A stretch of 64,000 nt of DNA from Candidatus Aenigmatarchaeota archaeon. Its GTDB lineage: Archaea > Aenigmatarchaeota > Aenigmatarchaeia > PWEA01 > JACQIF01. The stretch spans positions 640,001 to 704,000 of the forward strand of contig CP066684.1 in NCBI GenBank assembly GCA_016432325.1, in the 5' to 3' direction. Below the pieces are notes generated by a model. That model did no database searches, had not been told where the DNA came from, and worked only from the letters and a program-made list of their open reading frames with translations. Positions within the stretch are counted from its first letter, which is position 1. Every line of letters begins with the position of its first letter. This document shows, piece by piece, positions 1-64,000 of this stretch. A program made the position numbers and the translations under genes.

Positions 1-9
1 CGCTTCCCT

Positions 10-891
10 ATGAGAGCCAACCTTCACGTGCATACGACGATATCCGACGGCAAGAACGGTCCCGAAGAAGTCGTACGCATAGCCAAGGCAGGCAATGTGG
101 ATGTTATCGCCATAACCGACCACGATGCGACAGAAGGAATCGGCCGCGCCGTCAACGCGGGGCACAATCTTGGGATCTACGTCATTCCTGGCATAGAGGT
201 CAGCGCCAGCCATCTAGGGGAGAGCGTCCACATTCTGGGCTACTTCGTCGACACCGAAGCCGGCGGCTTCACGGATTTCATAGAGTCGCAACGCAGAAAC
301 AGGAACGAAGTCCTTGCAAACAGAATAGCAAAGGTCAACGGACATCTCGGAACGGATCTGACTCTGGAGGGCGTGGCAGGCGATTCGCTGACGCCAACGA
401 AGGCGCATCTTGGCGACGCGATTGTCGCAAGGGGCTTTGCCACGGACGTGAGGGACGCAATAGAGAAGTACCTGTCTAAAGGCACGCCGTGCTACGTCCA
501 GAGCGAGCGGGACCCGGCGCCTCAGGAAGCGGTGCGCATCATTCATGATGCCGGAGGGCTGGCCGTCTGGGCCCATCCTCTATATCCGTCAAAGATAAAG
601 GAGTTCGATCACGCAGAGCTGTTCGCGGAGCTGATAGACGCGGGCCTCGATGGGGTGGAACGCCATTTCGACTACGAAGACAAGACGCCTGAGATACCGC
701 AGGCGCTGCTCAAGACTTTTGAAGAACTTGCTTCCCAGAATGGCCTGCTCTCGACAGGCGGCAGCGATTACCACGGCTACTGGAAGCGTGCCAAGATAGA
801 TCAGACAGTCGTCGGGGACGATGTTGTGAACGCCCTTCTCGGCAGGAAGAGAAAGTCGGACATGCGTTGTTTAAATAATCCGCCGGCTTAA
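10..891 (+). CDS. PHP-family phosphoesterase (TrpH/YciV-like)
   Basis: LHVHT..SDG, AITDHD, GIEVS, AHP and GGSDYHG motifs. Confidence 0.9.
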   Translation: MRANLHVHTTISDGKNGPEEVVRIAKAGNVDVIAITDHDATEGIGRAVNAGHNLGIYVIPGIEVSASHLGESVHILGYFVDTEAGGFTDFIESQRRNRNEVLANRIAKVNGHLGTDLTLEGVAGDSLTPTKAHLGDAIVARGFATDVRDAIEKYLSKGTPCYVQSERDPAPQEAVRIIHDAGGLAVWAHPLYPSKIKEFDHAELFAELIDAGLDGVERHFDYEDKTPEIPQALLKTFEELASQNGLLSTGGSDYHGYWKRAKIDQTVVGDDVVNALLGRKRKSDMRCLNNPPA

Positions 892-901
892 TCGCGAACA
901 G

Positions 902-1118
902 GGGCCGGTGGTCTAGTGGAAGCGCCTTTTTGCCGCGGCAAAAACCCGCGGGAAATCCGCTGACGCCACAATGACGTCTGCTTTGCATTCGCGAAACTTC
1001 GAAATGAAGTTTCGTACGCACAAAACAGCAGAAGGCCGTGGGTTCAAAGGCAAACGCCTGCGTTTGCATTCCGGGTTCGCCTGTGAATTCAACGCCGAAA
1101 TTCCCACCCGGTCCACCA
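902..1118 (+). tRNA. tRNA-Ala(UGC) with three BHB introns (922-971, 988-1026, 1049-1101); CCA encoded
   Basis: Spliced 75-nt cloverleaf GGGCCGG/CCGGTCC-A-CCA; anticodon arm TCTGC TT TGC AA GCAGA; BHB helices GTGG/CCAC, TTTG/CAAA, TTCA/CGAA (one mismatch). Confidence 0.9.
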
Positions 1119-1130
1119 ATATTTTAAAAC

Positions 1131-1209
1131 GTGGACCTTCGAATGAAATTCGAAAACTTCGAACCGCCGTTCGAAGACCTTTGAAACCGCAGTTTCGTTG
1201 GGTCCACCA
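1131..1209. repeat. Hairpin cassette ending in a copy of the tRNA-Ala 3' end (GGTCCACCA)
   Basis: GTGGACC...GGTCCAC stem; GGTCCACCA at 1110-1118 and 1201-1209. Confidence 0.7.
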
Positions 1210-1244
1210 CCATTGTTATATAATCTGTTCGGTAAAGTGATATC

Positions 1245-1685
1245 ATGAACGCAGGAAATGACGTGTTCCCACGCGGCGTCGAAATCGTGAGCGGCGCGAT
1301 AATAAGGAGGGATGGAAAGATTCTGCTGACGAAATCTCCAAAATGGCATAACAAGTGGGTGCTTCCCGGCGGACATATAGAGGCTGGCGAACGCATTCTC
1401 GAAGCCGCCATGCGTGAAGGAGAGGAGGAAACGGGACTGAAGTTGAAGCCCGTGACTATCTTGCTGTTCGGCGAGCTCATTAATTCCAAGGATTTTCACC
1501 GTCCGGCCCACTTCATCTTTTTCGACGGTATCTTCGACGTCATCGGCGGCGAATTGAAACTACAGCAGAATGAGCTGACAGAATCCAAATGGCTCACGCC
1601 TGAGGAAGCGCTGAAGCTGGATCTGGCCGATGGCTACCCAGAGACGTTACAAAGATACATTGGGTTCCTGAAATCCAAGGTCTAG
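1245..1685 (+). CDS. NUDIX hydrolase
   Basis: Nudix box GGHIEAGE...AAMREGEEETGL. Confidence 0.92.
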   Translation: MNAGNDVFPRGVEIVSGAIIRRDGKILLTKSPKWHNKWVLPGGHIEAGERILEAAMREGEEETGLKLKPVTILLFGELINSKDFHRPAHFIFFDGIFDVIGGELKLQQNELTESKWLTPEEALKLDLADGYPETLQRYIGFLKSKV

Positions 1686-1688
1686 AAC

Positions 1689-2168
1689 TCACAAAGGCCG
1701 TCGCGCAGGGCGCGGCGGCGCGCTTTCCAGAGGCCGCTTCTCCATTATTTCACGGAGCTGTCCCGAAGATTCTTCGCCTATTCGAACGGTGACCTTAAGC
1801 CTCGGGTCGTTTGGGAACATTTCAGACAGGCTGAGCTCTTTCTCGAAGGCCTTGCCTTTCTCAAATTTGTCGCGGCCGACGACGAAGTACATCGCGCCGA
1901 CAGTTATTTTTGGCGTAGGCGGCGCGAAGCTGTGGCCTACATCCTGCGTGACTTCGTAGCCCACGACGTCGTCGTTCCACGAAATAACCTCAGCGAACGG
2001 CCTTCTTACGGACCCGTTTTCCTTCAATCCAAAAATTTCGTCGTGCGACCTGAACAGGCCGCCTGTAACATAGCCGAAGTTGTTCTCGAGTCTCTCGAAC
2101 ATTCCGACGTATTCCGTGTAGGGCTTGAATTTTGCTATTTCGATTTCGTGGACTTTCTTGCCTTTCAT
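1689..2168 (-). CDS. hypothetical protein (paralog of 2173-2616)
   Basis: Aligns by eye over most of its length with the neighbouring ORF (YVGMF..LENNFG.V.GGL.R.H; EVISWN.DV.GYEVTQ). Confidence 0.75.
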   Translation of the reverse strand: MKGKKVHEIEIAKFKPYTEYVGMFERLENNFGYVTGGLFRSHDEIFGLKENGSVRRPFAEVISWNDDVVGYEVTQDVGHSFAPPTPKITVGAMYFVVGRDKFEKGKAFEKELSLSEMFPNDPRLKVTVRIGEESSGQLREIMEKRPLESAPPRPARRPL

Positions 2169-2172
2169 AACA

Positions 2173-2616
2173 TCACGTCAGTTTTGGCCTCATGCTCTCA
2201 ACGATCGCCAGAAGACGTCGCTTTTCCTTTTCGTCCATTCGAACCGTGACCGCGAGGTCCGGGTGCTTTATTTCCGCCGAGATATACAGTTCCTTCTCTA
2301 TGGGACCCGCTCTCTCCAGTTGCTCCACACCGACGACGAAGTAGACGTTGCCCACCGTCCTTTTCGGAGTAGGCGGAAACGGGCTGTGGCCTGTCTGCTG
2401 CGTGACCTCATAACCGATGACATCTTTGTTCCACGAGATTACCTCCGTGATGGGCTCACGGATGAAGCTGTCTCCTCTGATATCGAAGAGCCTTCTATGA
2501 GTTCTCAGCAGGCCGCTGGTCACGCGACCGAAATTGTTCTCAAGGGCGTTGAACATGCCGACGTACCCGCCGTAAGGCTCGAACTTCCCTATCTCTATTT
2601 TGTGGATCTCTTTCAT
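2173..2616 (-). CDS. hypothetical protein (paralog of 1689-2168)
   Basis: Tandem duplicate, operon-like spacing. Confidence 0.75.
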   Translation of the reverse strand: MKEIHKIEIGKFEPYGGYVGMFNALENNFGRVTSGLLRTHRRLFDIRGDSFIREPITEVISWNKDVIGYEVTQQTGHSPFPPTPKRTVGNVYFVVGVEQLERAGPIEKELYISAEIKHPDLAVTVRMDEKEKRRLLAIVESMRPKLT

Positions 2617-2620
2617 CGCA

Positions 2621-3019
2621 TCAACACGCGTTGGGTGGCTTGACTTCGTGCTCGTATTGTTCTATCACGGTCCTGTGCATCTCGCGGGCTTGGCCGTTGA
2701 CGAATATCCTGTCCGCGGCGGGATCCAATTCCAGGTCCTCGAAGCATCTGTCTATCATGCCGCCGGAGAACATGTACGTTCCCACTCTTTCCGGATTCCC
2801 GGGGAGTTGGCCTTTTCCCACGGTCGGGCCTGCGTAGTAGAATATCACGCCTCTGGGCGGCAGCGGGTTGCCTCTCTCGTCCATAGGCTGGGGGTCCATG
2901 AGCCTGCCGTCTCCGTCTCTACGGGGAATCTCAATCAGAACCAAATCATTCTTTCTAATCGTGCCGTCGTCAGCGACAGCCAATTCATTCGCTCGTATCT
3001 CATGCGCTTCCGTTGCCAA
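2621..3019 (-). CDS. hypothetical protein
   Basis: ORF 4 nt upstream of the paralog pair; TATA-like tract upstream. Confidence 0.6.
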   Translation of the reverse strand: MATEAHEIRANELAVADDGTIRKNDLVLIEIPRRDGDGRLMDPQPMDERGNPLPPRGVIFYYAGPTVGKGQLPGNPERVGTYMFSGGMIDRCFEDLELDPAADRIFVNGQAREMHRTVIEQYEHEVKPPNAC

Positions 3020-3109
3020 GAAACCCGCTTCTAGTTTGCACGAAGATGGATAAATAGATTTGCCGTGACGCCGCGGCGAAAATCGCGCTTAAATACCTTT
3101 GCAAACCAA

Positions 3110-3793
3110 GAATTGGAAGCATAATAGGGTCTTGTCTGCGGAAGAGTCGTCCCGACTCGCCCAACCGCAAACATATCAGAGTACCCGGCTGAAGTGACTG
3201 TTCGGTCGCGGTGTGTTGAAAAGGACAAGATGTGTTTTCTAGACCCTGATGGTTTCGGGAAGAGAGTTAGCAAGATAGAGAAAGTTAGCTATGCCGTTTG
3301 AATATGCAAAACGCTTCTGTGAGAAGCGCGCATCTAAAACGGCCCAATAACAAGTTCGGATCCCGACCACAAGTCGGGGTTTTAGGCTGAAAAGACAGCG
3401 ATGATCGCAAAATCGTAAGTATGTTACTTACGGGGTCTGAGAGTTGTCGGGAACATAGGCGACAGTGAGTATGTGAATACCCAAAGACCGTGCCTTCTTC
3501 CGCCATCAAGGTGGAAGACTAACCGATTGTGGAATCGTTGGAAAGCGCGGGATGATTGTTTAGGAAATGATACGAGTCGCAAAACTGCTTCGCAGCAGTC
3601 TGGCTGATACCTCTGCCAGTTGCGTGGAACGCGCGATGTTCCGCTTGAAGTTCCTCATTATTCGTAAAGATGACGCCGTGCAAAGGTCCCATATTGAAAC
3701 ACAGGTTTCAAGATTTTCTGGTAAACAGAAAACTTGAGACAAGGTTTCAAGAAAAACACTTGAACAAATCAAGGTTCGATAGACCATGTTCGT
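3110..3793 (+). ncRNA. Long structured 5' leader of the 23S rRNA transcript, including the 5' strand of the processing stem
   Basis: TTAAATA near 3090; more than 10 hairpins; 3675-3690 is perfectly complementary to 7090-7105; about 3731-3791 pairs with about 6987-7070. Confidence 0.6.
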
Positions 3794-5403
3794 AAAGCTA
3801 CGCCGGCTGGTGGATGGCTTGGCTTGGGAGCTTAAGAAGGTCGTGGCAAGCAGCGATATGCTCGGGGTAGGCGCAAGTAGCCTTTGAACCCGAGATTGCC
3901 TAATGCGACTTCGCTTCCTCTTCGGAGGAAGGTCCGTAAGGACAGGGAACCCGCTGAATTGAAGCGTCTTAGTAAGCGGAGGAAGAGATACGAGAGTATG
4001 CCGTCAATAGGGGCGACCGAACGCGGCACAGGGCGATCCGAATCGCTCCAGAAATGGAAGCGAGATGTGGCGCGCACGCATTTCTTAACCGCGCGAGCGG
4101 AAGTGGACTGGAACGTCCCGCGACAAAGGGTGATAGCCCCGTACGCGAACCGCGGAAGAAAATTGTGCGCAGAGAGTACGGCTCCCCGGATACGGAGTCG
4201 GAAGACGGCGCGAACCAAGCGCCAACCCTAAACACTACCCAAGTCCGATAGTGAATTAGTATAGTGATAGAACGCTGAAAAACAGGGGTAACACCCGGTG
4301 AAAAGAATCTGAAGCCAGTCGGTTATAGTCAGCTCGGGGCCCGCAAGCCGCAAGGCGGGGTCCCGGCGTCCGTTTCGAAGAACGGGGTAGGGAGTTCATT
4401 TCAGTGGCGAGGCTAAGTCTCTTGCGAGACGGAGCCGAAGCGAAAGCGACTAGCGCGCAGGCAACGAGGCGCGCCGTGCGAAAGCGCGGGGAGTCACTGG
4501 GATGAGACCAGAAGGGCGTTGATCTATTCCTGGGCAGGGTGAAGTCGAGCGAAAGCTCGACGGAGGCCCGCCTCCGGTGTTGTGCTACGCATTCGGGCGA
4601 CCTGGGAATAGGGGTGAAAAGCCAATCGAAACGCCAGATAGCTGGTTCCTCTCGAAATGAGTTATAGCTCAGCCTCGGCGGAGACGTCATGCGGGGTAGA
4701 GTTACTGATTGAGGAGCAAAGGCGGGAAACTGCCAGCTCCGCTGTCAAACTCCGAATCCGTGTGAGTCGTAGAAGCCGGGAGTGAGTGCACGTGGATTAA
4801 GTTCGGTGCACGAAAGGGAGACAACCCAGACTGTGGTTAAGGTCCCTAAATATCTGCTAAGTCGGGAAGGTGGTCTCCAACCCAAAACAGCGGGGAGGTA
4901 GGCTTAGAAGCAGCCACCCTTTAAAAAGTTCGTAACAGATTACCCGTCTAGGTTGGGGGCGCTGAAAATGGACGGGGGTAAGCAGATTACCGATACCACA
5001 GACTACGTCTCAAGACGTTAGGTGTAGAGAGGCATGCCGCGGGGACAGAAGCGGGGGCGAAAGCTCCTGTGGACCCTGCGGTAAGGAAAATCCTACTGGT
5101 AGTAGCAGCGAACGTGGGTGAGAATCCCACGCGCCTTAAGGGCCAGGGTTCCTCGGCTCTGTAGATCAACCGAGGGTAAGCCGATCCTAACGCGTACCTT
5201 AACCGAGTACGCGGAAAGGGAAGCCGGTTAATATTCCGGCGCCACTGGCGGTTCATGTCGTTCAGGAAGCCTCAGGGTATGCCGAGTATGGCTGTCGCCT
5301 TATCGGATGTGCGAAACTGATGGAGTTTCGTAAGGAAGAGAAGTTGGCGAATCGCATTCGGCCGCTCGTACGAGCGGTTCGGCAAACCCCCGGGGCCGGT
5401 GAA

Positions 5404-5454
5404 AGCATATGAAAATCGCCGCGATTTTCTATTATCCGGCGCATATGCCACCAG
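5404..5454 (+). other. 23S BHB intron 1 (51 nt)
   Basis: GGTG-AA|A ... CACC-AG|A with GCATATG/CATATGC stem; splicing restores CCGGTGAAAGA. Confidence 0.85.
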
Positions 5455-5766
5455 AGACTGGACGATTATACCGCCGTGTCCGTACCCAAAACCGATACAG
5501 GTGCCCCTCGATGAATAGTCGAAGGCGTTGGGACAATCCAGGTCAGGGAAATCGGCAATTTAGCCCCGTACGTTCGCTATAAGGGGTGCCTGCCCTCGTG
5601 TGCTTGCATGCGAGGGCAGGTCGCAGTGACAAGGAGGAACCGACTGTTTAACAAAAACGTAGCCGGCTGCTAGATCGAAAGGTTGTGAATAGCCGGTGAG
5701 GCCTGCCCAGTGCCGGTGTGTCAAAGTTGGTTTCAACCGACCTAAGCCCCGGTAAACGGCGGCGAT

Positions 5767-5814
5767 AACGAACAAAAGCCGAGCTTTTGAAATTTCGGCG
5801 ACGTTCGTCGCCAA
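5767..5814 (+). other. 23S BHB intron 2 in helix 69 (48 nt)
   Basis: GGCG-AT|A ... CGCC-AA|A with ACGAAC/GTTCGT stem; splicing restores GGCGAT AACTCTG ATCGTC. Confidence 0.9.
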
Positions 5815-5841
5815 AACTCTGATCGTCTTAAGGTAGCGTAA

Positions 5842-6016
5842 ACATTGGCTCATCTAGTAACTCTGACTAGAGAGCAAGTTTGCTACTTTAAGAGTCTTCG
5901 TGCAGAAGACGGTTAGACGCTGTTTATTGGGAGACATATCGCACGGGCAACTCTTCGCACTCTGACAAAAGTGCGACCTTCAAGGGCAGTTTACAGGGAA
6001 TGAGCCAATGGCGCAA
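5842..6016 (+). other. 23S BHB intron 3 (175 nt, no ORF)
   Basis: GCGT-AA|A ... GCGC-AA|T with 11-bp CATTGGCTCAT/ATGAGCCAATG stem; splicing restores GGTAGCGTAATCCCTTGTCG. Confidence 0.92.
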
Positions 6017-6603
6017 TCCCTTGTCGATTGAATGTCGACCTGCATGAAGGGCTTAACGAGTTCCCCACTGTCCCGACCTGGAGGCCAGCGAACCTGCCAT
6101 TCAAGTGAATAAGCTTGAGACCCCTGAAGGGAAGAGGAGACCCCGTAGAGCTTTACTGCAGCCTGATGCTGCTGTACGGTTTCTTTTACAGAGCGTAGGC
6201 GGGAGCCTTCGAAGCGTTTTCTCCGGAAGACGTGGAGGCGCCAATGGAACACCGCCTATTAGAGACCGTACGGCTTACGCGCTTGCGCGGACACCATCAG
6301 GTGGGCAGTTTGACTGGGGCGGTACGCTGTTGAAAAGGCATCAACAGCCCCCTAAGCTCAGCTCATCCGGGTCGGAAATCCGGAGTAGAGTGCAAGAGCA
6401 AAAGCTGGGTTGACTGGACCCCGAACAACGACGGGTCCAGAGGCGAAAGCCGGGTCTAGCGAAACTCTGTGTGCGCATTGGTAGCGCCCAGAGATATGAG
6501 AAAAGTTACCTCGGGGATAACCGGGTCGTAGTGGCCGAAAGCCCACATTGACGCCACGTGTTGCTACATCGCTGTCGGCTCATCTCCTCCTGGCTGTGCA
6601 GCA

Positions 6604-6638
6604 AGACTTTTAGGAGAAGAATCCTACTGGTTCTGCAT
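6604..6638 (+). other. 23S BHB intron 4 in the helix 91 loop (35 nt)
   Basis: GCAG-CA|A ... CTGC-AT|G; splicing restores CCTGGCTGTGCAGCAGCAGCCAAGGG. Confidence 0.88.
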
Positions 6639-7171
6639 GCAGCCAAGGGTGAGGGTGTTCACCTATTAAAGAGGTACGTTAGCTGGGTTCAGAACGTCGT
6701 GAGACAGTTTGGTCTATATCTTTCAGGGGTGTTTAGTGCCTGAGGGGAAGGAAGGATTAGTACGAAAGGAACATCCTTTCGACGCCACTGGTTTACCTGT
6801 TGTCCGACCGGGCATTGCAGGGCAGCTACGCGTCAATCGATAAGGGCTGAAAGCATCTAAGCTCGAAGCGATCCTCAAAAAGAGGCACACGGCTCTCTTA
6901 GAAGAAGAGTTTGATAGGCATGGGGTGTAAGCGCGAAGCCTCGGCGACGCGTTCAGCCCGCGTGTACTAATCGCCGGAATTATCTTGAACATGGTTTATC
7001 ACAAACCTTGAGTTCAAACAGCGGTAGCTTCGGCTATCGTCAGAGTGTTTTCCTGAACATTGTTTCGGGTTTGCGGCATTCGCCGCAAAGGGACCTTTGC
7101 ACGGCATAATTATTTTCGTTTAACATCCGTTCAGCCCGGGCTATTTATTCCGGTTTCTCTAAAATCCATAT

Positions 7172-7678
7172 GTGAAGGGGGACACGGAGTACTGGGGACG
7201 CCTCGCGCATACACTCAAAAGCGAAGAGGCGCATATGAAAAGCCTGACAAGCCCGTGTGATACCGAGGCTCAGGAGCACTCTCTGCTGATTATGGGCGCG
7301 TCTCTGGCCGTCGGGCAGGCAACCACTGAATTCTACGCGCTTCTGGGGCGCGGGCATGGAAAGGTTCCAACGGTCTGCATATTCCCTGGCACATTTGAGT
7401 ACCACGGCGATGACGCAACGTACGAGTCCACCGACGACAGGCCCGGATTCAGGCTGAGGATAAAGAAAGGCGGTCTCGGACTCACGGAATTTGAAACAGG
7501 CGGCATGCTGAGGTGGGCGACAGACCTTCCGGACACGGATCACTGCATCCGGTTCCCGAAAGAGGAAGCGCAGGCGATGGTATCATACAGCGACCCCGAC
7601 ATACGCACGTGGGACAACGCGCTTCTGATGTGGGAAGTCGGCGAGCGTACTCTGGGAACCCCCGCGCGCAACACATGA
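7172..7678 (+). CDS. hypothetical protein
   Basis: ORF with protein-like composition downstream of a TTTATT tract; start uncertain. Confidence 0.55.
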   Translation: MKGDTEYWGRLAHTLKSEEAHMKSLTSPCDTEAQEHSLLIMGASLAVGQATTEFYALLGRGHGKVPTVCIFPGTFEYHGDDATYESTDDRPGFRLRIKKGGLGLTEFETGGMLRWATDLPDTDHCIRFPKEEAQAMVSYSDPDIRTWDNALLMWEVGERTLGTPARNT

Positions 7679-7724
7679 ATTCGGCGTTCTCGACCGTTAA
7701 ATCCTTTCGTTCCCAACTATTCGC

Positions 7725-8261
7725 ATGCACCCGAAGTTCCCCGAAGAGGTCGCGTATCTCGGCGGTCTTCTGAGAAGCAGCAGGCTCGTCAAGAACGGCG
7801 AGGATTTTGAGATACACATGGAACACGAGCGCGAGTTTCTGGAAGCCGTTGATGCGGTCCTGAAGAACAAGGTGGGCGGCAAGTACAAAACCGAAGGAAA
7901 CAGGCTCGTAATCCACGGCGCGGACCTGTTTGACGTGCTCGTCACGTTCTTCGGTCATCCCGACGAGAACGGCCGCTGGGCCCTGACACAGGAGATACGC
8001 GACGGACGTCTCGAACACAGGCGTGCGTTTTTGCGCGGGCTCTTCGATTCGATGGGTTCCCTGGACAAGACGCTCGTGATGAAGTACGGCTGGCACAAGG
8101 ACGATTTGAAAGAAATCTCCGGCCTGCTCGCGGATTTCGATGTCAAGCACTCTGTGAAAGGGAACGAACTGCACGTCCGTGACCTGCGAACGTTCGCTTC
8201 GCGCATCGGAACTCTCAGGCCTTCTCACGAGAAGAGGCTGGCAGCTGTTCTCGCCGGATGA
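7725..8261 (+). CDS. Free-standing LAGLIDADG-like domain protein, degenerate
   Basis: EEVAYLGGLL and AFLRGLFDSMGS helices; C-terminal F..RIG...P.H..RL pattern. Confidence 0.65.
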   Translation: MHPKFPEEVAYLGGLLRSSRLVKNGEDFEIHMEHEREFLEAVDAVLKNKVGGKYKTEGNRLVIHGADLFDVLVTFFGHPDENGRWALTQEIRDGRLEHRRAFLRGLFDSMGSLDKTLVMKYGWHKDDLKEISGLLADFDVKHSVKGNELHVRDLRTFASRIGTLRPSHEKRLAAVLAG

Positions 8262-8264
8262 TTC

Positions 8265-8885
8265 TTATTCAAAGATTCTCGTTCCGTAGGGCCACATTTT
8301 GAAGGCTTCCCAGACGGTGTGCGTCTGAGGGGAGTATATGGCGGCTCCCGTCTTTGTCGGCCTTACTGTATCGCAGTCAAGCGAGACGAGGCTGTTCTTC
8401 TCCAGACGGCTCACGTGTTTTCGCATTTGCTCCTTTCCTGCCATATGGATATTCGCCAAATCGCCGAGCGTCAGCTCTCCGGCCTCGGCGATTGCTCTCA
8501 TTGTCGTGGCCGAGTTGCGCATGACAGGCGCCTGTTCTATCTCGAGAAGCAGGCGGGCCAGCGCCGGAGTATCCCCGAGGGCGGTGTAGTACAGGTTCCT
8601 CCCTGCGTACGTCCTGTCTCTCCCGCCGCCGCAATTGGTCCCAGCGACTATACTGTATCCCCTGCCGCCTATGGACGGAGACAGATACGCTGCATCGGAG
8701 ACGTTGCCGAATATCGCGGGCAGCTGCTTGGCGATAAGTTTGATGCCGTTGCCCTCGAAGTACGAAAGCCATTCCTTTGTGAAGCCGCCGAAGTTTGAGG
8801 CGAATCTCTTGACATCGGCGTCCTTCTCAACCAGCGCTCTCGCCCGGATTATCTGCTCCGAAGGTCCTTGCCATGACATAAACAT
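8265..8885 (-). CDS. hypothetical protein with C-terminal winged HTH
   Basis: ELTLGDLA...MRKHVSRLEKNSLV...PTKTG. Confidence 0.6.
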   Translation of the reverse strand: MFMSWQGPSEQIIRARALVEKDADVKRFASNFGGFTKEWLSYFEGNGIKLIAKQLPAIFGNVSDAAYLSPSIGGRGYSIVAGTNCGGGRDRTYAGRNLYYTALGDTPALARLLLEIEQAPVMRNSATTMRAIAEAGELTLGDLANIHMAGKEQMRKHVSRLEKNSLVSLDCDTVRPTKTGAAIYSPQTHTVWEAFKMWPYGTRIFE

Positions 8886-8948
8886 ACACCGTAAGTCCCT
8901 GCGAGTGGTTACAATAGCTATTTAAGCGTTGCGCGCGCACGCGTAACC

Positions 8949-9478
8949 GGTGTGCCGGCGAGCGACTACCGGTGCGTTAGAATCACGAAGTTCCGGGTAA
9001 CACCGGGGCTAGTGTTGAGCACTGAGGAAGGTCCGCCCACCCGAGAAAGGCGCAGCGTGGAAACACGCCGTCCCGCGAGGGACGACTTGGTATCAGAAAC
9101 GGATTGGCACGGATTCGGGATGACCTCCGGCGACTATGTCTCCGCCGCCAAATGAAACGGACCAAGAGCGTGTACGGAAACTGCGGTTTCCGACACATCG
9201 GAAAGCACGGCTTTCCGAATGCTGGTGCAAGGCCAAGTAGGCCCTGATGAGGTTACGAAGGGCGGGTAGGCTGCTGTTTCCGTGCGCAAGCGCGGAAAAC
9301 TCGGAGGCGCAAGCCTTCGCAGAAGATGAATGTCGCATGGGCCTCCTGTGATGCGCGGAGTTGGCCGCGGTTCGAAACTGCGGCGAGCTGCTGCGCAGAG
9401 GGCCCTAACACAAGGTGGACTACGTCCGTTTTCGGGGGAAACCCCGAAAAGCCGGGGCCGCAAGGCCCCGCGCACACC
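8949..9478 (+). ncRNA. rnpB: RNase P RNA, enlarged (about 530 nt)
   Basis: Conserved regions GAGGAAGGTCCGCCC, CAGAAAC, TGAAACGG, GTGCAAG, AGATGAATGTCGC, AACACAAGGTGGACTAC; terminal GGTGTGC/GCACACC; TATTTAAG at 8920. Confidence 0.88.
9170..9221. mobile_element. Double-hairpin palindromic element (type B) inside RNase P RNA
   Basis: GTGTACG-hairpin-CGACACATCG-hairpin-CGAATG, same scaffold as the other copies. Confidence 0.7.
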
Positions 9479-9565
9479 ACAATTACTTCTCTTTAGCCTA
9501 AACATTCGTTCACCGAAAAGCTTTTTGTTATGGGACGCACACTAGAAGCAGTGGGTAGTGGGGAC

Positions 9566-9760
9566 ATGGGTTGCACGAATTGCGGTGGCGCCTGCAGGGA
9601 CGCGGTGTTCAGCGTAAGGTATGGCGGCCAGATGATCGACTTCTGCGGACCTGATTGCAACATTGGATTCGAAACAGGAGCGAAGGCAGGCGGAGCGCCG
9701 GGGTACAGGCTTGCAAGCTTCAAGGAGACAGGCGCGCGCACAGCGGCTCCGTCGGCGTGA
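9566..9760 (+). CDS. small TRASH/YHS-like metal-binding protein
   Basis: CTNCG...Y.G...DFCGPDC. Confidence 0.55.
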   Translation: MGCTNCGGACRDAVFSVRYGGQMIDFCGPDCNIGFETGAKAGGAPGYRLASFKETGARTAAPSA

Positions 9761-9803
9761 GCGTTCAGAACGGGTATAAATCTTTTTCGCGACTACGTCA
9801 GCC

Positions 9804-11219
9804 ATGTGTTCTATATGCGCGATAAGTTCCAGCGGGAACAGCAGAGAAACGCTGACCGACTTGGTCAAACTAATCTTCTCCGGGGAGAACCGCGGCAACG
9901 AGTCTATCGGCGCGGCCGCGTACAACGGCAAGTTCGTCTGCGCGAAGAGGATGGGCGTCAATCTTGATGCGCTAGGATACGACCTTCTCCGCTCCATGGG
10001 CGACGCCGGCATCAGCGCTGGCGTCGGGCAGACGCGCTATTCCACTTCAGGACAGAGCGACATAGACCACGCCCAGCCTTTCACTATAAAGGGCAAGAGC
10101 GAGTTCGTCATAAACCACAATGGCACCGTGGCCAATGCACAGGAGCTCGTCAAGAAGCATGGTCTTCCTGTGAAGACTCACAGCGACACGGAGGCTCTGG
10201 GCCAGCTCATCGCCGGCTATTCAGACATAGAAACGGGCATACGAGAGGCATCAAAGGACGCGATAGGCGGTTGGAACCTGTCGTTGCTCGAACCCGACGG
10301 CACCATTTACGTCTTCAGGGATCCAATGGGGTTCAGTCCGTTGTTTTATCAACAGGACGAAGAAGGCTTCACCGCGGCTTCAGAAGATTCGGCTCTGTTT
10401 GCGGTGGGAAGGTTTGCTCCGGAAAGGGTGGAACCCGGAGAGCTGCTTGTCGTGAGAGAGGGGCGCTCTGAAAGGAGGCGCCTCGTCAAGCCGACGCTGA
10501 CCGAGTGCCCATTCGAACCCGCATATTTTATGAAGACCGGAAGCACATATCGCGACGACCTAGTCCATGATATCAGGAGAGACATTGGCTGGATTCTTGG
10601 GAAACGCGAGGGCCTAAGAGGCGACGACGTCGTCGTGATGCCCATACTAGAGTCCGGGAGATATTACGCCGAGGGCCTCGCGGATGCGGCGGATCTGGAA
10701 TATGCGGAGGGCCTGATGAAAAACAGGGGCAAGCGCGTCTACATGCACCCTGATGAACGCGCCAAGATAGGCGGAACGTGGAACCGCCAGGACTGGGCGG
10801 CGTTAAAGCACGTGCCCCTGCCTCCAGTGGTGCGCGGCAAGCGTCTCATAGTCACGGACGATTCGATAGTGCGCGGCGATACGACGCGGGTCGTTACGAA
10901 GAATCTCAGGACAGCAGGCGCCGCAGAGGTTCACTGGCGAATCGGTTTTCCCCCTGTAAAGTGGGGTTGCATTTACAAGATGGACCACCAGAAGCGCTCT
11001 GAACTTATCGCCGCGAGAGCGCAAGATGCACATGCGCATACAGAAAGGTATGTGACGAGGTTTGTAGGCGCGGACAGCGTGCACTACCCCACGTGGGCCG
11101 AGGTAAGATCGGTTCTGGAAAGCAACGAAGATTTCGGCAGGGACAACCACTGCACGGCTTGTTTTACAGGAAAATATCCGACGCGCGTGCCTGAGGAAGC
11201 GCGAAGAGCTATCGAGTAA
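9804..11219 (+). CDS. purF: amidophosphoribosyltransferase
   Basis: N-terminal Cys nucleophile, TRYSTSG, HNG, RDP.G..PL, PRPP loop DDSIVRGDT, CTACFTG.YP. Confidence 0.92.
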   Translation: MCSICAISSSGNSRETLTDLVKLIFSGENRGNESIGAAAYNGKFVCAKRMGVNLDALGYDLLRSMGDAGISAGVGQTRYSTSGQSDIDHAQPFTIKGKSEFVINHNGTVANAQELVKKHGLPVKTHSDTEALGQLIAGYSDIETGIREASKDAIGGWNLSLLEPDGTIYVFRDPMGFSPLFYQQDEEGFTAASEDSALFAVGRFAPERVEPGELLVVREGRSERRRLVKPTLTECPFEPAYFMKTGSTYRDDLVHDIRRDIGWILGKREGLRGDDVVVMPILESGRYYAEGLADAADLEYAEGLMKNRGKRVYMHPDERAKIGGTWNRQDWAALKHVPLPPVVRGKRLIVTDDSIVRGDTTRVVTKNLRTAGAAEVHWRIGFPPVKWGCIYKMDHQKRSELIAARAQDAHAHTERYVTRFVGADSVHYPTWAEVRSVLESNEDFGRDNHCTACFTGKYPTRVPEEARRAIE

Positions 11220-12012
11220 TATTGCTCCAGCAGCGCAGTAGGGTGCGCGCCGCGAGGTTCGCCGTCGGATTTCCAAAACGGTCTGAGGCTACTTCTGTGA
11301 CGTCAAGACCGATGACGCGCGAAGCGAACACGCGGTCTATCAGTTCGAAGATTTCCTTGGGCGTAAACCCGTTCGGCTCCGGAAAGCCCGTGTCAGGCGC
11401 ATACGCCGGGTCGAACGAGTCCATGTCTATCGTCACGTAAACGGGACCTTTGAGTTTTGAGGGAAGTTTTGTCTTCACTCCCAGCTTCTTCATGGTTTTT
11501 TCTACCTCGGGCATGGTCGCGCGTACGCCGAGCAGCACGATCTCGCAGTTCAGTTCTTTCGCGGCGTGATAGAGCCACGTCGCATGGCTGTACGAAACAC
11601 CTTCATGGCTCTCCCAGAGATCGGGGTGCGCGTCGAACGAGACGATAGTTCGCGGCTTGAGTTCGCGCACGACTGGAAGCGTAATCGAGTGCTCGCCTCC
11701 AAGCACGGTCAGGAGCGCCTTTGGATTCTGGCGCACTATCGAGGCGACAGTATCGCGCACTCGGCGGTCCGTCTCTTCAAAAGAGCCTGGAGCGACGTCG
11801 ACGTCGCCTGCGTCGTGCACGCGCAGATCGAACGCCCTCTTCTTCTCGGGGATATAGTAGTGAAGGTGCTTCAACGCGTTGCGTATAAGGGCTGGCCCGT
11901 ATCTCTGCAGAGGGTGCGCGATTGACGTAGAATCGAAAGGCACGCCCAGCACACAGACGTTTGCGTCGCTGAGCGGGTACTCCACCGTAAAGGATTTCGA
12001 GGCGTATAGCAT
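11209..12012 (-). CDS. speB: agmatinase (ureohydrolase family)
   Basis: GVPFD, GGEHS, DAHPD, SHAT, IDMDSFDP, GLDVTEV; close to eIF5A. Confidence 0.88.
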   Translation of the reverse strand: MLYASKSFTVEYPLSDANVCVLGVPFDSTSIAHPLQRYGPALIRNALKHLHYYIPEKKRAFDLRVHDAGDVDVAPGSFEETDRRVRDTVASIVRQNPKALLTVLGGEHSITLPVVRELKPRTIVSFDAHPDLWESHEGVSYSHATWLYHAAKELNCEIVLLGVRATMPEVEKTMKKLGVKTKLPSKLKGPVYVTIDMDSFDPAYAPDTGFPEPNGFTPKEIFELIDRVFASRVIGLDVTEVASDRFGNPTANLAARTLLRCWSNITR

Positions 12013-12062
12013 TGTTAGGCTTCCCGAAGAAAGAATAAAAAGGCGTCGCGCGTAGGCGTACC

Positions 12063-12656
12063 ATGGACTCGTCTGTAAAGATACTTTTGCTGGGTGTAGT
12101 GCTGATATTCCTGTACGCCTCGTTCAGAACCGGAACTCTTGGGGAACTCGCCGCGCCATTGACAGAACGCTCGACACCAATCTCGGGTCTAATCGCGTCC
12201 GTAACACAACACGTGACATCCGCCGACGCCGTCGGGGTGGGGCTCTATGCGTTTGCTTCGAGGCTGTTCTTCCTGCCGCTGCCGCTGGAACCGTACATAG
12301 CATATGCGTACGGCACTGGCACGAACTTCCTCGTGTTGGCGCTGGCAGTGGCCGCGTTCGGCACGATAGGGTCTGCAGTAACGTACGCGGTCGGCAGGTT
12401 TCTCGGAAGGTATGTAGTGAAGGAAGGCAAGTGGAAGAGACGCGCAGAGAGGGTCAAGGATTCGAAGTTCGTTTCGCCTGCCATATTCCTCGCCGCCCTG
12501 CTGCCGCTGCCGGAGGTGGTCGGTCTGGTTTTCGGCGCTGTTCGGATCAGTCTCAACAAGTATATGGTCTATACGTTCGCCGGGCTCGCGGCGAAGACGC
12601 TGCTGCTGGTGTTGCTGTTCGATTACCTGAAACAGTATTTGCAGTTTGCTATCTAG
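12063..12656 (+). CDS. DedA/VTT family membrane protein
   Basis: Several TM segments; LP.PLE, GS.VTY.VGR motifs. Confidence 0.75.
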   Translation: MDSSVKILLLGVVLIFLYASFRTGTLGELAAPLTERSTPISGLIASVTQHVTSADAVGVGLYAFASRLFFLPLPLEPYIAYAYGTGTNFLVLALAVAAFGTIGSAVTYAVGRFLGRYVVKEGKWKRRAERVKDSKFVSPAIFLAALLPLPEVVGLVFGAVRISLNKYMVYTFAGLAAKTLLLVLLFDYLKQYLQFAI

Positions 12657-12672
12657 CGTGGTAACGTATTTC

Positions 12673-12783
12673 GCACGGGAAGCGAGGCTTCCCGGCGTGT
12701 CGAAACCCTAGGGTTTCGTACATCCATAAAGGCTTTCATTCGGAAGCGAAGCTTCCGATGTGCCGGAACTTCGTTCCGTGCAT
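12673..12783. mobile_element. Two tandem double-hairpin elements (type B: 12673-12723 and 12737-12783)
   Basis: GCACG-hp-CGGCGTGTCG-hp-CGTACAT and CATTCG-hp-CGATGTGCCG-hp-CGTGCAT. Confidence 0.7.
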
Positions 12784-12818
12784 GCGCGTTGAGCTTATGT
12801 CCCATAGCGCAAAAGGCT

Positions 12819-13211
12819 CTATCCCATCAACAGTTTCTTGCCAAGAACTTCCCAATACGTCAGCTCTTTGCCCTGCTCAAGCTGGCCCCTTAGTTCTTCC
12901 GGTATCTTGGATTCAAATGTCTCGAATGTTTGCATGTCCATGAGTTGAACCGTGTCTCCTGTGACTGCGAGAATCTGGGCCGTGCGTTTGTCTATTATAG
13001 GAACTCCAATCGTCTGGTCGCCTGGCTTGACGATTTCGCGCTTGCGCCCGTCCGTGAGGCCGACGGCGACGATGCGACACTTCGCAGAGCCGTGTTTCCC
13101 CGGCTTTGAGATGTCTATGGAGAGTACCTTGCATGCCTCGTCGTCGATTATGCAGAACTTGCCGACCTTGAGATTCTTCGCTTCCGTCAGCGTTTTGTCC
13201 CCTTCACCCAT
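12819..13211 (-). CDS. eif5a: translation factor aIF5A
   Basis: Hypusine loop SKPGKHGSAK; VQLMD..TFE. Confidence 0.97.
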   Translation of the reverse strand: MGEGDKTLTEAKNLKVGKFCIIDDEACKVLSIDISKPGKHGSAKCRIVAVGLTDGRKREIVKPGDQTIGVPIIDKRTAQILAVTGDTVQLMDMQTFETFESKIPEELRGQLEQGKELTYWEVLGKKLLMG

Positions 13212-13241
13212 GTATGTCACCAACTTCCGCACGGCGGGACT

Positions 13242-13318
13242 GTCATCTCTTGGCCACCAGTTTTATAGTTTCCCGCGGGAAGATTAAAATTGGTCATCGT
13301 TTGGCCACCAGTTTTATA
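13242..13318. repeat. Direct repeat of the histone gene 3' end (13242-13267 and 13293-13318)
   Basis: 24 of 26 nt identical; both copies encode IKLVAKR-stop. Confidence 0.85.
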
Positions 13319-13497
13319 TCGTCTTCTTTCACTGTCACGCGGCCCGCATGCTTCGCGGCCACCGAGGCGTCTTTGGCCATCGCATCCGCGACTTCTTCAA
13401 CGTATTCGCGCAGCTCTTCGACGGCTTTGTCCGAGATGCGTTTCGCGCCTGCCTTCTTCGCGATGCGCTTGAGCGGCGCTAACGGCAAGAGAGTCAT
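13294..13497 (-). CDS. archaeal histone (HMf-like)
   Basis: LPLAP..RI.K.AGA.RIS...AKHAGR.TVK..DI.L. Confidence 0.95.
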   Translation of the reverse strand: MTLLPLAPLKRIAKKAGAKRISDKAVEELREYVEEVADAMAKDASVAAKHAGRVTVKEDDIKLVAKR

Positions 13498-13523
13498 TTA
13501 CTGGTCCCTCTTCGAGTCTCTGA

Positions 13524-13573
13524 GTGTACGGGAAGCGATACTTCCCGACATATCGAAACCTCGTTTCGTACAC
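13524..13573. mobile_element. Double-hairpin element (type B)
   Basis: GTGTACG-GGAAG..CTTCC-CGACATATCG-AAAC..GTTT-CGTACAC. Confidence 0.75.
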
Positions 13574-13626
13574 GGTAAATTCATAGAACCAGAAACGACT
13601 TTGGAGAACACGTATATAAGCGTTGC

Positions 13627-13998
13627 CTAGAGTTCGCGCAATCGTGCGTGTTCGCTCCAGACGTCCGTGGGGAGCGTGTCGTATATTGACGGTTTCGTTT
13701 CTGAGGGTTTCTGTTGCGGAACATAAGTACCGTCGAGTATGGGTTGCGCGAACGTCCAGTAGAACTCCCTGAACGTGTTGTCCTCGTTCTGCACTCGTCT
13801 GAACGCGACTAGCTTCTTGGCCTCGAGCGTGTATAGAACAGAACGTTCTTGCGCGCCCAGAAGGTTGTCGTCTATTTCTTTCCGATTGCCGAATCTCTTG
13901 CAGAGACTGTCGACGAGCGCCTCGGCGTCCGTGCCGTCCATTTCAAACTCTGCCGTAAGGGCCTTCAAGAGCGATCTGCGGACCGGTTTGCTTACCAT
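13627..13998 (-). CDS. hypothetical protein, possible winged-helix
   Basis: EIDDNLL...ERSVLY.LE..KLV.FRR...REFYW. Confidence 0.65.
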   Translation of the reverse strand: MVSKPVRRSLLKALTAEFEMDGTDAEALVDSLCKRFGNRKEIDDNLLGAQERSVLYTLEAKKLVAFRRVQNEDNTFREFYWTFAQPILDGTYVPQQKPSETKPSIYDTLPTDVWSEHARLREL

Positions 13999-14047
13999 TA
14001 AAACGCCCGTAATGGGAACCGCGGCGAGTTATTTATAGAACAATCGT

Positions 14048-14278
14048 TTAGCGGATCTTCTGCGACGCCGCGCGCAGGCCGGTCTTTGTAAGCGCCAGAT
14101 TCTCCTCGCCGAACAGCTTTATGCGTGACAGCATGCCCGAACGCTCGAGAGAGACCAGCGCCTCTTCGACGTCCTTCTCGTTGAAATGCCTTTCAAGAAG
14201 GGCCGAGCGGACGGCCTTCGTATAGACCAGATGGTTCTTGGCGAGGTTCTCCACTATCGCTAGCTCTGCAGAATCCAT
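14048..14278 (-). CDS. small winged-helix protein
   Basis: VEEAL.SLERSGML...LALTKTG. Confidence 0.6.
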   Translation of the reverse strand: MDSAELAIVENLAKNHLVYTKAVRSALLERHFNEKDVEEALVSLERSGMLSRIKLFGEENLALTKTGLRAASQKIR

Positions 14279-14346
14279 AGAATCGCCGTGTCCGTTCTGT
14301 ATTCTACGAATCGGCATTTATATAGGTTTACGCAGATGTTGGTCGT

Positions 14347-14793
14347 ATGCCTGTAGTGGGGATCGGAATCAGGAAGATAGAAGCGTCAAGAAACGAACTG
14401 TCCGAGAGAGGGATGGGAGTGGGGCAGTCCCCGCACGTCAAGGACATGAAGAAGACGAAGATAGACGCGCTCGGCGCGGAAGGCCTGGAGATATCGTACG
14501 AATACGTCTTCGATTACAAAGGCGCCGACAGGAAGAAGTTGATAGCCAACATCACGTTTTCAGGAGAGGCTGTGTACCTGCCCGAAAAGGGCGACGATCT
14601 GGAGGAGCTGCTCGCCAAGTGGAAGAAGGAGAAGAGGGTTCCGTCCAAGATATTCGTTCCGGTGGTCAATACCATCATACGCAGGTGCGTCTCCCGCGCC
14701 CTCGTGCTCGCCGAGGATCTCAACCTCCCGCCTCCGATAAACATTCCCATAGTGCGCATCGAAAAGAAGAAGAAAGACGTGGAAGCCGGTTAA
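14347..14793 (+). CDS. conserved archaeal hypothetical protein
   Basis: Clean ORF after TTTATA; ends LAEDLNLPPPI.IP. Confidence 0.75.
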   Translation: MPVVGIGIRKIEASRNELSERGMGVGQSPHVKDMKKTKIDALGAEGLEISYEYVFDYKGADRKKLIANITFSGEAVYLPEKGDDLEELLAKWKKEKRVPSKIFVPVVNTIIRRCVSRALVLAEDLNLPPPINIPIVRIEKKKKDVEAG

Positions 14794-14808
14794 CGCAAGG
14801 GCGTTGAG

Positions 14809-15057
14809 ATGAAAGAACGAAATTCCTCTGTTACGATTCGCCAGGAAACGGGCTGCGCGCCTCCGGAAGGATTCTGGACTTCCGTAGTAACGAACGTGGA
14901 GTTCAACGGCTTGGTTGACGTCACATACAGAATCTCCACCGAACGCGGCGACGCCGTGCTGGCAGACGCACGCGTACCCGTTACCGCGAGCGTCGGCGTG
15001 AGGCACAACAGCGCCATCGTGTATTACGACGCCGACGACATCAGAAGGCGCGTTTAG
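14809..15057 (+). CDS. hypothetical protein
   Basis: Short ORF 15 nt downstream of the previous gene. Confidence 0.5.
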   Translation: MKERNSSVTIRQETGCAPPEGFWTSVVTNVEFNGLVDVTYRISTERGDAVLADARVPVTASVGVRHNSAIVYYDADDIRRRV

Positions 15058-15239
15058 CCCGCGTTTCGCCTAATCTCCCTTCTGCGCGCGTTTCATTCCG
15101 TTTCCTTCTCTCTCCGCCCTGTTCCACGCGTGGGTTCTCGCGAACTCTCACATTCGAGTGAGGTTTAATCTATATGCTATAACATGTGTGTTAGCATCTC
15201 TATGTTATGAAGCGCCTATCGTAATAGCTAGTCAACAAC

Positions 15240-15737
15240 CTATATGTTCTGGTCTTCTTTTAATTCGCCCGACTTGATCAGGGCCGTCTTCACGACAGAG
15301 CGCCACTCGCCTGAGAGCTTGTTGAGGTGGTTCGCGAAGGCGAGAGAAGGCTTCAGAATCATAAACCAGCCGCGCGAAGGGTTTGATGCGTTGACCTCGC
15401 GCTTGCGTTCGAGCAGTCCGAAGCGGACGAGCTTGGGGATTATCACGTTGTACGCGGTCGCGTCCGGTATGGCGTGCTCCTTGAGGCACGCCGTGAGCAT
15501 CGTCTTGTCAACGCCCTTGGGATTTTGCAGCACGAGCGCCAACAGCTTCATCGCGTGACTGTGCGAGCGCTCCTGGTATTCGCGCGGGAAGACGTGGTTC
15601 ACGATGTCGTTGAGTTCCCAGCGCACGTCGGGATCCGTTGTTTTCCACGTTTTCCCCAGTATGGAAGGATAGAAAAGCGATTCCTTCGTAGTGAGGCGGT
15701 CTTTGACCGGAATCGGATTCGCGTTGCCTTTTACCAT
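15240..15737 (-). CDS. winged-helix domain hypothetical protein
   Basis: IPDATAYN..IPKLVRFGLLER. Confidence 0.7.
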   Translation of the reverse strand: MVKGNANPIPVKDRLTTKESLFYPSILGKTWKTTDPDVRWELNDIVNHVFPREYQERSHSHAMKLLALVLQNPKGVDKTMLTACLKEHAIPDATAYNVIIPKLVRFGLLERKREVNASNPSRGWFMILKPSLAFANHLNKLSGEWRSVVKTALIKSGELKEDQNI

Positions 15738-15913
15738 ATTCCTAGTTCATAGCGTATCGATATAAATATTCGCGACTGCCGCAGAAAGGATTTGTATCGT
15801 ACCGTTATTGAGTAAGCCTATTGGGCCCGTATACCCGTGATTATATGGCAAAAAGGGGCCTCTGGGACCGAATGAGGCCGTCTGGTTTATCGAAACGGTG
15901 TGCGTGCGTATTC

Positions 15914-16264
15914 TCACTTTTTCGCTTTTTTCGGCAACAATTTCTCGATGTCTATCTTCTTCTCCTTGTTCATCTTGGAAAATTTCCTCGCCAGCCCCTC
16001 GACGTCATGGGCGATATCCACGCCGTCTCCTGTCAAAGCGATGAGCTTGATGCGCCCCTTCTTCTTGAACTCGACGAGGCCGAGCTGCTGGAACGCGTTG
16101 AGAACCTTTATCGTATGACTGTACGTGCAATCGACCCCCTTCGCGACCTGCGTCGCGTATTTGGGGATGCCGCCCTGCTTCAGGAAGACCAGCATCTCCG
16201 TTGGCTTGTCCTGCAGGAACAGTTCCTTGAACACATTAGGAGCCGATTTTGACAATTCCCCCAC
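15914..16264 (-). CDS. MarR-like winged-HTH regulator; start uncertain
   Basis: YATQVAK.VDCTYSHT.KVL..F...GLV.F.K.GR.K...LT..G. Confidence 0.8.
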   Translation of the reverse strand: MGELSKSAPNVFKELFLQDKPTEMLVFLKQGGIPKYATQVAKGVDCTYSHTIKVLNAFQQLGLVEFKKKGRIKLIALTGDGVDIAHDVEGLARKFSKMNKEKKIDIEKLLPKKAKK

Positions 16265-16480
16265 CCGAACGGCGCCGCGCTCCCGCGCGCGGCCCCAAGT
16301 TCCGATTCTTCTATACGCGGCCTTTATATTTAAGCCTGAATATTTCCACAATTGGGTTAAAATGTATATGATTTAACATCTTGTTCATAACAGCAATGAC
16401 TATCTCTCGATGTTATGATATATATGATAAATCGTGTGTGACATGTCCTATAGACTATAACCATTGGTTTTCGATGTTTT

Positions 16481-17503
16481 TCACACAACCCGTTCCAGAG
16501 CGCGCGACGCGGCGACTATGAGGAGGCCGAAGACCACAGACAGGAACAGATTCTGGTACCCCTGCTCGGGCAGCAGGATCGCATTCGACGCCTGGAACGC
16601 GACGAGCGACAGCCCGGCTCCCATAGCGGCGTACGTTACGTATTTAGCGACCTCCCTGCGGCTGCGCGCCGCGCCCACGACCTTGCCGACCAGCGCTATC
16701 GCATAGCCTGTGAAAACGAGGAAGACCGCCCCGCCGATGAAAGCCGCCAGCGTCTCTATCATGTTGCCGGCGCGCGCGAGCTGTATCGAATCATACCCCT
16801 GCTTCAGCGACACCAGGCCGACCAGCATCGCGGCCGCGTAGAAGTAAAACGTGACGCGCCTCTTCTCGAACGACGTGGTTATCTCGTTGACGATGGCCGC
16901 GACGCGCGATTCGAGCTGGAACCCTTTAATCAGCAGGTACGCGCCGAGAACGCCCAGCACGATTCTCCATCCTGTCGTATCGAAGATGGCCAGAAGCAGG
17001 AACGCGAGAGCGGGGAAGCCGAGGACAACCTTGGACATCTTCGGGTTTTCTATGAAGTCGTGTATCACGTAGTACATTCCCTCGAGATTTTCGGATTGCT
17101 TCATCACGACGCGCTTGACGGCCGCTATCTCGGCTCTTGACTGGATAATGGGCATCACGTGCTCGTCCTGCGCGCCGTCCGTGATAAGAACGACCTTTTT
17201 CGCCGACGTCTTGCCGAGAACGCCGTCCAGCTGCTTGGACAGCTTCATGTCCGAACGCACTCCGACGTCTGCGTCTCCTGTCAGGGTGACGACCTCGACC
17301 TTGTGACCGTCGCCTTTCATCTTGTCGTATGTGCGTATGGCCTCGAAGACTGTGTTCGAATCCGAATCCTCGGGATCCGCGAGAGCCAAAGCGGTGGCTG
17401 CCTTGAGATTCGCCTCGCGGCCCACTATCGGGCCCTTTATCTTGGCCTTGCGGCCCATGTCGTCGTCCCGGTCTATGCAGAGCACGAGTGTTTTAGCGGA
17501 CAC
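16481..17503 (-). CDS. DUF373-family archaeal membrane protein
   Basis: LVLCIDRDDD.GRK, DPEDSD.N, DGA.DE; C-terminal TMs. Confidence 0.85.
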   Translation of the reverse strand: MSAKTLVLCIDRDDDMGRKAKIKGPIVGREANLKAATALALADPEDSDSNTVFEAIRTYDKMKGDGHKVEVVTLTGDADVGVRSDMKLSKQLDGVLGKTSAKKVVLITDGAQDEHVMPIIQSRAEIAAVKRVVMKQSENLEGMYYVIHDFIENPKMSKVVLGFPALAFLLLAIFDTTGWRIVLGVLGAYLLIKGFQLESRVAAIVNEITTSFEKRRVTFYFYAAAMLVGLVSLKQGYDSIQLARAGNMIETLAAFIGGAVFLVFTGYAIALVGKVVGAARSRREVAKYVTYAAMGAGLSLVAFQASNAILLPEQGYQNLFLSVVFGLLIVAASRALERVV

Positions 17504-17566
17504 AAAATCCCCACGAGAAGAGTGCGGGAAAGCGATTTAAATACCATTAGGCGAGGTTATAGCGTT

Positions 17567-17776
17567 ATGACAGACATTCCGTTGGCGCCTTGCGAGAAGA
17601 TTCTCCGGAGAAACGGAGCCCCGCGAGTCAGCGCAGAAGGCGTACGGGAGTTTGCGCTGGTTCTCGAAGGCGTCACCGCAGACATCGCGAAAGAGGCCGC
17701 CGAGCTGGCGCAGCACGCGGGCCGCAACACAGTGATGGTCGAGGACGTCAGGCTCGCCAGAAAGAACAGGAAGTGA
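17567..17776 (+). CDS. second archaeal histone
   Basis: IPLAP.EKI.R..GA.RVS...A.HAGR.TV..EDV.LA; TTTAAATA upstream. Confidence 0.92.
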   Translation: MTDIPLAPCEKILRRNGAPRVSAEGVREFALVLEGVTADIAKEAAELAQHAGRNTVMVEDVRLARKNRK

Positions 17777-17822
17777 GACTCGGAGCTTCCCGAGCGAAGG
17801 AGGGAAGATTGAAGTCGAAACT

Positions 17823-18074
17823 TCAGAGGCTTCGTATCTCTGCGGAGATTGTGTTGAGCCTGTTATCGTAGTATGCAATCAAGGAGGCTGTCGCTACGGA
17901 TCCCACGACAATCGCGTTTACTACCATCTGCATGTTGGGAACGCCTAAATAGAAGAAAGCCGCGCTTATCGTCAGTGTTGCAAGCGTTATGACGGCAATC
18001 TGAAGATACGCCAACTGCCTTTGAAACTCGTTGTCGAGCAGGTTTTTTGACAACCGAAACGCTCTATCTGTCAC
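17823..18074 (-). CDS. small 2-TM membrane protein
   Basis: DR.F.LSKNLLD followed by two hydrophobic helices. Confidence 0.55.
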   Translation of the reverse strand: MTDRAFRLSKNLLDNEFQRQLAYLQIAVITLATLTISAAFFYLGVPNMQMVVNAIVVGSVATASLIAYYDNRLNTISAEIRSL

Positions 18075-18225
18075 CAGAACCACCGAGTAGCAGGATGAAT
18101 CCCAAGACGAAGGTCAGTATGGATGCGAATGAGATGACGGATGGAGAAAAGTAGAAATATCCCAAAACTCCGGCGGCCATCAAGAACATCCCAATCTCGT
18201 GTTTGCTAACCGGATATTTGCTCAT
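18064..18225 (-). CDS. 53-aa 2-TM membrane protein (not in the ORF track)
   Basis: Manual translation MSKYPVSKHEIGMFLMAAGVLGYFYFSPSVISFASILTFVLGFILLLGGSGDR; overlaps the next start. Confidence 0.5.
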   Translation of the reverse strand: MSKYPVSKHEIGMFLMAAGVLGYFYFSPSVISFASILTFVLGFILLLGGSGDR

Positions 18226-18368
18226 AGGGATGTCTTTGCCTTACTGGGTAATAAAGTTTCCTTACCACTGCAGTGGTGATGCCTCGCTTTCCATACCGCT
18301 GTCCTTTCCGCGCTTACCACCGCGGTGGTCGTGCATGTTATTTATAGGAGCGCCGCGAATGTGCGGGC

Positions 18369-19379
18369 GTGGGGCTCATGAAAGGCACTTTGGACGAACT
18401 GTTCCTGAAAATCCAAGAGGGAAGCAAGCTGTCGCACGATGAGGTGGAGAAGCTTGTCAGGGAAAAGGGTGATGAGTTCTCTGGATTGATATCCCCGGAA
18501 GGCGCGGCGCACATAGTCGCCAAAGAACTGGGCGTCAATCTTCTGGAACGCATGAACCGCCACGTCAAGATCGCCAACGTTGTTCCGGGCCTGTTGTCGG
18601 TGAACCTGACCGCGAAGGTCGTTCGCGTCACCGAACCGCGAACGTTCAAGAAGGAGGGCGGGGAGGGCAAGGTCGTAAACGTCCATCTCGCGGACGAAAC
18701 TGGAACTATGCGCATGTCTCTATGGGACGACCAGGTCGCGCTCGTGCAGGAAGGCAACCTCAAGGAGGGCATGACCATAGACGTCGTCAACGGCTACACG
18801 AAGGAAGACACCCGCGGAGGCGCGGAGCTTCGCGTCGGCAAGAAAGGGATGATAAAGAAGAGCGACGTCACGCTTGACGTGAGCATCGAGGCAGTGCGCT
18901 CGCGCAACGCCGTGCGCAAGCCCCTCGTAGAAGCGAAGGTCGGCGAGTCCGTAGAGTTCCGCGGGGCGCTCGTGCAGTTCTTTGAGAACCGTCCTTTCTA
19001 CTTCGTCTGCCCGCAATGTGAGAAGAAAGTTCCCGAATCTGTATGTACGGAACACGGTTCGGTCGTTCCGAAACCGATATTGATGGTTTCAGGCGTTCTC
19101 GACGACGGGACAGGCAACATGCGCGCGGTCTTCTTCCGCGAAGCGGCGGAACGCGTGCTCGGCCTGAGCACCGACGAGGCGTTCAAAAAGAGCGGCAACG
19201 GGATTAACCCGCGCGTCATCGTCGACAAACTACAGGAGGCTCTGGGCAAGGAGATCGTTATACGCGGCTACGTGAAGGAGAACAGCTTCTTCGAGCGCCC
19301 TGAAGTAATCGTGAACGAAGTCGTTGAATTCAATCCTCTGGAAGAGGCCAGAAAGCTCGCGTCTGGACTGAACGCTTAA
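18369..19379 (+). CDS. rpa: replication protein A (OB folds plus Zn finger)
   Basis: G.V.N..LADETG..R..LW; CPQC.KK...C.EHG; LDDGTG.MR.VFF. Confidence 0.9.
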   Translation: MGLMKGTLDELFLKIQEGSKLSHDEVEKLVREKGDEFSGLISPEGAAHIVAKELGVNLLERMNRHVKIANVVPGLLSVNLTAKVVRVTEPRTFKKEGGEGKVVNVHLADETGTMRMSLWDDQVALVQEGNLKEGMTIDVVNGYTKEDTRGGAELRVGKKGMIKKSDVTLDVSIEAVRSRNAVRKPLVEAKVGESVEFRGALVQFFENRPFYFVCPQCEKKVPESVCTEHGSVVPKPILMVSGVLDDGTGNMRAVFFREAAERVLGLSTDEAFKKSGNGINPRVIVDKLQEALGKEIVIRGYVKENSFFERPEVIVNEVVEFNPLEEARKLASGLNA

Positions 19380-19561
19380 CGCGCACGGCGCGATACCTAG
19401 CGGAATAATGAAACAGCGGCTTCAACAGCCGTTATTTCATAATGGCATAGCGGCAACCCATAACTGCGGTTCCAGTAGCCGCCCTTGTAACGGAATAGCG
19501 GCATGGTGCTATGGAAAGCGTTGACTAGGCATTTCCGCAAGTTAGCAGAGAGGCGAAATGG

Positions 19562-20656
19562 ATGGTAAAAAAGAAACAGTCTGATATTGAATCTGTCGGA
19601 GCGGCTCTCGAGATGCCGACACAGGACCCGAAAGCGGGACTGGAAGTACAAATAGCAGAAAAACCAATGGAAAGCGTGGATGACATTGAGGTTGAAGTTT
19701 CTTCGAAGAAACGGATAACAGACATAGCAGACCTTCCCGGCGTGGGGGATAAGACAGCCGCGAAGCTGCGCGAGCAAGGCTACGAGGACATGATGTCGCT
19801 CGCGGCGGCGTCCGCAGCGGAGCTTGGCGAGAAGGCGGATGTAGGCGAAGCGACAGCCTCAAAGATCATACAGGCCGCGCGCGACGCGCTTGACATGGGC
19901 TTTGAAACGGCGCACGATTTTGCCAAGAAGCGCGCCTTGATAGGCAAGATTGGAACCGGTTCTAACTCTCTGAACACGTTGATAGGAGGCGGCGTCGAGA
20001 CCCAAGCCATAACGGAAGCGCACGGCGCATTTGGTTCCTCAAAATCGCAGCTCGGCTTCCAGCTCTGCGTCAACGTGCAGCTGCCACAGGAACGCGGAGG
20101 TCTGGGCAAGAACGCCGTGCTGATTGACACGGAGGGAACGTTCCGCCCAGAACGCATCAAGCAGATGGCCGAAGCGCTGGGGATGGATCCCGAGGTTGCT
20201 CTGAAGAACGTTTTTGTCGCGAGAGCGTACAACAGCGACCACCAGATTCTTCTCGTTGAGAAGCTTGGCGACATGATAAAGAAGCACAACATCGGTCTGG
20301 TCGTTATAGACTCCGTGACGTCTCATTTCCGTTCCGATTACACGGGACGCGGAACGCTGGCGAATCGACAGCAGAAGCTCAACAAGCATTTGCACGCGCT
20401 GCAGAGGCTCGCTGACGTTCACAACGTCGCCATCTACATGACCAACCAAGTGATGTCGCGCCCGGACGTGCTGTTCGGCGATCCGACAGCGCCGGTAGGC
20501 GGTCACGTTCTGGGACACTTGGCGACATACCGCCTGTATTTCAGGCACAGTAAAGGCGAGAAGCGCGTGGCGAAACTTATAGACTCTCCTTACCTGCCGG
20601 AGGGCGAAGCCGTCTTCATGGTAAAGCCGGAGGGCATACGGGACTCTGAAGAATGA
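19562..20656 (+). CDS. radA: DNA repair and recombination protein RadA
   Basis: HhH N-domain; ITE.HG.FGS.KSQ, IDTEGTFRPER, RQQKLN.H. Confidence 0.96.
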   Translation: MVKKKQSDIESVGAALEMPTQDPKAGLEVQIAEKPMESVDDIEVEVSSKKRITDIADLPGVGDKTAAKLREQGYEDMMSLAAASAAELGEKADVGEATASKIIQAARDALDMGFETAHDFAKKRALIGKIGTGSNSLNTLIGGGVETQAITEAHGAFGSSKSQLGFQLCVNVQLPQERGGLGKNAVLIDTEGTFRPERIKQMAEALGMDPEVALKNVFVARAYNSDHQILLVEKLGDMIKKHNIGLVVIDSVTSHFRSDYTGRGTLANRQQKLNKHLHALQRLADVHNVAIYMTNQVMSRPDVLFGDPTAPVGGHVLGHLATYRLYFRHSKGEKRVAKLIDSPYLPEGEAVFMVKPEGIRDSEE

Positions 20657-20665
20657 GGCGGCTTC

Positions 20666-20842
20666 ATGGACGCGAAGACAAGGACCACGTTCCTTTCCCT
20701 TTCCATGTTCCTCGGCTTCCTGCTCCTCGTACTGGGAGCGACATCGTACTCGACCGCCTGCACCGGAGGATATGCTTGTACGCCGGTCCTGATGCTCGTC
20801 GTCGGCCTCGTTCTTCTCTACGTGTCAATAAGCCTGAAATAG
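20666..20842 (+). CDS. 58-aa 2-TM membrane protein (not in the ORF track)
   Basis: Manual translation MDAKTRTTFLSLSMFLGFLLLVLGA...VLMLVVGLVLLYVSISLK; abuts the next ORF. Confidence 0.5.
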   Translation: MDAKTRTTFLSLSMFLGFLLLVLGATSYSTACTGGYACTPVLMLVVGLVLLYVSISLK

Positions 20843-21112
20843 GTGAGGACTGTGGACAGGCTGCAGGTCAAAAAGAACGTCCTCGACATCCGGGAAAGAA
20901 CCCACAGGCTCTATTTCACGACGCAGGCGCTGGCCTCGATAATAATGCTGTCTGTTATAGTTACGCTGTTGCTTACGGTCTCGCCGACGAGCCAATACTA
21001 CGTTCTCCTTCAGGTTTCCGTAGTCCCGTCAGCGATTCTGCTTTACAACTCGTTTGAACACAAGAAGATGGCAGACGAAACAATCGAGAAGATAGAGGGG
21101 CTCGTCGAATAA
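20843..21112 (+). CDS. small 2-TM membrane protein
   Basis: DRLQVKKNVLD followed by two hydrophobic helices. Confidence 0.55.
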   Translation: MRTVDRLQVKKNVLDIRERTHRLYFTTQALASIIMLSVIVTLLLTVSPTSQYYVLLQVSVVPSAILLYNSFEHKKMADETIEKIEGLVE

Positions 21113-21118
21113 GCCGTG

Positions 21119-21382
21119 TTAGAGAAATCTTGTCGTGAGAAGCCCGGCGTGCATCGGATCGGCCTTTAGTTTCGTTGTTTTGAAGTTTTCAGGAGCTATC
21201 GGAGGGCCTCGTTTGAAGCCGTCATAAGATGTGAGAGCTCCCATGTCGTCCATGAACATTGCTCTGGGCGCGCCGTCTTCGGGAAACGCGTCCTTTTTTA
21301 CGGCCACGGAGTATTTGCCGTTTCTATCGAGTCCGATGTAGACTATTTCGTTCTCTCTTTCTTCAGACTTCTCGAGGTGCAT
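21119..21382 (-). CDS. hypothetical protein
   Basis: ORF downstream of the PRC-barrel gene. Confidence 0.5.
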   Translation of the reverse strand: MHLEKSEERENEIVYIGLDRNGKYSVAVKKDAFPEDGAPRAMFMDDMGALTSYDGFKRGPPIAPENFKTTKLKADPMHAGLLTTRFL

Positions 21383-21414
21383 ATGAGTTCCCGTTTGCTC
21401 TCGCGTGTCCCTTT

Positions 21415-21684
21415 CTAGATGATGTCTTTCTCGGCGACTATGATGAAGTCACCGACGCTCTTCACGGCAGAGAACGGCACCAGGAATCTTCCGCGCTCGT
21501 CGGACTGCAGATTCGTGTCCACGGCGTGCTTGGTCGGCTCCCTGAGCACCAGGTTCATGAGTTCTCCGCTCTCTGTTATGAACGAGATGTCTTCAACCAT
21601 GCCGAACTTGCGTCCTGCCTCTTCGCCGACCACGGTCTTTCCCATCAGGTCGCGTCCTCTCACGTCTTCAGCTCGCAAAACCAT
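21415..21684 (-). CDS. PRC-barrel domain protein
   Basis: L.GK.VV....G..FG.V.D...VPF.AV.SVGD.IIV; GGTGA RBS. Confidence 0.88.
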   Translation of the reverse strand: MVLRAEDVRGRDLMGKTVVGEEAGRKFGMVEDISFITESGELMNLVLREPTKHAVDTNLQSDERGRFLVPFSAVKSVGDFIIVAEKDII

Positions 21685-21774
21685 TTTTAAATCACCCTTT
21701 GTCGTACGCTCGTGCTTCTGCTATGCATTATTCTCGTATATAACCTTTCCCCTCACACGGCGGCAGCCTTGGCC

Positions 21775-22260
21775 CTACGACCGGGATACGCTTGACTTAA
21801 TCCCCAACACCTCGGCTAGGGTGGGATGGGAATAATATGCAATAACGTCGAAAGACGAATCGACCAACTCGAGCATTTCCATGTTCCTGCGTTTGATGAG
21901 AGCAAAACCCGGCTTGCCCAAGCATGTCTTCTTAAATGCTTGGTAATTCGAAACTGTGAAATCCGCATCTCCTCGCTCGGGCCGTTTCGTATCTGGGCGC
22001 CGGATTTTCAATAAACCAAGGTCGCCTGCGTCCGTGGAGAGCGGGACGATTTGGAAGACTGGGCCCGTTGATGTGTCGTCGACGACAGGACCCATCTGGC
22101 GAGCCAGATTGAGCATATCCTCATATTCGGATTGGCTCTGAGTGAAGATGCACGCATAATTGACAGGTGCGTCGCGTTCGCTCGTGTGTTTTGCACTCAA
22201 CAGGCATGCCTGAGCAACGATTTCTTGTATCAACTTCTTCATATCTACTATGTCCATCAT
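21775..22260 (-). CDS. hypothetical protein
   Basis: ORF with GGAG RBS; lower GC than neighbours. Confidence 0.7.
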   Translation of the reverse strand: MMDIVDMKKLIQEIVAQACLLSAKHTSERDAPVNYACIFTQSQSEYEDMLNLARQMGPVVDDTSTGPVFQIVPLSTDAGDLGLLKIRRPDTKRPERGDADFTVSNYQAFKKTCLGKPGFALIKRRNMEMLELVDSSFDVIAYYSHPTLAEVLGIKSSVSRS

Positions 22261-22297
22261 GCCTCTCCTCCTTACGCTCCGCGTTCAATCTGTACAA

Positions 22298-23011
22298 TCA
22301 TATCGTCAGCAACTGCTCAATGTAGAGGTCGACTCCCCAGTTCATCAGCACGACCGCCAGCAGGCCGGCGAACAGTGTGGCCGCGACGTTGACTTCTGTC
22401 TTGCCCACGAGCCCGCGGCGCTCTATGGTCGCTCCGAGCACCGAATCGAACTGGCTTCCTAGGAAACCGCATAAGAGGATTGTGAGTATTGTTCCGGCGG
22501 ACGAAATTCCTATCAACGGCGAGAGCGCCGCGACGCCCGCCGCGGCCAATAATGAGACGAGTTCTCCGAGAAGAGACACTCCTCCATCGGTTCCCGGAGG
22601 CACCTTCCGCAGCGTAGTGATAAGTCTCACATTCTTGTCCAGAACGCCTATTTCGCTGGCCAGATTGTCCGCAACCGCAGCGGCCACAGCAGCCAGGAAC
22701 CCGACAGGCGAATCGAAGACCACGAAGAGGAGAGGCGCGTATGCCGAACCCATCACGTTTTCTATCGAGCGCTTGCCCTTCCGCGCTTCTGCCGTGCCGG
22801 CCTTTTCCTTGTGACCGTACTTCCAGCGCGTGGCCGCGGCGCTGATGAAGAAGAACGCGAGCAGCACGAGCAGCCACTTGAAGCCGCGGAACTGCCATAT
22901 CAGGACGGCTATGAGAAACGCGCCGGCCGCCCCGTGCGGGGTCAGGAGCCTGAGTTTCCATATGGTTATGGCCAACGCCGCGCACGCGGCCACAATATAT
23001 GCAATCTCCAT
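22298..23011 (-). CDS. DUF92/TMEM19 membrane protein
   Basis: AD.LASEIG, LITTL..VPPGT.GGVS..G, DS.LGAT.E. Confidence 0.9.
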   Translation of the reverse strand: MEIAYIVAACAALAITIWKLRLLTPHGAAGAFLIAVLIWQFRGFKWLLVLLAFFFISAAATRWKYGHKEKAGTAEARKGKRSIENVMGSAYAPLLFVVFDSPVGFLAAVAAAVADNLASEIGVLDKNVRLITTLRKVPPGTDGGVSLLGELVSLLAAAGVAALSPLIGISSAGTILTILLCGFLGSQFDSVLGATIERRGLVGKTEVNVAATLFAGLLAVVLMNWGVDLYIEQLLTI

Positions 23012-23015
23012 ACCA

Positions 23016-23561
23016 TCACATTAAGAGTTTCCTTATGAATTTCCCGAACTCCCTGCGAAACGTAGCCTCGTCCATGCCCTCGGTGTCGAACGCATGGTCC
23101 GCCTTCGATATCAGCCGGCCGAGTCCCCGAGCGTTTTCCACCTCATCGCGGGATAATAAATAGGCCTTATCCTCCTCTTCGAACCTCTTCCTCAGCAGGC
23201 AGCGCCTGAGCCTCTCGCCGAACGGAGCCTCGACGGAGATTACCACCGGCTTTACCCCGGCCAGCTCTTCGAGAATCTTCAGCTGGACGACGTCGCGCAA
23301 GCCGTCTATCGCAACAAAGTCCGTTTTCGGATTGCTTTTCAAGCGCGCCAGAACGCGTTGAACAAGCACGCGCTCGCGCCCCTTTTCATGGAACCATCCA
23401 GCGACGTCGCGGTCTGTTTCTTCTGTGTATGGCAAGCCGCGCTTCTCTATCTCTTCGCGGACGACGTCTCCGGAAGACACTGGGTCCGCGCCTAGTTCCT
23501 TACAGACGTCCAGCGCGGTCGTCTTCCCAGAGCACGGCATTCCGACAATTACGACCAGCAT
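23016..23561 (-). CDS. P-loop kinase (dephospho-CoA kinase-like / UPF0200)
   Basis: GMPCSGKTT, GDVVRE, IDGLR. Confidence 0.8.
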   Translation of the reverse strand: MLVVIVGMPCSGKTTALDVCKELGADPVSSGDVVREEIEKRGLPYTEETDRDVAGWFHEKGRERVLVQRVLARLKSNPKTDFVAIDGLRDVVQLKILEELAGVKPVVISVEAPFGERLRRCLLRKRFEEEDKAYLLSRDEVENARGLGRLISKADHAFDTEGMDEATFRREFGKFIRKLLM

Positions 23562-23605
23562 CCAATCCCTTGCGTTTATTAGGAAAGCCTCATTTAAAAC
23601 TGGTT

Positions 23606-24046
23606 ATGCGCGGTGTCGAGCCTTATATGATAATCGCTGTGGCTTTGCTGGCGGCGCTCGCTTCGACGGGATCGCCGCTTGCTACATACGAAGGGATAGT
23701 TGACTATACGGGTATTCCTAAGACAGAACTAATACCGATACACGGATACGAGTACTATCTCGCTACAGACCAAAATGTGAGATTAAGACTCTGGGAAGAA
23801 GGCGTTCCGGAAGCCGATTACAAGATTCTCTCTCCGGCGCTTGAAGGCGCGACAGTGCGTGCGACAGGACGTCTTATCGACGACTACATGGCGTACAAAA
23901 TGAGCAAAGGCGGTCCCATCACGTCCGCAGATCCTGAAGGGACGGTTCTTCTGGTCAGCAGGATTGAGGTTCTCGAAGCGCCGCCTCGCGCGCAGGAGAA
24001 GCCGATAGTGTCCAGCGCGGCGGTTCTTGTCCTGCGCGTGGTGTGA
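23606..24046 (+). CDS. hypothetical exported protein
   Basis: N-terminal hydrophobic signal; TTTAAA upstream. Confidence 0.55.
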   Translation: MRGVEPYMIIAVALLAALASTGSPLATYEGIVDYTGIPKTELIPIHGYEYYLATDQNVRLRLWEEGVPEADYKILSPALEGATVRATGRLIDDYMAYKMSKGGPITSADPEGTVLLVSRIEVLEAPPRAQEKPIVSSAAVLVLRVV

Positions 24047-24133
24047 AGGGTTTGTGAACGCGGCGTGAATGGGCATACGCTGTCATATCGGCGTCCCGTG
24101 ACCATTTATTGGCAGGCAATGAATTTCCCGCCC

Positions 24134-24248
24134 TGTACGGAAAAGCGTTGCCGACATTTTCGGACGGAGTCCGAAAAGTTCGGCCCGAAGGCCGAACATG
24201 TTCGAACGCACGGCGTTCGAACTTTCCGAACAGCGTTCGGAAATGTCG
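24134..24248. mobile_element. Nested palindrome cluster: four hairpins inside a type-B element half
   Basis: TGTACG..CGACAT [four consecutive 7-9 bp hairpins] ATGTCG. Confidence 0.65.
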
Positions 24249-24297
24249 CGACCTTGTCGCGTACCTTGCGGGCAGGAAACTCTCACATTTCGCATCC

Positions 24298-25398
24298 CTA
24301 TCCTTGTATCAACGAGTTCTTGACGCTGGGCACCAGAGCATAGACGTAGCCCTTGCCTCTCGCGCTTCTTTCCACATACCCTTCCTCGGCAAGCCTCTGG
24401 AGTATGTTGTTCAGAGAGCGCACGGCGTGCTGTTTCGACTTATACTTTTCCAGGCCGAGCCTCTCCGCAATCTCCGATGGATACATGTTGTCCTCTTGGG
24501 CGAGCAACGCGACGACCTTCTTCTGCTTGTACGGCAGGTCTCTCAAGAAGTCCTTTGACTGGACCGGCTGTGCGTCAACTCTCACATTCTGCGTGCCGCT
24601 CGGCCGTGCGGACGCGCCAAGCCCGTCTATCTTATGGCTCTTCTGTTCTATCGCGTTTTGCACCAGCGAATCGCACAGCTTAAGAACTTCTCTTGGGAAG
24701 CCTCCCGAGCGCTGGTAGACCCCTCTCACAGCCTCGTCAGTAAACGGTTTACTGCCCGACCCTCCCACGCTTTCTATTCGACGCACAATAAGCTCCTGAA
24801 CCTCTGTCTCACTAAGTGCGACAAGATCTACCTTGGTAGTGACACGGCTTCTGAATGTCTCCAAGTTGCGTCGCAGTATCTCCTCCAGTGTTGGTAGCCC
24901 GGCCAGAACTAGCTGAACGCTGTCGCACTGATCTGTCACAGTCCTGAGCCATTCCATGTCACTCACATCGGCTTCGTGGCCCTCGTCGACTAGGAGAAGA
25001 ACCTTGCGCTTCGCACGGGCGTTGACGTGGCCAGCGAGCGTGTGAATATTCACGTGTTTGCCCAGAAGACGGTGAAGGAAGGATTGCGGGTACTGATCAA
25101 GGAAGAGCTCTACCAGTTCTTCGGGTTTGGGCGGTTTTGGAGCGTATATGACGTCGCGCTCCTTGGAGAATTCGTTTCTGAAGAGCTGCAAAAGCGTTGT
25201 TTTGCCAGAGCCTGTGGCGCCTATGACCAAAGCGAACTTATGGCCTTCTTGGACGTGGTTTACGAGGTGCTTCAATTGGTCGTGATAGCCAACGAAAGCG
25301 GCTGGCATGATTCTGAGAGTGAACGGATTCTCCTTCCAGCCTTGCTTTTGCAGCCACTCGGCCGCCGGTCGCTCGAATTCCTCTAACATGGTGGTCAC
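24298..25398 (-). CDS. ExeA-like AAA ATPase with C-terminal winged HTH
   Basis: ENPF, GATGSGKTT, LLVDEGH, VLAGLP, SGG.PRE; C-terminal wHTH. Confidence 0.85.
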   Translation of the reverse strand: MTTMLEEFERPAAEWLQKQGWKENPFTLRIMPAAFVGYHDQLKHLVNHVQEGHKFALVIGATGSGKTTLLQLFRNEFSKERDVIYAPKPPKPEELVELFLDQYPQSFLHRLLGKHVNIHTLAGHVNARAKRKVLLLVDEGHEADVSDMEWLRTVTDQCDSVQLVLAGLPTLEEILRRNLETFRSRVTTKVDLVALSETEVQELIVRRIESVGGSGSKPFTDEAVRGVYQRSGGFPREVLKLCDSLVQNAIEQKSHKIDGLGASARPSGTQNVRVDAQPVQSKDFLRDLPYKQKKVVALLAQEDNMYPSEIAERLGLEKYKSKQHAVRSLNNILQRLAEEGYVERSARGKGYVYALVPSVKNSLIQG

Positions 25399-25414
25399 GT
25401 GAAGGTGTACGAGA

Positions 25415-26129
25415 AGGCTGGGCCTTCTCGGGATGCCGTGAATGGGTATTCACGTGCATTGCGTGTAGTGAACGTGAATACTTTGTGAATGTTCTTGTAC
25501 TTAAAGCTTAATTGCGTGAAGGCGCCGAGGTCTTCACGTGATTGCACGCGATATTCACATACTCTTCACGTCATATTCACGTTTCGTTCACATACGCATC
25601 ACAAAACCTTCACCGAGCCTTCACCGTTACAGGAAACGGAAGGGTGTTCGATTTGGTACGGTTTTATAGTTTGAAAGGCTATCGGCGCGGATATCGCCTA
25701 AGAGCGTATGGTAACGGTCTGATATTGCAACACCGTTTCGTAGTCCTTTGATGGGCAATTTTGACTGGCAGACGCGAAGGAGAGAACCGCCAAGAATGTG
25801 AGATTGTGCCATAACGAATTGATGTGTAGATCCGTACTCTCACAGAAGTGAGACTTTGTAAGGAGGAACGCATGCTCACACGTATACATCGAAACGATGT
25901 GTTAAAGTGTTCCAAACGCGATTTTCAGGCGAAGTCACACAAATGTGAGAGTTTACTGCGCTTAGAGCGCGGTAAATTCATTGAATGAGATTAAAAAGGC
26001 CGGTTCGAGAGGCACGGAACAGCGACCTTGAAGCGGAAAATGAGAGTTCCTGGCTATGTGAGAGTCTAGCAAGCCCGCAGAAATGAAAGTTTGTTTAGTG
26101 CGTGAGGGTTTCAACAGATGTGAGAGTTT
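25415..26129. repeat. AT-richer non-coding field of TTCAC/GTGAA and ATGTGAGA(G)TT motifs
   Basis: More than 12 TTCAC/GTGAA in 25415-25625; ATGTGAGA copies near 25796, 25943, 26056 and 26118. Confidence 0.65.
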
Positions 26130-26436
26130 AATCGAACTGGGAGGCCACAACATCGCCTTCCTTCAGCAGTTTGTCCAGAGCAACACCCTCCAAAAGCCTC
26201 TTGCGAACTCCGGCCTTCAAACGGACCACCCTAACGCCAAAGAAATGGCCCTTCTCGTTCTTGGCGCCTACGTTTTCCACAAAAGGCGCCAAAAAGCCCT
26301 CCACGTATCTATGGAGCGTAGCCAAGGGGATTTGGGCCTCTCCAGCCAATCTGCGAAGCCAGAGTCCCTCTGGGTACTCTAAAAGGACGGCTACAGCACG
26401 CTTTATCTTGCCCGAATCGTATTTCTTTTGCCCCAT
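26128..26436 (-). CDS. HTH DNA-binding protein
   Basis: PEGLWLR.LA....IPLAT..RYV. Confidence 0.7.
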   Translation of the reverse strand: MGQKKYDSGKIKRAVAVLLEYPEGLWLRRLAGEAQIPLATLHRYVEGFLAPFVENVGAKNEKGHFFGVRVVRLKAGVRKRLLEGVALDKLLKEGDVVASQFD

Positions 26437-26576
26437 TTTCTCACCGGAATTTGCGCGGAACGCTGTTCCATCCTTATGCACATAGGTAGGATTTAAACCT
26501 TTCTGTTCGCCGCCGGTGGGGTTTACCACCGTCGGTGGTAAGGAAGCTTTATTTCCAAGTGCGCGGATCTATACTC

Positions 26577-27131
26577 ATGCGTTTGTTCATCGGTCTCCCA
26601 TTCGAGAATTCATCGAGGCCAGCGATAGCCAGGCTCCAGCTCGAGGCCCAACACTGCATTAAAATGACGCCTGTCGCTCCAGGAAACCTTCATATGACTG
26701 TCAAGTTCATTGGAGACGCAGAGAGTGACAAAAAAGGAGATATTATAAGGGTTTTGGAGGGCCTGAAAAGCTCTTTAAAACCGTTTTCCATAGACCTTCG
26801 TGGCGTTGGGGTCCTTCCTTCTCCTCAAAAGCCAAACGTTCTGTTGATTAGAATGGCAGACGATAGTGCGATGACCGAACTCATGAAAACCGTCGCCGTC
26901 GCACTAGAAAAGGCCGGTTTCCTTAGAGAGACAAATGAGATAAAACCGCATCTTACCATAGGCCGCATCAAGTTCGTGAGTGACAAACGCGCGTTCCAAG
27001 GCTTCCTTCTGAAGCATTCTAAAGACTCTTTTGGCGAGATGCGCGTGAATACCCTAGTGCTATATGAGAGCATTTTACAGAGCGAGGGGCCTGTTTACAA
27101 GAAGCACTACGAAATGAGGTTTGGAGAGTGA
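26577..27131 (+). CDS. thpR: RNA 2',3'-cyclic phosphodiesterase (2H family)
   Basis: MRLFI, HMTVKFIG and PHLTIGR motifs. Confidence 0.92.
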   Translation: MRLFIGLPFENSSRPAIARLQLEAQHCIKMTPVAPGNLHMTVKFIGDAESDKKGDIIRVLEGLKSSLKPFSIDLRGVGVLPSPQKPNVLLIRMADDSAMTELMKTVAVALEKAGFLRETNEIKPHLTIGRIKFVSDKRAFQGFLLKHSKDSFGEMRVNTLVLYESILQSEGPVYKKHYEMRFGE

Positions 27132-27502
27132 CACGTTCAAAGATGCTTTGGGTGTGTTTGTCACTCTCTTTGATCGGTCTGTTCCTTTTGGCAATCGGTG
27201 TCTCGCTCAGAGAACCGGTCGCTGTCACACTCGATGAGGTATCTGTGTCTTCTGTTGGAGATTTGGTCAGTGTGACAGGTGTCGCAGAGAACGTACAATA
27301 TAAGAATGGTAACCTTTTCTTCAGATTGGCTAGTGAGACGGGTTCTATACGCGCAGTAATGTTCGAGAGTGACATAGAACGACAGGGGCTCGATCCCTAT
27401 ATGTTGGAAAATGGCCTCGAATTGATCACAGAAGGCCGTATTCAAAGGTATAAGGGCATGCTGGAACTTGTCGCACAGCGTGTCACTCTTCTGTCTCGCT
27501 AG
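27128..27502 (+). CDS. membrane-anchored OB-fold nucleic-acid-binding protein
   Basis: N-terminal TM; G..V.V.G...ETGSI.AV.F...G.I..Y.G.LE. Confidence 0.75.
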   Translation: MTRSKMLWVCLSLSLIGLFLLAIGVSLREPVAVTLDEVSVSSVGDLVSVTGVAENVQYKNGNLFFRLASETGSIRAVMFESDIERQGLDPYMLENGLELITEGRIQRYKGMLELVAQRVTLLSR

Positions 27503-29201
27503 TGTGACGGATTGAGACTGCGACACCGCGGTCGCTGTCACTAATCTCTTCAGCAGACAGAAGGGCTGTTCCACAGGACAAAAGGCGGTCCTTTTTGTCC
27601 ACGACAAAAACTTCTTCGCCCGCGCGTACGTTTTCGCAACGGGTCACGAACTTGCAGAAGACCGAACGGCCCTGCAACGCGAACGGCACGGCGTCCTTGT
27701 TCACGTACACGCGCTTCTCAGGCGCACGCACGCGTTTATGAAGCGCCTTGGCGCCTTCAAATGTGGGGACGAACAGTCCGTCGCCTGCACGGATGGTTCC
27801 AACCATCACGTCGCCGTCGTACACGCGCCTGATGCGACCTGTCTTGCCTGAGACGTCCACGCGCACGCGCCTGAACACCCGATTTGCGCCTTTAGCATAA
27901 CAGTAATCGATGACGGCACGCGCCGCCTTAACCGGATCTGCCTGGCCTTTGGCTTGTTCCAAAGTTATGCTCTGGCCAATCGGGTAGATGCCCAGCAGTT
28001 CAATGGGCACTCGGCCAAACGGCGCCTTCGTAACGTAGCGGGAGCCGCGGACGCGCTTCACGTGTTCTTGGACGCGCACTGTCTCCGGCCGATAGGCCGA
28101 CTCCTCGCCTGTATAGAAGAACGCGCTCTTCTTCGAAACCGGCTCCAGCTTTTGGAAGTATTCCTTGTGTTTCTTCAGAACGTATAGCAGTCCCTCCAAC
28201 AGTTTCGGATGCGCTCTCACGCGCTGCGCAACCAGCTCCCACAGCCACTGCTCGCGGATTGCCTGACGAACGAGCCTCATCTCCGCGGCCGTGACGTGAA
28301 GGTTATGCAACGCAAGCGTCCGTTCGCGATCAACCTCGTTCATCTTGTAAAGCTCTTGCGGCGTGTGCGTCGCGCAGACGGAGCATGCGCACGGGAACTC
28401 CTTTAGCGTGCCGAGTTCGAGCGTGCCGTTGACTGTCAAATAACCGCCCCTGCGCGCAGCGAGTGCGTACATCGCGCTGTCGAAAAGGTCGCAGCCCAGA
28501 GCCGCAAGCAATGCGAACGACATCGGATGGCCCGCGCCGAAAGCATGCACGGGCTTGTTGTGCGGGAGCGCCGCCTTGCACGTGGCGATGATGTCCGCGA
28601 GCCTCGCGTATTCATAACGTTCCATGTATGGCACGATGCCTCCGATTGCGTGAATGTCAAAGTCGTGCTTTGCCGTGAGCGTCGACGCGCGCGTGCGCAG
28701 GTCAGGAAAGCGGCCGCCTTGTATCGGACCGACGGTAAGCGTACCTTCCTTCCTTGCAAGAGCTTTGTATCTCTTCTCGGTCTCCAGCATCTTCCTCTTC
28801 GCCGACGCGTGATCGTCGACAGGAAGCGTGAAGACGTCGAGAGGCGTTATGATATTCGAGCCGATGTCCTGTTGAAACGTAAAGGTCTCCTTGGGGTCGA
28901 TGGTGCCGACGCCCTGAGAATACATCTGGAACGCCCCGGAGTCCGTGTATATCGGGCCTTCCCAACCCAGGAACTTGTGGATTCCCTTTTGCAGGACCTC
29001 TTCGCGCCTAGGCGAACGCATGATAATGTAGGAGTTTGTGATGAGCAACGAGAACCCGAGCTTCGCTATTTCATGCGGTTTGATGAGCGAGATGTTCGGG
29101 TTCATGACTATGGCGATGTTCGGAGTCTCGAGAGTCCCGCGGGGCGTGTCCCACTTTCCCAGACGTGCGGCGGCGTCTTTGGCGATGATTTCGAAGGGCA
29201 T
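27483..29201 (-). CDS. tgtA: archaeosine tRNA-guanine(15) transglycosylase with PUA domain
   Basis: TDSGAFQ, H.FGAGHP, D.FDSA.Y, C.C.VC Zn site, C-terminal PUA. Confidence 0.95.
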   Translation of the reverse strand: MPFEIIAKDAAARLGKWDTPRGTLETPNIAIVMNPNISLIKPHEIAKLGFSLLITNSYIIMRSPRREEVLQKGIHKFLGWEGPIYTDSGAFQMYSQGVGTIDPKETFTFQQDIGSNIITPLDVFTLPVDDHASAKRKMLETEKRYKALARKEGTLTVGPIQGGRFPDLRTRASTLTAKHDFDIHAIGGIVPYMERYEYARLADIIATCKAALPHNKPVHAFGAGHPMSFALLAALGCDLFDSAMYALAARRGGYLTVNGTLELGTLKEFPCACSVCATHTPQELYKMNEVDRERTLALHNLHVTAAEMRLVRQAIREQWLWELVAQRVRAHPKLLEGLLYVLKKHKEYFQKLEPVSKKSAFFYTGEESAYRPETVRVQEHVKRVRGSRYVTKAPFGRVPIELLGIYPIGQSITLEQAKGQADPVKAARAVIDYCYAKGANRVFRRVRVDVSGKTGRIRRVYDGDVMVGTIRAGDGLFVPTFEGAKALHKRVRAPEKRVYVNKDAVPFALQGRSVFCKFVTRCENVRAGEEVFVVDKKDRLLSCGTALLSAEEISDSDRGVAVSIRHTSETEE

Positions 29202-29251
29202 GGACAGAGGGGCCGCGTAGCTTATTTAAAGCTCGTTCTTGAACGCTTCTC

Positions 29252-30595
29252 ATGAAATCCCCCCAACTCCGCGAACGCACCATGATATTGTCTTCAGGCC
29301 GCTGCGCGTGGGCCAAGTGCATGTACTGCGGCTACGGCAAGCTGAAGGAAGAGCGGCTGGGCGGCGATGCGCTCAAAGAGCAGATTGACAACTTCTTCAA
29401 CGGCGTTGAGCCGGGCGTCGACGTCCTGCGCGTCTATGTTTCCGGCAACGTAACAGACCGCGCGCAGGTGCCTGTCGAGACGCAGGCGTACATGGTCCAG
29501 AAGTGCAGGGGGTTCGGAATACGCACGCTGCTCGTGGAGACGCTCCCTCAATTCGTCAGCGAGAAGACGCTCGAACCGTTCAAAGGCTCTGGCCTTCGCA
29601 TGGTCTTTGCGATGGGTCTTGAATGCTACGACGATGCGCTTCGCGCAAAACTGCAGAAGGGATTCACGCGCGCAGATTTCGAGAAGGCGTGCGCGCTCAT
29701 ACGCGCGAACGGCTGGGGCGTTAAGACGTATCTGCTCGTCAATCCTCCGTTCTGTGCGGATGTGAAAAAAGACGTTGACGACTCCGTGGCGTATGCGTTG
29801 AAATGGGCAGACGAAGTCACGCTCATAAACTGCCAGCCGCACGCGGGCACAGAGCTCCATGCGATGCACGAGCGCGGCGAATGGAAGCCGCTAGACAAGG
29901 CGCAGTTCTTTGACGCGACAAAGGAGTGGCTCTCTGACGCGCGCGTGCGTTATGACGCGACGCAGTACGCGCCCTTCCCGTCATGGAAGTCGTGGCTGCC
30001 GCAATTCAAGGAGCAGACGCCTCTTGTCGGGACTGGCGGCGAGTTTCTGGAGAACGAAGTGTACGACCGCTGGCAGAAGTTCATCTGCGAGCGTTACGTC
30101 GTCCGCGATGAGCGCAAGACCGCGCTGTTCATACCGTGTTCGTATACGAAGCCGTACATCAACGGGCCGCTGCATAGGGCGATATGGAGGGTTCTGGATA
30201 GTTTCGATGCAGAGGTCAAGCAGTCCATCCATCTCGTCGTCATTTCGTCTCCGGGCGTCATACCAATAGAGTTCGCGGACTACTATCCATTCAACGCATA
30301 CGACTGGAAGCCGTGGGAGGAGACTGCGTCCATCAAGGAGGCGTATACGCGCGTAACGAAGAAGCGGCTCGTCGACTATCTCAAGGCGCACAAGTACGAG
30401 CGCGTGCTGTGTTACTTCACTATGGACGCAGAGTCTTATGACGCGCTCAAGCAGGCGTGCAACGAGCTGGGCGTCGAACTGATAACGTGCCTGAGAGAAG
30501 AGACTTGGTCGCTCATCAAGGACGAGAAGAACGCGCTCACGCGGCCCGAGGCGCTGGAGGATTTGAAAGGCGCGCTCACGGCGGTTCGCGCCTAA
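29252..30595 (+). CDS. Fusion of a RaSEA-like radical SAM domain and an ArcS-like (DUF5591) domain
   Basis: C.W.KC..CGY, GLE, K.YLL..PPF, G.W.P; C-terminal PCSYTKPY....H and SSPG.IP.E....YP...YD. Confidence 0.75.
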   Translation: MKSPQLRERTMILSSGRCAWAKCMYCGYGKLKEERLGGDALKEQIDNFFNGVEPGVDVLRVYVSGNVTDRAQVPVETQAYMVQKCRGFGIRTLLVETLPQFVSEKTLEPFKGSGLRMVFAMGLECYDDALRAKLQKGFTRADFEKACALIRANGWGVKTYLLVNPPFCADVKKDVDDSVAYALKWADEVTLINCQPHAGTELHAMHERGEWKPLDKAQFFDATKEWLSDARVRYDATQYAPFPSWKSWLPQFKEQTPLVGTGGEFLENEVYDRWQKFICERYVVRDERKTALFIPCSYTKPYINGPLHRAIWRVLDSFDAEVKQSIHLVVISSPGVIPIEFADYYPFNAYDWKPWEETASIKEAYTRVTKKRLVDYLKAHKYERVLCYFTMDAESYDALKQACNELGVELITCLREETWSLIKDEKNALTRPEALEDLKGALTAVRA

Positions 30596-30637
30596 GCCGA
30601 CATTTGACTTTCTGCGCGTTCTATGGTAGTGAGACCG

Positions 30638-31594
30638 TTAAGGCGGGTCTGCCCGAACGGCAGAGGATTCCATCCGCTCGCGTACTTGATTAATATACAG
30701 CGCTATAGAACGGAGCGACGGTTCGCTTATATTGGCCTTTGCTGTCACCTCTATCTGCGTCATATAGTGTCCTCTTTCATTGGCCGCGACGTATACGATG
30801 CCTGCCGCCAGCATGGTGGGTTTGTGGGCTCTTCCCGGCAATCGTTCAATCGCCGAGCACAACTCCAACGCATCCTGTTGGATACGAGGCGGAACGCTCA
30901 GCGCCTCGCACAATCGCGGAACGAAGGCTCGCGCGGACGACTGGGTATTCTCGAGTCCGTCGAGATTCCGCAGCAACGTCTTATACGTCCTGAGAGCGGA
31001 ACGCTTGTCGACGCCTATGATATCTTTGAAATCGGTGGGCACTATGCCAAGGGATAAATCCTTGCCGGCGGCGTATAGAGACGCCGCTGCCACATCCTCC
31101 GTGCTCCTGCCCCTGAGATAGTTTCCAGCGTGCGCTTTCCTGTATATCGCCACTGCCCTCTCTTCCAAAGCGGATGGGAGTTCTCTTGCGGCAACGTAGT
31201 CCTTGATTATGACAAGGCCGTTGTTCAGCGTTCTCGATCGAGAGCTGTGAAACGTCGCGCGCGTATTCTGTTCTATCATGCGCCGCCACTGGAGCCTGTT
31301 CCCCACAGGCGCGCCCCACGAATCGCGGAGGTCTGACGAGATGACGCTCCCGAGGCCCCTGTCGTGTCGCATCAGAGTTGTCTTATGGTCGTGCAGTCGC
31401 TTGTCCGCTTGCTCTTTATCATACGCACGCTCATGTCTTCCATTATCTATCTGCTTGTCGCGAACGACTACGCCGCAGCCGCCGCAGTAGGTTTCGCCGC
31501 GCCTGGAATCGGTATCAAGCCTTCCTCCGCATTCGGGGCACGCGGTAAGCAGTTCTATTTCAACGTTCCTTATCACAATCGCCTCTGTGGCCAT
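30638..31594 (-). CDS. tfb: transcription initiation factor IIB (TFB), divergent
   Basis: CPECG...GE.YC..CG.V, HD.GL.S, RGRS.E..AAA.LY.A, TQ.EV. Confidence 0.9.
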   Translation of the reverse strand: MATEAIVIRNVEIELLTACPECGGRLDTDSRRGETYCGGCGVVVRDKQIDNGRHERAYDKEQADKRLHDHKTTLMRHDRGLGSVISSDLRDSWGAPVGNRLQWRRMIEQNTRATFHSSRSRTLNNGLVIIKDYVAARELPSALEERAVAIYRKAHAGNYLRGRSTEDVAAASLYAAGKDLSLGIVPTDFKDIIGVDKRSALRTYKTLLRNLDGLENTQSSARAFVPRLCEALSVPPRIQQDALELCSAIERLPGRAHKPTMLAAGIVYVAANERGHYMTQIEVTAKANISEPSLRSIALYINQVRERMESSAVRADPP

Positions 31595-31612
31595 TTGAAT
31601 CACACGCGGCAC

Positions 31613-32485
31613 CTAAGGCCATCCGGGGTCGTACTGATGGGCTTTCCGTTTCTTCTCGCTGATCAGCATGTCGAGATGGGCGGCGATGGCGCTGTCCACA
31701 ACGTCCGATAAATCTCTGCCTTCGAGAACCTTCAAGGAATGAAGCCCTTGATAGTTTTCCAGTCCGATCCTTACCTTGACCTCTTTCGTGTTCCTGTTCT
31801 TCTCCGCGGCCAGCAGTTTCTTTTCCGCCGCCCTTTTCTTGTTTTCCTCGGACAGAATCTTATTGTGTTCGTACATGGCGGCGGCGCCGAACATTCTGCC
31901 GACGTCCCGCCTACCTACCGAATATTCGGTTGTGAAACGGTCTATGAGAGACGCCAGCTCCGCCTCGTTCTCTCGCGTTACCCGAATGGCGACGCGGCTG
32001 CCCGTTCCGCTTCTTTTGGCAATAATGTCATAGCTGTTCAAGGCGCTCTTGAACATGCCTGTGTTGCCGTTGGACGATGTCTCGGCAAATACTGTTTTCA
32101 GCATTTCAAAGGGCGTCGCAGATTCCAGATGGTCCATCACGTCATCGGCCCTCCTTTTTATCGAAGAAGGCATCTTCATGTCCACCCACGATGAACCGTC
32201 TTCTTCGTGCCTGACCTCGGGTATGTAGAGTGTACCGGCAACGGCGTATACCCTGAGCCTCCTGTCACCGCGCACCTCTATCAGGCCTTCTTCCCGAAGC
32301 GCGTTGAGACAATTGACGACCGTGTGATATTGAATGTCCGCACGCTTGGCGCAACTGCCGGCGCGTATCCACGGGTGCCGAGCAATAGTTTCATATATCT
32401 TCTCTCGCGGAGGCCTCTGGTCTGTGGCCTTTGCAGGCGCCTCGGCTTTCTCTATGGTCCTCAACAGTTCTTGCGCGTCTTCCAT
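31613..32485 (-). CDS. hypothetical DNA-binding protein (N-terminal wHTH, possible RHH-like segments)
   Basis: I...PWI...A....IQYHTV...L..L.EEGLI. Confidence 0.65.
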   Translation of the reverse strand: MEDAQELLRTIEKAEAPAKATDQRPPREKIYETIARHPWIRAGSCAKRADIQYHTVVNCLNALREEGLIEVRGDRRLRVYAVAGTLYIPEVRHEEDGSSWVDMKMPSSIKRRADDVMDHLESATPFEMLKTVFAETSSNGNTGMFKSALNSYDIIAKRSGTGSRVAIRVTRENEAELASLIDRFTTEYSVGRRDVGRMFGAAAMYEHNKILSEENKKRAAEKKLLAAEKNRNTKEVKVRIGLENYQGLHSLKVLEGRDLSDVVDSAIAAHLDMLISEKKRKAHQYDPGWP

Positions 32486-32606
32486 GGATTCACCGATTCA
32501 TTATGGAAGGCTTGAAATCACAATTTCGTGTTCTCCGGCCGGGAGAATTGAAATCGCAATTTCATGTTCTTCCGTGTGCCCCCAACTCTCAGACTTGTGG
32601 TAAAAG

Positions 32607-32969
32607 CTATTTAACGTCGACGTTCCTCAGCCCCTGAACGGTTGTCAGCTTGTTTCTCCTGAAGAGAGCGCGCAGACGCTCGCGCGCCGCGCGGTCCGTG
32701 CGGCAGCCTACGCCGTTCAGATACTCATCGAGCTTCTTGGCGATGCGCTCGCCCTCTGGGTCAAAATCGGTCAGAACGAGAACGCGCGCGTCGTCGACGT
32801 CGACAGAGAACTCGTACAGGCCCTTGCCTTTGTTGATCTCAATGACGCGCGTGAAGCCCAGCCGCACGAGCGCTTCTGTGTCGTGCCTGCCTTCCACGAT
32901 GACGAACTCGTCCGTATAGCGCCGCAGCTCTTCCAACAACGCTTCCCTGTCCTCGCGCAGCGTCCTCAT
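32607..32969 (-). CDS. small Toprim domain protein (RNase M5/primase-like)
   Basis: IVEG..D..AL and LTDFD.EGE. Confidence 0.88.
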   Translation of the reverse strand: MRTLREDREALLEELRRYTDEFVIVEGRHDTEALVRLGFTRVIEINKGKGLYEFSVDVDDARVLVLTDFDPEGERIAKKLDEYLNGVGCRTDRAARERLRALFRRNKLTTVQGLRNVDVK

Positions 32970-33334
32970 ACGCGTTGCACTACCTTGTAGAATATCGTCT
33001 TGCCTGTTTTCCTCTCTTCCAGATATCCGGCGTGTTTCAACTGGGCGACTTGGCGGCTGACGTACTCCTGCCTGTAGCCGAGCGCGCCGGCCAGCTGGTT
33101 GGTGGACTTCCATTCCGCGAGAGACGTCATGAGCTTCGCCTGCACTGCACTCAGGCCGTTGTTCTCGTTGATGGACAGCTTCTTCATCACGAAATCGAGC
33201 CTTGCTTCAAGAACGTCGAGGCGCCTCGCAACGGCCTGCGACTGCTGAGGCGCTGTCACCGTCACGCGCGCGGCGTCCATCGCGCGCGCCTTTTTCAATA
33301 TCTCTTCTGCCGAACGAACAGTCAGAAATAACAC
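32966..33334 (-). CDS. winged-HTH regulator with coiled coil
   Basis: STNQLA..LG..QEYVSR.V.QL...GY....K.GK..FY. Confidence 0.75.
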   Translation of the reverse strand: MLFLTVRSAEEILKKARAMDAARVTVTAPQQSQAVARRLDVLEARLDFVMKKLSINENNGLSAVQAKLMTSLAEWKSTNQLAGALGYRQEYVSRQVAQLKHAGYLEERKTGKTIFYKVVQRV

Positions 33335-33419
33335 CCGTGACTTTGTTATGTCAAGGATGGTATTTATAGGGCGTTGCTGACCTGAAGATATTTATTCGTT
33401 CGTTGTCAACAGTCACGTC

Positions 33420-34508
33420 ATGTCGATCCAGATTAGAAACTCTGCGCCAGTCGATACGTTCGAGACTCTCGGAGAATTTCGCGAGTCGTTTGGCCGTCTT
33501 GTGGAGCAGTTGCGAGGAGACGGAATAGACAGGGTATACAAGTCCCACGTTTCGTGGCCTTCCGATATCGACGGACGCAAGAAAATAGATGTGACTGTTT
33601 CGCCTGCACAGTTCCCTTATGAGTCCGCGTGGCATGCTTTCTATAACAGATATTCCGATAGTCCTCAAGTGCCTGTTTACTGGCGTCAGGACAGAACCGA
33701 GGTAAATGCGGATGTCGACCTTGAGTGTTTCCCACAACTACGGAGATTGCCGGAAACCGTCAAGGCAGAACTAGCAAAGAATGTCAGCGAGCATCTCGAA
33801 TATAACAAGCCTCGCGTACGGGACCTCTTCTCCACAACCCAAAACGCGCCGGCAGGCGCCAAATACAACGCACTCACCGGCCTGCTCAAGACGCTGGAGA
33901 CCGCTGATGCGCCAGCCAAGGCCTCGCACGCGGACCCTCAAAGCGTGACGTCTATCGACACGTTCCAGAAGACCATGACAGGCCACATCGACGAGATGGA
34001 GGTTACAGCCGGCGCCTATGGAATCGAGGAGGTTGTTGGTATTAGGATATGGTATCCTCAAGCCGCTTATCCTTGGGTACCAAAGGACCGGATGCGACAG
34101 ATAGACACGCCATACAAATGGTTCAACTTCGAAGAGCCTGCAAAACTGGTTCGTGCAGATCCCATTTTCGGGAACTCGCCAAAATACGTGGAGGAAGGTT
34201 TCAATTTCAGGCAGGATCTGGAAGGAACGGAAGTGACTACAGTGTTGCCGTTTGACGCCCGTGACAAGATACTGGAGGCGCACAAGGACACGCAAGCGGC
34301 GGTCTTCTGGGAGGTGAACAAGCTGGAGCCTGTTATTCTCGCAAGGCACCAGGAACCCGGTTACATGGAGGCCCTCGCCCGGTCTGTGCCGCAGATTGCA
34401 GACGTCCTGCTCTTCCGCAACAGTCTAGTAGGGTCTCTTGGTTACAAACAGGGGACTACGGTCGGCATAAGAATTCCAACTCCAGAAGAAGTCGAGCAAG
34501 CGCAATGA
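33420..34508 (+). CDS. hypothetical protein
   Basis: 362-aa ORF, no motif recognised. Confidence 0.7.
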   Translation: MSIQIRNSAPVDTFETLGEFRESFGRLVEQLRGDGIDRVYKSHVSWPSDIDGRKKIDVTVSPAQFPYESAWHAFYNRYSDSPQVPVYWRQDRTEVNADVDLECFPQLRRLPETVKAELAKNVSEHLEYNKPRVRDLFSTTQNAPAGAKYNALTGLLKTLETADAPAKASHADPQSVTSIDTFQKTMTGHIDEMEVTAGAYGIEEVVGIRIWYPQAAYPWVPKDRMRQIDTPYKWFNFEEPAKLVRADPIFGNSPKYVEEGFNFRQDLEGTEVTTVLPFDARDKILEAHKDTQAAVFWEVNKLEPVILARHQEPGYMEALARSVPQIADVLLFRNSLVGSLGYKQGTTVGIRIPTPEEVEQAQ

Positions 34509-34598
34509 ACGTCTCAAAGCCTCTTGCGCCCGTTCCCTGTGAAACCATCAACAGGCCGTTTATTTATCCGAGGGTATCCAATAAAGGCCGTGGGGACG

Positions 34599-35231
34599 AT
34601 GTTAGAAGCTACGGCTCTTTTTGAAAGGACCTTCAAGGCTCTCGCAGGCAGACACACCAAGCAAGAGTTCGAAGCCGTCTATCCTGCAATCGGTGCCTAC
34701 GACGATTTCGGGAAGACCGTGCACGACAGGATGATCTATCAGAGCGCGGTTATCATTCCGTCCGGCGATGCGGCGTGGGCCGTCTGCCGCGGCGAACTCG
34801 ACGAGCCACACGGATTGCCGCGCCGCCTGCGCACACCCGAAGTGGTGGACATGGCGGCGGTCCGCATGCCGATGAAAAACGGAAGGGTTCCCGAGGAACT
34901 GCTGCGCCGGAACGTACGGGACGCCGAACGTTTCTCAAAGTCGCTTGTAATCGGAAAACGTCACGGCCCTCTGATGGTTCCAGAGCGCGGACTTTTCGGC
35001 AGAAGAATGGGCGACGCGCTGAAGCCGTTGATAGGAAGATATGCGGACGGCCATCCGCCGATTGAAACCCTGAAGATGGGAGACAACATCGACCATTATG
35101 TTTATGGTGGCCTGTGGGGGCGGGATGGAGTGGACTACAAAGCGAAGTTCGTGCCGGTACTGGCCAAGACCATCGAGGACGTCGTCCTATCCTCCAAGCT
35201 AAAGCCGCTTGCACCCGTTCCGCGTGACTAG
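34599..35231 (+). CDS. hypothetical protein
   Basis: ORF after TTTATTTA; no motif recognised. Confidence 0.6.
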   Translation: MLEATALFERTFKALAGRHTKQEFEAVYPAIGAYDDFGKTVHDRMIYQSAVIIPSGDAAWAVCRGELDEPHGLPRRLRTPEVVDMAAVRMPMKNGRVPEELLRRNVRDAERFSKSLVIGKRHGPLMVPERGLFGRRMGDALKPLIGRYADGHPPIETLKMGDNIDHYVYGGLWGRDGVDYKAKFVPVLAKTIEDVVLSSKLKPLAPVPRD

Positions 35232-36179
35232 ATAGTTGTTCTCTATGCGAACGCCGCGCGTCTTCATGTAAAACGCCGGCTCTATCGCAACTACCATCCC
35301 CTCTTCCAGAACACCCTTTGAATTAGGACCTATGCGCGGCGCCTCGTGCACTTCGAGACCTATTCCATGGCCCAGCGCATGGATGAGATATTTCCCTCTG
35401 AAGCCCAAGAGCTTGAGAGCGGTGTTGTGCAGTTCGGCTGCCGGAACGCCTGGCTTTATGTATTCCTCGAGCGCGTCGAGGACGCCCTTCACCTCCCTGA
35501 CGCCCTCTGCAATGCCTATCGGGACCGTGAGATCCGAGCAATAGTGTTTGTACCGCACGCCGTAGTCCACGTAGCAGAAGTGTTTTATGGGTATGCGCGT
35601 TGGCGTGTGATGGGGCGAGGACGTATTGCGCCCTGTCGCGACTATCGGATGGAATGCGACCTGAAGCCCTCTCGAGAGCGTTTCACGAATGATGTCTGAG
35701 GCGACGTCGCTCTCCGTGCGCCCGCGAACGATGCGAACGGAAGCGAGGACGCGCCGCGCTTCGCGGACGGAGGCGCGTATGGTTCGTATTTCGTATGGCG
35801 TCTTGACGGCGCGCGCCTTAGCGAAGAACGGGGAGACGTCTGTTTTCTTCCTGAATCTTCTGGCCGACGCGTAACTCATGAAAGCGCCGTTAAGTCCGAC
35901 AGTGCCGCCGATGCCGCGGACAACTTCTCGGAAGGACTCTGCCTTCTCGACCTTGGCCCAGGAACCGTGCGTCAGCGGAGCAGACATATCGCTGGTATAA
36001 AGCGTTACGGAACTGGGATAGACGACAACGAGAGCGCCGTCGGCGCGCACATTCGTCATGTACGTGGCGTTTGGATCTATCATGTCAAACTCCGGATTGT
36101 AGAGTACTATCGCGTCGACGCGTTCGAACGCGCCCGCGGCGCGGAGCTTCTTCAGGCGGAGCTTGAGTTCGGAGTGCAT
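35199..36179 (-). CDS. M24 Xaa-Pro aminopeptidase/prolidase
   Basis: R.VKT.YE, D.G....Y.SD.T, H.LGHGIGLEVHE, EP..Y...GVRIE. Confidence 0.92.
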   Translation of the reverse strand: MHSELKLRLKKLRAAGAFERVDAIVLYNPEFDMIDPNATYMTNVRADGALVVVYPSSVTLYTSDMSAPLTHGSWAKVEKAESFREVVRGIGGTVGLNGAFMSYASARRFRKKTDVSPFFAKARAVKTPYEIRTIRASVREARRVLASVRIVRGRTESDVASDIIRETLSRGLQVAFHPIVATGRNTSSPHHTPTRIPIKHFCYVDYGVRYKHYCSDLTVPIGIAEGVREVKGVLDALEEYIKPGVPAAELHNTALKLLGFRGKYLIHALGHGIGLEVHEAPRIGPNSKGVLEEGMVVAIEPAFYMKTRGVRIENNYLVTRNGCKRL

Positions 36180-36236
36180 GCGCGTTGTAGGAGAGGCGTG
36201 GATAAAAGGCTTCACGCGATAGCGGAACGCCGGCTC

Positions 36237-36974
36237 TCACAGGACGTCCAGCACCATTGCGGCATGATCGCTCAGCTTCGCTTCCATCGGCTTGCGATCG
36301 TAAAGACATTTAGATATCTTCGATGCCAGTTCGTTGGAAACAAAACAATGATCGAAACGGTATCCCATCATGTCGCGGCTGAACCAGCTGTGCTCGGCCG
36401 TGCCTGCGAGTTTGAAACCGTCGACAAGTCCTCTCTTCGCCAGTTCCTGATAGAACCATTGCCACGGCACATACGCGGGATGGTGCGGAACGTGTCCGGG
36501 TTCAAGAATGTTAAAGTCGCCGCAGAATATCCTGTTTCCGTTCGGAGTGTCGTCGAGAGCGCGCAACAGCGCGTCCAGGAATCCCTTCTTCTTATCAACC
36601 TTCGCAGGCTCCGTGCTGGTTGACGTCGGGGCGTATACGCCTATCAGTTCCAAGCCGTTTATTTCCACAGACGCCACCCTCGATCGCAGGCCAACCACGC
36701 GCTCCGCGAATTCCGTATGTTTGAGCGGAAGCCTGCTGAGTATCATAACCGCGTATTCGTTGCCTTCGGGTTTTGGAAAAACGACGTTGTATCCCTTGTA
36801 GAACCTGAAGAGGCGCTCGATATACGCGCAACCCTCGCTGTTTTTTGCTTCTGTCAGGACGATGGCGTCCTCCTTGCGCGCCGACAGCCACTCGGCCTGC
36901 TTGCGCGCTCTCTCAAGAGACGGGTTGCCTATGTTCCAGCAGAGAACGGATAACCGCGACGGCATGGGTCTCAA
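36237..36974 (-). CDS. exonuclease III-like EEP family nuclease
   Basis: WN, L.E.K, VYAP, GDFN, RFDH, SDH. Confidence 0.88.
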   Translation of the reverse strand: MRPMPSRLSVLCWNIGNPSLERARKQAEWLSARKEDAIVLTEAKNSEGCAYIERLFRFYKGYNVVFPKPEGNEYAVMILSRLPLKHTEFAERVVGLRSRVASVEINGLELIGVYAPTSTSTEPAKVDKKKGFLDALLRALDDTPNGNRIFCGDFNILEPGHVPHHPAYVPWQWFYQELAKRGLVDGFKLAGTAEHSWFSRDMMGYRFDHCFVSNELASKISKCLYDRKPMEAKLSDHAAMVLDVL

Positions 36975-36996
36975 TCCGCGGCAAAGGATAAAAGCT

Positions 36997-37413
36997 CTAC
37001 CAGTCCAGAAGCTTTTCCCCGACGAGGAATGGCAGTATCTCGTCCTCGAGAGACGGCGGGAGTTTGATGCCCTTCTCCTTGTAGTCCTTAGGTATGAACG
37101 CGCACTCCTCGAGCTCCGGGTCGTCCAGTTTCGGCTCGCCGTCCAGCTCGACGAGATATGCGGAAAGCTTTACGATGGCGTCGTCGAAGACCGCGGGCGC
37201 GCTGAAGTCGCCGAGCTTGCGTATCACGCGACCGCCGCAATGGACTTCCTCTTGTATCTCCCTGAGAAGCGCTTCTTCCTCTGTCTCGCCGGCTTCGGGC
37301 TTGCCGCCGAGGCTGGTCCAGATGTCCTTGCCGACCTTCCTCACCATCAGAAGCATATTGTCTCTGACGACTATGGCGACGATTTTGTGTATCTCTTTCA
37401 TTGGATCGCCCAT
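36997..37413 (-). CDS. NUDIX hydrolase
   Basis: GGKPEAGE..EEAL.REI.EE. Confidence 0.88.
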   Translation of the reverse strand: MGDPMKEIHKIVAIVVRDNMLLMVRKVGKDIWTSLGGKPEAGETEEEALLREIQEEVHCGGRVIRKLGDFSAPAVFDDAIVKLSAYLVELDGEPKLDDPELEECAFIPKDYKEKGIKLPPSLEDEILPFLVGEKLLDW

Positions 37414-37440
37414 GATTTCTTTAACAAGGCCCGATTCCGA

Positions 37441-37455
37441 TATAACACTGTTATA
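37441..37455. promoter_or_regulatory. Palindromic operator TATAACACTGTTATA
   Basis: Perfect 7-1-7 palindrome abutting TTTAAATA; recurs at 47151 and 49931. Confidence 0.7.
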
Positions 37456-37485
37456 TTTAAATAGCCGTGCGTGCAACTGACGCGT

Positions 37486-37842
37486 ATGATGACATCCTGC
37501 GAAGTGGTCGTTCATTACGTCTTCCCTACCGTGCGTGCGCTTATCGCGCGGGAACTGATAGAGACGCACGGCCTGACGCAGCAGGAGGCCGCGAAGCGCA
37601 TGGGCCTCACGCAACCCGCGATCTCCCAATACAACAAGCAACTGCGAGGCTCCAGAGTAGCCGCGATAAAGAAGAACGACGAAGTGATGTCGAAGATAAC
37701 TGAAATCGCCTCTTTGCTGGCCAAGGGCGAGCTGGACGCAGAGCACGCGACGACGCGCTTCTGCGAAATCTGCGAAGAGGCGAAGAAGGGAGATTTTCTC
37801 GACAGCCTGGACGCCGACGTGAAGTACGCCCAGTGCGCCTAA
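37486..37842 (+). CDS. HTH transcriptional regulator (COG2522-like)
   Basis: CE......P.VR..IA.EL....G.TQ..AA...G.TQPAISQY....RG...C..C. Confidence 0.88.
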   Translation: MMTSCEVVVHYVFPTVRALIARELIETHGLTQQEAAKRMGLTQPAISQYNKQLRGSRVAAIKKNDEVMSKITEIASLLAKGELDAEHATTRFCEICEEAKKGDFLDSLDADVKYAQCA

Positions 37843-38747
37843 CCGTCAATCTTCAAACCAAACCGTTCGCGCCTTCTCAGGACGGGCACGGCCGCCAGTC
37901 CGGCAATATGCACGAGCAGCAGCGAACGCAGCGACTCAAGCGTGCCGAACACGACCAGCGGCGTCGCGTAGAGATACGTCGTTATGAGCCGTTCCAACGA
38001 ATCCGTGAGTCGCGGCTGCTCTGCCGTCGTCTCTTTCAGCAAGGCGCGATAGTCCGTGAGGAACTGCTGTTTTTGTTCGTCTGAAAGCGCGTCATAACGC
38101 TCGCGGACGCTCGGAGCCATCAGCGCGACGACCTGTTCGTCTGTCAGGTCCTCGGAGAAGACGCTCTGCGAGCCCTTCTGAATCTCCGCCGACGCAAGCG
38201 CTTCGTAGTCGTCGATGTTCGCCGCCACCATCGCGAGCGACGCGGCGGCTATGAATACGTTCAGAACGATGAGCCCGCGCCCCACCGCGTGCGAAACGCC
38301 CTTGTAGTTTTTCCACTTGGTTTCTTTTCTGTACGCGTCGACCACGGAGCCGTGAACGAAATAAGCGGACGCCGCGGCGCCGGCGGCGACAATTATTGTT
38401 TCGTAGCTTAGACCGACGAGCGCAACGCCAACCAACGAACCGACGGCTACCGCGGCCATCCCCGTGGTCCTGTCGGTCGGAGCGATGAGCCCGTAGACGG
38501 CCACAGCGGCGAGCGCGAGGGAAAGGAAGACGAACGGGACAGCCATCACGAGAAGCATCGATATGGCGCTGACAGCGAGCGCAGGCAAGCTAGGCCCTGT
38601 CGATGAAAGCAGGCCTCCCTGAAGGGATATCGGAACTATCGCGGCCGCCTTTGTCGAAACCGAGAGGAATTTGAAGAGCCAGAACGCAACCGTTGTGAGA
38701 AGGGCTGCAAGGACTGCGACAGAGATGCGTTCCTGTTTCATCGTCAC
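37839..38747 (-). CDS. multi-pass membrane protein
   Basis: About six hydrophobic helices; coupled to the upstream surface protein. Confidence 0.7.
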   Translation of the reverse strand: MTMKQERISVAVLAALLTTVAFWLFKFLSVSTKAAAIVPISLQGGLLSSTGPSLPALAVSAISMLLVMAVPFVFLSLALAAVAVYGLIAPTDRTTGMAAVAVGSLVGVALVGLSYETIIVAAGAAASAYFVHGSVVDAYRKETKWKNYKGVSHAVGRGLIVLNVFIAAASLAMVAANIDDYEALASAEIQKGSQSVFSEDLTDEQVVALMAPSVRERYDALSDEQKQQFLTDYRALLKETTAEQPRLTDSLERLITTYLYATPLVVFGTLESLRSLLLVHIAGLAAVPVLRRRERFGLKIDG

Positions 38748-41700
38748 GCCTGTCCACCCTGGGGAACGTTGAATGTCACGCCTGTCTTCTTCTTGGGCAG
38801 CTTCTGCTTTATCTTTTCGACGAGCGCCTTGAGTCTCTGCTTCGCGCGCTCTAAGGGCGAGCCTCCGTCAGGCGGACCGTACGTGAATCCTCCGACAGTC
38901 GTGGCCTGTTTCGCCGGCGGCAGGAACATATAGACAACGAGTCCTCCGACGGCCACGGCAACGACTATTCCCGCTATGAGCAACAGCGAAGTTCCTGAGG
39001 CAGGCACGGCCTCGGCCAGCTGCAAGTGAAGTTTGCTAAGCAATTCATCGGCTTCGGCGAGCAACGCGTTCGCCTCTATGTAATCGCCGCTTGCTATAGC
39101 CTCGCCGGCGAGTCTCATCTTCTCCTTGAGCTCGGCGAGCGTGGCGTTCGCTTCGGTGAGGTTGTAACCGCGCTTCGAGAGGTCGTTGATTCTGGTCTCA
39201 ACGGTCGTTATGTTCTGCAGCTTCGCCGCGTAGGTCGCCTCTATCTTCGCCTTGGTCTCGTTGGACGGCTGCACGGTGAGCGTCGCGGTCACGGAACCTT
39301 CGTTGTCTGCGTTCGACGCCTTGTATGTTATGGCGTGTTCTCCTATCGCGGCGTCTGCCGGTATCGCGTATGAAACCGCAAACGTCACGGTCTCGTCGGC
39401 CAGAATGTCAACACTCTCCGGATCCACGCCGAACCATGACGCGTCGACGCCTTCAACGGCCAACTCGACTCCGCTCTGCGTCGTGTCTCCGGTGTTCTTC
39501 ACGCCGATGTCCACGCTCTTGTTGCCGCCTTGAACGATTTCAACGTCTGCCGGATAGGACGCTATGTCAAGAACGTCCTCTTCTGCCGTCTCCTCTGCCG
39601 CGGCTTCGTCTGCCGTCGTGTCGCTTGACGAGTCGCTGCTACTGCTGCTGGAGCTCGACGAGGAGCTGTCCGCGTCTGTTATCGTCAGGCTTATCGACAG
39701 GTCGCCGTAATCCGCGGCCTCGCCTGTCGCGCTGATGGTGAGCGTGGCGGACGTCGAGGATGTCACGTTGTTCGGATCCAGCTTGAAGGCCAGCCTGCAT
39801 ACTTCCGTGCCGTCGGGGTCTATGCTGTTGGCCGCGGTGACGGACTCCAGGCGGAAGCCGTTGCCCACCTTGGTGCCGTCTGTGCACGCCGTGCTGTTCT
39901 CGGCGTCCGGAGTTATCACGAGGTTTGAGTTCGTGCTGATATTGATGAACCCGCCGGGAGCAAAGGTTCCTAAGTTGCGGACCGAGAAGTTGAAGTAGGC
40001 GACGCTGTTGTCCGCGACCGTCACGGACGTGGAGTCTATGGCGACGAAGTAGAGGCCTGAATTGTTCACCCGGATAGTCGAGTTGGTACCGTTGCCTTTC
40101 AGAGTCGTGCCGAGACGGACGTCTGACGCGCCTACGAACACGCTATAGTAGCCTCCTGGTCTCGCCGAGTCCGGAGGCAGCGTGGCGTTGAACTCGTAGC
40201 GCCCGTTCTGGAGCAGGGGCACGTCATCGGTGGACGTTATGCTCTCGTTGGTGACGTTGAGCGTACCTGAGCTGGGGTAGCGGGTCGACGTGTTGCCCTC
40301 GAAGATGTAGACCGTGAAGTTGCCCGTGGCGTTTATCATGTCTGTTATCTCGGTGCCGTTTTTGTAGAAGACCTCGGCCGCCACCGTTATGTTGTTTGTC
40401 TGCGTGACGTTCTCGATTTCGTTGTTGCCCACGTGCAGCGCGTCCCTCACGCGCACGTCTATCTCGCTGGTGAGGTTGACGCGCACCGTCAGGTTGAATG
40501 TCTGGTAGGGGCGCGCTCCGGTGTCGTTTAGCGTTACCCATCCGACGTAGAGGCCCTCGGTGTTGAGGGTTTCGAGTGTGTCGGCCGTTATTGTAAGGTT
40601 GAGGTTGCTGCCCGTGTTTGCGGACAACGTACCTGTCGGGTCTGTTGTAGAGAAGTCAAGGAACTTCGACGAGTTGCTGGTCAGGTTCAGGCCGGTCGAA
40701 TTGGCGCGGGCGTCGAACGTCAGGTCTGCGTTGCCAGTGTTGTTCACGGATATGTTCAGCAGTATGGAGCCTAGGCCTGTCCTGTTGACTCCGATGTTGT
40801 CCGTGATTGTAATCGTGGAGCGGTTGTACGTGCTGTTCACCATCAGCTCCGCAGTCACGACCGTGGAGTTGAGCGGTATGTCGTGTATGGCGCCGGACAA
40901 CGACGTGTAGCGCAGCCTTCCCCCGACCTCGCCGCTCAGAGTGTCGTTCTGCGCCGTCAGGTTTATCTGGTGGGTTCCGTAGTTATTGGTCAGGCCTGTC
41001 TGGTTGAACGTGCGCGTCGTGTAGTTTGACATTATCCACGCCGAGGCGTTAATGAAAAGTTTTGCCGTGACGTTGTAGAGAACGGGGCCTGCCGTATTGT
41101 TCGCGACCTCCACTGTCCACGTGCCGTCGTCGTCAAAGCCTATCGTTGCGCCGGACGGCGTAAAGGTAACGAACTCCTCTGAAACGGAGCCGGTCTTGTT
41201 CGACAGGTGGGATTTGTTGGAAGACGTTCCGACGAGCGTGCCGTCGGGTTTGATGAGTCTCAGCGTGTAGTTGACGCCTCCCGTCCAGTTGAGGCGCGCG
41301 TCAATCTTGGTTACGAAATCGGGGACGCGCAGCGTGAAGTTCTGCGCCCCTGTGGGCGCGTTGCTGGAGAAGCGCTGCATGAGGTACAGCTCGCTGGCCT
41401 CCGTGACGTTTGTCTGGTTGATGGAGCCCGTGTTGGTGAGCACGATGTTTACGGTATGCCTTTCGGACGGCGCAAGACCGGTGAAGTTTATCCTGTTGAG
41501 CGTGGCGGACGTGGAAGCGTTGGTCGCATTGAGCGTGCCGTATATGAGAAATCCTCCGGGTCCCTGATAGTCAATCTGGCTGGTCGTGTTGTTGCCATAG
41601 ACGCGCACGTTGAACATCCTGGCGGCCTGAGGGTACATGAACGTCAGTGTCTCTGAAAGGTTGCGGCCTGAGGAGCCGGTGAGAAACACGTTGTTCTCAT

Positions 41701-42430
41701 CGAAAAGGAAAAGGTCGACGTCGTTGGTGTGGCCGGCCCATGTAATATTGACGGTCACGGACGTGGCGTTGACGATGGCGCTCGTGTTGAAGTAGTACCT
41801 GTGGTCCTCGCTCTCGTTGATGTCGAGCTTGCCGCGGAACTGGCCCACGCCGTTCGTCGCTCCTGACGTGCTGAGGCTGTTGTTGGCGTCGATAGGAATG
41901 TCCATAATCACCGTTATGTTCGCGTAGTGCGTCGCGTTGGTGGAGTTCGTGACGTTGAGCAGGCCGTAGTACCGCCCCGGAGGACATGCCCTTGCGGCCG
42001 AGAAGAGGACCGTCAGGTTCTCGTTGGCTGTCGTGAGGGGGATCGTTATGTTCGTGCGCACGTCTGTGCCGTTCTTGACGAAGAGGGGCGTCTGGGCGCC
42101 TGTGCTGCCGCAGCTGGCGGAGCCGTAGCCCGACGTGCCCGTGGCCCAGTCGTTCTCTGTGCCCGGCTGCGTGTAGTTTCTCAGAACCGTGTGCGTGTTG
42201 TTTATCACGGCCGCTATAAGCGCTGGTATGGCCGTATCGTTGCGCCATATCGTGATGTTGGCTTCGTATTGCCTGCCTGTGTCGGCCGTTGTCCAGTTGA
42301 GGCGTATCGTGTCCTGCGTGACGTTGAACTGAGCCGGAACCGGGAGGCTGTACACAACGGCTTCGGCGACAGAGGCCGCAAGCAGGCCAGCAAGTATTAC
42401 AGCGGCGACCAAAGCCAGTTTACGGTCCAT
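38744..42430 (-). CDS. large cell-surface glycoprotein
   Basis: Signal peptide, dozens of N-x-S/T sequons, beta-rich repeats, poly-Ser linker, coiled coil, C-terminal TM. Confidence 0.85.
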   Translation of the reverse strand: MDRKLALVAAVILAGLLAASVAEAVVYSLPVPAQFNVTQDTIRLNWTTADTGRQYEANITIWRNDTAIPALIAAVINNTHTVLRNYTQPGTENDWATGTSGYGSASCGSTGAQTPLFVKNGTDVRTNITIPLTTANENLTVLFSAARACPPGRYYGLLNVTNSTNATHYANITVIMDIPIDANNSLSTSGATNGVGQFRGKLDINESEDHRYYFNTSAIVNATSVTVNITWAGHTNDVDLFLFDENNVFLTGSSGRNLSETLTFMYPQAARMFNVRVYGNNTTSQIDYQGPGGFLIYGTLNATNASTSATLNRINFTGLAPSERHTVNIVLTNTGSINQTNVTEASELYLMQRFSSNAPTGAQNFTLRVPDFVTKIDARLNWTGGVNYTLRLIKPDGTLVGTSSNKSHLSNKTGSVSEEFVTFTPSGATIGFDDDGTWTVEVANNTAGPVLYNVTAKLFINASAWIMSNYTTRTFNQTGLTNNYGTHQINLTAQNDTLSGEVGGRLRYTSLSGAIHDIPLNSTVVTAELMVNSTYNRSTITITDNIGVNRTGLGSILLNISVNNTGNADLTFDARANSTGLNLTSNSSKFLDFSTTDPTGTLSANTGSNLNLTITADTLETLNTEGLYVGWVTLNDTGARPYQTFNLTVRVNLTSEIDVRVRDALHVGNNEIENVTQTNNITVAAEVFYKNGTEITDMINATGNFTVYIFEGNTSTRYPSSGTLNVTNESITSTDDVPLLQNGRYEFNATLPPDSARPGGYYSVFVGASDVRLGTTLKGNGTNSTIRVNNSGLYFVAIDSTSVTVADNSVAYFNFSVRNLGTFAPGGFINISTNSNLVITPDAENSTACTDGTKVGNGFRLESVTAANSIDPDGTEVCRLAFKLDPNNVTSSTSATLTISATGEAADYGDLSISLTITDADSSSSSSSSSSSDSSSDTTADEAAAEETAEEDVLDIASYPADVEIVQGGNKSVDIGVKNTGDTTQSGVELAVEGVDASWFGVDPESVDILADETVTFAVSYAIPADAAIGEHAITYKASNADNEGSVTATLTVQPSNETKAKIEATYAAKLQNITTVETRINDLSKRGYNLTEANATLAELKEKMRLAGEAIASGDYIEANALLAEADELLSKLHLQLAEAVPASGTSLLLIAGIVVAVAVGGLVVYMFLPPAKQATTVGGFTYGPPDGGSPLERAKQRLKALVEKIKQKLPKKKTGVTFNVPQGGQA

Positions 42431-42510
42431 CCAAGCCCCTCACGTGCCTGATACTTGGACGCGCCATATAAATCTTCGGAGCTGAGGAGGCGCGCTGTCA
42501 TTAAAGGCTT

Positions 42511-43008
42511 TCAGCATATATTCTGGCCCTTTTCCTCCAGAACGGCCTTGCTTATCATGAACGGAACGTCCGCGCGCAGCGCAATCGCCAGCGCGTCGCT
42601 GGGCCTCGAATCCAGACGAAGCACAGTGTCTCCGGAACGCAGGACGAGTTCCGCGTAGTATATGTCATTCCCGAACCTCGTCATCGCCGCCTCTTCGACG
42701 GTGATGTTGAAGCTGCTCAGCGTCTCCGCGTAGAGGTCGTGTGTGGTCGGCCTCAGTTCAACGGTCTTCTCCTTGCCCAGCCTTATCGAACGGGCCTGGT
42801 CCGGCGTCGTGTCGGCCACGATGGCCGTGCAGTCGCGGCCGATTATGAGCGTCGTTCCCTGTATATCGATGACGTTCGCCTCGACGAACTCCGGTCCTCC
42901 GAAGAGTCCTGCATATTCTGCGGCGGCTGTGGCGGCCAGAAGGAGCAGCGTAAGTATCAGGAGTTTTACGACAAAGGGCATCTGCCTGCGCGGGGCGCGG
43001 TGCTTCAT
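42511..43008 (-). CDS. bifunctional nuclease (DUF151) family protein with N-terminal TM
   Basis: RP.THDL and D.RPSDA.AIALR. Confidence 0.85.
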   Translation of the reverse strand: MKHRAPRRQMPFVVKLLILTLLLLAATAAAEYAGLFGGPEFVEANVIDIQGTTLIIGRDCTAIVADTTPDQARSIRLGKEKTVELRPTTHDLYAETLSSFNITVEEAAMTRFGNDIYYAELVLRSGDTVLRLDSRPSDALAIALRADVPFMISKAVLEEKGQNIC

Positions 43009-43041
43009 ACGGCCGATTGTTCCGGCCGGTATAAAAAGGAT

Positions 43042-43136
43042 GTTGGCGCCCCCGGTGATGCACACTTTTTAAGAAAAAGTGTGGGCAAAAAACGACGTCC
43101 GTGCGACCTAAGATATAGAGGTTGGCGCCCCCGGTG
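43042..43136. repeat. 16-bp direct repeat of the tRNA-Arg 3' end flanking a type-A hairpin element (43061-43093)
   Basis: GTTGGCGCCCCCGGTG at 43042-43057 and 43121-43136. Confidence 0.85.
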
Positions 43137-43232
43137 GGATTCGAACCCACGACCCCTTGCTTAGGAGGCTTGCACGCCTTGAACCGAGATCCAAAAACAA
43201 AGTGCTCTGAATCCAAACTGAGCTACGAGGGC
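43123..43232 (-). tRNA. tRNA-Arg(CCU) with one intron at 29/30 (43170-43199); CCA encoded
   Basis: GCCCTCG/CGGGGGC acceptor; BHB GCAC-TT|T..GTGC-AA|G restores CTTGC CT CCT AA GCAAG. Confidence 0.92.
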
Positions 43233-43285
43233 ACTGTCCGAATTAACGAGAAGGTTTATTTAACTCTTCCTTCCGGGATATTCGC

Positions 43286-43648
43286 ATGCAAACCCTCGAT
43301 GGCGACGCCCTGAAACAGGACGACGCTATGAGGCTCAGCGGCGACGTGGAACTCAGGTTCGTCCATTACAACGAGCTGCAAGGCCTGCGGGATTTCAACG
43401 GGCGGCTGAGGGAGCTTTCGCTGCGCATGTATTTCCCCGTCTTCAAGAAGTCGGGCGACGGCCGCACATTCTTCGACCCGGCGCTGGTCAAGCCCGATGG
43501 CCTGACAGGGGAAGATTTCAGCTACTACGAAAGCGGGCGCCTGCGCGCGACGTGGCATGAGTGCGACGACTCCGAGGGAATGGGCGGTTGGGTCTCGTTC
43601 TACCTGAGCGCCGAAGAGGTCAGGACGCTTGCAAAGGAAGCGGCCTAG
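43286..43648 (+). CDS. hypothetical protein
   Basis: ORF after TTTATTTAA. Confidence 0.6.
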   Translation: MQTLDGDALKQDDAMRLSGDVELRFVHYNELQGLRDFNGRLRELSLRMYFPVFKKSGDGRTFFDPALVKPDGLTGEDFSYYESGRLRATWHECDDSEGMGGWVSFYLSAEEVRTLAKEAA

Positions 43649-45462
43649 ACGAAGACCTTTACCTCTTTACTCGTCGCCAACGCGTTCACCAGCTTCTTGC
43701 CGAGGTCCGAGTCCTTGGACAGGCGTATCTGCGACGTCTTCCCAACGGTCGCCGTGAACAGGTACTCGTCGGCGATGTACGTATTCGCGTTCTTGCCGCG
43801 CATCTTGTCCTCGAAGAAGAGCACGATGTACGCGCCCGTTTCATCGACCTCGAACGGCACCTGCTTGCCCAGCGTTTCGACCTTGGGCTGCACGTCTATG
43901 GAAACGCCGAGCTTGCGTTCTATCTCCGAGATGTTCTTGCCGGCTTTCCCGATGAGGCGTGGAATCATCTCGTTCTTCACCTTCACAACTACGCGCGTGT
44001 CGCTGATGAACTCCACCTTCATTCCGGGATCGAATTCGCGCAGCGCGTCGCGTATGCGTTCCGCGGCCAGCTTCTTCAGGGGGTCGTCGCGCTCTTCTGT
44101 CACGGGGATAACGACGTTCTCCTCGCCGAAGGTGTAGATTTCGTACTCAAGGTTCGCGGTCTCGAAGTCGCGTATCTCCACGACAGGACGGGCCAGGTCC
44201 TGCTCCGTCATTCCGGTGGGAACGCGGACCTTCATGTCTATCGAATAGACCTTGGCGACGGTCCCGTCCTTGACGTACACGATGGTGTCGAGGATGTGCG
44301 GTATCATGCCGAGCTCCGTCCGTCCGATGAAGCGCTGTATGGCGTCCACGGGCTTCGTCGCGTGCACGACTCCGACCATGCCGACTCCCGCGAGGCGCAT
44401 GTCCGCAAATACGCGGAAGTCCGCCGTCTTGCGAATCTCGTCGTATATCGTGTAGTCCGGTCGCACCAACAGCAGGATGTCCGCGGTGTTCGCCATGTTG
44501 CCGTTCAGGGGACCGTACTGCGTCACCTCCGCAGGGACGCGCAGGTCCCGCGGAGACTCCATGGTCTTGATTATCTTGTCCTGTTTCAGGTAGAACTCCG
44601 CGAGGCTTTGGACAAACGTGGACTTGCCGGAGCCGGGCGGCCCCGATATGAGGATTCCTTCCGCGTGTTCGCGCAGGCGCGCTATCAGTTTTTCAGTCGG
44701 CTTGTAGTCCTCAAGCGTCAGCTTCACGAGCGGCCGTACGACCGTAATCTCGTAGTCGCGGGAGAACGGCGGTTTCGTGATCGCGATGCGGTACTCTCCT
44801 ATCTGTATCACTTCGGCGCCGGTCATCGTTATCTCGAACTGGGCGTCGTCGCGGTGGCGCGCCACGTAGACGATGTTCTCGGCCATCTGCTCGAGTTCCG
44901 CGCGCGTGAGCGCGTCGCGGCGCAGTTTCACAAGCGTCACGTGACCGGGTTTGCCGTGCTTGGCCTGCGGAACGGCCCCTTCCTTCAGGTGCAGGGACAT
45001 CGTCTCCTTATCCAGGAGATCCTCGAAAAGAAGCTTGTACTTCTCCTCTGTCGGCGCCACGTAAAAGACGTTGAGGCCATCGGCCTGCGCGACTTCGGAC
45101 TGCACGAGATCCGCGGTATAAAGCGTCGCGTTGAACTCCTTGGCCGCGTCGCGTATGAGCGCGTCTATGCGGCCCTTCTTCGCTAGCTTTATCTCCTCGG
45201 CCGTCGGGCGGCGTCCGGTCGTCGTTATCTTCAGGCCTTTCGCGTCCGCCAGTTCGCGGAGCTTCTTTATCTCCCTGAGGCCGTCGAAACCTATTTCCAA
45301 GCCGCGGTTGGCCTGCGACTGAAGTTCGTCCAGAACCATCTCCGGAATCACGATTTCAACGTCGCGGAGGTCTCCTGCGTCTATCATCTCGGACAGCTTG
45401 CCGTCTATTATTATGCTCGTGTCCGGGACGATACGTTTGACTGATTCGTTGTTCTCTTTCAT
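43645..45462 (-). CDS. PIN-domain / VirB11-like ATPase with KH domain (PINA)
   Basis: VPDTS PIN motif; GPPGSGKST, ESPRDL, RPDY.IYDE; KH LIGK.G. Confidence 0.93.
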   Translation of the reverse strand: MKENNESVKRIVPDTSIIIDGKLSEMIDAGDLRDVEIVIPEMVLDELQSQANRGLEIGFDGLREIKKLRELADAKGLKITTTGRRPTAEEIKLAKKGRIDALIRDAAKEFNATLYTADLVQSEVAQADGLNVFYVAPTEEKYKLLFEDLLDKETMSLHLKEGAVPQAKHGKPGHVTLVKLRRDALTRAELEQMAENIVYVARHRDDAQFEITMTGAEVIQIGEYRIAITKPPFSRDYEITVVRPLVKLTLEDYKPTEKLIARLREHAEGILISGPPGSGKSTFVQSLAEFYLKQDKIIKTMESPRDLRVPAEVTQYGPLNGNMANTADILLLVRPDYTIYDEIRKTADFRVFADMRLAGVGMVGVVHATKPVDAIQRFIGRTELGMIPHILDTIVYVKDGTVAKVYSIDMKVRVPTGMTEQDLARPVVEIRDFETANLEYEIYTFGEENVVIPVTEERDDPLKKLAAERIRDALREFDPGMKVEFISDTRVVVKVKNEMIPRLIGKAGKNISEIERKLGVSIDVQPKVETLGKQVPFEVDETGAYIVLFFEDKMRGKNANTYIADEYLFTATVGKTSQIRLSKDSDLGKKLVNALATSKEVKVFV

Positions 45463-45525
45463 TTGTTTTCACCTTTTTGTTTTTCTTCGCAGCCGCCCGC
45501 AGGCGGATGTAAGAGTATGATGCGA

Positions 45526-46797
45526 CTACGCGAGGTCCCGTGCTGTCATGACGTTCATCGTTCTCGGTATGCGCACGCGTTTCTCGAGCTTCATTCCTAT
45601 GACGTTCCTGACGTTCTGGGCCTTGGCGAAGTTGATTAGTTTCTGGTCTACTGTCCCGTCCAGAACGACCGTGTGCGTGCCGTCGACCTCGCGCATGGCG
45701 TTGAAGACCTCCTTGGTCGGAATCTTACCGAGCACGTCCAGCCTCGCGTCCAAAAGATACGCCGCCCGAGTGCCTGTGAGGCCGTCGAGCACGTCCTTGA
45801 GACGGGCGACGTTCTCTTCTGTCATGCCGGCGGGTCTGCGCTTCGGCCGCTGGGCCTCTTCTTCAGCAGACTCCTCCTTAGACTCGGGTTCGCGTTCGGC
45901 GCGCAACGGCGTCTTCTCTTCCGTATAGTTGCCGCGCGTGCGATCCTCGAACGGTTTTTCAAGGTCGCGGCGCGCCGTTTCTATGGTTACGCGTTCGCGC
46001 AGCGACTTGTAAATCTCCTTCTTCGTCAGCTCTTCGACCTCCTTGCCGTATGGGGCGCGCGCCACGAATTCCAGTTCGACGCCCTTTTGGACCATCTCCC
46101 TGAGTATCAGGTCGCCTCCCCGGTCTCCGTCCAAAAACGCCGTCACGGACTTTCTTTTGGAAAGTTCGACGACCGCGTCAGGAACGGACGTGCCTTCCAC
46201 GGCTATCGTGTTCTTTATTCCGTTTCGCAGCAGTTTGAGCACGTCTGCGCGCCCCTCGCAGACCACGATTTCTTCAGAGACTTCGAGGTCTGGGCCGCAT
46301 GGAAGGCCTTTGTAAGACATCACTTCCGACGTGCGAACGGCGCCGACTACTTCTTCCATCATCTCGGTGCGCTCGGGCATCTTGTCTTCGAGCTGCGAAA
46401 GCAAGTCCTTGGCGCGCTCGACGAGATACTTCCGCTTGTTGGAACGGACGTCTTCAACTTTGTCTACGGTTATCTTGGTCTCGCACGGGCCGATGCGTTC
46501 AATCGTTTCGAGCGTGGCCGCTATCAGGGCAGTTTCGCTCGCGTCGAGCGAGGACGGGATTTCAATCATTCCCTCGCTCTTGCCGCCCTCGCTCTTGAGG
46601 GAGACCTCTATCCTGCCGATTCGCCCTGTGCGCTGCAGTTCGCGCAGATCCATGTCCGCGCCGAGGAGTCCCTCGGTCTGTCCGAAGACGGCTCCTATCA
46701 CGTCGGGCTTGTCTATGACGCCGCTTGCTGTGAAGCGGGCTACTATCGTATACTTTGATGTTGCTTGTGCCAGTTTGGCCATTGCTATTACCTCCAT
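45526..46797 (-). CDS. dnaG: archaeal DnaG
   Basis: DVIGA.FGQTEGLLG..DLRELQ; EGRADV; FLDGDRGG. Confidence 0.96.
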   Translation of the reverse strand: MEVIAMAKLAQATSKYTIVARFTASGVIDKPDVIGAVFGQTEGLLGADMDLRELQRTGRIGRIEVSLKSEGGKSEGMIEIPSSLDASETALIAATLETIERIGPCETKITVDKVEDVRSNKRKYLVERAKDLLSQLEDKMPERTEMMEEVVGAVRTSEVMSYKGLPCGPDLEVSEEIVVCEGRADVLKLLRNGIKNTIAVEGTSVPDAVVELSKRKSVTAFLDGDRGGDLILREMVQKGVELEFVARAPYGKEVEELTKKEIYKSLRERVTIETARRDLEKPFEDRTRGNYTEEKTPLRAEREPESKEESAEEEAQRPKRRPAGMTEENVARLKDVLDGLTGTRAAYLLDARLDVLGKIPTKEVFNAMREVDGTHTVVLDGTVDQKLINFAKAQNVRNVIGMKLEKRVRIPRTMNVMTARDLA

Positions 46798-47150
46798 TGT
46801 ACCGGCCAGAACGAGAGTCGCCTATTATACACTCTATCTTTGTGTTCCCACACTGACGGTGAACATGAGACTCGTTCTCCGGTGATTTTTGATGTTTTGT
46901 TATCGCGTTTACCAACGATGACGTCTGACTTTTGTAATGGTATTTGGCCCGCCGTTAACTACGCGGCCTCACCGTTGGCCTCAGAGGCCATCTCGTCCGG
47001 TGTGATCCGACAGGCGCAAACGTTCTTTCGGTATTGGGGTATCATTCTCTCATACAGCACGTCGCGCATAGCGCAAACAGCAGGCTTCAAGAATCGATTC
47101 TCAATACCTGCTCTGATAGGGGAGGGGTAGTTATTTAAGCGTATCTGTAG

Positions 47151-47165
47151 TATAACAGTGTTATA
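47151..47165. promoter_or_regulatory. Palindromic operator TATAACAGTGTTATA upstream of dnaG
   Basis: Perfect palindrome about 12 bp upstream of a minus-strand TTAAATA box. Confidence 0.7.
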
Positions 47166-47313
47166 TTCAGGGGATATGTGTGCCTAAAAGGGTCGTATAT
47201 GGTCTATTCGCACACAATGCGCATGTTTTGAGCATCTGGCGACGAAAGAACGACGTATACGTCTTTTTGCACGCCGACCGCTGACTATCTTGGGAAGCAA
47301 ACGAAAACGCGGA

Positions 47314-47835
47314 CTATCCTTTCACCATTTTAGGCAACAAATCAAAGAAGCTCTGGACCTCGTTCTTCATCATCAGCAGCTTGCGCGAAGCCTCTGCCTT
47401 GTAGCCCTCGCGGACATCCTTGTATATCGCCTTCTCGTAGAACGTTCGAAACGCCGCCCAGACTATCGATTTTTGGATGGGCGTGTCCTGCGGGTATTCG
47501 GTCTCGACGGTGGCGCCCATCGTGATATTCACGTCTCCGACGAACTTGATGTCCCCTTTGTGCACGGGCTTGAGTTTCATGTCGATGTTTATCTTATACG
47601 TTATCCTGGTGAACTTGTCCTTGTAACGGTAGGCCTCGATGATCGATTTTATGTTCTCGCTTTCGCCGAGCTTCACGTGCTCGTAGAGCTTCTCGTCTAT
47701 GTTCGCCTCGCTGAAGACCACGCGCTCGGCCAGAATGTTCTTTATTTCGTGGTAGAGCTGCTGCGGGTTCGGCACGTTCTTTACCTTGAGATTCGGCCGG
47801 ACGTCAACGTCGTCCTCGACCTTCAGTTTTGCGAT
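47314..47835 (-). CDS. hypothetical protein; frame open to an ATC directly after the CBS gene stop
   Basis: ORF track start GTG at 47775, but 20 more sense codons lie upstream, preceded by GGAGG. Confidence 0.65.
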   Translation of the reverse strand: MAKLKVEDDVDVRPNLKVKNVPNPQQLYHEIKNILAERVVFSEANIDEKLYEHVKLGESENIKSIIEAYRYKDKFTRITYKINIDMKLKPVHKGDIKFVGDVNITMGATVETEYPQDTPIQKSIVWAAFRTFYEKAIYKDVREGYKAEASRKLLMMKNEVQSFFDLLPKMVKG

Positions 47836-48378
47836 TCAGACCGCCTCCCTGCATTCGTCGCACAGCAGCTCGCCGCTGACGAGCCGTAGGTCCGTCGTGT
47901 AGTTGCCGCAGGCCTCGCAGAGGTCGTCGGCCTCTGCCTTCTGAACGTCCTTCTTGAGCTCCTCGAGCTCTGCGTACAAGTAATCCATCAGTTCCGGAGC
48001 GACCCGCAGGACGTCGCCGTCGGTGAGTATCCCGGCAAGCTTGCCGCTCTCGACGACCATCAGCCGTTTGATGTTCTTCTCGGCCATGAGTTTCATCGCG
48101 TCCACGAGCTCCGCGTCCGCTCCTATCGTAACAGGATTCTTCGTCATCACTTCCTTGACGCGCGCCTTCTTGGCGTCCTTGTTCGACGCCACGATGCGCT
48201 TGACGATGTCCTCGCTTGTAATGAGGCCTACGAGCTTCTGGCCGACGCAAACAGGAACGGAACCTATGTTTTTAGATAGGATTGTTTTGGCGGCTTCGAC
48301 GACGGTGTCCTCGGGACCTATCCTCGACGGCTTCGCCGACATCGCGTCCGCGACCGTTATTTTGCGCATGTTGCTCAT
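47836..48378 (-). CDS. tandem CBS domain protein with C-terminal Zn ribbon
   Basis: Two CBS repeats; CEACG...LC.EC. Confidence 0.92.
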   Translation of the reverse strand: MSNMRKITVADAMSAKPSRIGPEDTVVEAAKTILSKNIGSVPVCVGQKLVGLITSEDIVKRIVASNKDAKKARVKEVMTKNPVTIGADAELVDAMKLMAEKNIKRLMVVESGKLAGILTDGDVLRVAPELMDYLYAELEELKKDVQKAEADDLCEACGNYTTDLRLVSGELLCDECREAV

Positions 48379-48415
48379 TGCTCCTTTCGTTTATTTAATG
48401 CCTTGTAGGTATTAT

Positions 48416-48823
48416 ATGGATAAAAAGGTGAGTGGCGTGACCAACTACAGGAAAGGAGTTCGCTTCGAGTACCGCGTCCGCGACATCTTCCGCAGGCACG
48501 GCTATGCGGCCGAGCGCAAGGCCGCGTCCTCGCCCTACGACATCATGGTCATGAAAGGCGGCCGTGTCGTGTTTGTTGTCGACGCGAAGAAAACATCCGT
48601 CTCCGGCAAGAAGCATATTCATATCAGCAGGGACGACGTCTCGAAGATAATCAGCAACGCGTCCGTTCTCAACGCGCAGCCGCTGGTCGTCTACGGCTTC
48701 AACATGGGCGACGCGTTTGTCGCGTTCCCCGAAGAGCTCCTGAAGAACGACGGAAAGACCGTGCGTCTGGAGGACGGGATGCTTCTCGAGAAGTTTCTGC
48801 AGAGCTACATTCAGGCAGCCTGA
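48416..48823 (+). CDS. hjc: Hjc-like PD-(D/E)xK nuclease
   Basis: Y.KG..FE....GY...R.AAS..YDI....VDAK. Confidence 0.75.
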   Translation: MDKKVSGVTNYRKGVRFEYRVRDIFRRHGYAAERKAASSPYDIMVMKGGRVVFVVDAKKTSVSGKKHIHISRDDVSKIISNASVLNAQPLVVYGFNMGDAFVAFPEELLKNDGKTVRLEDGMLLEKFLQSYIQAA

Positions 48824-48850
48824 AGACCGCGGGGTCTCCGGCCCTGCCTT

Positions 48851-49006
48851 CTAAAAATCCCTGGATTTCCACATGGATGCCGCCAGAAACGCGCAGCCTG
48901 CAAGAGCGGCCAAGACAGCGACAGGCCAGAGCACCGGCCATTTTAAAGCTGCCAGCACCGCCGCGAGCGTAACCGACGTTCCTACGAAGAGCCATCGTTT
49001 GTTCAT
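48851..49006 (-). CDS. small 2-TM membrane protein
   Basis: 51-aa hydrophobic ORF. Confidence 0.4.
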   Translation of the reverse strand: MNKRWLFVGTSVTLAAVLAALKWPVLWPVAVLAALAGCAFLAASMWKSRDF

Positions 49007-49088
49007 ATTGACCACGGTATGATTGTCCGCAGACGGACTTTTCATGAAGGTTTTTGCGCGTTGGCTTACGCGCTTGGCGCAAAAAGCT

Positions 49089-49820
49089 TCAGGGGTACGC
49101 GCGCTTCAGCGTCTTCATCAGCTCCTCGGCGTTTTCTATGCGCGTCAGCGCAACGGGTATGCTTTCCACTTCGCCTATGCGCAGCGCGATTTCGTCCAGC
49201 TCCTTCGGACCCTGGAAGACCACCAGGTTCGGCTTCAGGTTTGTGACCTTCAGGGCGACCATGGGGCTGCGGCCGGACGAGACGTTGGTGAATATCAGGG
49301 CGCGGTCGGTCGTCAGCCCGTAGATGTTGACCAGTTCGGTGGGAGAAAGCTCTATTATGGCCTTTATCGCGTCCACTATGGTATAACCGTAGATGTTCCT
49401 GTCGCCGAGATCCTCGCGCACCATTATCCTGCACTTTATCTCCTTGCAGAAGTCCTTGACGTTTACCGGAGTCGTAAACTCCTTGATGTCAAGCACGGCC
49501 GAAGAGAGGATATTCTTTGACGGGAATGAATAGAACTCGCGCAGAACCCGTCCGCCGCGCCTGTTGTCTATGTTGACAAGGGCCTCCACAAACCGTTGTA
49601 TTATCTTTATACCGGGGCTGGTCCTGCGGCCGGACTCGTAGTCCGATATGACAGACGGCATGATGCGCAACTCGTCGGCAAGCTCGCGCTGGGATATCTT
49701 GAATATGTTGCGCCACTTCCTTACCGTGAGGCCGGGCTTGGTCGAGAGAACTATTTCGCCGCATATCTGTTTGATAAGGTTATCTTCGGCTATCTTATTT
49801 ACGTCCAATGCAGCACCCAA
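49089..49820 (-). CDS. XRE-type HTH regulator (COG1709-like)
   Basis: I.GEI.LS..PG...RKWR..F..SQ.ELA...SVISDYE.GRR.SPG; GRSPMVA. Confidence 0.9.
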   Translation of the reverse strand: MGAALDVNKIAEDNLIKQICGEIVLSTKPGLTVRKWRNIFKISQRELADELRIMPSVISDYESGRRTSPGIKIIQRFVEALVNIDNRRGGRVLREFYSFPSKNILSSAVLDIKEFTTPVNVKDFCKEIKCRIMVREDLGDRNIYGYTIVDAIKAIIELSPTELVNIYGLTTDRALIFTNVSSGRSPMVALKVTNLKPNLVVFQGPKELDEIALRIGEVESIPVALTRIENAEELMKTLKRAYP

Positions 49821-49865
49821 TACGTTTTGTCGATGTGGATATTTAAATCTGTCGAACCCTGCCTG

Positions 49866-50202
49866 ACCCTTTCGTTTCGTCTGGAACGTCGGTATTCGTT
49901 TTTCGTGAAAACGAAACGCATGGATATAGATATAACACTGTTATATCAAGATATAGATAAGAGAGGGATGTTGCAGTGGAAACGATGGGGTGGGAGGGTC
50001 TTACGAGACGTCGAAAGAGATACGACGCTAGCCCCAAACATTTCAGATCAAGAACGCACAGACGTCCAAACCGCCGGTTATATTTACTCACATAGCACAC
50101 ATTCTATAAACGTTCAAACCATCGCTTCGTGTGGAGAAAAGCTTATATACACCCTCGTTTCGTATAGAGAATTCGCTCGCTTACCATGGTTTCGTATGGA
50201 GC
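49866..50202. promoter_or_regulatory. Candidate replication origin with ORB boxes upstream of cdc6
   Basis: GTTGCAGTGGAAACGATGGGG (49970-49990), inverted GTTCCAGACGAAACGAAAGGGT (49866-49887), three further inverted mini-ORBs at 50118, 50151 and 50183; AT-rich spacer. Confidence 0.8.
49931..49945. promoter_or_regulatory. Palindromic operator TATAACACTGTTATA inside oriC
   Basis: Extends to the 19-bp palindrome GATATAACACTGTTATATC. Confidence 0.7.
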
Positions 50203-50223
50203 GCGTGTGGGGGTTGGTCGCGA

Positions 50224-51414
50224 ATGCAGATGTCTCTGGAAAACGTAATACAAGGATACCTTTCTAGACGAAGCCTGTTCAAGGACAGAAAACCGTTCAA
50301 CGGCTACACGCCGGACGAAATTCTGCACCGCGACCGTGAGATAGAGACGGCGGCGTCGATACTCTCTCCGGCTCTGAAAAACCAGAGACCCTCAAATCTG
50401 TTCGTTTACGGCAAGCCAGGAACAGGGAAGACGACTGTGATAAACCGCGTCGCAGGCGAGATACAACGCCTCTCGGAGAACCACAACACGACGGTGAAGA
50501 TGGCGTACCTGAACTGCAAGCTCAAAAACGCCGCCGACACGGAGTATCGTGTAATCGCTTCTCTCTGCAAGGCGTTTGGTCGCGACGTTCCGGCCACCGG
50601 ACTACCGACCGTCAAGATATACGACGCCTTCTTCGACGCACTTGAGGAGGCAGGCGGCACGACCATAATCGTGCTGGACGAGGTGGATTTCCTCGTCGCC
50701 AAGATAGGAGACGGCTTCCTCTACAACCTGACGCGCATCAACGACGACCTGAAGAAGGCGCGCGTTTCGATAATCGGCATATCCAACAACCTGTCCTTTA
50801 CCGGGGCCCTGGATCCCCGCGTGCGTTCGTCGCTTTCGGAGGAAGAGCTGCTCTTCCCCCCGTACAACGCGCTGCAGCTGCGCGACATATTGAAAACGCG
50901 GGCGTCGATGGCGTTCAACGAGGACGCCCTTGAAGAAGGGGTCATTGAGAAGTGCGCCGCCCTCGCGGCTCAGGAACACGGGGATGCGCGGCGCGCGCTC
51001 GACCTCCTGCGCGTCGCAGGCGAAATCGCCGAGCGCGAAGGGGCAGAACGCGTGCGGATATCACATGTTGACGTGGCGCAAGGCAAGCTGGACGAGGACC
51101 GCGTGCTGGATGCCATACGCGCGCAGCCGCGCCAGTCGCAGACCGTTCTCTGGACGGTGATGCAGAACTCTGACGCGTCAACGGGCAACGTCTACGCTCT
51201 CTACGAAACCGCCTGCAAGAACAACGGCCTCAAGCCGCTGACGCAGAGGCGCGTCTCGGACCTCATATCAGAGCTTGACGTGCTGGGCGTCGTGGAGACG
51301 CGCGTGGTCAGCAAGGGCCGTTACGGCCGCACACGCATAATACAGGCAAGGATACCGCCGCATCTTCAGGCTCATGTGAGGGACGTGCTTGTGAAAGAGT
51401 TCTTCTTCGCATAG
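50224..51414 (+). CDS. cdc6: Orc1/Cdc6 replication initiator
   Basis: Y.P....HR, GKPGTGKT, LDEVD, LDPRV.SSL, GDAR.A.DLLR, wHTH S.GRYGRTR. Confidence 0.97.
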   Translation: MQMSLENVIQGYLSRRSLFKDRKPFNGYTPDEILHRDREIETAASILSPALKNQRPSNLFVYGKPGTGKTTVINRVAGEIQRLSENHNTTVKMAYLNCKLKNAADTEYRVIASLCKAFGRDVPATGLPTVKIYDAFFDALEEAGGTTIIVLDEVDFLVAKIGDGFLYNLTRINDDLKKARVSIIGISNNLSFTGALDPRVRSSLSEEELLFPPYNALQLRDILKTRASMAFNEDALEEGVIEKCAALAAQEHGDARRALDLLRVAGEIAEREGAERVRISHVDVAQGKLDEDRVLDAIRAQPRQSQTVLWTVMQNSDASTGNVYALYETACKNNGLKPLTQRRVSDLISELDVLGVVETRVVSKGRYGRTRIIQARIPPHLQAHVRDVLVKEFFFA

Positions 51415-51433
51415 AATACGACAGCGTGGGAAA

Positions 51434-52408
51434 ATGGACGTCGTTGACGAGATGCTGCGAAAGGGGATGCTGCTGTCGCCGGAAGCCGCCGCAGTCCTGC
51501 GCAGGAAGCCGGAGCTCGTTTCAACACTGAGCGTTTCCGGCACGGTCGTCACGCTCGGAGACGTCGAACGTCCGTCTGTCGTGTGGTCCGCGCCGCAGAA
51601 AAATGCGTCCTCTGTCAGCGAGCTTGCCGAATTCTACGCCGCGCGCTTCGCGTTCTACCGCGGTCTCCTCGAGGCCAAGGCCGACCGCGCGTTGCTCGTT
51701 TCAATGTCGCAGGCGGCCGGCCACGGTTCGCGCGCGAGCATAATCGGAATCGTCCGCGAGGTCGGGCAGGGCTTTGCCGTGCTGGAAGACGGGACGAAAA
51801 CTTTGCGCGTTCGGACACAAGAGAAGCTGCTCGAGGACGAGTGTGTGCTCGTGACAGGGACGATGGACCGCGACGCGCTTGTCGCGGAGACGATACTGTT
51901 CCCGGACGTGCCCATCGGGCACGCGGCCAAGACGTCGGCCAAGGAGGCGCGGCTTGTCGTCTGTGTTGACCCAGTCGCCGCCAACGCCACAGTCCTCATA
52001 ACGAACGCGTCCGCGGACAGTTCGCGCATGAACTTCGCCGCAGGCAACTCCGTGGTGTGGCCAGACGGCGCTGACGGAACGCGCCCGGTCTCCCCGTGCC
52101 TCCTGAACATCAACGGTCTCTTCGTACTGTTCCACAGGATATCCGCGGCCGATCTCCAGCGCATCGCAGACGCGCCTGTCGACAAGGCGGCCATACGCCT
52201 CCTGCGTTCGAGGCATATCGACCCGCGGAACACGCTTCCGGGCGATCCTCTGCTTCTGCGAGACGTCCCGGACATAGTCGTTCTGGACACAGGCGTGGCG
52301 TTCTCGGCAAACTACAAAGGCGTTACTGTCGTGTCGCCGTCGCGCGAACGCGCGTACGAGATAGACCTGAGAACGCGCGAAGTCAAGGAATTCAAAGCGC
52401 AGGCCTGA
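51434..52408 (+). CDS. Truncated/degenerate DNA polymerase D small subunit (DP1)-like protein
   Basis: Directly after cdc6; OB fold (IIGIV...LEDGT...FPDVP), LLR.RH..P...DP....VPD, NYKGV; phosphoesterase SD.H and GNHD motifs absent. Confidence 0.75.
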   Translation: MDVVDEMLRKGMLLSPEAAAVLRRKPELVSTLSVSGTVVTLGDVERPSVVWSAPQKNASSVSELAEFYAARFAFYRGLLEAKADRALLVSMSQAAGHGSRASIIGIVREVGQGFAVLEDGTKTLRVRTQEKLLEDECVLVTGTMDRDALVAETILFPDVPIGHAAKTSAKEARLVVCVDPVAANATVLITNASADSSRMNFAAGNSVVWPDGADGTRPVSPCLLNINGLFVLFHRISAADLQRIADAPVDKAAIRLLRSRHIDPRNTLPGDPLLLRDVPDIVVLDTGVAFSANYKGVTVVSPSRERAYEIDLRTREVKEFKAQA

Positions 52409-52910
52409 GATGGGACCACGGGATGTGAGTCTCCGCGAACAGGTCCGCGCGCAGGTTTTCCACATGGACAGAACCGACGTCGACGGATTCGAATCGCGTT
52501 GCATACGCCCCGCACCAGTCAGCGACCCTTTTCGGCGTCAGCGTCTCGCTCTTGTGGAAAAACAGTCTGCTGTGGAATCCGTTGGCCCCCCACTTCTGGG
52601 CTCTGGCCGACACGTGGCCGCCTGTAACGTCGGCTATGAAATCGGCGGTAGACGCGGCGTCCTCACTACGACCGCGTTCCGTGTAGACGTCGACTCTTGG
52701 AGAGTGCTTGCCGTTGAGCCGTATGAAATGGCGTGCGTCGTAAGACGCGCCGCCCGGACCGCGAAGATTGACGTCAACGCGCCTGCACGCATCTTCCGGA
52801 AGCATCCTCAGTTCGTCCAGCGTCGGCGCGCCTATCACGTAGTCCGTTAAAATTATCGGAGCTTCCGGCACCTCGTCTCCAGTCGGTTTAAGAACGTCAA
52901 ACAGTCCCAT
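52392..52910 (-). CDS. hypothetical protein
   Basis: ORF with TTAAATA upstream. Confidence 0.55.
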   Translation of the reverse strand: MGLFDVLKPTGDEVPEAPIILTDYVIGAPTLDELRMLPEDACRRVDVNLRGPGGASYDARHFIRLNGKHSPRVDVYTERGRSEDAASTADFIADVTGGHVSARAQKWGANGFHSRLFFHKSETLTPKRVADWCGAYATRFESVDVGSVHVENLRADLFAETHIPWSHLRPAL

Positions 52911-53037
52911 AAAATCCCTTCAATAAACGCACTAACCTATTTAAGCGGCACGAAACGCGCCGCACAAACCTCTATAATCCGCGCCACAAATCTATTTTAT
53001 ACTACGAGTGCAACTAAAACGCCTTCGGGGGTTAGGC

Positions 53038-55728
53038 ATGCGGCTGCAGGTATTGGACGCAGACTACACAATGCTGGACAACAAGCCTCTGATGCGCATA
53101 TTCTGCAAGCGGCCCGACGGGAAGAGCGTGTGCGTCTTCTACCGGAACTTCCTGCCTTATCTCTACGCGCTTCCGCGGGGCAGCGACGAGGACGTGACGG
53201 CGCTTCTCAGGAAAAGGTTCGGCGGCGAGCTCCTTAACGTCGAGCGCGTCGAGCGTTTCCTGCCTATCGGCTACAACGACACGCCGGCGAAGCTTCTTAA
53301 AATAACGCTCCGCACGCCCTCGAAGGTGCCGGAAGCGAAGGAGGCGCTCGCGTCCATCGCAGAGCTGTACGAAGCGGACGTCCTGTTTCGCTACAGATTC
53401 TTTTCCGATTTCGGCATCGGCGGCATGGGATGGATAGACGTCGAAGGTTCCAACGCGAGCACGTCTACGGTTTACTGCCCTGTGATAGAGGCGACGTCAA
53501 TAACGCCCGTCCAATCGGAGGAAAACGTGCCTCTGCGCTACATGTCTCTCGACATCGAATGCGTTCCTCTTGAGATGGCCGGAATAGCCGGGGCCGAGAA
53601 AGACCCGATAATAATGATGTCCCTGATATTCGAGCCCGGGCACAAGGACAGGCGTAGCGTGGTCCTCGCCTCAAGACTCGGCATCACGAACGCCGAATGC
53701 TATCCGGACGAGAAGCAGATGCTCCAGGCGTTCATCGACGTCGTGCGAGCGTACGACCCCGACGTGCTCGTGGGTTACAATATCCAGAACTTCGACCTCC
53801 CGTACATCCTCAAACGCCTGGAGATTCACGGCTTGGAACGCAAGCTAGGCCGCGCGGACAAGACGACGTTTACGCGCACCATGGTCGGCAAGCAGGCCAC
53901 GGACGTCATTGGCCGTGTGGTCGCGGACCCGTACGTGATAATACGAAAACCCGACATAAGCACCATGCCGGGGTTCGCCAGGTTCAAGCGTTATGATCTC
54001 AACACGGTCGCGCACGACCTCCTCGGCGAGGAGAAGATAAAGATAGACCACAAGGAGATGCGTGACGCGTGGCTGGCCCGCCAGAAGATGGAGACGTACG
54101 TCGAGTACTGCCGCAAGGACGCGGCGCTTGCGCTTAACATACTGCTGAAATACCAGATGATGGACAAGTACGTCGCCATCGCGCGCCTCTCCGGGATCAC
54201 GCTGCAGGACTCGATCAACGGCGGCCAGAGCACGCGCATAGAAAATCTCCTGCTCAACGAGTTCAACAGGCGCGGCTTCGTGATGCCCCTCAAGCCCGGG
54301 GACGAGGAAGACGCAGAACGCGAAGCGGAACGAGGGCAGACGGAGTACAAAGGAGGTCTCGTGCTCGAGCCGGAGAAAGGACTGCACACGGACGGCTGTA
54401 TTGCCGTATTGGACTTCAAGAGTCTGTATCCTTCGATAATCATGACCTACAACGTCTGTCCCACAACGCTCGTCAGGAGCGACACGAACGCGTCGCTCAA
54501 CGTCTCTCCAGCAGGCGCCAAGTTCGTGACGGCGGACGTCCGCGAAGGAATACTGCCCGCGATACTCGGCAGGCTGATAGACGAGCGCGCGGCGGTGAAG
54601 AAGCAGATGAAGTCCGCCAGCGGAACGGCCAAGGCCGTGCTGGACGCCAAGCAGTTCGCCCTGAAGATGGCCACGAATTCGTTCTACGGCTACACAGGAT
54701 ACCTGCGCGCGCGGATATACGTCCTGGACGTGGCGAACGCGATAACGGCATACGGGCGCACGCTGATAGAACAGACCAGGGACACGATAGAAGGCCACGG
54801 CTACAAGGTCGTCTACGGCGACACGGACTCAGTGATGATAAAAATCCCCACGCGAAACCTGGACGAGGCCTACACCATAGGAAACGACCTCTCGCGCGAG
54901 ATAACGGAATCCCTGCCCGGAAGGCTCGAACTGGACTTCGATAAAATCTTCCGCTCGTTCCTCATTCTTACCAAGAAGCGCTACGCCGGATGGTCCTTCG
55001 AGAAGACGGGCGACAAATGGAGCGACAAGATAGAGATGAAGGGAATCGAGACCGTGCGCCGCGACTGGTGCGATCTCGTGTCAGAGACAATGGAAAACGT
55101 GATAGAGACCATCCTGAAGGAAGGCGACATCGGCAAGGCGATGGGAACCGTCAAGGAGCAGGTCGAGCGGCTCAAGCAGGGAAACGTGGACATCTACAAG
55201 CTGGCGATAACGAAAGGCCTCACGAAGAGCACGGAGCGCTACGACGGGATGCTGCCGCACGTGGAGCTGGCGAAGCGGATGAAGAAGCGCGGCGGCGCGC
55301 CCGCGGCCGGCGACAGGATACAGTTCGTAATCGTTTCCGGGAACGCCCTGATAAGCCAGCGCGCCGAAGACCCCGAGTACATTATACAGAACAAGCTAAG
55401 GATAGACAGCGACTACTATATCGGCTCGCAGCTGCTGCCGCCTCTGGAGCGCATCTTTGCCGTGATGGGAATCGAACGCAACGAGCTGACCGGCGGAGGC
55501 CGCCAGATAAGCCTCTTCGAAGCCATGAACGGCGGCAAGCCCCAGCGGAAGTTCTCTGTTGTGAGCGAGATGAACCCCGACAAGGCGGTCGTCACCAACG
55601 TCGAGGGCTTTTCGTGCCGCTCCTGCAAAACAACGTTCCGCCGCGTGCCGATTCTCGGCAAGTGCGACTGCGGCGGAGAAATCTACGCGTACGGCGGCGG
55701 CATGATGGGCAAGACAGTGGCGGTTTGA
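53038..55728 (+). CDS. polB: family B DNA polymerase with C-terminal Zn finger
   Basis: DIE, YN..NFD, YC..D exonuclease motifs; DFKSLYPS, K...NS.YG, YGDTDS, KKRY. Confidence 0.97.
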   Translation: MRLQVLDADYTMLDNKPLMRIFCKRPDGKSVCVFYRNFLPYLYALPRGSDEDVTALLRKRFGGELLNVERVERFLPIGYNDTPAKLLKITLRTPSKVPEAKEALASIAELYEADVLFRYRFFSDFGIGGMGWIDVEGSNASTSTVYCPVIEATSITPVQSEENVPLRYMSLDIECVPLEMAGIAGAEKDPIIMMSLIFEPGHKDRRSVVLASRLGITNAECYPDEKQMLQAFIDVVRAYDPDVLVGYNIQNFDLPYILKRLEIHGLERKLGRADKTTFTRTMVGKQATDVIGRVVADPYVIIRKPDISTMPGFARFKRYDLNTVAHDLLGEEKIKIDHKEMRDAWLARQKMETYVEYCRKDAALALNILLKYQMMDKYVAIARLSGITLQDSINGGQSTRIENLLLNEFNRRGFVMPLKPGDEEDAEREAERGQTEYKGGLVLEPEKGLHTDGCIAVLDFKSLYPSIIMTYNVCPTTLVRSDTNASLNVSPAGAKFVTADVREGILPAILGRLIDERAAVKKQMKSASGTAKAVLDAKQFALKMATNSFYGYTGYLRARIYVLDVANAITAYGRTLIEQTRDTIEGHGYKVVYGDTDSVMIKIPTRNLDEAYTIGNDLSREITESLPGRLELDFDKIFRSFLILTKKRYAGWSFEKTGDKWSDKIEMKGIETVRRDWCDLVSETMENVIETILKEGDIGKAMGTVKEQVERLKQGNVDIYKLAITKGLTKSTERYDGMLPHVELAKRMKKRGGAPAAGDRIQFVIVSGNALISQRAEDPEYIIQNKLRIDSDYYIGSQLLPPLERIFAVMGIERNELTGGGRQISLFEAMNGGKPQRKFSVVSEMNPDKAVVTNVEGFSCRSCKTTFRRVPILGKCDCGGEIYAYGGGMMGKTVAV

Positions 55729-56192
55729 TGAACGTTCTGGATATATCGCTCTTCCTTTCCGTCTGGGCGCCGTGGTTCGCCGTCCTGCTCGCGACGCCCC
55801 TTATCATGCACACGAAGAACTATCGCCGGGCTGTTTTGTACGTCGCTCTTCTCTTCGCCGTGCTGGCCGCCGTGGCAGCCGTCAAGACGCTCACTGCCAT
55901 TCCGCGGCCGGACGGCGCGCTGATTCCAGAACTCGGTTCGTCGTTCCCGAGCGGCCATGCGGCTCTTGCGTTCGTCCCTCTAGGATTCTACTGGTCGCTC
56001 GTGCGATGGCCGCACCGTATCGCGCTCTTCTTATTTGGCGCGCTGGTCGCATACTCTCGGCTCGTCCTGAACGTCCACTATCCAATCGATGTAGTCGCAG
56101 GCGGGCTGATAGGATTCGCCGTTCCATACGCTGTTATGAGGAACGAGAGAACAGTGCTTCGCCTGGTGCACAGAATCGTAAAGGAGCGCTAG
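55728..56192 (+). CDS. PAP2-family membrane phosphatase
   Basis: K......RP, FPSGH, SR..L.VH...DV..G. Confidence 0.92.
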   Translation: MNVLDISLFLSVWAPWFAVLLATPLIMHTKNYRRAVLYVALLFAVLAAVAAVKTLTAIPRPDGALIPELGSSFPSGHAALAFVPLGFYWSLVRWPHRIALFLFGALVAYSRLVLNVHYPIDVVAGGLIGFAVPYAVMRNERTVLRLVHRIVKER

Positions 56193-56193
56193 T

Positions 56194-57846
56194 CTACATT
56201 CCGTCCATGCCGCCGGGCGGCATCTGCGGTCCGCCGCCGCTGAGCTTCGACGCGGTCACGATGTCGTCTATTCTCAAAAGCATCTCCGCGGCCTCGGACG
56301 CGGACTTTATCGCCTGCGTCTTTATCTTGAGCGGTTCGATGACGCCTGCTTTCCACATGTCCACGACATTCCCCGCGTAGACGTCGACACCTGAGTGCTT
56401 GCCTCCCTTCTCGTGCGCGGCTCGCAGTTCGACGAGGATGTCTATCGGGTCCAGTCCGGCGTTCTCCGCGAGCGTGCGCGGTATCGATTCCAGAGCGTCC
56501 GCGAACGCTTGGATGGCGAGCTGTTCTCGCCCGGAGTATTTCTGGCTGAAGACGCGCAGTTTTCTTGCGACCTCCGCTTCTGGCGCGCCGCCACCTGCAG
56601 TAACGCGTCCTGTTTCAAGGGCCGCTGCTATACCGCCTATCGCGTCGGTCATCGCGCGTTCTATCTCGTCTATGACGTGTTCTGTTCCGCCTCGTATGAG
56701 TATTGAAACGGCCTTGGGGCTCTTGCATTCGCGCACGAACACCATTCGCTCTCCGGCGACCTTCTTCTCTTCTACAAGCTTCGCATAACCAAGGTCGTCC
56801 TTCGAGAGCGCGTCAAGGTTCGTTACGACACGCGCTCCTGTCGCGCGTGCAAGCGCGTCCATGTCGCTCTTCTTGACGCGGCGCGTCGCGGCGACCCCTG
56901 CCTTCTGCAGGTAGTGCTGGGCCGGATCTTCTATACCCTTCTGGCAGAATATGAGGTTCGCGCCCGAAGCGACGACCTTCTCGACCATCTTCTTCAACAT
57001 CTTGTCTTCCTGTTCGAGGAACGCCTCCAGCTGGTCAGGCGACGTTATCTCTATCTTCGCGTCCGTTTCCGTCTCCTTGACTTCCAGAGCGACGTCGAGC
57101 AATGCAATCTTGGCGTCTTTCACGACCTTGGGCATCCCGGAGTGAATTATCTCCTTATCCACGACGACTCCCATGATCAGTTCCGTGTCTTCAACGCCCC
57201 CGCCCGTCTTCTTTTCAAGCTTGATATTCTCATCGTCGACGCTGCCGTCGTTCTCCCTTACGAGAAGAACGGCGTCCATCGCCAGTTGCGCGAGATGCTC
57301 GCTGGCGCGCTCGGCGCTCTTGCCTGTCATCGCCGTTATCGCAATCTGCTTGAGAACGTTCTTGTCCTTGCTGAGATCCACCTTCTCCGCGCCTTCGTTC
57401 AGAATTTTCAGAGACTCTTCTCTGGCCATCTTGTAGCCCTTTGCTATTACGGTCGGGTGAACTTCTTGGTCTATCAGATCTTCAGCGCGCTTGAGCAGTT
57501 CTGCGGCTATGACGACAGCCGTGGTTGTTCCGTCGCCGACTTCCTCTTCCTGTGTTTTGGCGACTTCGACGAGCATCTTCGCCGCCGGGTGTTCTATCTC
57601 CATCTCTTCGAGAATTGTAACGCCGTCGTTCGTTATTACGATGTCGCCCATGCTGTCCACGAGCATCTTGTCCATGCCTTTCGGCCCGAGCGTCGTTCGC
57701 ACTGTGTCGCCCACCGCTCGCGCGGCAGCGATGTTGGATTTCTGGGCTCCTTTGCCCGTGTTGCGCAGCGTGCCCTCGGGCAGTATGAATATAGGTTGCG
57801 TTCCGCTTGGCAGTCCTGGCATTCCGTTCATATTTGTTACCCCCAA
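56194..57846 (-). CDS. ths: thermosome subunit (group II chaperonin)
   Basis: [18 protein letters not shown]-terminal GGM tail. Confidence 0.97.
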
Positions 57847-57933
57847 ATGTTATCCCTAAAAGGATTGCGTCTTGCGTAACGTAACAGCCGAATCAGCTAT
57901 TTAAACCTTACCGGAGAGCATCGGAGGGATACT

Positions 57934-58179
57934 ATGGTATTTGTGTGGCAGGACGCGGCCTTTACGATTGGCCAGCTGATTTTCATGATTAGCCTTCTTC
58001 CTACTGTCATGGACCGGAAATCTCAGGTGCCTCGACAGACCAGCGTTACTACGACCGCGATTATGCTCGGATTCGCTGTGACGTACGTGTCCTTAAATCT
58101 CTACTTCGCCGCCGCCCTGAGCTGCCTGCTGGCAATAATGTGGGGAGTCGTGGCGTGGAAGCGGCCCGTAAAAAAGTGA
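57934..58179 (+). CDS. small 3-TM membrane protein (PQ-loop/SemiSWEET-like)
   Basis: Three hydrophobic helices, LLP.V. Confidence 0.6.
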   Translation: MVFVWQDAAFTIGQLIFMISLLPTVMDRKSQVPRQTSVTTTAIMLGFAVTYVSLNLYFAAALSCLLAIMWGVVAWKRPVKK

Positions 58180-58188
58180 TGATGGACC

Positions 58189-64000: not shown

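What the first reader, a model, noticed from the sequence alone, without database searches (positions are those of the whole stretch)
5404..6638. Four short BHB introns in one 23S rRNA, none encoding an endonuclease
Seen: introns of 51, 48, 175 and 35 nt. Each has a 4-bp helix and two 3-nt bulges, and cutting after the second bulge base restores conserved rRNA. Approximate E. coli-equivalent sites, aligned from memory, are 1570, 1911/1912, 1938/1939 and 2534. Introns 2 and 3 are separated by a 27-nt exon. Established: archaeal rRNA BHB introns are best known from hyperthermophilic Crenarchaeota and often encode LAGLIDADG enzymes. Inference: active intron gain by a route other than self-encoded homing.
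Basis: partly seen in the sequence, partly recalled or inferred. Interest (0 to 1): 0.72.

Follow-up and report, generated by a model that had tools for sequence, protein, structure and literature searches.

The report
Four 23S introns, relocated dead endonuclease
The four short inserts in this tiny groundwater archaeon's large ribosomal RNA gene are real enzyme-spliced introns of a known kind; one descends from a mobile, endonuclease-coding intron (and another probably does too), and its endonuclease gene survives just downstream as a conserved gene that can no longer cut DNA, perhaps now serving the host.

Summary
Observation confirmed: introns of 51, 48, 175 and 35 nt at E. coli 23S ~1570, 1911/12, 1938/39 and 2534/35 in an Aenigmatarchaeota genome. 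Removing them restores the sequence of intron-less relatives. The motifs are relaxed (little or no outer exon helix), and the genome has a loop-bearing EndA and RtcB. ORF-less rRNA introns are known (Thermoproteales) and common in this class; the scan saw similar sets in other DPANN genomes.

The inference 'gain without homing' fails for two sites: intact LAGLIDADG alleles occur at exactly L1938 and L2534. It stays open for L1570 and L1911.

Two features look new. (1) A free gene 735 nt downstream of the 23S (7725-8261) is an I-DmoI-fold LAGLIDADG lacking both catalytic acids and under purifying selection. Its nearest relative among 1.84 billion proteins is still encoded inside an L1938 intron, so intron 3's own gene appears to have been inactivated, moved out and kept. 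(2) Intron 3 carries 50 nt antisense to its flanking exons (p about 0.001, site-specific, recurring in other L1938 introns). Splicing and both functions are untested; no RNA data exist.

The parts
3786..6989 (+). 23S rRNA gene (single copy; the 16S gene lies about 4.5 kb upstream, outside the window)
   Evidence: Rfam RF02540; 16S located
5404..5454 (+). Intron 1, 51 nt, E. coli ~1570; central helix 5398-5401/5449-5452, 7-bp intron stem; no ORF
   Evidence: same register with a different 42-nt intron in relative L134; neighbouring site one base 3' filled in G299, G305 and probably G318, G297
5767..5814 (+). Intron 2, 48 nt, E. coli 1911/1912 in helix 69; central helix 5761-5764/5809-5812, 6-bp stem; lineage-specific
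   Evidence: no second L1911 allele with this pattern in 371 class genomes; absent from L134, L145, L185; a diverged copy in run X5; neighbouring site L1912 filled in at least 8 genomes
5815..5841 (+). 27-nt exon, E. coli 1912-1938 (H69 loop and 3' strand, H70/H71 base)
   Evidence: 100% identical to intron-less relatives
5842..6016 (+). Intron 3, 175 nt, E. coli 1938/1939; central helix 5836-5839/6011-6014, 11-bp terminal stem; ORF-less descendant of an L1938 LAGLIDADG intron
   Evidence: no Rfam match
5881..5931 (+). Antisense tile inside intron 3: 5881-5893 pairs with exon 5826-5838, 5895-5905 with 6040-6050, 5906-5917 with 5818-5829, 5918-5931 with 5748-5761
   Evidence: 50 nt in runs of 11 bp or more; 1000 shuffles mean 1.7, max 26; C-A control 0; shared with L134
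5858..5866 (+). 9-nt direct copy of the helix-69 loop, in a hairpin loop of intron 3
   Evidence: kept in the loop of a different stem in L134
6604..6638 (+). Intron 4, 35 nt, E. coli 2534/2535; central helix 6598-6601/6633-6636; shortest of 14 alleles seen at this site
   Evidence: two alleles of 815 and 910 nt encode LAGLIDADG proteins
7725..8261 (+). Free-standing 178-aa double-motif LAGLIDADG gene without either catalytic acid; derived from the L1938 intron endonuclease family
   Evidence: homology, tree; dN/dS; I-DmoI fold; position next to 23S in relatives

Best explanation
The four inserts are archaeal protein-spliced introns. EndA cuts each relaxed bulge-helix-bulge after the second bulge base, RtcB joins the exons, and the introns are probably released as circles (inferred from known archaeal splicing; not shown here). 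They are the ORF-less end of the usual homing-intron cycle in a lineage whose rRNA genes are full of such introns. L1938 and L2534 were invaded by LAGLIDADG homing introns and the ORFs were later lost. For intron 3 the path is traceable: intact endonuclease in the intron, then a catalytically dead but intact ORF in the intron (L185), then an ORF-less intron with the dead gene moved just downstream of the 23S and kept under selection in this genus. Introns 1 and 2 are later or separate gains of unknown route (decay of an unseen endonuclease allele, co-conversion, or RNA-level transposition). Shown: boundaries, site occupancy, homology, loss of catalytic residues, selection. Inferred: splicing, direction of the series, any function of the dead protein or the antisense tile.
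For: Junction restoration and BHB geometry; most class genomes have the sites empty (55-65 of 84); sites 1911, 1938 and 2534 lie in invariant functional rRNA; one 201-aa EndA with the N. equitans-type inserted loop, and RtcB (relaxed specificity linked to such loops in PMC5829648). LAGLIDADG alleles at L1938 and L2534. In family f28 the short L1938 alleles share both termini and a 26-37 nt block with an endonuclease allele. The free ORF scores best against L1938 ORFs among 132 intron ORFs (6e-13 against 1.7e-6); its best outside hit among 1.84 billion proteins (E 9e-34) lies in a 730-nt L1938 BHB intron whose flanking exon bases are 98% identical to this genome's, sister support 100/99; pN 0.23-0.26 against pS 0.69-0.74; downstream of 23S in 4 of 5 members.
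Against: No RNA evidence of splicing. RNAfold does not favour the BHB fold for intron 3 (13.5 kcal/mol above the minimum) or for intron 2 in a short context. No sequence trace of the ORF remains in intron 3, and none links intron 4 to the endonuclease alleles beyond the site. The branch joining the dead family to the intact L1938 endonucleases was 86/99 in one tree and 65/11 in another. L185 is a single 788-nt contig. 23S regions of the other free-gene carriers are too short to show whether they hold intron 3.
Confidence: 0.78

Rival explanations
1. One reading: all four introns were gained de novo without homing, for example by RNA-level intron transposition (EndA/RtcB plus gene conversion, as proposed for Thermoproteales tRNA introns; my recall of Fujishima 2010) or from genome-wide hairpin modules.
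For: No endonuclease allele at L1569/1570 or L1911/1912 in 84 genes and 17 further loci. Intron 2 is absent from a close relative (L134, exons 88% identical) and so probably postdates the death of the L1938 enzyme in this lineage. Intron 2 shares a stem-loop core with a 16S intron and a 13-nt hairpin next to a tRNA gene. 102 of 257 BHB-like inserts in the class are 60 nt or shorter.
Against: Intact endonuclease alleles at exactly L1938 and L2534, and the traced gene of intron 3. Genome-wide matches of the four introns are weak (E 0.025 or worse). Sampling is thin: L1938 endonuclease alleles were missed by the first class survey and found only later.
Confidence: 0.15
2. The inserts are retained expansion segments or non-religated intervening sequences (fragmented 23S), not spliced introns.
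For: Minimum-energy folds place intron 2 on top of helix 69 and pair intron 3 with the exon rather than forming the BHB; no junction reads.
Against: BHB geometry coincides with alignment-defined boundaries four times (8e-4 each by chance) and is kept by unrelated inserts at the same sites in other genomes; the sites interrupt H69, H71 and H91, which do not vary in length.
Confidence: 0.04
3. Function of the dead LAGLIDADG, option A: trans-acting maturase that binds intron 3 and shifts it from the exon-paired fold to the BHB fold for EndA.
For: It lost both catalytic acids while still intron-encoded (P0006), stayed under selection after leaving, and stays next to the 23S gene. Intron 3 and L134's intron are predicted to misfold onto the exon. 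LAGLIDADG maturases that lost nuclease activity are known for group I introns (PMC3384342).
Against: No binding data. Other L1938 introns with antisense elements (G133, G139, L135 group) are predicted to misfold too and no such gene was found in their lineages with this query. Thermodynamic folds of rRNA precursors are unreliable.
Confidence: 0.25
4. Function of the dead LAGLIDADG, option B: a DNA-binding protein that still recognises the rDNA around L1938 or the rRNA promoter (regulator like WhiA, or a shield against incoming endonucleases).
For: Complete I-DmoI-like fold, with WhiA among the matches; WhiA is a domesticated LAGLIDADG lacking the same acids (PMC3384342); basic residues are kept in the strands.
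Against: The homing site is interrupted by intron 3 in this genome; no helix-turn-helix or other added domain; no binding data.
Confidence: 0.3
5. The antisense tile of intron 3 is a neutral relic of local inverted duplication during break repair, not a selected pairing element.
For: Intron 3 also holds direct copies of nearby exon sequence; all nine changes from perfect complementarity are C>T or A>G, which deamination of the non-template strand would also give; L134 has three pair-breaking changes; the shortest and several endonuclease alleles lack the tile.
Against: The excess is specific to L1938 (136 nt covered against 37 in shuffles; class total 913 against 860); antisense to 1915-1926 recurs in three otherwise unalignable intron groups and follows their exon variants; in f28 it is the one internal block kept after ORF loss.
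Confidence: 0.35

Closest known systems
BHB introns of Thermoproteales/Desulfurococcales/Aigarchaeota rRNA genes: endonuclease-coding, short hairpin (<50 nt) and remnant classes (Jay & Inskeep 2015, PMC4496867)
   Same: EndA-type motif, conserved insertion sites, coexistence of coding and short alleles at one site, several introns per gene, closely spaced neighbours; co-conversion of a hairpin intron by a neighbour's enzyme is described there.
   Different: Mesophilic groundwater DPANN host, 23S gene, relaxed motifs, sites 1570/1911/1938/2534 (I could not check a published list of archaeal 23S BHB sites); no relocated dead gene or exon-antisense tile is described there.
I-DmoI and the Desulfurococcus mobilis 23S intron
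   Same: The free protein's predicted fold matches I-DmoI best (E 8e-7, TM 0.61); its intact relatives sit in 23S BHB introns.
   Different: Both metal-binding acids are missing and the gene lies outside the intron.
LAGLIDADG maturases of group I introns (bI2, bI3, I-AniI) and WhiA/DUF199 (PMC3384342)
   Same: LAGLIDADG fold kept after loss of nuclease residues.
   Different: Maturases serve ribozyme introns and are intron-encoded; WhiA has an added HTH domain and is pan-Gram-positive. Here the host intron is protein-spliced, the gene is free, genus-restricted and single-domain-pair; function untested.
Archaeal group I introns at LSU 1923, 1931, 2500, 2593 (Nawrocki 2018, PMC6125680)
   Same: Same rRNA hot spot, LAGLIDADG cargo, co-occurrence with BHB introns.
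   Different: These four are too short, have no ribozyme core (no Rfam match) and end in BHB motifs.
Archaeal box C/D and H/ACA guide RNAs, including intron-borne ones
   Same: Intron 3 has 11-14 nt stretches complementary to rRNA.
   Different: No C/D architecture, no ACA box at 14-16 nt, no kink-turn; four stretches aimed at its own flanks.

Membership tests
Archaeal BHB rRNA intron | Insert in an rRNA gene whose removal restores conserved sequence | tested here: met
   intron 1 product one base off consensus but matched by L134
Archaeal BHB rRNA intron | 4-bp central helix, cuts after the 2nd base of two 3-nt bulges, intron-side stem | tested here: met
Archaeal BHB rRNA intron (strict hBHBh' form) | Outer exon-exon helix closing the 3' bulge | tested here: not met
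   0-1 bp in introns 1-3, shifted by one U in intron 4: relaxed HBh' form, as in nearly all alleles at these sites
Archaeal BHB rRNA intron | Host encodes EndA and RtcB able to process it | tested here: met
   loop shared with N. equitans EndA; activity on these substrates not tested
Archaeal BHB rRNA intron | Ligated exon junctions and circular introns in RNA | not testable with these tools
   no RNA run holds this organism
Homing (mobile) BHB intron | Intron-encoded LAGLIDADG with two catalytic acids | tested here: not met
   no ORF in any of the four; met by alleles at L1938 and L2534 in other genomes
Group I intron | Ribozyme core, about 250 nt or more | tested here: not met
   35-175 nt; no Rfam match
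Box C/D guide RNA (intron 3) | C, D', C', D boxes with 10-15 nt guides | tested here: not met
   scanner finds none in introns 1-4, linear or circular intron 3, but finds the 16S intron
H/ACA guide RNA (intron 3) | Pocket, kink-turn/K-loop, ACA 14-16 nt from the target | tested here: not met
   by inspection: no ACA at that distance, no K-loop, no lower stem
LAGLIDADG family (7725-8261) | [quoted passage not shown] | tested here: met
   pLDDT 87, best match I-DmoI; PF14528 below cut-off
Active LAGLIDADG endonuclease (7725-8261) | Acidic residue at the base of each LAGLIDADG helix | tested here: not met
   Ser and Met here; Lys/Ser/Asn and Met/Phe/Leu in the five relatives
LAGLIDADG maturase (7725-8261) | Binds its cognate intron and promotes splicing | not testable with these tools
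   needs in vitro assay

The most novel reading that the evidence does not exclude
The nuclease-dead LAGLIDADG gene that left intron 3 has become a trans-acting splicing helper: intron 3 first clamps helices 68-71 of the nascent 23S through its antisense tile (which also frees intron 2's splice motif), and the dead protein refolds it into the BHB for EndA. This would be a maturase for a protein-spliced archaeal intron and a domestication caught in three stages.
Probability: 0.2. Interest if true: 0.8.

Novelty: new variant of a known kind. Interest (0 to 1): 0.55.

Why it matters
The finding as written is an ordinary member of a known class, and a reminder that Aenigmatarchaeota 23S genes are heavily interrupted (68 of 84 surveyed carry BHB-like inserts), which affects primers, annotation and phylogeny. 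What matters is the history of intron 3. It gives a traceable series from homing intron to ORF-less intron, which bears on the open question of where short archaeal introns come from. It also shows an endonuclease gene that died inside its intron, moved out and was kept; I found no description of this for archaeal BHB introns. The small protein, EndA and a 300-nt RNA make a simple in vitro test of whether a selfish enzyme became a host splicing or rDNA-binding factor.

Tried and rejected
Group I identity of intron 3: no Rfam match. C/D or H/ACA guide in introns 1-4: not met. A gapped local-alignment test of antisense similarity was too permissive and showed nothing; replaced by the ungapped-run test. 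A general rule that short introns are antisense copies of their flanks: rejected, class total 913 against 860 nt. Antisense or sense copies of the flanks in introns 1, 2, 4: not significant. Genome-wide repeat family for the four introns: only weak 12-19 nt hits; the 13-nt hairpin shared with intron 2 lies before a tRNA, not in an intron. An alternative 52-nt boundary for intron 1 that would give UGAAAA has only 2 of 4 central pairs; rejected. G248's 790-nt and G276a's 329-nt 'L1938' inserts are composite inserts at other sites; not counted. Viral contigs: no filled L1938 site with a short-intron pattern. RNA run X7 holds only other archaea, so it says nothing about splicing. Folding models: P(BHB) of intron 3 stays 0 even with the tile shuffled, so the model cannot show that the tile blocks splicing; the rise of intron 2's central helix from 0.21 to 0.82 with intron 3 present is a prediction only. 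Tocchini-Valentini 2011 was not held, so published 23S BHB site lists were not checked. An early note's count of 16+2 alleles at L2534 was wrong; one search lists 14.

Full report
Setting. The window comes from an 875-kb single-contig genome found in groundwater runs. The 27-nt exon pattern retrieves genomes named Candidatus Aenigmatarchaeota, as does a protein relative. The 23S gene spans 3786-6989; the 16S gene lies about 4.5 kb upstream.

Observation. The four inserts are 5404-5454, 5767-5814, 5842-6016 and 6604-6638, with a 27-nt exon between the second and third. Their removal restores the junctions of intron-less relatives and maps to E. coli ~1570, 1911/1912, 1938/1939 and 2534/2535. 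Each has a 4-bp central helix, a 4-11 bp intron stem and cuts after the second bulge base; random boundaries give 4+4 bp at 8e-4. The outer exon helix is absent or imperfect, so the motifs are relaxed. The genome has one 201-aa EndA with the inserted loop of N. equitans EndA, which I take to be the L3 loop linked with relaxed substrates in DPANN (PMC5829648), and RtcB. Another DNA run of the same study reproduces the inserts; no RNA run holds the organism. Splicing is therefore inferred, at about 95%.

How common is this? In 84 23S genes of the class (three were picked for a filled site) I counted 257 inserts with a 4-bp helix and a stem of 3 bp or more at 84 sites: 102 of 60 nt or less, 102 of 61-399 nt, 53 longer. 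68 genes have at least one, 22 have four or more short or mid-sized ones, and 7 of those have no long one. The best of 17 registers was taken, so some are false. Each of the four sites is empty in 55-65 genes. Short non-coding rRNA introns, remnants and co-conversion are described for Thermoproteales (PMC4496867). Four ORF-less introns in one gene are thus not exceptional.

Is homing excluded? No. At L2534, 14 alleles were seen; two (815 and 910 nt) encode LAGLIDADG proteins with both acids. At L1938, besides many alleles of 32-250 nt, intact endonuclease alleles occur in L131/L132, L145, L186, G131 and G152. In family f28 the short alleles share both ends and an internal block with G131's coding allele, a decay series within one family. 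The genome's own 16S has a 522-nt intron with a shortened LAGLIDADG ORF. For L1570 and L1911 no long allele was found. A close relative (L134, exons 88% identical) has different or longer introns at sites 1, 3 and 4 in the same registers and none at site 2, so intron 2 is probably recent and its route is open.

The relocated gene. tblastn of the L1938 enzymes against this genome hits window 7725-8261 (E 3e-12). Among 132 intron ORFs the L1938 ones score best. The 178-aa protein folds like I-DmoI but lacks both catalytic acids, as do its four relatives at 57-63% identity. Selection is purifying (pN about 0.25, pS about 0.7). The gene lies 0.25-2.2 kb downstream of the 23S in four of five members and was found only in this genus among 40 relatives. 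A profile search of 1.84 billion proteins returns P0006 as the best outside hit (E 9e-34) and an intact L1938 enzyme next. P0006 also lacks the acids and is encoded inside a 730-nt BHB intron at L1938 whose flanks match this genome's at 98% and whose terminal stem resembles intron 3's; the two are sisters at 100/99. The simplest history is inactivation within the intron, then relocation. The deeper link to the intact L1938 enzymes is less firm (86/99 and 65/11). Function is unknown; an RNA maturase and a DNA-binding role both have precedent (PMC3384342), and I put them at about 0.25 and 0.3.

The antisense tile. Nucleotides 40-90 of intron 3 form four adjacent runs of 11-14 bp with exon segments 1923-1935, 1962-1972, 1915-1926 and 1893-1906. 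Coverage is 50 nt against a shuffle mean of 1.7 (max 26 in 1000), peaks at the intron's own site, and vanishes when C-A replaces G-U. The three highest of 224 class introns are all L1938 alleles, while the class as a whole shows no excess. Antisense to 1915-1926 recurs in three unalignable groups and follows their exon variants; in G131 it overlaps the ORF and is the block kept in the short derivatives. It is neither a C/D nor an H/ACA guide. In folding models the tile captures the 27-nt exon, a state 13.5 kcal/mol below the BHB fold, and raises intron 2's central helix from 0.21 to 0.82. I read it as a cis-acting clamp on H68-H71 during maturation (about 0.55) rather than a repair relic (about 0.35); the C>T and A>G bias fits both. 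Earlier scan notes report exon-binding elements in other archaeal rRNA introns; I did not test those.

Verdict. The relocated dead endonuclease and the site-specific antisense tile make it a new variant. Interest 0.55.

Noticed in passing
L001 3523-3630 (G000 ~639117-639224, 16S gene, outside the window): 108-nt BHB intron near E. coli 16S 1491/1492 with full C-D'-C'-D architecture (0 of 2000 shuffles) and a 9-bp guide against 16S ~1405-1413; fibrillarin and Nop5 are present. Already noted by the scan (e1-5605590).
   Followed up: partly
L001 2747-3268 (16S, near E. coli 1228): 522-nt BHB intron with a LAGLIDADG ORF that seems to lack the second motif helix and runs into the exon without a stop; two more 16S inserts of 44 and 43 nt near 519 and 908.
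   Followed up: partly
L102 (G115) and L072 (G118), inserts at E. coli 23S ~2306: Introns at L2306 have C/D-box architecture with a 10-12 bp guide against the same 23S, and the site shows an antisense excess (96 against 29 nt).
   Followed up: no
L135, L136, L138, L140, L141, L144, L146, L1938 introns: A 125-170 nt allele family with a covarying stem, a kink-turn-like tandem GA motif and segments antisense to 1919-1926 and 1962-1968; possibly an L7Ae-binding guide-like RNA.
   Followed up: no
L078 (G013), L113 (G019), L083 (G275), L2534 introns: Similar ORF-less 71-81 nt introns in two different orders, suggesting horizontal spread or long retention without an endonuclease.
   Followed up: no
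window 6620-6631 and 5089-5100: Intron 4 contains an exact 12-nt copy of another part of the same 23S gene; may be chance.
   Followed up: no
window 5959-5970 and L001 ~3571-3582: Intron 3 and the 16S C/D intron share a 12-nt stretch around a CUGA box (seen); perhaps a decayed guide module.
   Followed up: partly
window ~4440-4446: A relative in run X5 has an extra 38-nt palindromic insert here, and L134 has a 45-nt one at E. coli ~632, so further sites are polymorphic in the lineage.
   Followed up: no
G000 24936-25135, minus strand: A tRNA-like gene preceded by a 21-nt direct repeat of its 5' end, with a hairpin between the copies that matches a hairpin of intron 2 over 13 nt.
   Followed up: partly
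G000 756235-756858 and 406386-407777: The Nop5 match is in two pieces of one frame, and RtcB lies in a 608-aa open frame, longer than usual.
   Followed up: no
whole genome: ARAGORN finds only 12 tRNA genes at default settings, nearly all with introns, in line with earlier scan notes on heavily interrupted tRNAs.
   Followed up: no
window 7172-7678: Unannotated 168-aa ORF directly before the dead LAGLIDADG gene on the same strand; L162 also has a 172-aa gene in that place.
   Followed up: no

What the first reader, a model, noticed from the sequence alone, without database searches (positions are those of the whole stretch)
5842..6016. ORF-less 23S intron with antisense tracts to both flanks of helix 69 and a helix-69 mimic
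Seen: intron 5881-5893 pairs with 23S 5826-5838 (13 bp), 5906-5917 pairs with 5818-5829 (12 bp), and 5918-5931 pairs with 5748-5761 (14 bp). All 7 differences from the exact reverse complement are C>T or A>G, so each still pairs as G-U. That pattern points to selection on RNA pairing rather than a decaying inverted duplication. The tracts bracket the upstream H69 intron (5767-5814). The intron also has CTAGT-AACTCTG-ACTAG (5854-5870), the exact spliced H69 loop with the same closing pair. A weaker CGAC..CAAGGG..TTAC near 5974-5994 resembles the antisense of its own splice junction. Established: H69 forms bridge B2a, and some archaeal introns encode guide RNAs (tRNA-Trp C/D guide). Inference: this intron RNA could be a splint or chaperone that unfolds H69 and orders splicing, a modification guide or decoy, or a targeting RNA for intron spread. 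I do not know a described precedent.
Basis: partly seen in the sequence, partly recalled or inferred. Interest (0 to 1): 0.92.

Follow-up and report, generated by a model that had tools for sequence, protein, structure and literature searches.

The report
Exon-gripping intron in archaeal 23S rRNA
A small enzyme-spliced intron in the only 23S rRNA gene of a tiny (Aenigmarchaeota) archaeon carries about 70 bases that can pair back onto the ribosomal RNA on both sides of its own splice site, probably as a built-in folding aid, and a catalytically dead descendant of the nuclease once encoded at this intron site now sits just behind the rRNA gene.

Summary
The 175-nt bulge-helix-bulge intron (5842-6016, after about E. 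coli A1938) has five antisense tracts tiling 5881-5949. Four are collinear and pair with the domain IV core strands while skipping local hairpins; two of them close a predicted zero-linker four-way junction with the splice site on one arm. No shuffle matched this. A sister-lineage intron (L035, exons about 90% identical) keeps the tracts, an H69-loop hairpin and the internal helices. The '7 of 7 G-U' argument is circular; L035 gives independent but modest support (p about 0.001-0.08). L035 lacks the H69 intron, and C/D and H/ACA features are absent, so splice ordering and modification guiding are unlikely. New: ORF 7725-8261 is a conserved LAGLIDADG with both catalytic acids lost; its closest relative lies inside an intron at this same site, and it also follows the 23S that overlaps L035. 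Best reading (about 45%, inferred): a cis RNA splint that delays H68-H70 folding until its own splicing, possibly helped by that protein as a maturase. This scan earlier noted exon-pairing or guide-bearing rRNA introns on other DNA; I found no published precedent. No RNA data were obtained.

The parts
3786..6989 (+). Host 23S rRNA gene, single copy in the genome, interrupted by four BHB introns
   Evidence: Rfam RF02540; one copy by blastn of G000
5842..6016 (+). 175-nt ORF-less BHB intron after about E. coli A1938; removal restores the sequence of intron-less relatives
   Evidence: same site occupied in about 30 other introns
5836..5839 (+). Exon strand of the 4-bp BHB central helix (pairs with 6011-6014), followed by a 3-nt bulge
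   Evidence: sequence; kept in L035
5843..5853 (+). 5' strand of intron terminal stem P1 (pairs with 6000-6010); one A-U to G-C compensation in L035
5854..5870 (+). H69-loop mimic hairpin; L035 has the same loop (1 mismatch) on a different stem at the same place
   Evidence: P 0.0002 (window), 0.002 (L035)
5881..5893 (+). Tract A, antisense to 5826-5838 (about 1923-1935); covers the intron's own BHB exon strand, so it excludes the spliceable fold
5895..5905 (+). Tract B (new), antisense to downstream exon 6040-6050 (about 1962-1972); alternatively pairs with tract F (helix P3) or in a local hairpin 5894-5910; identical in L035
5906..5917 (+). Tract C, antisense to 5818-5829 (H69 loop end and 3' strand, about 1915-1926)
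5918..5931 (+). Tract D, antisense to 5748-5761 (H68 3' strand, about 1893-1906)
5933..5949 (+). Tract F (new), bulged antisense to 5704-5722 (H68 5' strand, about 1834-1852); also the 3' strand of internal helix P3
   Evidence: L035 equivalent
5956..5975 (+). Hairpin P4, three compensated pairs and a similar 8-nt loop in L035
6000..6014 (+). 3' strand of P1 and of the BHB central helix
5767..5814 (+). Upstream 48-nt BHB intron in the H69 loop (after about U1911), bracketed by tracts C and D; absent in L035
7725..8261 (+). 178-aa two-motif LAGLIDADG (I-DmoI fold) with both catalytic acids replaced; conserved behind the 23S in this lineage; closest relative is encoded inside an intron at the 1938 site; candidate trans maturase

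Best explanation
The element is a protein-spliced (EndA/RtcB) BHB intron that has become a cis-acting RNA splint and folding switch for its own insertion site. SHOWN by sequence comparison and folding models: five tracts can pair with the strands that build the base of H68, H69 and H70; B and C are contiguous and loop out 1927-1961, which folds into two hairpins with no unpaired linker, one of them the 4-bp exon-exon arm that carries the splice junction; B and F can instead pair with each other (P3), which would pull the intron off the rRNA. INFERRED: during transcription tracts A, C, D and F capture the upstream exon and stop domain IV from folding over the splice site; once the downstream exon appears, B binds the strand that would otherwise take the BHB exon strand into H70, A is released, the BHB forms on the arm of the four-way junction and is cut, the splint holds the two exons for ligation, and P3 then releases the excised intron. 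The switch is uphill by about 30 kcal/mol in nested models, so it needs either a pseudoknotted state or a protein. The dead LAGLIDADG behind the 23S, descended from the ORF of an intron at this site, is the obvious candidate maturase (speculative; about 25%). The tracts most likely arose as inverted copies of flanking DNA and were then trimmed and kept by selection.
For: Tracts far beyond shuffles and specific to the flanks (z 8.4, 66). Independent homologue L035, sister to G000 (exons about 90% identical): chain score z 3.5, cofold -16.9 against -3.9 +/- 2.5, 45 of 50 positions pair, substitutions concentrated opposite G/U (13 of 28 against 3 of 22, Fisher p 0.014). Internal helices P1, P3 and P4 show compensatory changes. 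The same four-way junction is the cofold minimum for both introns; only 18 of 1896 possible loop-outs have no linker. A second, differently built intron family at this site has antisense strands ending at the same two boundaries (L012, L036, L041, L046, L048, L060). Nuclease-encoding introns at the site have no tracts (L032, L047 z -0.5; L135 by inspection). Dead LAGLIDADG: closest relative among 1.8 billion representatives lies inside a 1938 intron (E 9e-34), purifying selection (60-69% amino-acid identity with 56-74% of four-fold sites different), and it follows the 23S contig that overlaps L035 at 100% over 130 nt. EndA and RtcB are present.
Against: Only two family members, from one lineage, so no real covariation test; the pairing-retention p value rises to 0.03-0.08 if nearly all substitutions are transitions, and whole-intron RNAduplex for L035 is no better than shuffles. 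Many 31-57 nt introns at the same site lack tracts and are presumably spliced, so a splint is not generally required. In nested models the exon-paired state beats the BHB state by 29.7 kcal/mol (L035 16.4; 30 other introns 0-15.2), which looks more like a trap than an aid unless resolved. Pairing 50 or more bases from inside a closed intron loop is topologically demanding. For the second family the exon pairing is weak and not the cofold minimum in several members. Intron and dead gene co-occur in one lineage only, which is a single event.
Confidence: 0.45

Rival explanations
1. Relic of template-switch mutation: inverted (and one direct) copies of flanking DNA filled the intron after it lost its ORF; exon pairing is a tolerated by-product and only the intron's own helices are selected.
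For: Template switching makes reverse-complement copies of nearby sequence in rRNA genes (PMC8794818). Collinearity of B-C-D-F fits one inverted copy with deletions, and hairpin-coding segments delete easily. All targets lie within 140 nt. Transition bias alone explains part of the G-U pattern.
Against: Tracts survive in a lineage with about 10% exon divergence and near-saturated silent sites in the linked gene; tracts C and D lie in an unpaired loop of the free intron, yet stay complementary; changes avoid positions opposite C and A; a 30 kcal/mol competitor of splicing in a single-copy essential gene should be purged if useless.
Confidence: 0.17
2. Splicing brake or checkpoint: the exon-paired state deliberately blocks splicing and H69 folding until a protein (the dead LAGLIDADG or a helicase) releases it, which either regulates 50S maturation in an episymbiont or makes the host dependent on the escaped ORF.
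For: Tract A covers the BHB exon strand, and bases 5872-5875 can sequester the 5' strand of P1 in both homologues. These two introns have the largest BHB penalty of 32 tested. The dead gene is conserved and linked in both hosts.
Against: No expression data; nearest-neighbour models ignore pseudoknots; tract B and the four-way junction favour, rather than block, the exon arm of the BHB.
Confidence: 0.12
3. Targeting RNA for spread: the excised circle binds intron-less 23S rRNA in trans, presents the 1938/1939 junction in the loop of the four-way junction and is re-inserted by reversal of the EndA/ligase reaction.
For: Trans binding to spliced rRNA is favourable (-24.3 kcal/mol) and puts the junction in an exposed loop; G opposite the variable exon position 1920 lets the tract pair with both alleles found in the phylum; the nuclease of this lineage is dead, so homing by cleavage is lost.
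Against: No reverse transcriptase or TnpB found in G000 (90% complete); the family was found only in two sister lineages, with no sign of spread among 371 genomes of the phylum; reversal of RtcB ligation is not established.
Confidence: 0.1
4. Modification guide or decoy for H69 (2'-O-methylation or pseudouridylation), like the pre-tRNA-Trp intron guide.
For: Fibrillarin, Nop5 and Cbf5 are present. Other introns at the 1928 and 1938 sites in this phylum show D'/C'-like boxes next to a short antisense to the C1920 region. The order of tracts C (3' flank) then D (5' flank) matches a pseudouridylation pocket, with U1911 in the loop-out.
Against: No box C with up to 2 mismatches; both CUGA motifs lie in hairpin loops away from tracts. 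No K-turn stem between C and D; 8 nt are looped out, and U1915/U1917 are paired, whereas they must be unpaired to be modified (PMC7075261). No Rfam match. No CCG in either loop-out, so an ac4C guide does not fit.
Confidence: 0.08
5. Splint that unfolds H69 to present the upstream H69 intron's BHB and so orders the two splicing events.
For: In this genome C and D end almost exactly at the ends of that intron's BHB and would block the competing H69 stem.
Against: L035 keeps the tracts without the H69 intron; H69-loop introns exist without a tract-bearing neighbour (L021, L053, L073, L086, L095); tracts A, B and F are not explained. It may be a secondary use here.
Confidence: 0.08

Closest known systems
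Archaeal BHB rRNA introns (Desulfurococcus mobilis I-DmoI intron; Staphylothermus, Pyrobaculum; ORF-less hairpin and 'partial, remnant, uncharacterized' classes of Jay and Inskeep 2015, PMC4496867)
   Same: 4-bp helix with two 3-nt bulges, terminal stem, conserved rRNA site, mix of LAGLIDADG-coding and ORF-less introns at one site.
   Different: That survey describes no exon-complementary tracts; here about 70 nt pair with both exons and compete with the BHB.
Box C/D guide in the intron of euryarchaeal pre-tRNA-Trp (own knowledge)
   Same: A BHB intron that pairs with its own host RNA.
   Different: No C or D boxes, five tracts rather than two, and no predictable target nucleotide.
Processing/chaperone snoRNAs such as U3 (PMC3608112; U8, U14, snR10, snR190 from own knowledge)
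   Same: Several antisense tracts that would hold pre-rRNA strands apart and prevent premature folding.
   Different: Encoded inside the rRNA it acts on, no snoRNP motifs; that review states that U3-like RNAs are absent in Archaea and that non-modifying roles of archaeal sRNPs are speculative.
Group I internal guide sequence (P1/P10) and group II EBS-IBS pairings (own knowledge)
   Same: Intron sequences that pair with both exons and align them.
   Different: Those introns are ribozymes with 5-7 nt pairings at the splice sites; this one is cut by EndA, and its tracts stop 12 and 23 nt from the junction.
LAGLIDADG maturases I-AniI and bI3 maturase (PMC2647301, PMC2813881); WhiA as a domesticated LAGLIDADG
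   Same: Homing-endonuclease fold with reduced or lost cleavage, kept by selection and tied to an intron.
   Different: Known maturases help mitochondrial group I introns fold; none found reported for a BHB intron or as a free-standing archaeal gene. RNA binding is untested here.
Collaborative homing, free-standing endonuclease plus ORF-less intron (PMC13565253; Pog.S1205/S1213)
   Same: ORF-less intron with a nearby separate LAGLIDADG gene.
   Different: The gene here has lost both catalytic acids in all six relatives, so it cannot drive homing by cleavage.

Membership tests
Archaeal BHB rRNA intron | 4-bp central helix flanked by two 3-nt bulges at the exon-intron junctions | tested here: met
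   5836-5839 with 6011-6014; bulges cut after the second base; kept in L035. Exon-exon helix is relaxed (4 bp plus a 2x1 loop).
Archaeal BHB rRNA intron | Removal restores the conserved rRNA sequence of intron-less relatives | tested here: met
   Identical to L003 after removing 5767-5814 and 5842-6016
Archaeal BHB rRNA intron | Host encodes EndA and RtcB | tested here: met
Archaeal BHB rRNA intron | Excised in vivo, usually as a circle | not testable with these tools
Box C/D guide sRNA | Box C (RUGAUGA) and box D (CUGA) forming a K-turn or K-loop | tested here: not met
   No C box with up to 2 mismatches in the window intron
Box C/D guide sRNA | 10-12 nt antisense directly upstream of a D or D' box | tested here: not met
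   CUGA at intron positions 22 and 121, neither after a tract
H/ACA guide sRNA | Bipartite pocket under a K-turn stem leaving the target U (UN or UVUN) unpaired | tested here: not met
   C and D are contiguous with no upper stem; 8-nt loop-out; U1915 and U1917 paired (rule)
H/ACA guide sRNA | Single-stranded ACA/ANA 14-16 nt from the target U | tested here: not met
   The conserved ACA at 5993-5995 is over 60 nt from the C/D tracts and partly paired in P2
Group I intron (IGS) | Catalytic core P3-P7 and Rfam group I match | tested here: not met
   No Rfam family other than LSU rRNA at E up to 10; group I introns of relatives (L022, L026) look different
Active LAGLIDADG homing endonuclease (ORF 7725-8261) | Two-motif I-DmoI-like fold | tested here: met
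   pLDDT 86.5; best Foldseek hits I-DmoI, E 1.4e-7, TM 0.63
Active LAGLIDADG homing endonuclease (ORF 7725-8261) | Catalytic Asp/Glu at the end of each motif | tested here: not met
   RDG to RSS/RKS/RNG and DAEG to DSMG/DAFG/DALG/DAMG/DAFA in all six family members
LAGLIDADG maturase | Binds its cognate intron RNA and promotes splicing | not testable with these tools
   Only descent from an intron ORF at this site, linkage and purifying selection were shown
RNA-guided nuclease system (TnpB/omega RNA) | TnpB-family gene in the host and a guide matching target DNA | tested here: not met
   PF07282 not found in G000, 90% complete; G-U-rich single-strand pairing points to an RNA target

The most novel reading that the evidence does not exclude
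A two-part system derived from one homing intron: the intron RNA became an antisense splint that holds ribosomal domain IV (H68-H70, bridge B2a) open, and its former nuclease ORF, now dead and free-standing behind the 23S, acts in trans as a maturase that switches the RNA into the spliceable form. It would be the first RNA chaperone of rRNA folding in Archaea, the first maturase for a protein-spliced BHB intron, and a possible control point for 50S maturation.
Probability: 0.25. Interest if true: 0.92.

Novelty: new variant of a known kind. Interest (0 to 1): 0.74.

Why it matters
Archaeal rRNA introns are treated as nuclease carriers or inert hairpins, and a review lists functional non-coding RNAs from them, and non-modifying RNA chaperones of archaeal pre-rRNA, as open questions (PMC3608112). 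Kjems and Garrett's 1991 title already pointed to conformational changes needed for splicing (cited there; paper not held). This locus gives a small, fully synthesisable test: a roughly 400-nt precursor, two enzymes and one 178-aa protein. If right, it shows how a selfish intron at a functional centre solves the conflict between BHB formation and ribosome folding, how a homing endonuclease is domesticated after losing its active site, and it parallels both spliceosomal exon alignment and eukaryotic chaperone snoRNAs.

Tried and rejected
Rfam: no small-RNA family at E up to 10 or in L035. My recollection of a 'partial repeat' class of archaeal introns was wrong: Jay and Inskeep's class is 'partial, remnant, uncharacterized'. 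More family members were sought and not found: exact/2-mismatch B-C motif in 371 phylum genomes gave chance hits only; the 14 viral-contig hits are not rRNA; a degenerate B-C pattern, meant to find a stand-alone guide in intron-less relatives, matched at control level and almost all inspected hits lay in long ORFs, none in rRNA. PMC50826 is not held. Whole-intron RNAduplex does not separate L035 from shuffles. The first BHB-forced energies (47 and 35 kcal/mol) used a stricter constraint; I quote the milder. The junction-antisense element at 5974-5994 and the second H69-like 8-mer in P4 are not conserved and were dropped. Complex prediction was not used (no protein-protein claim).

Full report
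Setting. The window belongs to an 875-kb single-contig genome. A same-genus gene is labelled Candidatus Aenigmarchaeota and pattern hits in the phylum are titled Aenigmatarchaeota. Rfam places one 23S gene at 3786-6989, the only copy in the genome. Comparison with intron-less relatives shows two insertions 27 nt apart: 5767-5814 in the H69 loop and 5842-6016. Both have a 4-bp helix and two 3-nt bulges, and EndA and RtcB are encoded. E. coli-equivalent numbers below come from my own alignment to the E. coli sequence as I know it and are approximate; the intron lies after about A1938.

Observation. The three reported tracts are present as described. A systematic scan adds tract B (5895-5905 with the downstream exon 6040-6050), and folding of the precursor adds tract F (5933-5949 with 5704-5722). 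So 5881-5949 is almost fully tiled: A (about 1923-1935), B (1962-1972), C (1915-1926), D (1893-1906), F (1834-1852). B, C, D and F are collinear with the reverse complement of the spliced rRNA and skip 1927-1961, 1907-1914 and the upper part of H68. Four tracts of at least 11 bp covering 50 nt were never reached in 2000 shuffles (mean 0.12 tracts) and other 23S windows give at most one. The H69-loop hairpin has a shuffle frequency of 0.0002.

Homologues. Scans for introns at this site gave about 30 distinct sequences. One, L035 (Ga0209542_10123050, 250 nt), is a true homologue; its 23S is sister to G000 (support 100/99) with about 90% identity outside the two introns. With tract positions fixed from the window, 45 of 50 still pair in L035; 11 of 15 substitutions keep pairing (p 0.0008 at the exon transition fraction of 0.6, 0.007 at 0.75, 0.08 if all are transitions), and differences fall at 13 of 28 positions opposite G or U but 3 of 22 opposite C or A (Fisher p 0.014). 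A collinear antisense score gives z 8.4 for the window, 3.5 for L035 and at most 2.4 for 19 other introns. Cofolding with spliced rRNA gains 24.3 and 16.9 kcal/mol, beyond all 100 shuffles each; a cruder duplex test does not separate L035 from shuffles. Internal helices P1, P3 and P4 carry compensatory changes, and an H69-like loop sits on a different stem at the same place. This is moderate evidence for selection on both the intron's fold and its exon pairing, limited by n = 2. L035 has no H69 intron, which argues against splice ordering as the main role.

Architecture. B and C are contiguous, and the 35 nt they loop out fold into a 4-bp arm that holds the splice junction plus H71, with no unpaired linker: a perfect four-way junction, which is the cofold minimum in both homologues. 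Only 0.9% of possible loop-outs are linker-free. In the precursor that arm is the exon-exon helix of the intron's own BHB. In the mature ribosome 1930-1935 pairs with 1962-1970 (H70; own knowledge), so B removes the competitor of the BHB exon strand. Tract A does the opposite, covering that strand, and overlaps C by four bases. B can also pair with F (P3) or form a local hairpin. The sequence therefore encodes at least three states: upstream-exon-paired, four-way junction, and free intron. In nested models the exon-paired state is 29.7 kcal/mol below the BHB state (L035 16.4; 30 other introns 0-15.2). Because the gene is single-copy and must be spliced, the cell must get past this, by a pseudoknot that the models cannot show or with protein help.

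Parallels at the same site. A second family (L012, L036, L041, L046, L048, L060) has a covarying stem enclosing one strand antisense to 1912-1926 and one to 1962-1967: the same two boundaries from a different architecture, though the pairing is weak. Short introns at 1928 and 1938 show D'/C'-like boxes beside an antisense to the C1920 region. Nuclease-coding introns at the site have no tracts. Exon-directed sequence is thus a recurring feature of ORF-less introns here, in line with unchecked earlier notes of this scan on other DNA.

Not a known guide. There is no box C, the CUGA motifs do not follow tracts, there is no pocket or K-turn between C and D, and the H69 uridines that must be unpaired for Cbf5 (PMC7075261) are paired. 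Rfam finds nothing. TnpB and reverse transcriptase were not found in the 90% complete genome. No stand-alone version was found in 371 genomes of the phylum.

The linked protein. ORF 7725-8261, 735 nt behind the 23S on the same strand, aligns over its whole length with the LAGLIDADG of an active-looking 1938 intron (25% identity, E 4e-15) and folds like I-DmoI, but both catalytic acids are replaced in it and in all its relatives. Four orthologues at 57-63% identity exist; those with enough flank lie behind a 23S 3' end; four-fold sites differ at 56-74% while proteins stay 60-69% identical. Among 1.8 billion representatives its closest outside relative is P0007 (E 9e-34), which is encoded inside a BHB intron at exactly the 1938 site with exon flanks of this order's type, is also dead, and has no tracts (L135); the next hit is again a 1938-intron enzyme (L136). 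In the GTDB phylum only G000 and G001 have the free-standing form. Contig L192 from a sister sample overlaps L035 at 100% over 130 nt, including a lineage-specific intron, and carries the gene 165 nt after the 23S. So both known hosts of the tract-bearing intron appear to carry the escaped ORF. This is one evolutionary event, and the L035-L192 link is across contigs. The implied series, active enzyme in the intron, dead ORF in the intron, ORF-less tract-bearing intron plus free-standing dead gene, is an inference. Maturase activity has precedent in I-AniI and bI3 but is untested; protection of the DNA site is an alternative.

Mechanism and odds. Best reading (0.45): a cis splint and folding switch that keeps domain IV open, presents its own BHB on a four-way junction, holds the exons for ligation and lets go through P3, possibly with the dead LAGLIDADG as maturase. 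Rivals: template-switch relic (0.17; mechanism in PMC8794818, and probably the origin of the tracts in any case), splicing brake (0.12), targeting RNA for re-insertion (0.10), modification guide or decoy (0.08), ordering of H69-intron splicing (0.08). All functional steps are inferred from sequence and folding models; no RNA data were available.

Novelty. It is a member of the BHB rRNA intron class by every feature that could be tested. Literature searches found no description of extended exon-antisense tracts in such introns or of a dead, escaped LAGLIDADG tied to one; the library lacks most subscription papers, and the 1991 Kjems and Garrett paper on conformational change could not be read. 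I class it as a new variant of a known kind, interest 0.74; the two-part splint-plus-maturase reading (probability 0.25) would deserve 0.92.

Noticed in passing
window 7725-8261 (+); L129, L130, L192: Catalytically dead two-motif LAGLIDADG gene conserved behind the 23S; closest relative lies inside a 1938 intron.
   Followed up: yes
L135:38-759: BHB intron at the 1938 site with an intact 196-aa LAGLIDADG ORF lacking both catalytic acids: a possible intron-encoded maturase in an archaeon.
   Followed up: partly
L012, L036/37/39/42/46, L041, L048, L060 (introns at 1938): Second ORF-less family: covarying stem enclosing strands antisense to 1912-1926 (one mismatch near 1918/1919) and to 1962-1967; L041 and L048 add a further antisense to 1964-1971; L041 also has a D'/C' loop after an antisense to 1906-1916.
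   Followed up: partly
L085, L086, L090, L095 (intron near 1928); L044, L087, L096 (intron at 1938): Short introns with a D'-like then C'-like box directly after an antisense to the H69 3' strand; the fifth-base rule points to C1920. Likely intron-borne methylation guides.
   Followed up: no
L034, L040, L053, L055 (44-47 nt introns): Hairpin loop is a contiguous two-part antisense to both strands at the base of H68 (about 1899-1906 and 1833-1839); L034 chain score z 2.4.
   Followed up: partly
window 5797-5812: The H69 intron has an internal 6-bp hairpin that copies the exon's BHB strand and competes with its own BHB.
   Followed up: no
window 5860-5867 with 5912-5917: The H69-mimic loop could pair with tract C; one position changes in step between the window (G-C) and L035 (A-U). 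Possible self-sequestration of the tract; n = 2.
   Followed up: partly
window about 5405-5455 and 6604-6638: Two further short insertions in the 23S; simple hairpins in isolation. L035 has different sequences at both sites.
   Followed up: partly
L022, L026, L136: Group I-like introns with LAGLIDADG ORFs in the H69 3' strand of relatives, so four or five intron sites crowd into 30 nt.
   Followed up: no
L191:1-400: This contig matches L035 only in its 3' part (87.6% overall), so it may be a chimeric rRNA assembly.
   Followed up: partly
window 43126-43232 (-): tRNA gene of 107 nt, so probably intron-containing.
   Followed up: no
G000:C1:406386-407777: RtcB lies in a 608-aa open frame, longer than the usual protein; possible insertion or fusion.
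   Followed up: no

What the first reader, a model, noticed from the sequence alone, without database searches (positions are those of the whole stretch)
51434..55728. PolB with a PolD-DP2-like Zn finger near an apparently inactive DP1, next to oriC
Seen: after a PIP-like QISLF, PolB ends in FSCRSCKTTFRRVPILGKCDCGG (about 55609-55677), resembling the DP2 C-terminal FRC..C..KYRR.PL.GKC..CGG finger. The gene after cdc6 is a shortened DP1 homolog without phosphoesterase catalytic motifs. Established: eukaryotic Pol alpha/delta/epsilon bind inactivated DP1-like B subunits through C-terminal metal-binding domains, and such domains have been reported in some archaeal PolBs. Inference: a eukaryote-like PolB/B-subunit replicase.
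Basis: partly seen in the sequence, partly recalled or inferred. Interest (0 to 1): 0.72.

Follow-up and report, generated by a model that had tools for sequence, protein, structure and literature searches.

The report
Known aenigmarchaeal PolB plus dead-DP1 replicase
This small archaeal genome has lost its usual PolD polymerase and instead encodes a family-B polymerase carrying PolD's zinc-finger docking tail beside a shrunken, enzymatically dead DP1 subunit, a eukaryote-like arrangement that is real here but already published for this phylum and supported there by two-hybrid assays.

Summary
The PolB (53038-55728) has intact exonuclease and polymerase motifs and an internal PIP-like box. It ends in a C4 finger (C870, C873, C886, C888). 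The profile of this tail matches Zn-III of DP2 (E 8e-6). The gene after cdc6 (51434-52408) is a true DP1 homologue (profile E 1.6e-30; Foldseek E 1.7e-17). It lacks about 190 residues of the phosphoesterase domain and all the metal-binding histidine motifs.

The closed 0.87-Mb genome has no DP2 and no intact DP1. In 121 genomes sampled from the phylum, the short DP1 occurs in all. A finger-bearing PolB occurs in about 113. DP2 occurs in only six, and those carry a full-length DP1. A complex prediction supports binding (0.63 against 0.00 for the controls).

Kazlauskas et al. 2020 described this system as "B6-aenigma1" PolB with inactivated DP1 in Aenigmarchaeota. A 2025 Nature Ecology & Evolution paper reported a two-hybrid interaction between aenigmatarchaeal DP1 and the finger-bearing PolB. 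The oriC-cdc6-DP1 linkage is also a known archaeal pattern.

Small additions here are the size of the deletion and how strictly the cdc6-DP1-PolB cluster is conserved. The same stretch was also noted by first readers of an overlapping window of this genome.

The parts
49868..50201 (.). Predicted replication origin. It holds ORB-like repeats (49872, 50122, 50155, 50187 in one orientation; a classic ORB-like GCAGTGGAAAC plus G-run at 49969-49998 in the other). These flank an AT-rich palindromic stretch at 49924-49965.
   Evidence: There are 7 matches to the repeat in the window against 1.98 expected, and four of them cluster here. GC falls to 40-47%. Origin function is inferred, not shown.
50224..51414 (+). 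orc1/cdc6 initiator. The ORF opens at GTG 50131, but the family match starts at residue 33, and the upstream extension overlaps the ORB repeats. The probable start is therefore ATG 50224.
   Evidence: TIGR02928 E 4.5e-122; Cdc6_lid; Cdc6_C.
51434..52408 (+). Truncated, catalytically dead DP1 / B-subunit homologue (324 aa). It has a DP1N-like helical N-domain, an OB fold and a remnant of the C-terminal half of the phosphoesterase domain.
   Evidence: (pLDDT 91.3).
53038..55728 (+). Family-B DNA polymerase with intact exonuclease and polymerase motifs and a C-terminal extension. The ORF opens at GTG 53008, but the likely start is ATG 53038.
   Evidence: Exo motifs DIE, NIQNFD and YCRKD, and pol motifs DFKSLYPS, KMATNSFYG, YGDTDS and KKRY, can be read directly.
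55504..55527 (+). Internal PIP-like box QISLFEAM. It aligns with the C-terminal PCNA-binding tail of canonical archaeal PolBs. Relatives have QxxIxxIF or QxxIxxLF.
   Evidence: profile positions 10-52 align to residues 726-768 of Thermococcales PolBs.
55609..55677 (+). DP2 Zn-III-like C4 finger (C870, C873, C886, C888) with the FRRxPxxGKC loop. This is the predicted docking element for the DP1-like subunit.

Best explanation
This is the replicase typical of Aenigmatarchaeota (DPANN archaea). The PolD catalytic subunit DP2 has been lost. A proofreading-competent family-B polymerase of the Pol-delta-like 'B6-aenigma1' group has taken over a shortened copy of DP2's C-terminal docking element, the Zn-III finger with its basic FRRxP loop, placed just after the PolB's own PIP box. 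Through this finger the polymerase binds the old PolD small subunit DP1. DP1 has lost its Mre11-like exonuclease site and about 190 residues of its phosphoesterase domain, so it survives only as a scaffold made of an N-domain, an OB fold and half a PDE domain. Proofreading is done by the PolB exonuclease. By analogy with PolD and with eukaryotic Pol alpha/delta/epsilon, the dead DP1 most likely links the polymerase to the helicase/GINS and to events at the origin (inferred). The genes lie in the ancestral oriC-cdc6-DP1 island. What is shown here: homology, loss of motifs, absence of DP2, co-distribution and linkage.
For: (1) The PolB is active by its motifs and has Pfam PolB and exo domains. 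Its best solved match is human Pol delta (378.8 bits), level with Thermococcales PolB. The genome's second PolB matches Thermococcales PolB far better (548 against 141 bits).
(2) The tail profile hits DP2 Zn-III (E 8e-6; BLASTP E 4e-6).
(3) The DP1-like family profile hits solved DP1 at E 1.6e-30, with one long deletion. The AF2 model has pLDDT 91.3. Foldseek's top hits are P. abyssi DP1 (E 1.7e-17), followed by the B subunits of Pol epsilon, delta and alpha.
(4) All five phosphoesterase motifs are lost when compared with intact DP1s of the same phylum.
(5) No DP2 and no PF04042 were found in the one-contig genome.
(6) In the 121 phylum genomes, the short DP1 is in 121. DP2 is in 6: all 5 genomes of family f7, which have 460-523-aa DP1 frames and no finger-bearing PolB, plus one f12 genome (G091). 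G091 carries a longer DP1 and DP2 on one small contig in addition to the short DP1 and a finger-bearing PolB, so it may be contaminated. A finger-bearing PolB is in about 113.
(7) Linkage: by my count, cdc6 lies within about 1 kb of the DP1-like gene in 81 of 82 non-f7 genomes that have the close cdc6 orthologue. The PolB is usually within 1-5 kb on the same contig. The same order cdc6, DP1-like, PolB is seen on an unrelated 5.4-kb metagenome contig.
(8) Complex prediction: the model supports binding. The score is 0.63 and the best of 3 controls is 0.00. That mark was reached by 58 of 80 solved complexes and by 2 of 110 mismatched pairs. The runs agree in at least 53% of their contacts, and the partner's pLDDT is at least 53. 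The interface is PolB F877-G884 plus the last six residues, against DP1-like helix 56-72 and OB strands 106-108, 118-123 and 134-135.
(9) Literature: PMC7544198 describes B6-aenigma1 with inactive DP1. PMC12680538 reports that DP1 binds PolB-DP2CTD in Aenigmatarchaeota by two-hybrid assay. PMC6355029 shows that Zn-III with its RR loop docks at the OB/PDE groove of DP1.
Against: No experiment has been done on this organism's proteins. The complex prediction may pass by likeness to solved DP1-DP2 and CTD/B-subunit complexes, and my own alignments were used, so its calibration holds only roughly. The tail lacks the helical bundle that contacts the PDE domain in PolD and in eukaryotic polymerases, and half of that PDE domain is missing here, so the interface must be smaller than in the known complexes. 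Placement of the PolB in group B6 was not tested with a tree against reference sequences. A role for DP1 in GINS or origin coupling is purely by analogy; the GINS search gave only a sub-threshold hit.
Confidence: 0.88

Rival explanations
1. The DP1 remnant does not serve the PolB. It works with Orc1/Cdc6 (or GINS) at the origin as an initiation or helicase-loading adaptor. The PolB finger has another job.
For: The tightest linkage is cdc6 to DP1-like: a 20-bp gap here, and adjacency in 81 of 82 genomes. In family f12 the DP1-like gene stays next to the PolB but not next to cdc6, so the two linkages can be separated. Berthon et al. (PMC2643942) proposed that Cdc6 recruits PolD through DP1. The DP1N-like N-domain is retained.
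Against: This is not exclusive of the main reading. The short DP1 and the finger-bearing PolB co-occur, and both are missing exactly where PolD is kept. The predicted interface uses the conserved FRRxP loop. A two-hybrid interaction has been published for the phylum (PMC12680538).
Confidence: 0.07
2. The C-terminal finger is mainly a DNA- or PCNA-contacting element that improves processivity, as Zn-III also touches the minor groove in PolD. The DP1 remnant is then a decaying relic.
For: Zn-III of PolD contacts nascent duplex DNA (PMC6355029). The finger sits next to a PIP-like box. The DP1 homologue is heavily reduced.
Against: A relic would not be kept in 121 of 121 sampled genomes with a confidently folded structure (pLDDT 91.3) and conserved surface residues. 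The residues shared with intact DP1 (RRH, VPD, NYKG) lie in the retained PDE half.
Confidence: 0.04
3. A normal PolD exists elsewhere in the genome and the DP1-like protein pairs with it.
For: The genome is scored only 90% complete by marker genes.
Against: It is a single 874,869-bp contig. It has no PF03833 hit and no PF04042 hit, and a DP2 from the same phylum finds nothing. In the phylum, 115 of 121 genomes also lack DP2.
Confidence: 0.01

Closest known systems
[quoted passage not shown] 2020, PMC7544198). The two-hybrid-tested aenigmatarchaeal PolB-DP2CTD/DP1 pair is in PMC12680538.
   Same: Same phylum by the annotation of the nearest relatives. One C4 motif most like DP2 Zn-III. DP2 absent. 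DP1 inactivated. The PolB is Pol-delta-like in similarity.
   Different: Nothing essential. This is another genome of the same kind. Two details were not found in the main text of either paper (only text searches were done; supplements were not checked): the deletion of about 190 residues in the PDE domain, and the near-universal cdc6, DP1-like, PolB cluster.
Archaeal PolD (DP1-DP2), e.g. P. abyssi 6HMS and T. kodakarensis 6KNB
   Same: The small subunit is homologous (N-domain, OB, PDE). The docking finger with its basic RR-P loop is homologous. The gene sits beside cdc6/oriC, as in Thermococcales, Halobacteriales and Methanosarcinales (PMC2643942).
   Different: The catalytic subunit is a family-B polymerase rather than a two-barrel DP2. 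The DP1 exonuclease site and half of the PDE domain are gone. The helical bundle of the DP2 C-terminal domain is not evident in the 70-residue tail.
Eukaryotic Pol delta/alpha/epsilon catalytic-subunit CTD with B subunit (e.g. 3E0J, 4Y97, 5VBN)
   Same: A PolB catalytic subunit with a C-terminal metal-binding module binds an inactivated DP1-like B subunit. The model of the DP1-like protein matches these B subunits (Foldseek E 1e-13 to 1e-15).
   Different: There is one Cys motif instead of two (no CysA). There is no helical bundle and no sign of an Fe-S cluster. The B subunit is much smaller, with part of the PDE domain deleted rather than only mutated.
Baldrarchaeia PolB3-DP2CTD (PMC12680538)
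   Same: An archaeal PolB fused to a DP2-derived C-terminal domain, in a lineage without DP2, which binds DP1.
   Different: According to that paper the Baldrarchaeia CTD is full-length and eukaryote-like. The aenigmatarchaeal one, as here, is shorter and 'degenerate'.

Membership tests
B6-aenigma1 PolB (Kazlauskas 2020) | Family-B polymerase with intact polymerase and 3'-5' exonuclease motifs | tested here: met
   PF00136 E 9.6e-121 and PF03104 E 7.2e-31. The catalytic motifs can be read.
B6-aenigma1 PolB (Kazlauskas 2020) | A single C-terminal Cys4 motif most similar to DP2 Zn-III | tested here: met
   CxxC-x12-CxC is invariant in 11 relatives. The profile hits DP2 Zn-III at E 8e-6. BLASTP to a same-phylum DP2 gives E 4e-6.
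B6-aenigma1 PolB (Kazlauskas 2020) | Phylogenetic placement in group B6, sister to the eukaryotic Delta-like clade | not tested
   No reference B6 sequences were available for a tree. There is only indirect support: the best solved match is human Pol delta, and the nearest relatives are annotated Candidatus Aenigmarchaeota.
B6-aenigma1 PolB (Kazlauskas 2020) | Host genome lacks DP2 | tested here: met
   (own genome, one contig). In the phylum sample, 115 of 121 genomes have no PF03833.
DP1 / DNA polymerase B-subunit superfamily | OB fold followed by a calcineurin-like phosphoesterase fold, homologous to DP1 | tested here: met
   Profile against PDB DP1, E 1.6e-30. Foldseek E 1.7e-17 to DP1 and 1e-13 to 1e-15 to eukaryotic B subunits. 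The PDE fold is only half present.
Active DP1 exonuclease (PolD small subunit) | Five metal-binding phosphoesterase motifs (DxH, GDxxDG, GNHD, H, GHxH) | tested here: not met
   In the alignment with three intact DP1s of the same phylum, the motifs are deleted or replaced. There is no PF00149 or PF04042 hit, whereas the intact DP1s hit both.
Eukaryote-type PolB/B-subunit holoenzyme | Physical binding of the catalytic subunit's C-terminal metal module to the B subunit | tested here: inconclusive
   Prediction only. The score is 0.63 against a best control of 0.00; the mark was reached by 58 of 80 solved complexes and by 2 of 110 mismatched pairs. The pass may reflect likeness to solved complexes. 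Two-hybrid support exists for another member of the phylum (PMC12680538), not for this protein.
Eukaryote-type PolB/B-subunit holoenzyme | Two Cys motifs (CysA and CysB) and a helical bundle in the CTD | tested here: not met
   There are only four cysteines in one motif, and about 30 residues lie between the PIP-like box and the finger.
Archaeal oriC | Inverted ORB repeats flanking an AT-rich unwinding element next to orc1/cdc6 | tested here: met
   Origin firing cannot be tested here.

The most novel reading that the evidence does not exclude
The aenigmatarchaeal DP1 remnant is a 'minimal B subunit'. Losing the whole N-terminal half of the phosphoesterase domain while keeping DP1N, the OB fold and the C-terminal PDE half would show which parts are sufficient to dock a Zn-III finger. 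Its near-invariant position directly after cdc6 at the origin, with the PolB in the place DP2 holds in Thermococcales, would mean two things. DP2 was displaced in situ inside the ancestral oriC-cdc6-DP1 island. And the dead DP1 is kept chiefly for an origin or GINS-coupling role, like Dpb2 in eukaryotic CMG assembly. Neither point was found in the main text of the two papers searched.
Probability: 0.3. Interest if true: 0.4.

Novelty: already known. Interest (0 to 1): 0.22.

Why it matters
The PolB plus dead-DP1 pair is one of the few prokaryotic models for how eukaryotic Pol alpha/delta/epsilon acquired their B subunits: a PolB captures the docking tail of PolD, and DP1 loses its nuclease. 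That significance is already recognised in the literature. This window adds a closed-genome example in which the absence of DP2 cannot be blamed on a fragmented assembly. It also adds phylum-wide counts showing that a finger-bearing PolB and PolD almost never occur in the same genome, and that the cdc6, DP1-like, PolB cluster is conserved.

Tried and rejected
- The word-indexed homologue search for the DP1-like protein found only one relative. The exhaustive HMMER search was needed and gave 291 representatives.
- ORF 52410-52850 and the antisense ORF 52392-52910, both in the 630-bp spacer, have no Pfam or NCBIfam family and no homologue. They are treated as non-genes.
- Rfam and tRNA scans of 47-57 kb found nothing.
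- The Pfam Sld5 search for GINS gave only a sub-threshold hit. That model rang in just 1 of 14 control genomes, so it says little.
- A full-length DP2 from the same phylum found nothing in this genome.
- The idea that DP2 was replaced in situ could not be tested inside the phylum. In the five PolD-retaining genomes of family f7, DP1, DP2 and cdc6 lie on different contigs.
- Cumulative GC skew at 2-kb resolution gave no clear origin signal.
Full report
**What is in the sequence.** The region reads, all on the + strand:
- an orc1/cdc6 gene (ORF 50131-51414; the family match begins at residue 33, so the start is probably ATG 50224);
- 20 bp later, a 324-aa ORF (51434-52408);
- a 630-bp spacer without a credible gene;
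- a PolB gene (ORF from 53008; the database form starts at ATG 53038; ends 55728).

The PolB has Pfam polymerase and exonuclease domains (E 9.6e-121 and 7.2e-31). All the usual catalytic motifs can be read in the translation. After the thumb it carries QISLFEAM (residues 833-840). It then ends in FSCRSCKTTFRRVPILGKCDCGG (868-890, DNA 55609-55677) followed by 16 more residues.

**Is the DP2 likeness real?** Yes.
- The single sequence weakly hits the C-terminus of two NCBIfam DP2 models (E 0.011 and 0.049).
- An alignment of the tail with ten relatives shows the four cysteines, the RR-x-P loop and the CGG to be invariant.
- The profile of that alignment hits Zn-III of solved DP2 chains at E 8e-6 and 2.7e-5.
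- BLASTP against the DP2 of a PolD-retaining member of the same phylum gives 43% identity over the finger (E 4e-6).
- The stretch before the finger aligns with the C-terminal PCNA-binding tail of Thermococcales PolBs. Relatives have QxxIxxIF or QxxIxxLF there. So the PIP-like box is inherited from PolB, and the finger was added after it.

**The DP1-like protein.**
- It has no Pfam hit. It matches an NCBIfam DP1 model over the OB part (E 2.2e-14).
- An exhaustive search found 291 cluster representatives, mostly 270-390 aa.
- A profile of 74 of these matches solved DP1 at E 1.6e-30. The match covers the N-terminal domain, the OB fold and the C-terminal part of the phosphoesterase domain, with one gap of about 190 DP1 residues.
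- The AlphaFold model is confident (pLDDT 91.3). Its best structural matches are P. abyssi DP1 (E 1.7e-17), then the B subunits of human Pol epsilon and delta and of Pol alpha.
- I aligned it with three intact DP1s taken from PolD-retaining genomes of the same phylum; two of these were checked and hit Metallophos and DNA_pol_E_B. Motifs DxH, GDxxDG, GNHD, the lone H and GHxH are deleted or replaced. RRH, VPD and NYKG in the retained half are conserved.
- The description 'shortened DP1 without catalytic motifs' is therefore correct.

**Is there a PolD elsewhere?** The window lies in a single 874,869-bp contig. That genome has no PF03833 hit (DP2), no PF04042 hit (DP1 PDE), and no match to a same-phylum DP2. 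It has two PolBs. The second is a canonical Thermococcales-like enzyme of 829 aa with a C-terminal PIP box and no finger. The finger-bearing PolB is as similar to human Pol delta as to archaeal PolB3.

**Distribution and linkage.** The nearest relatives are annotated Candidatus Aenigmarchaeota. I sampled 121 genomes from the phylum.
- The short DP1-like gene was found in all 121.
- DP2 was found in six. These are all five genomes of one family (f7), whose DP1 frames are 460-523 aa, plus G091. G091 also carries a longer DP1 with DP2 on one small contig, which may be contamination.
- A PolB tail that runs through the finger was found in about 113 genomes and in none of family f7. In f7 the only finger matches lie in the DP2 frames.
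- By my comparison of coordinates, the close cdc6 orthologue lies within about 1 kb of the DP1-like gene in 81 of 82 non-f7 genomes that have it.
- The PolB is usually 1-5 kb away on the same contig, either co-directional or convergent.
- An unrelated 5.4-kb metagenome contig has the same order cdc6, DP1-like, PolB, with only 84 bp between the last two.

**Binding.** The complex prediction of the DP1-like family with the PolB tail supports binding but does not show it.
- The score is 0.63 and the best of three controls is 0.00. That mark was reached by 58 of 80 solved complexes and by 2 of 110 mismatched pairs.
- The runs agree in at least 53% of their contacts, and the partner's pLDDT is at least 53.
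- The confident contacts are PolB F877-G884 (the FRRVPILG loop) and the last six residues, against helix 56-72 and OB strands of the DP1-like protein.
- This mirrors the published PolD interface, in which the Zn-III loop with its two arginines sits in the OB/PDE groove (PMC6355029). The pass may therefore come from likeness to solved complexes.

**Origin.** Upstream of cdc6 the GC content falls to 40-47%. Four copies of a 15-nt repeat lie at 49872, 50122, 50155 and 50187. An ORB-like GCAGTGGAAAC followed by a G-run lies in the opposite orientation at 49969-49998. An AT-rich palindrome lies at 49924-49965. The repeat has 7 matches in the window against 1.98 expected. This is the usual anatomy of an archaeal oriC. 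Function is inferred. Linkage of oriC, cdc6 and DP1 is already known for Thermococcales, Halobacteriales and Methanosarcinales (PMC2643942).

**Comparison with what is known.**
- Kazlauskas et al. [quoted passage not shown] They noted that most Aenigmarchaeota lack DP2 and described an inactivated DP1 group that co-occurs with these PolBs. They proposed that DP2 was replaced by this PolB.
[quoted passage not shown] It calls the aenigmatarchaeal tail a shorter, degenerate DP2 CTD. It reports AlphaFold3 models and yeast two-hybrid assays in which DP1 bound the PolB with the DP2-derived tail but not the canonical PolBs.
Text searches of the two papers did not find the cdc6, DP1-like, PolB cluster or the size of the PDE deletion. 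Those are modest additions.

**Verdict.** This is a real feature, correctly read, and a further member of a published system. The mechanism I commit to has these parts:
- the PolB does both synthesis and proofreading;
- its Zn-III-derived finger docks on the dead DP1;
- DP1 acts as a scaffold, probably towards GINS/CMG and the origin; this last step is by analogy only.

Confidence in the identification is about 0.9. Novelty: already known. Interest is low to moderate.

Noticed in passing
window 52409-53037: There is a 630-bp GC-rich spacer between the DP1-like gene and the PolB. A relative has only 84 bp here (L003). The ORFs on both strands have no family and no homologue, and no Rfam or tRNA hit was found. 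The origin of this extra DNA is unexplained.
   Followed up: partly
L002 (G000:C1:38445-42710), ORF 1423-3912 minus strand: A second PolB of 829 aa. It is canonical and Thermococcales-like (548 bits), with intact motifs and a C-terminal PIP box QATIRKFV but no Zn tail. The genome therefore keeps two apparently active PolBs.
   Followed up: partly
G005, G016, G027, G060, G098 (family f7 of the phylum); loci L004-L007: One family within the phylum keeps a full PolD (intact DP1 of 472-494 aa plus DP2) and lacks the finger-bearing PolB. There DP1, DP2 and cdc6 lie on different contigs.
   Followed up: partly
G091 contig C64 (998-3058): One genome with the short DP1 and a finger-bearing PolB also carries a longer DP1 and a DP2 side by side on a small contig. 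This may be contamination or a mobile element.
   Followed up: no
Family f12 of the phylum (e.g. G020, G024, G045): In this family the cdc6 homologue is much more divergent (E 1e-31 to 1e-51) and is not next to the DP1-like gene. The DP1-like to PolB adjacency is nevertheless kept.
   Followed up: no
G106:C2:350757, G115:C96:19235, G022:C67:8990, G064:C4:105183, G118:C16:6859: The finger-bearing PolB lies in open frames of 1317-1730 aa in several relatives. This suggests inteins or fusions in those PolBs.
   Followed up: no
window 50131-50223: The GTG-initiated 5' extension of the cdc6 ORF overlaps three ORB-like repeats and is probably not translated. A second, distant cdc6 paralogue lies at G000:C1:139875-140861.
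   Followed up: partly
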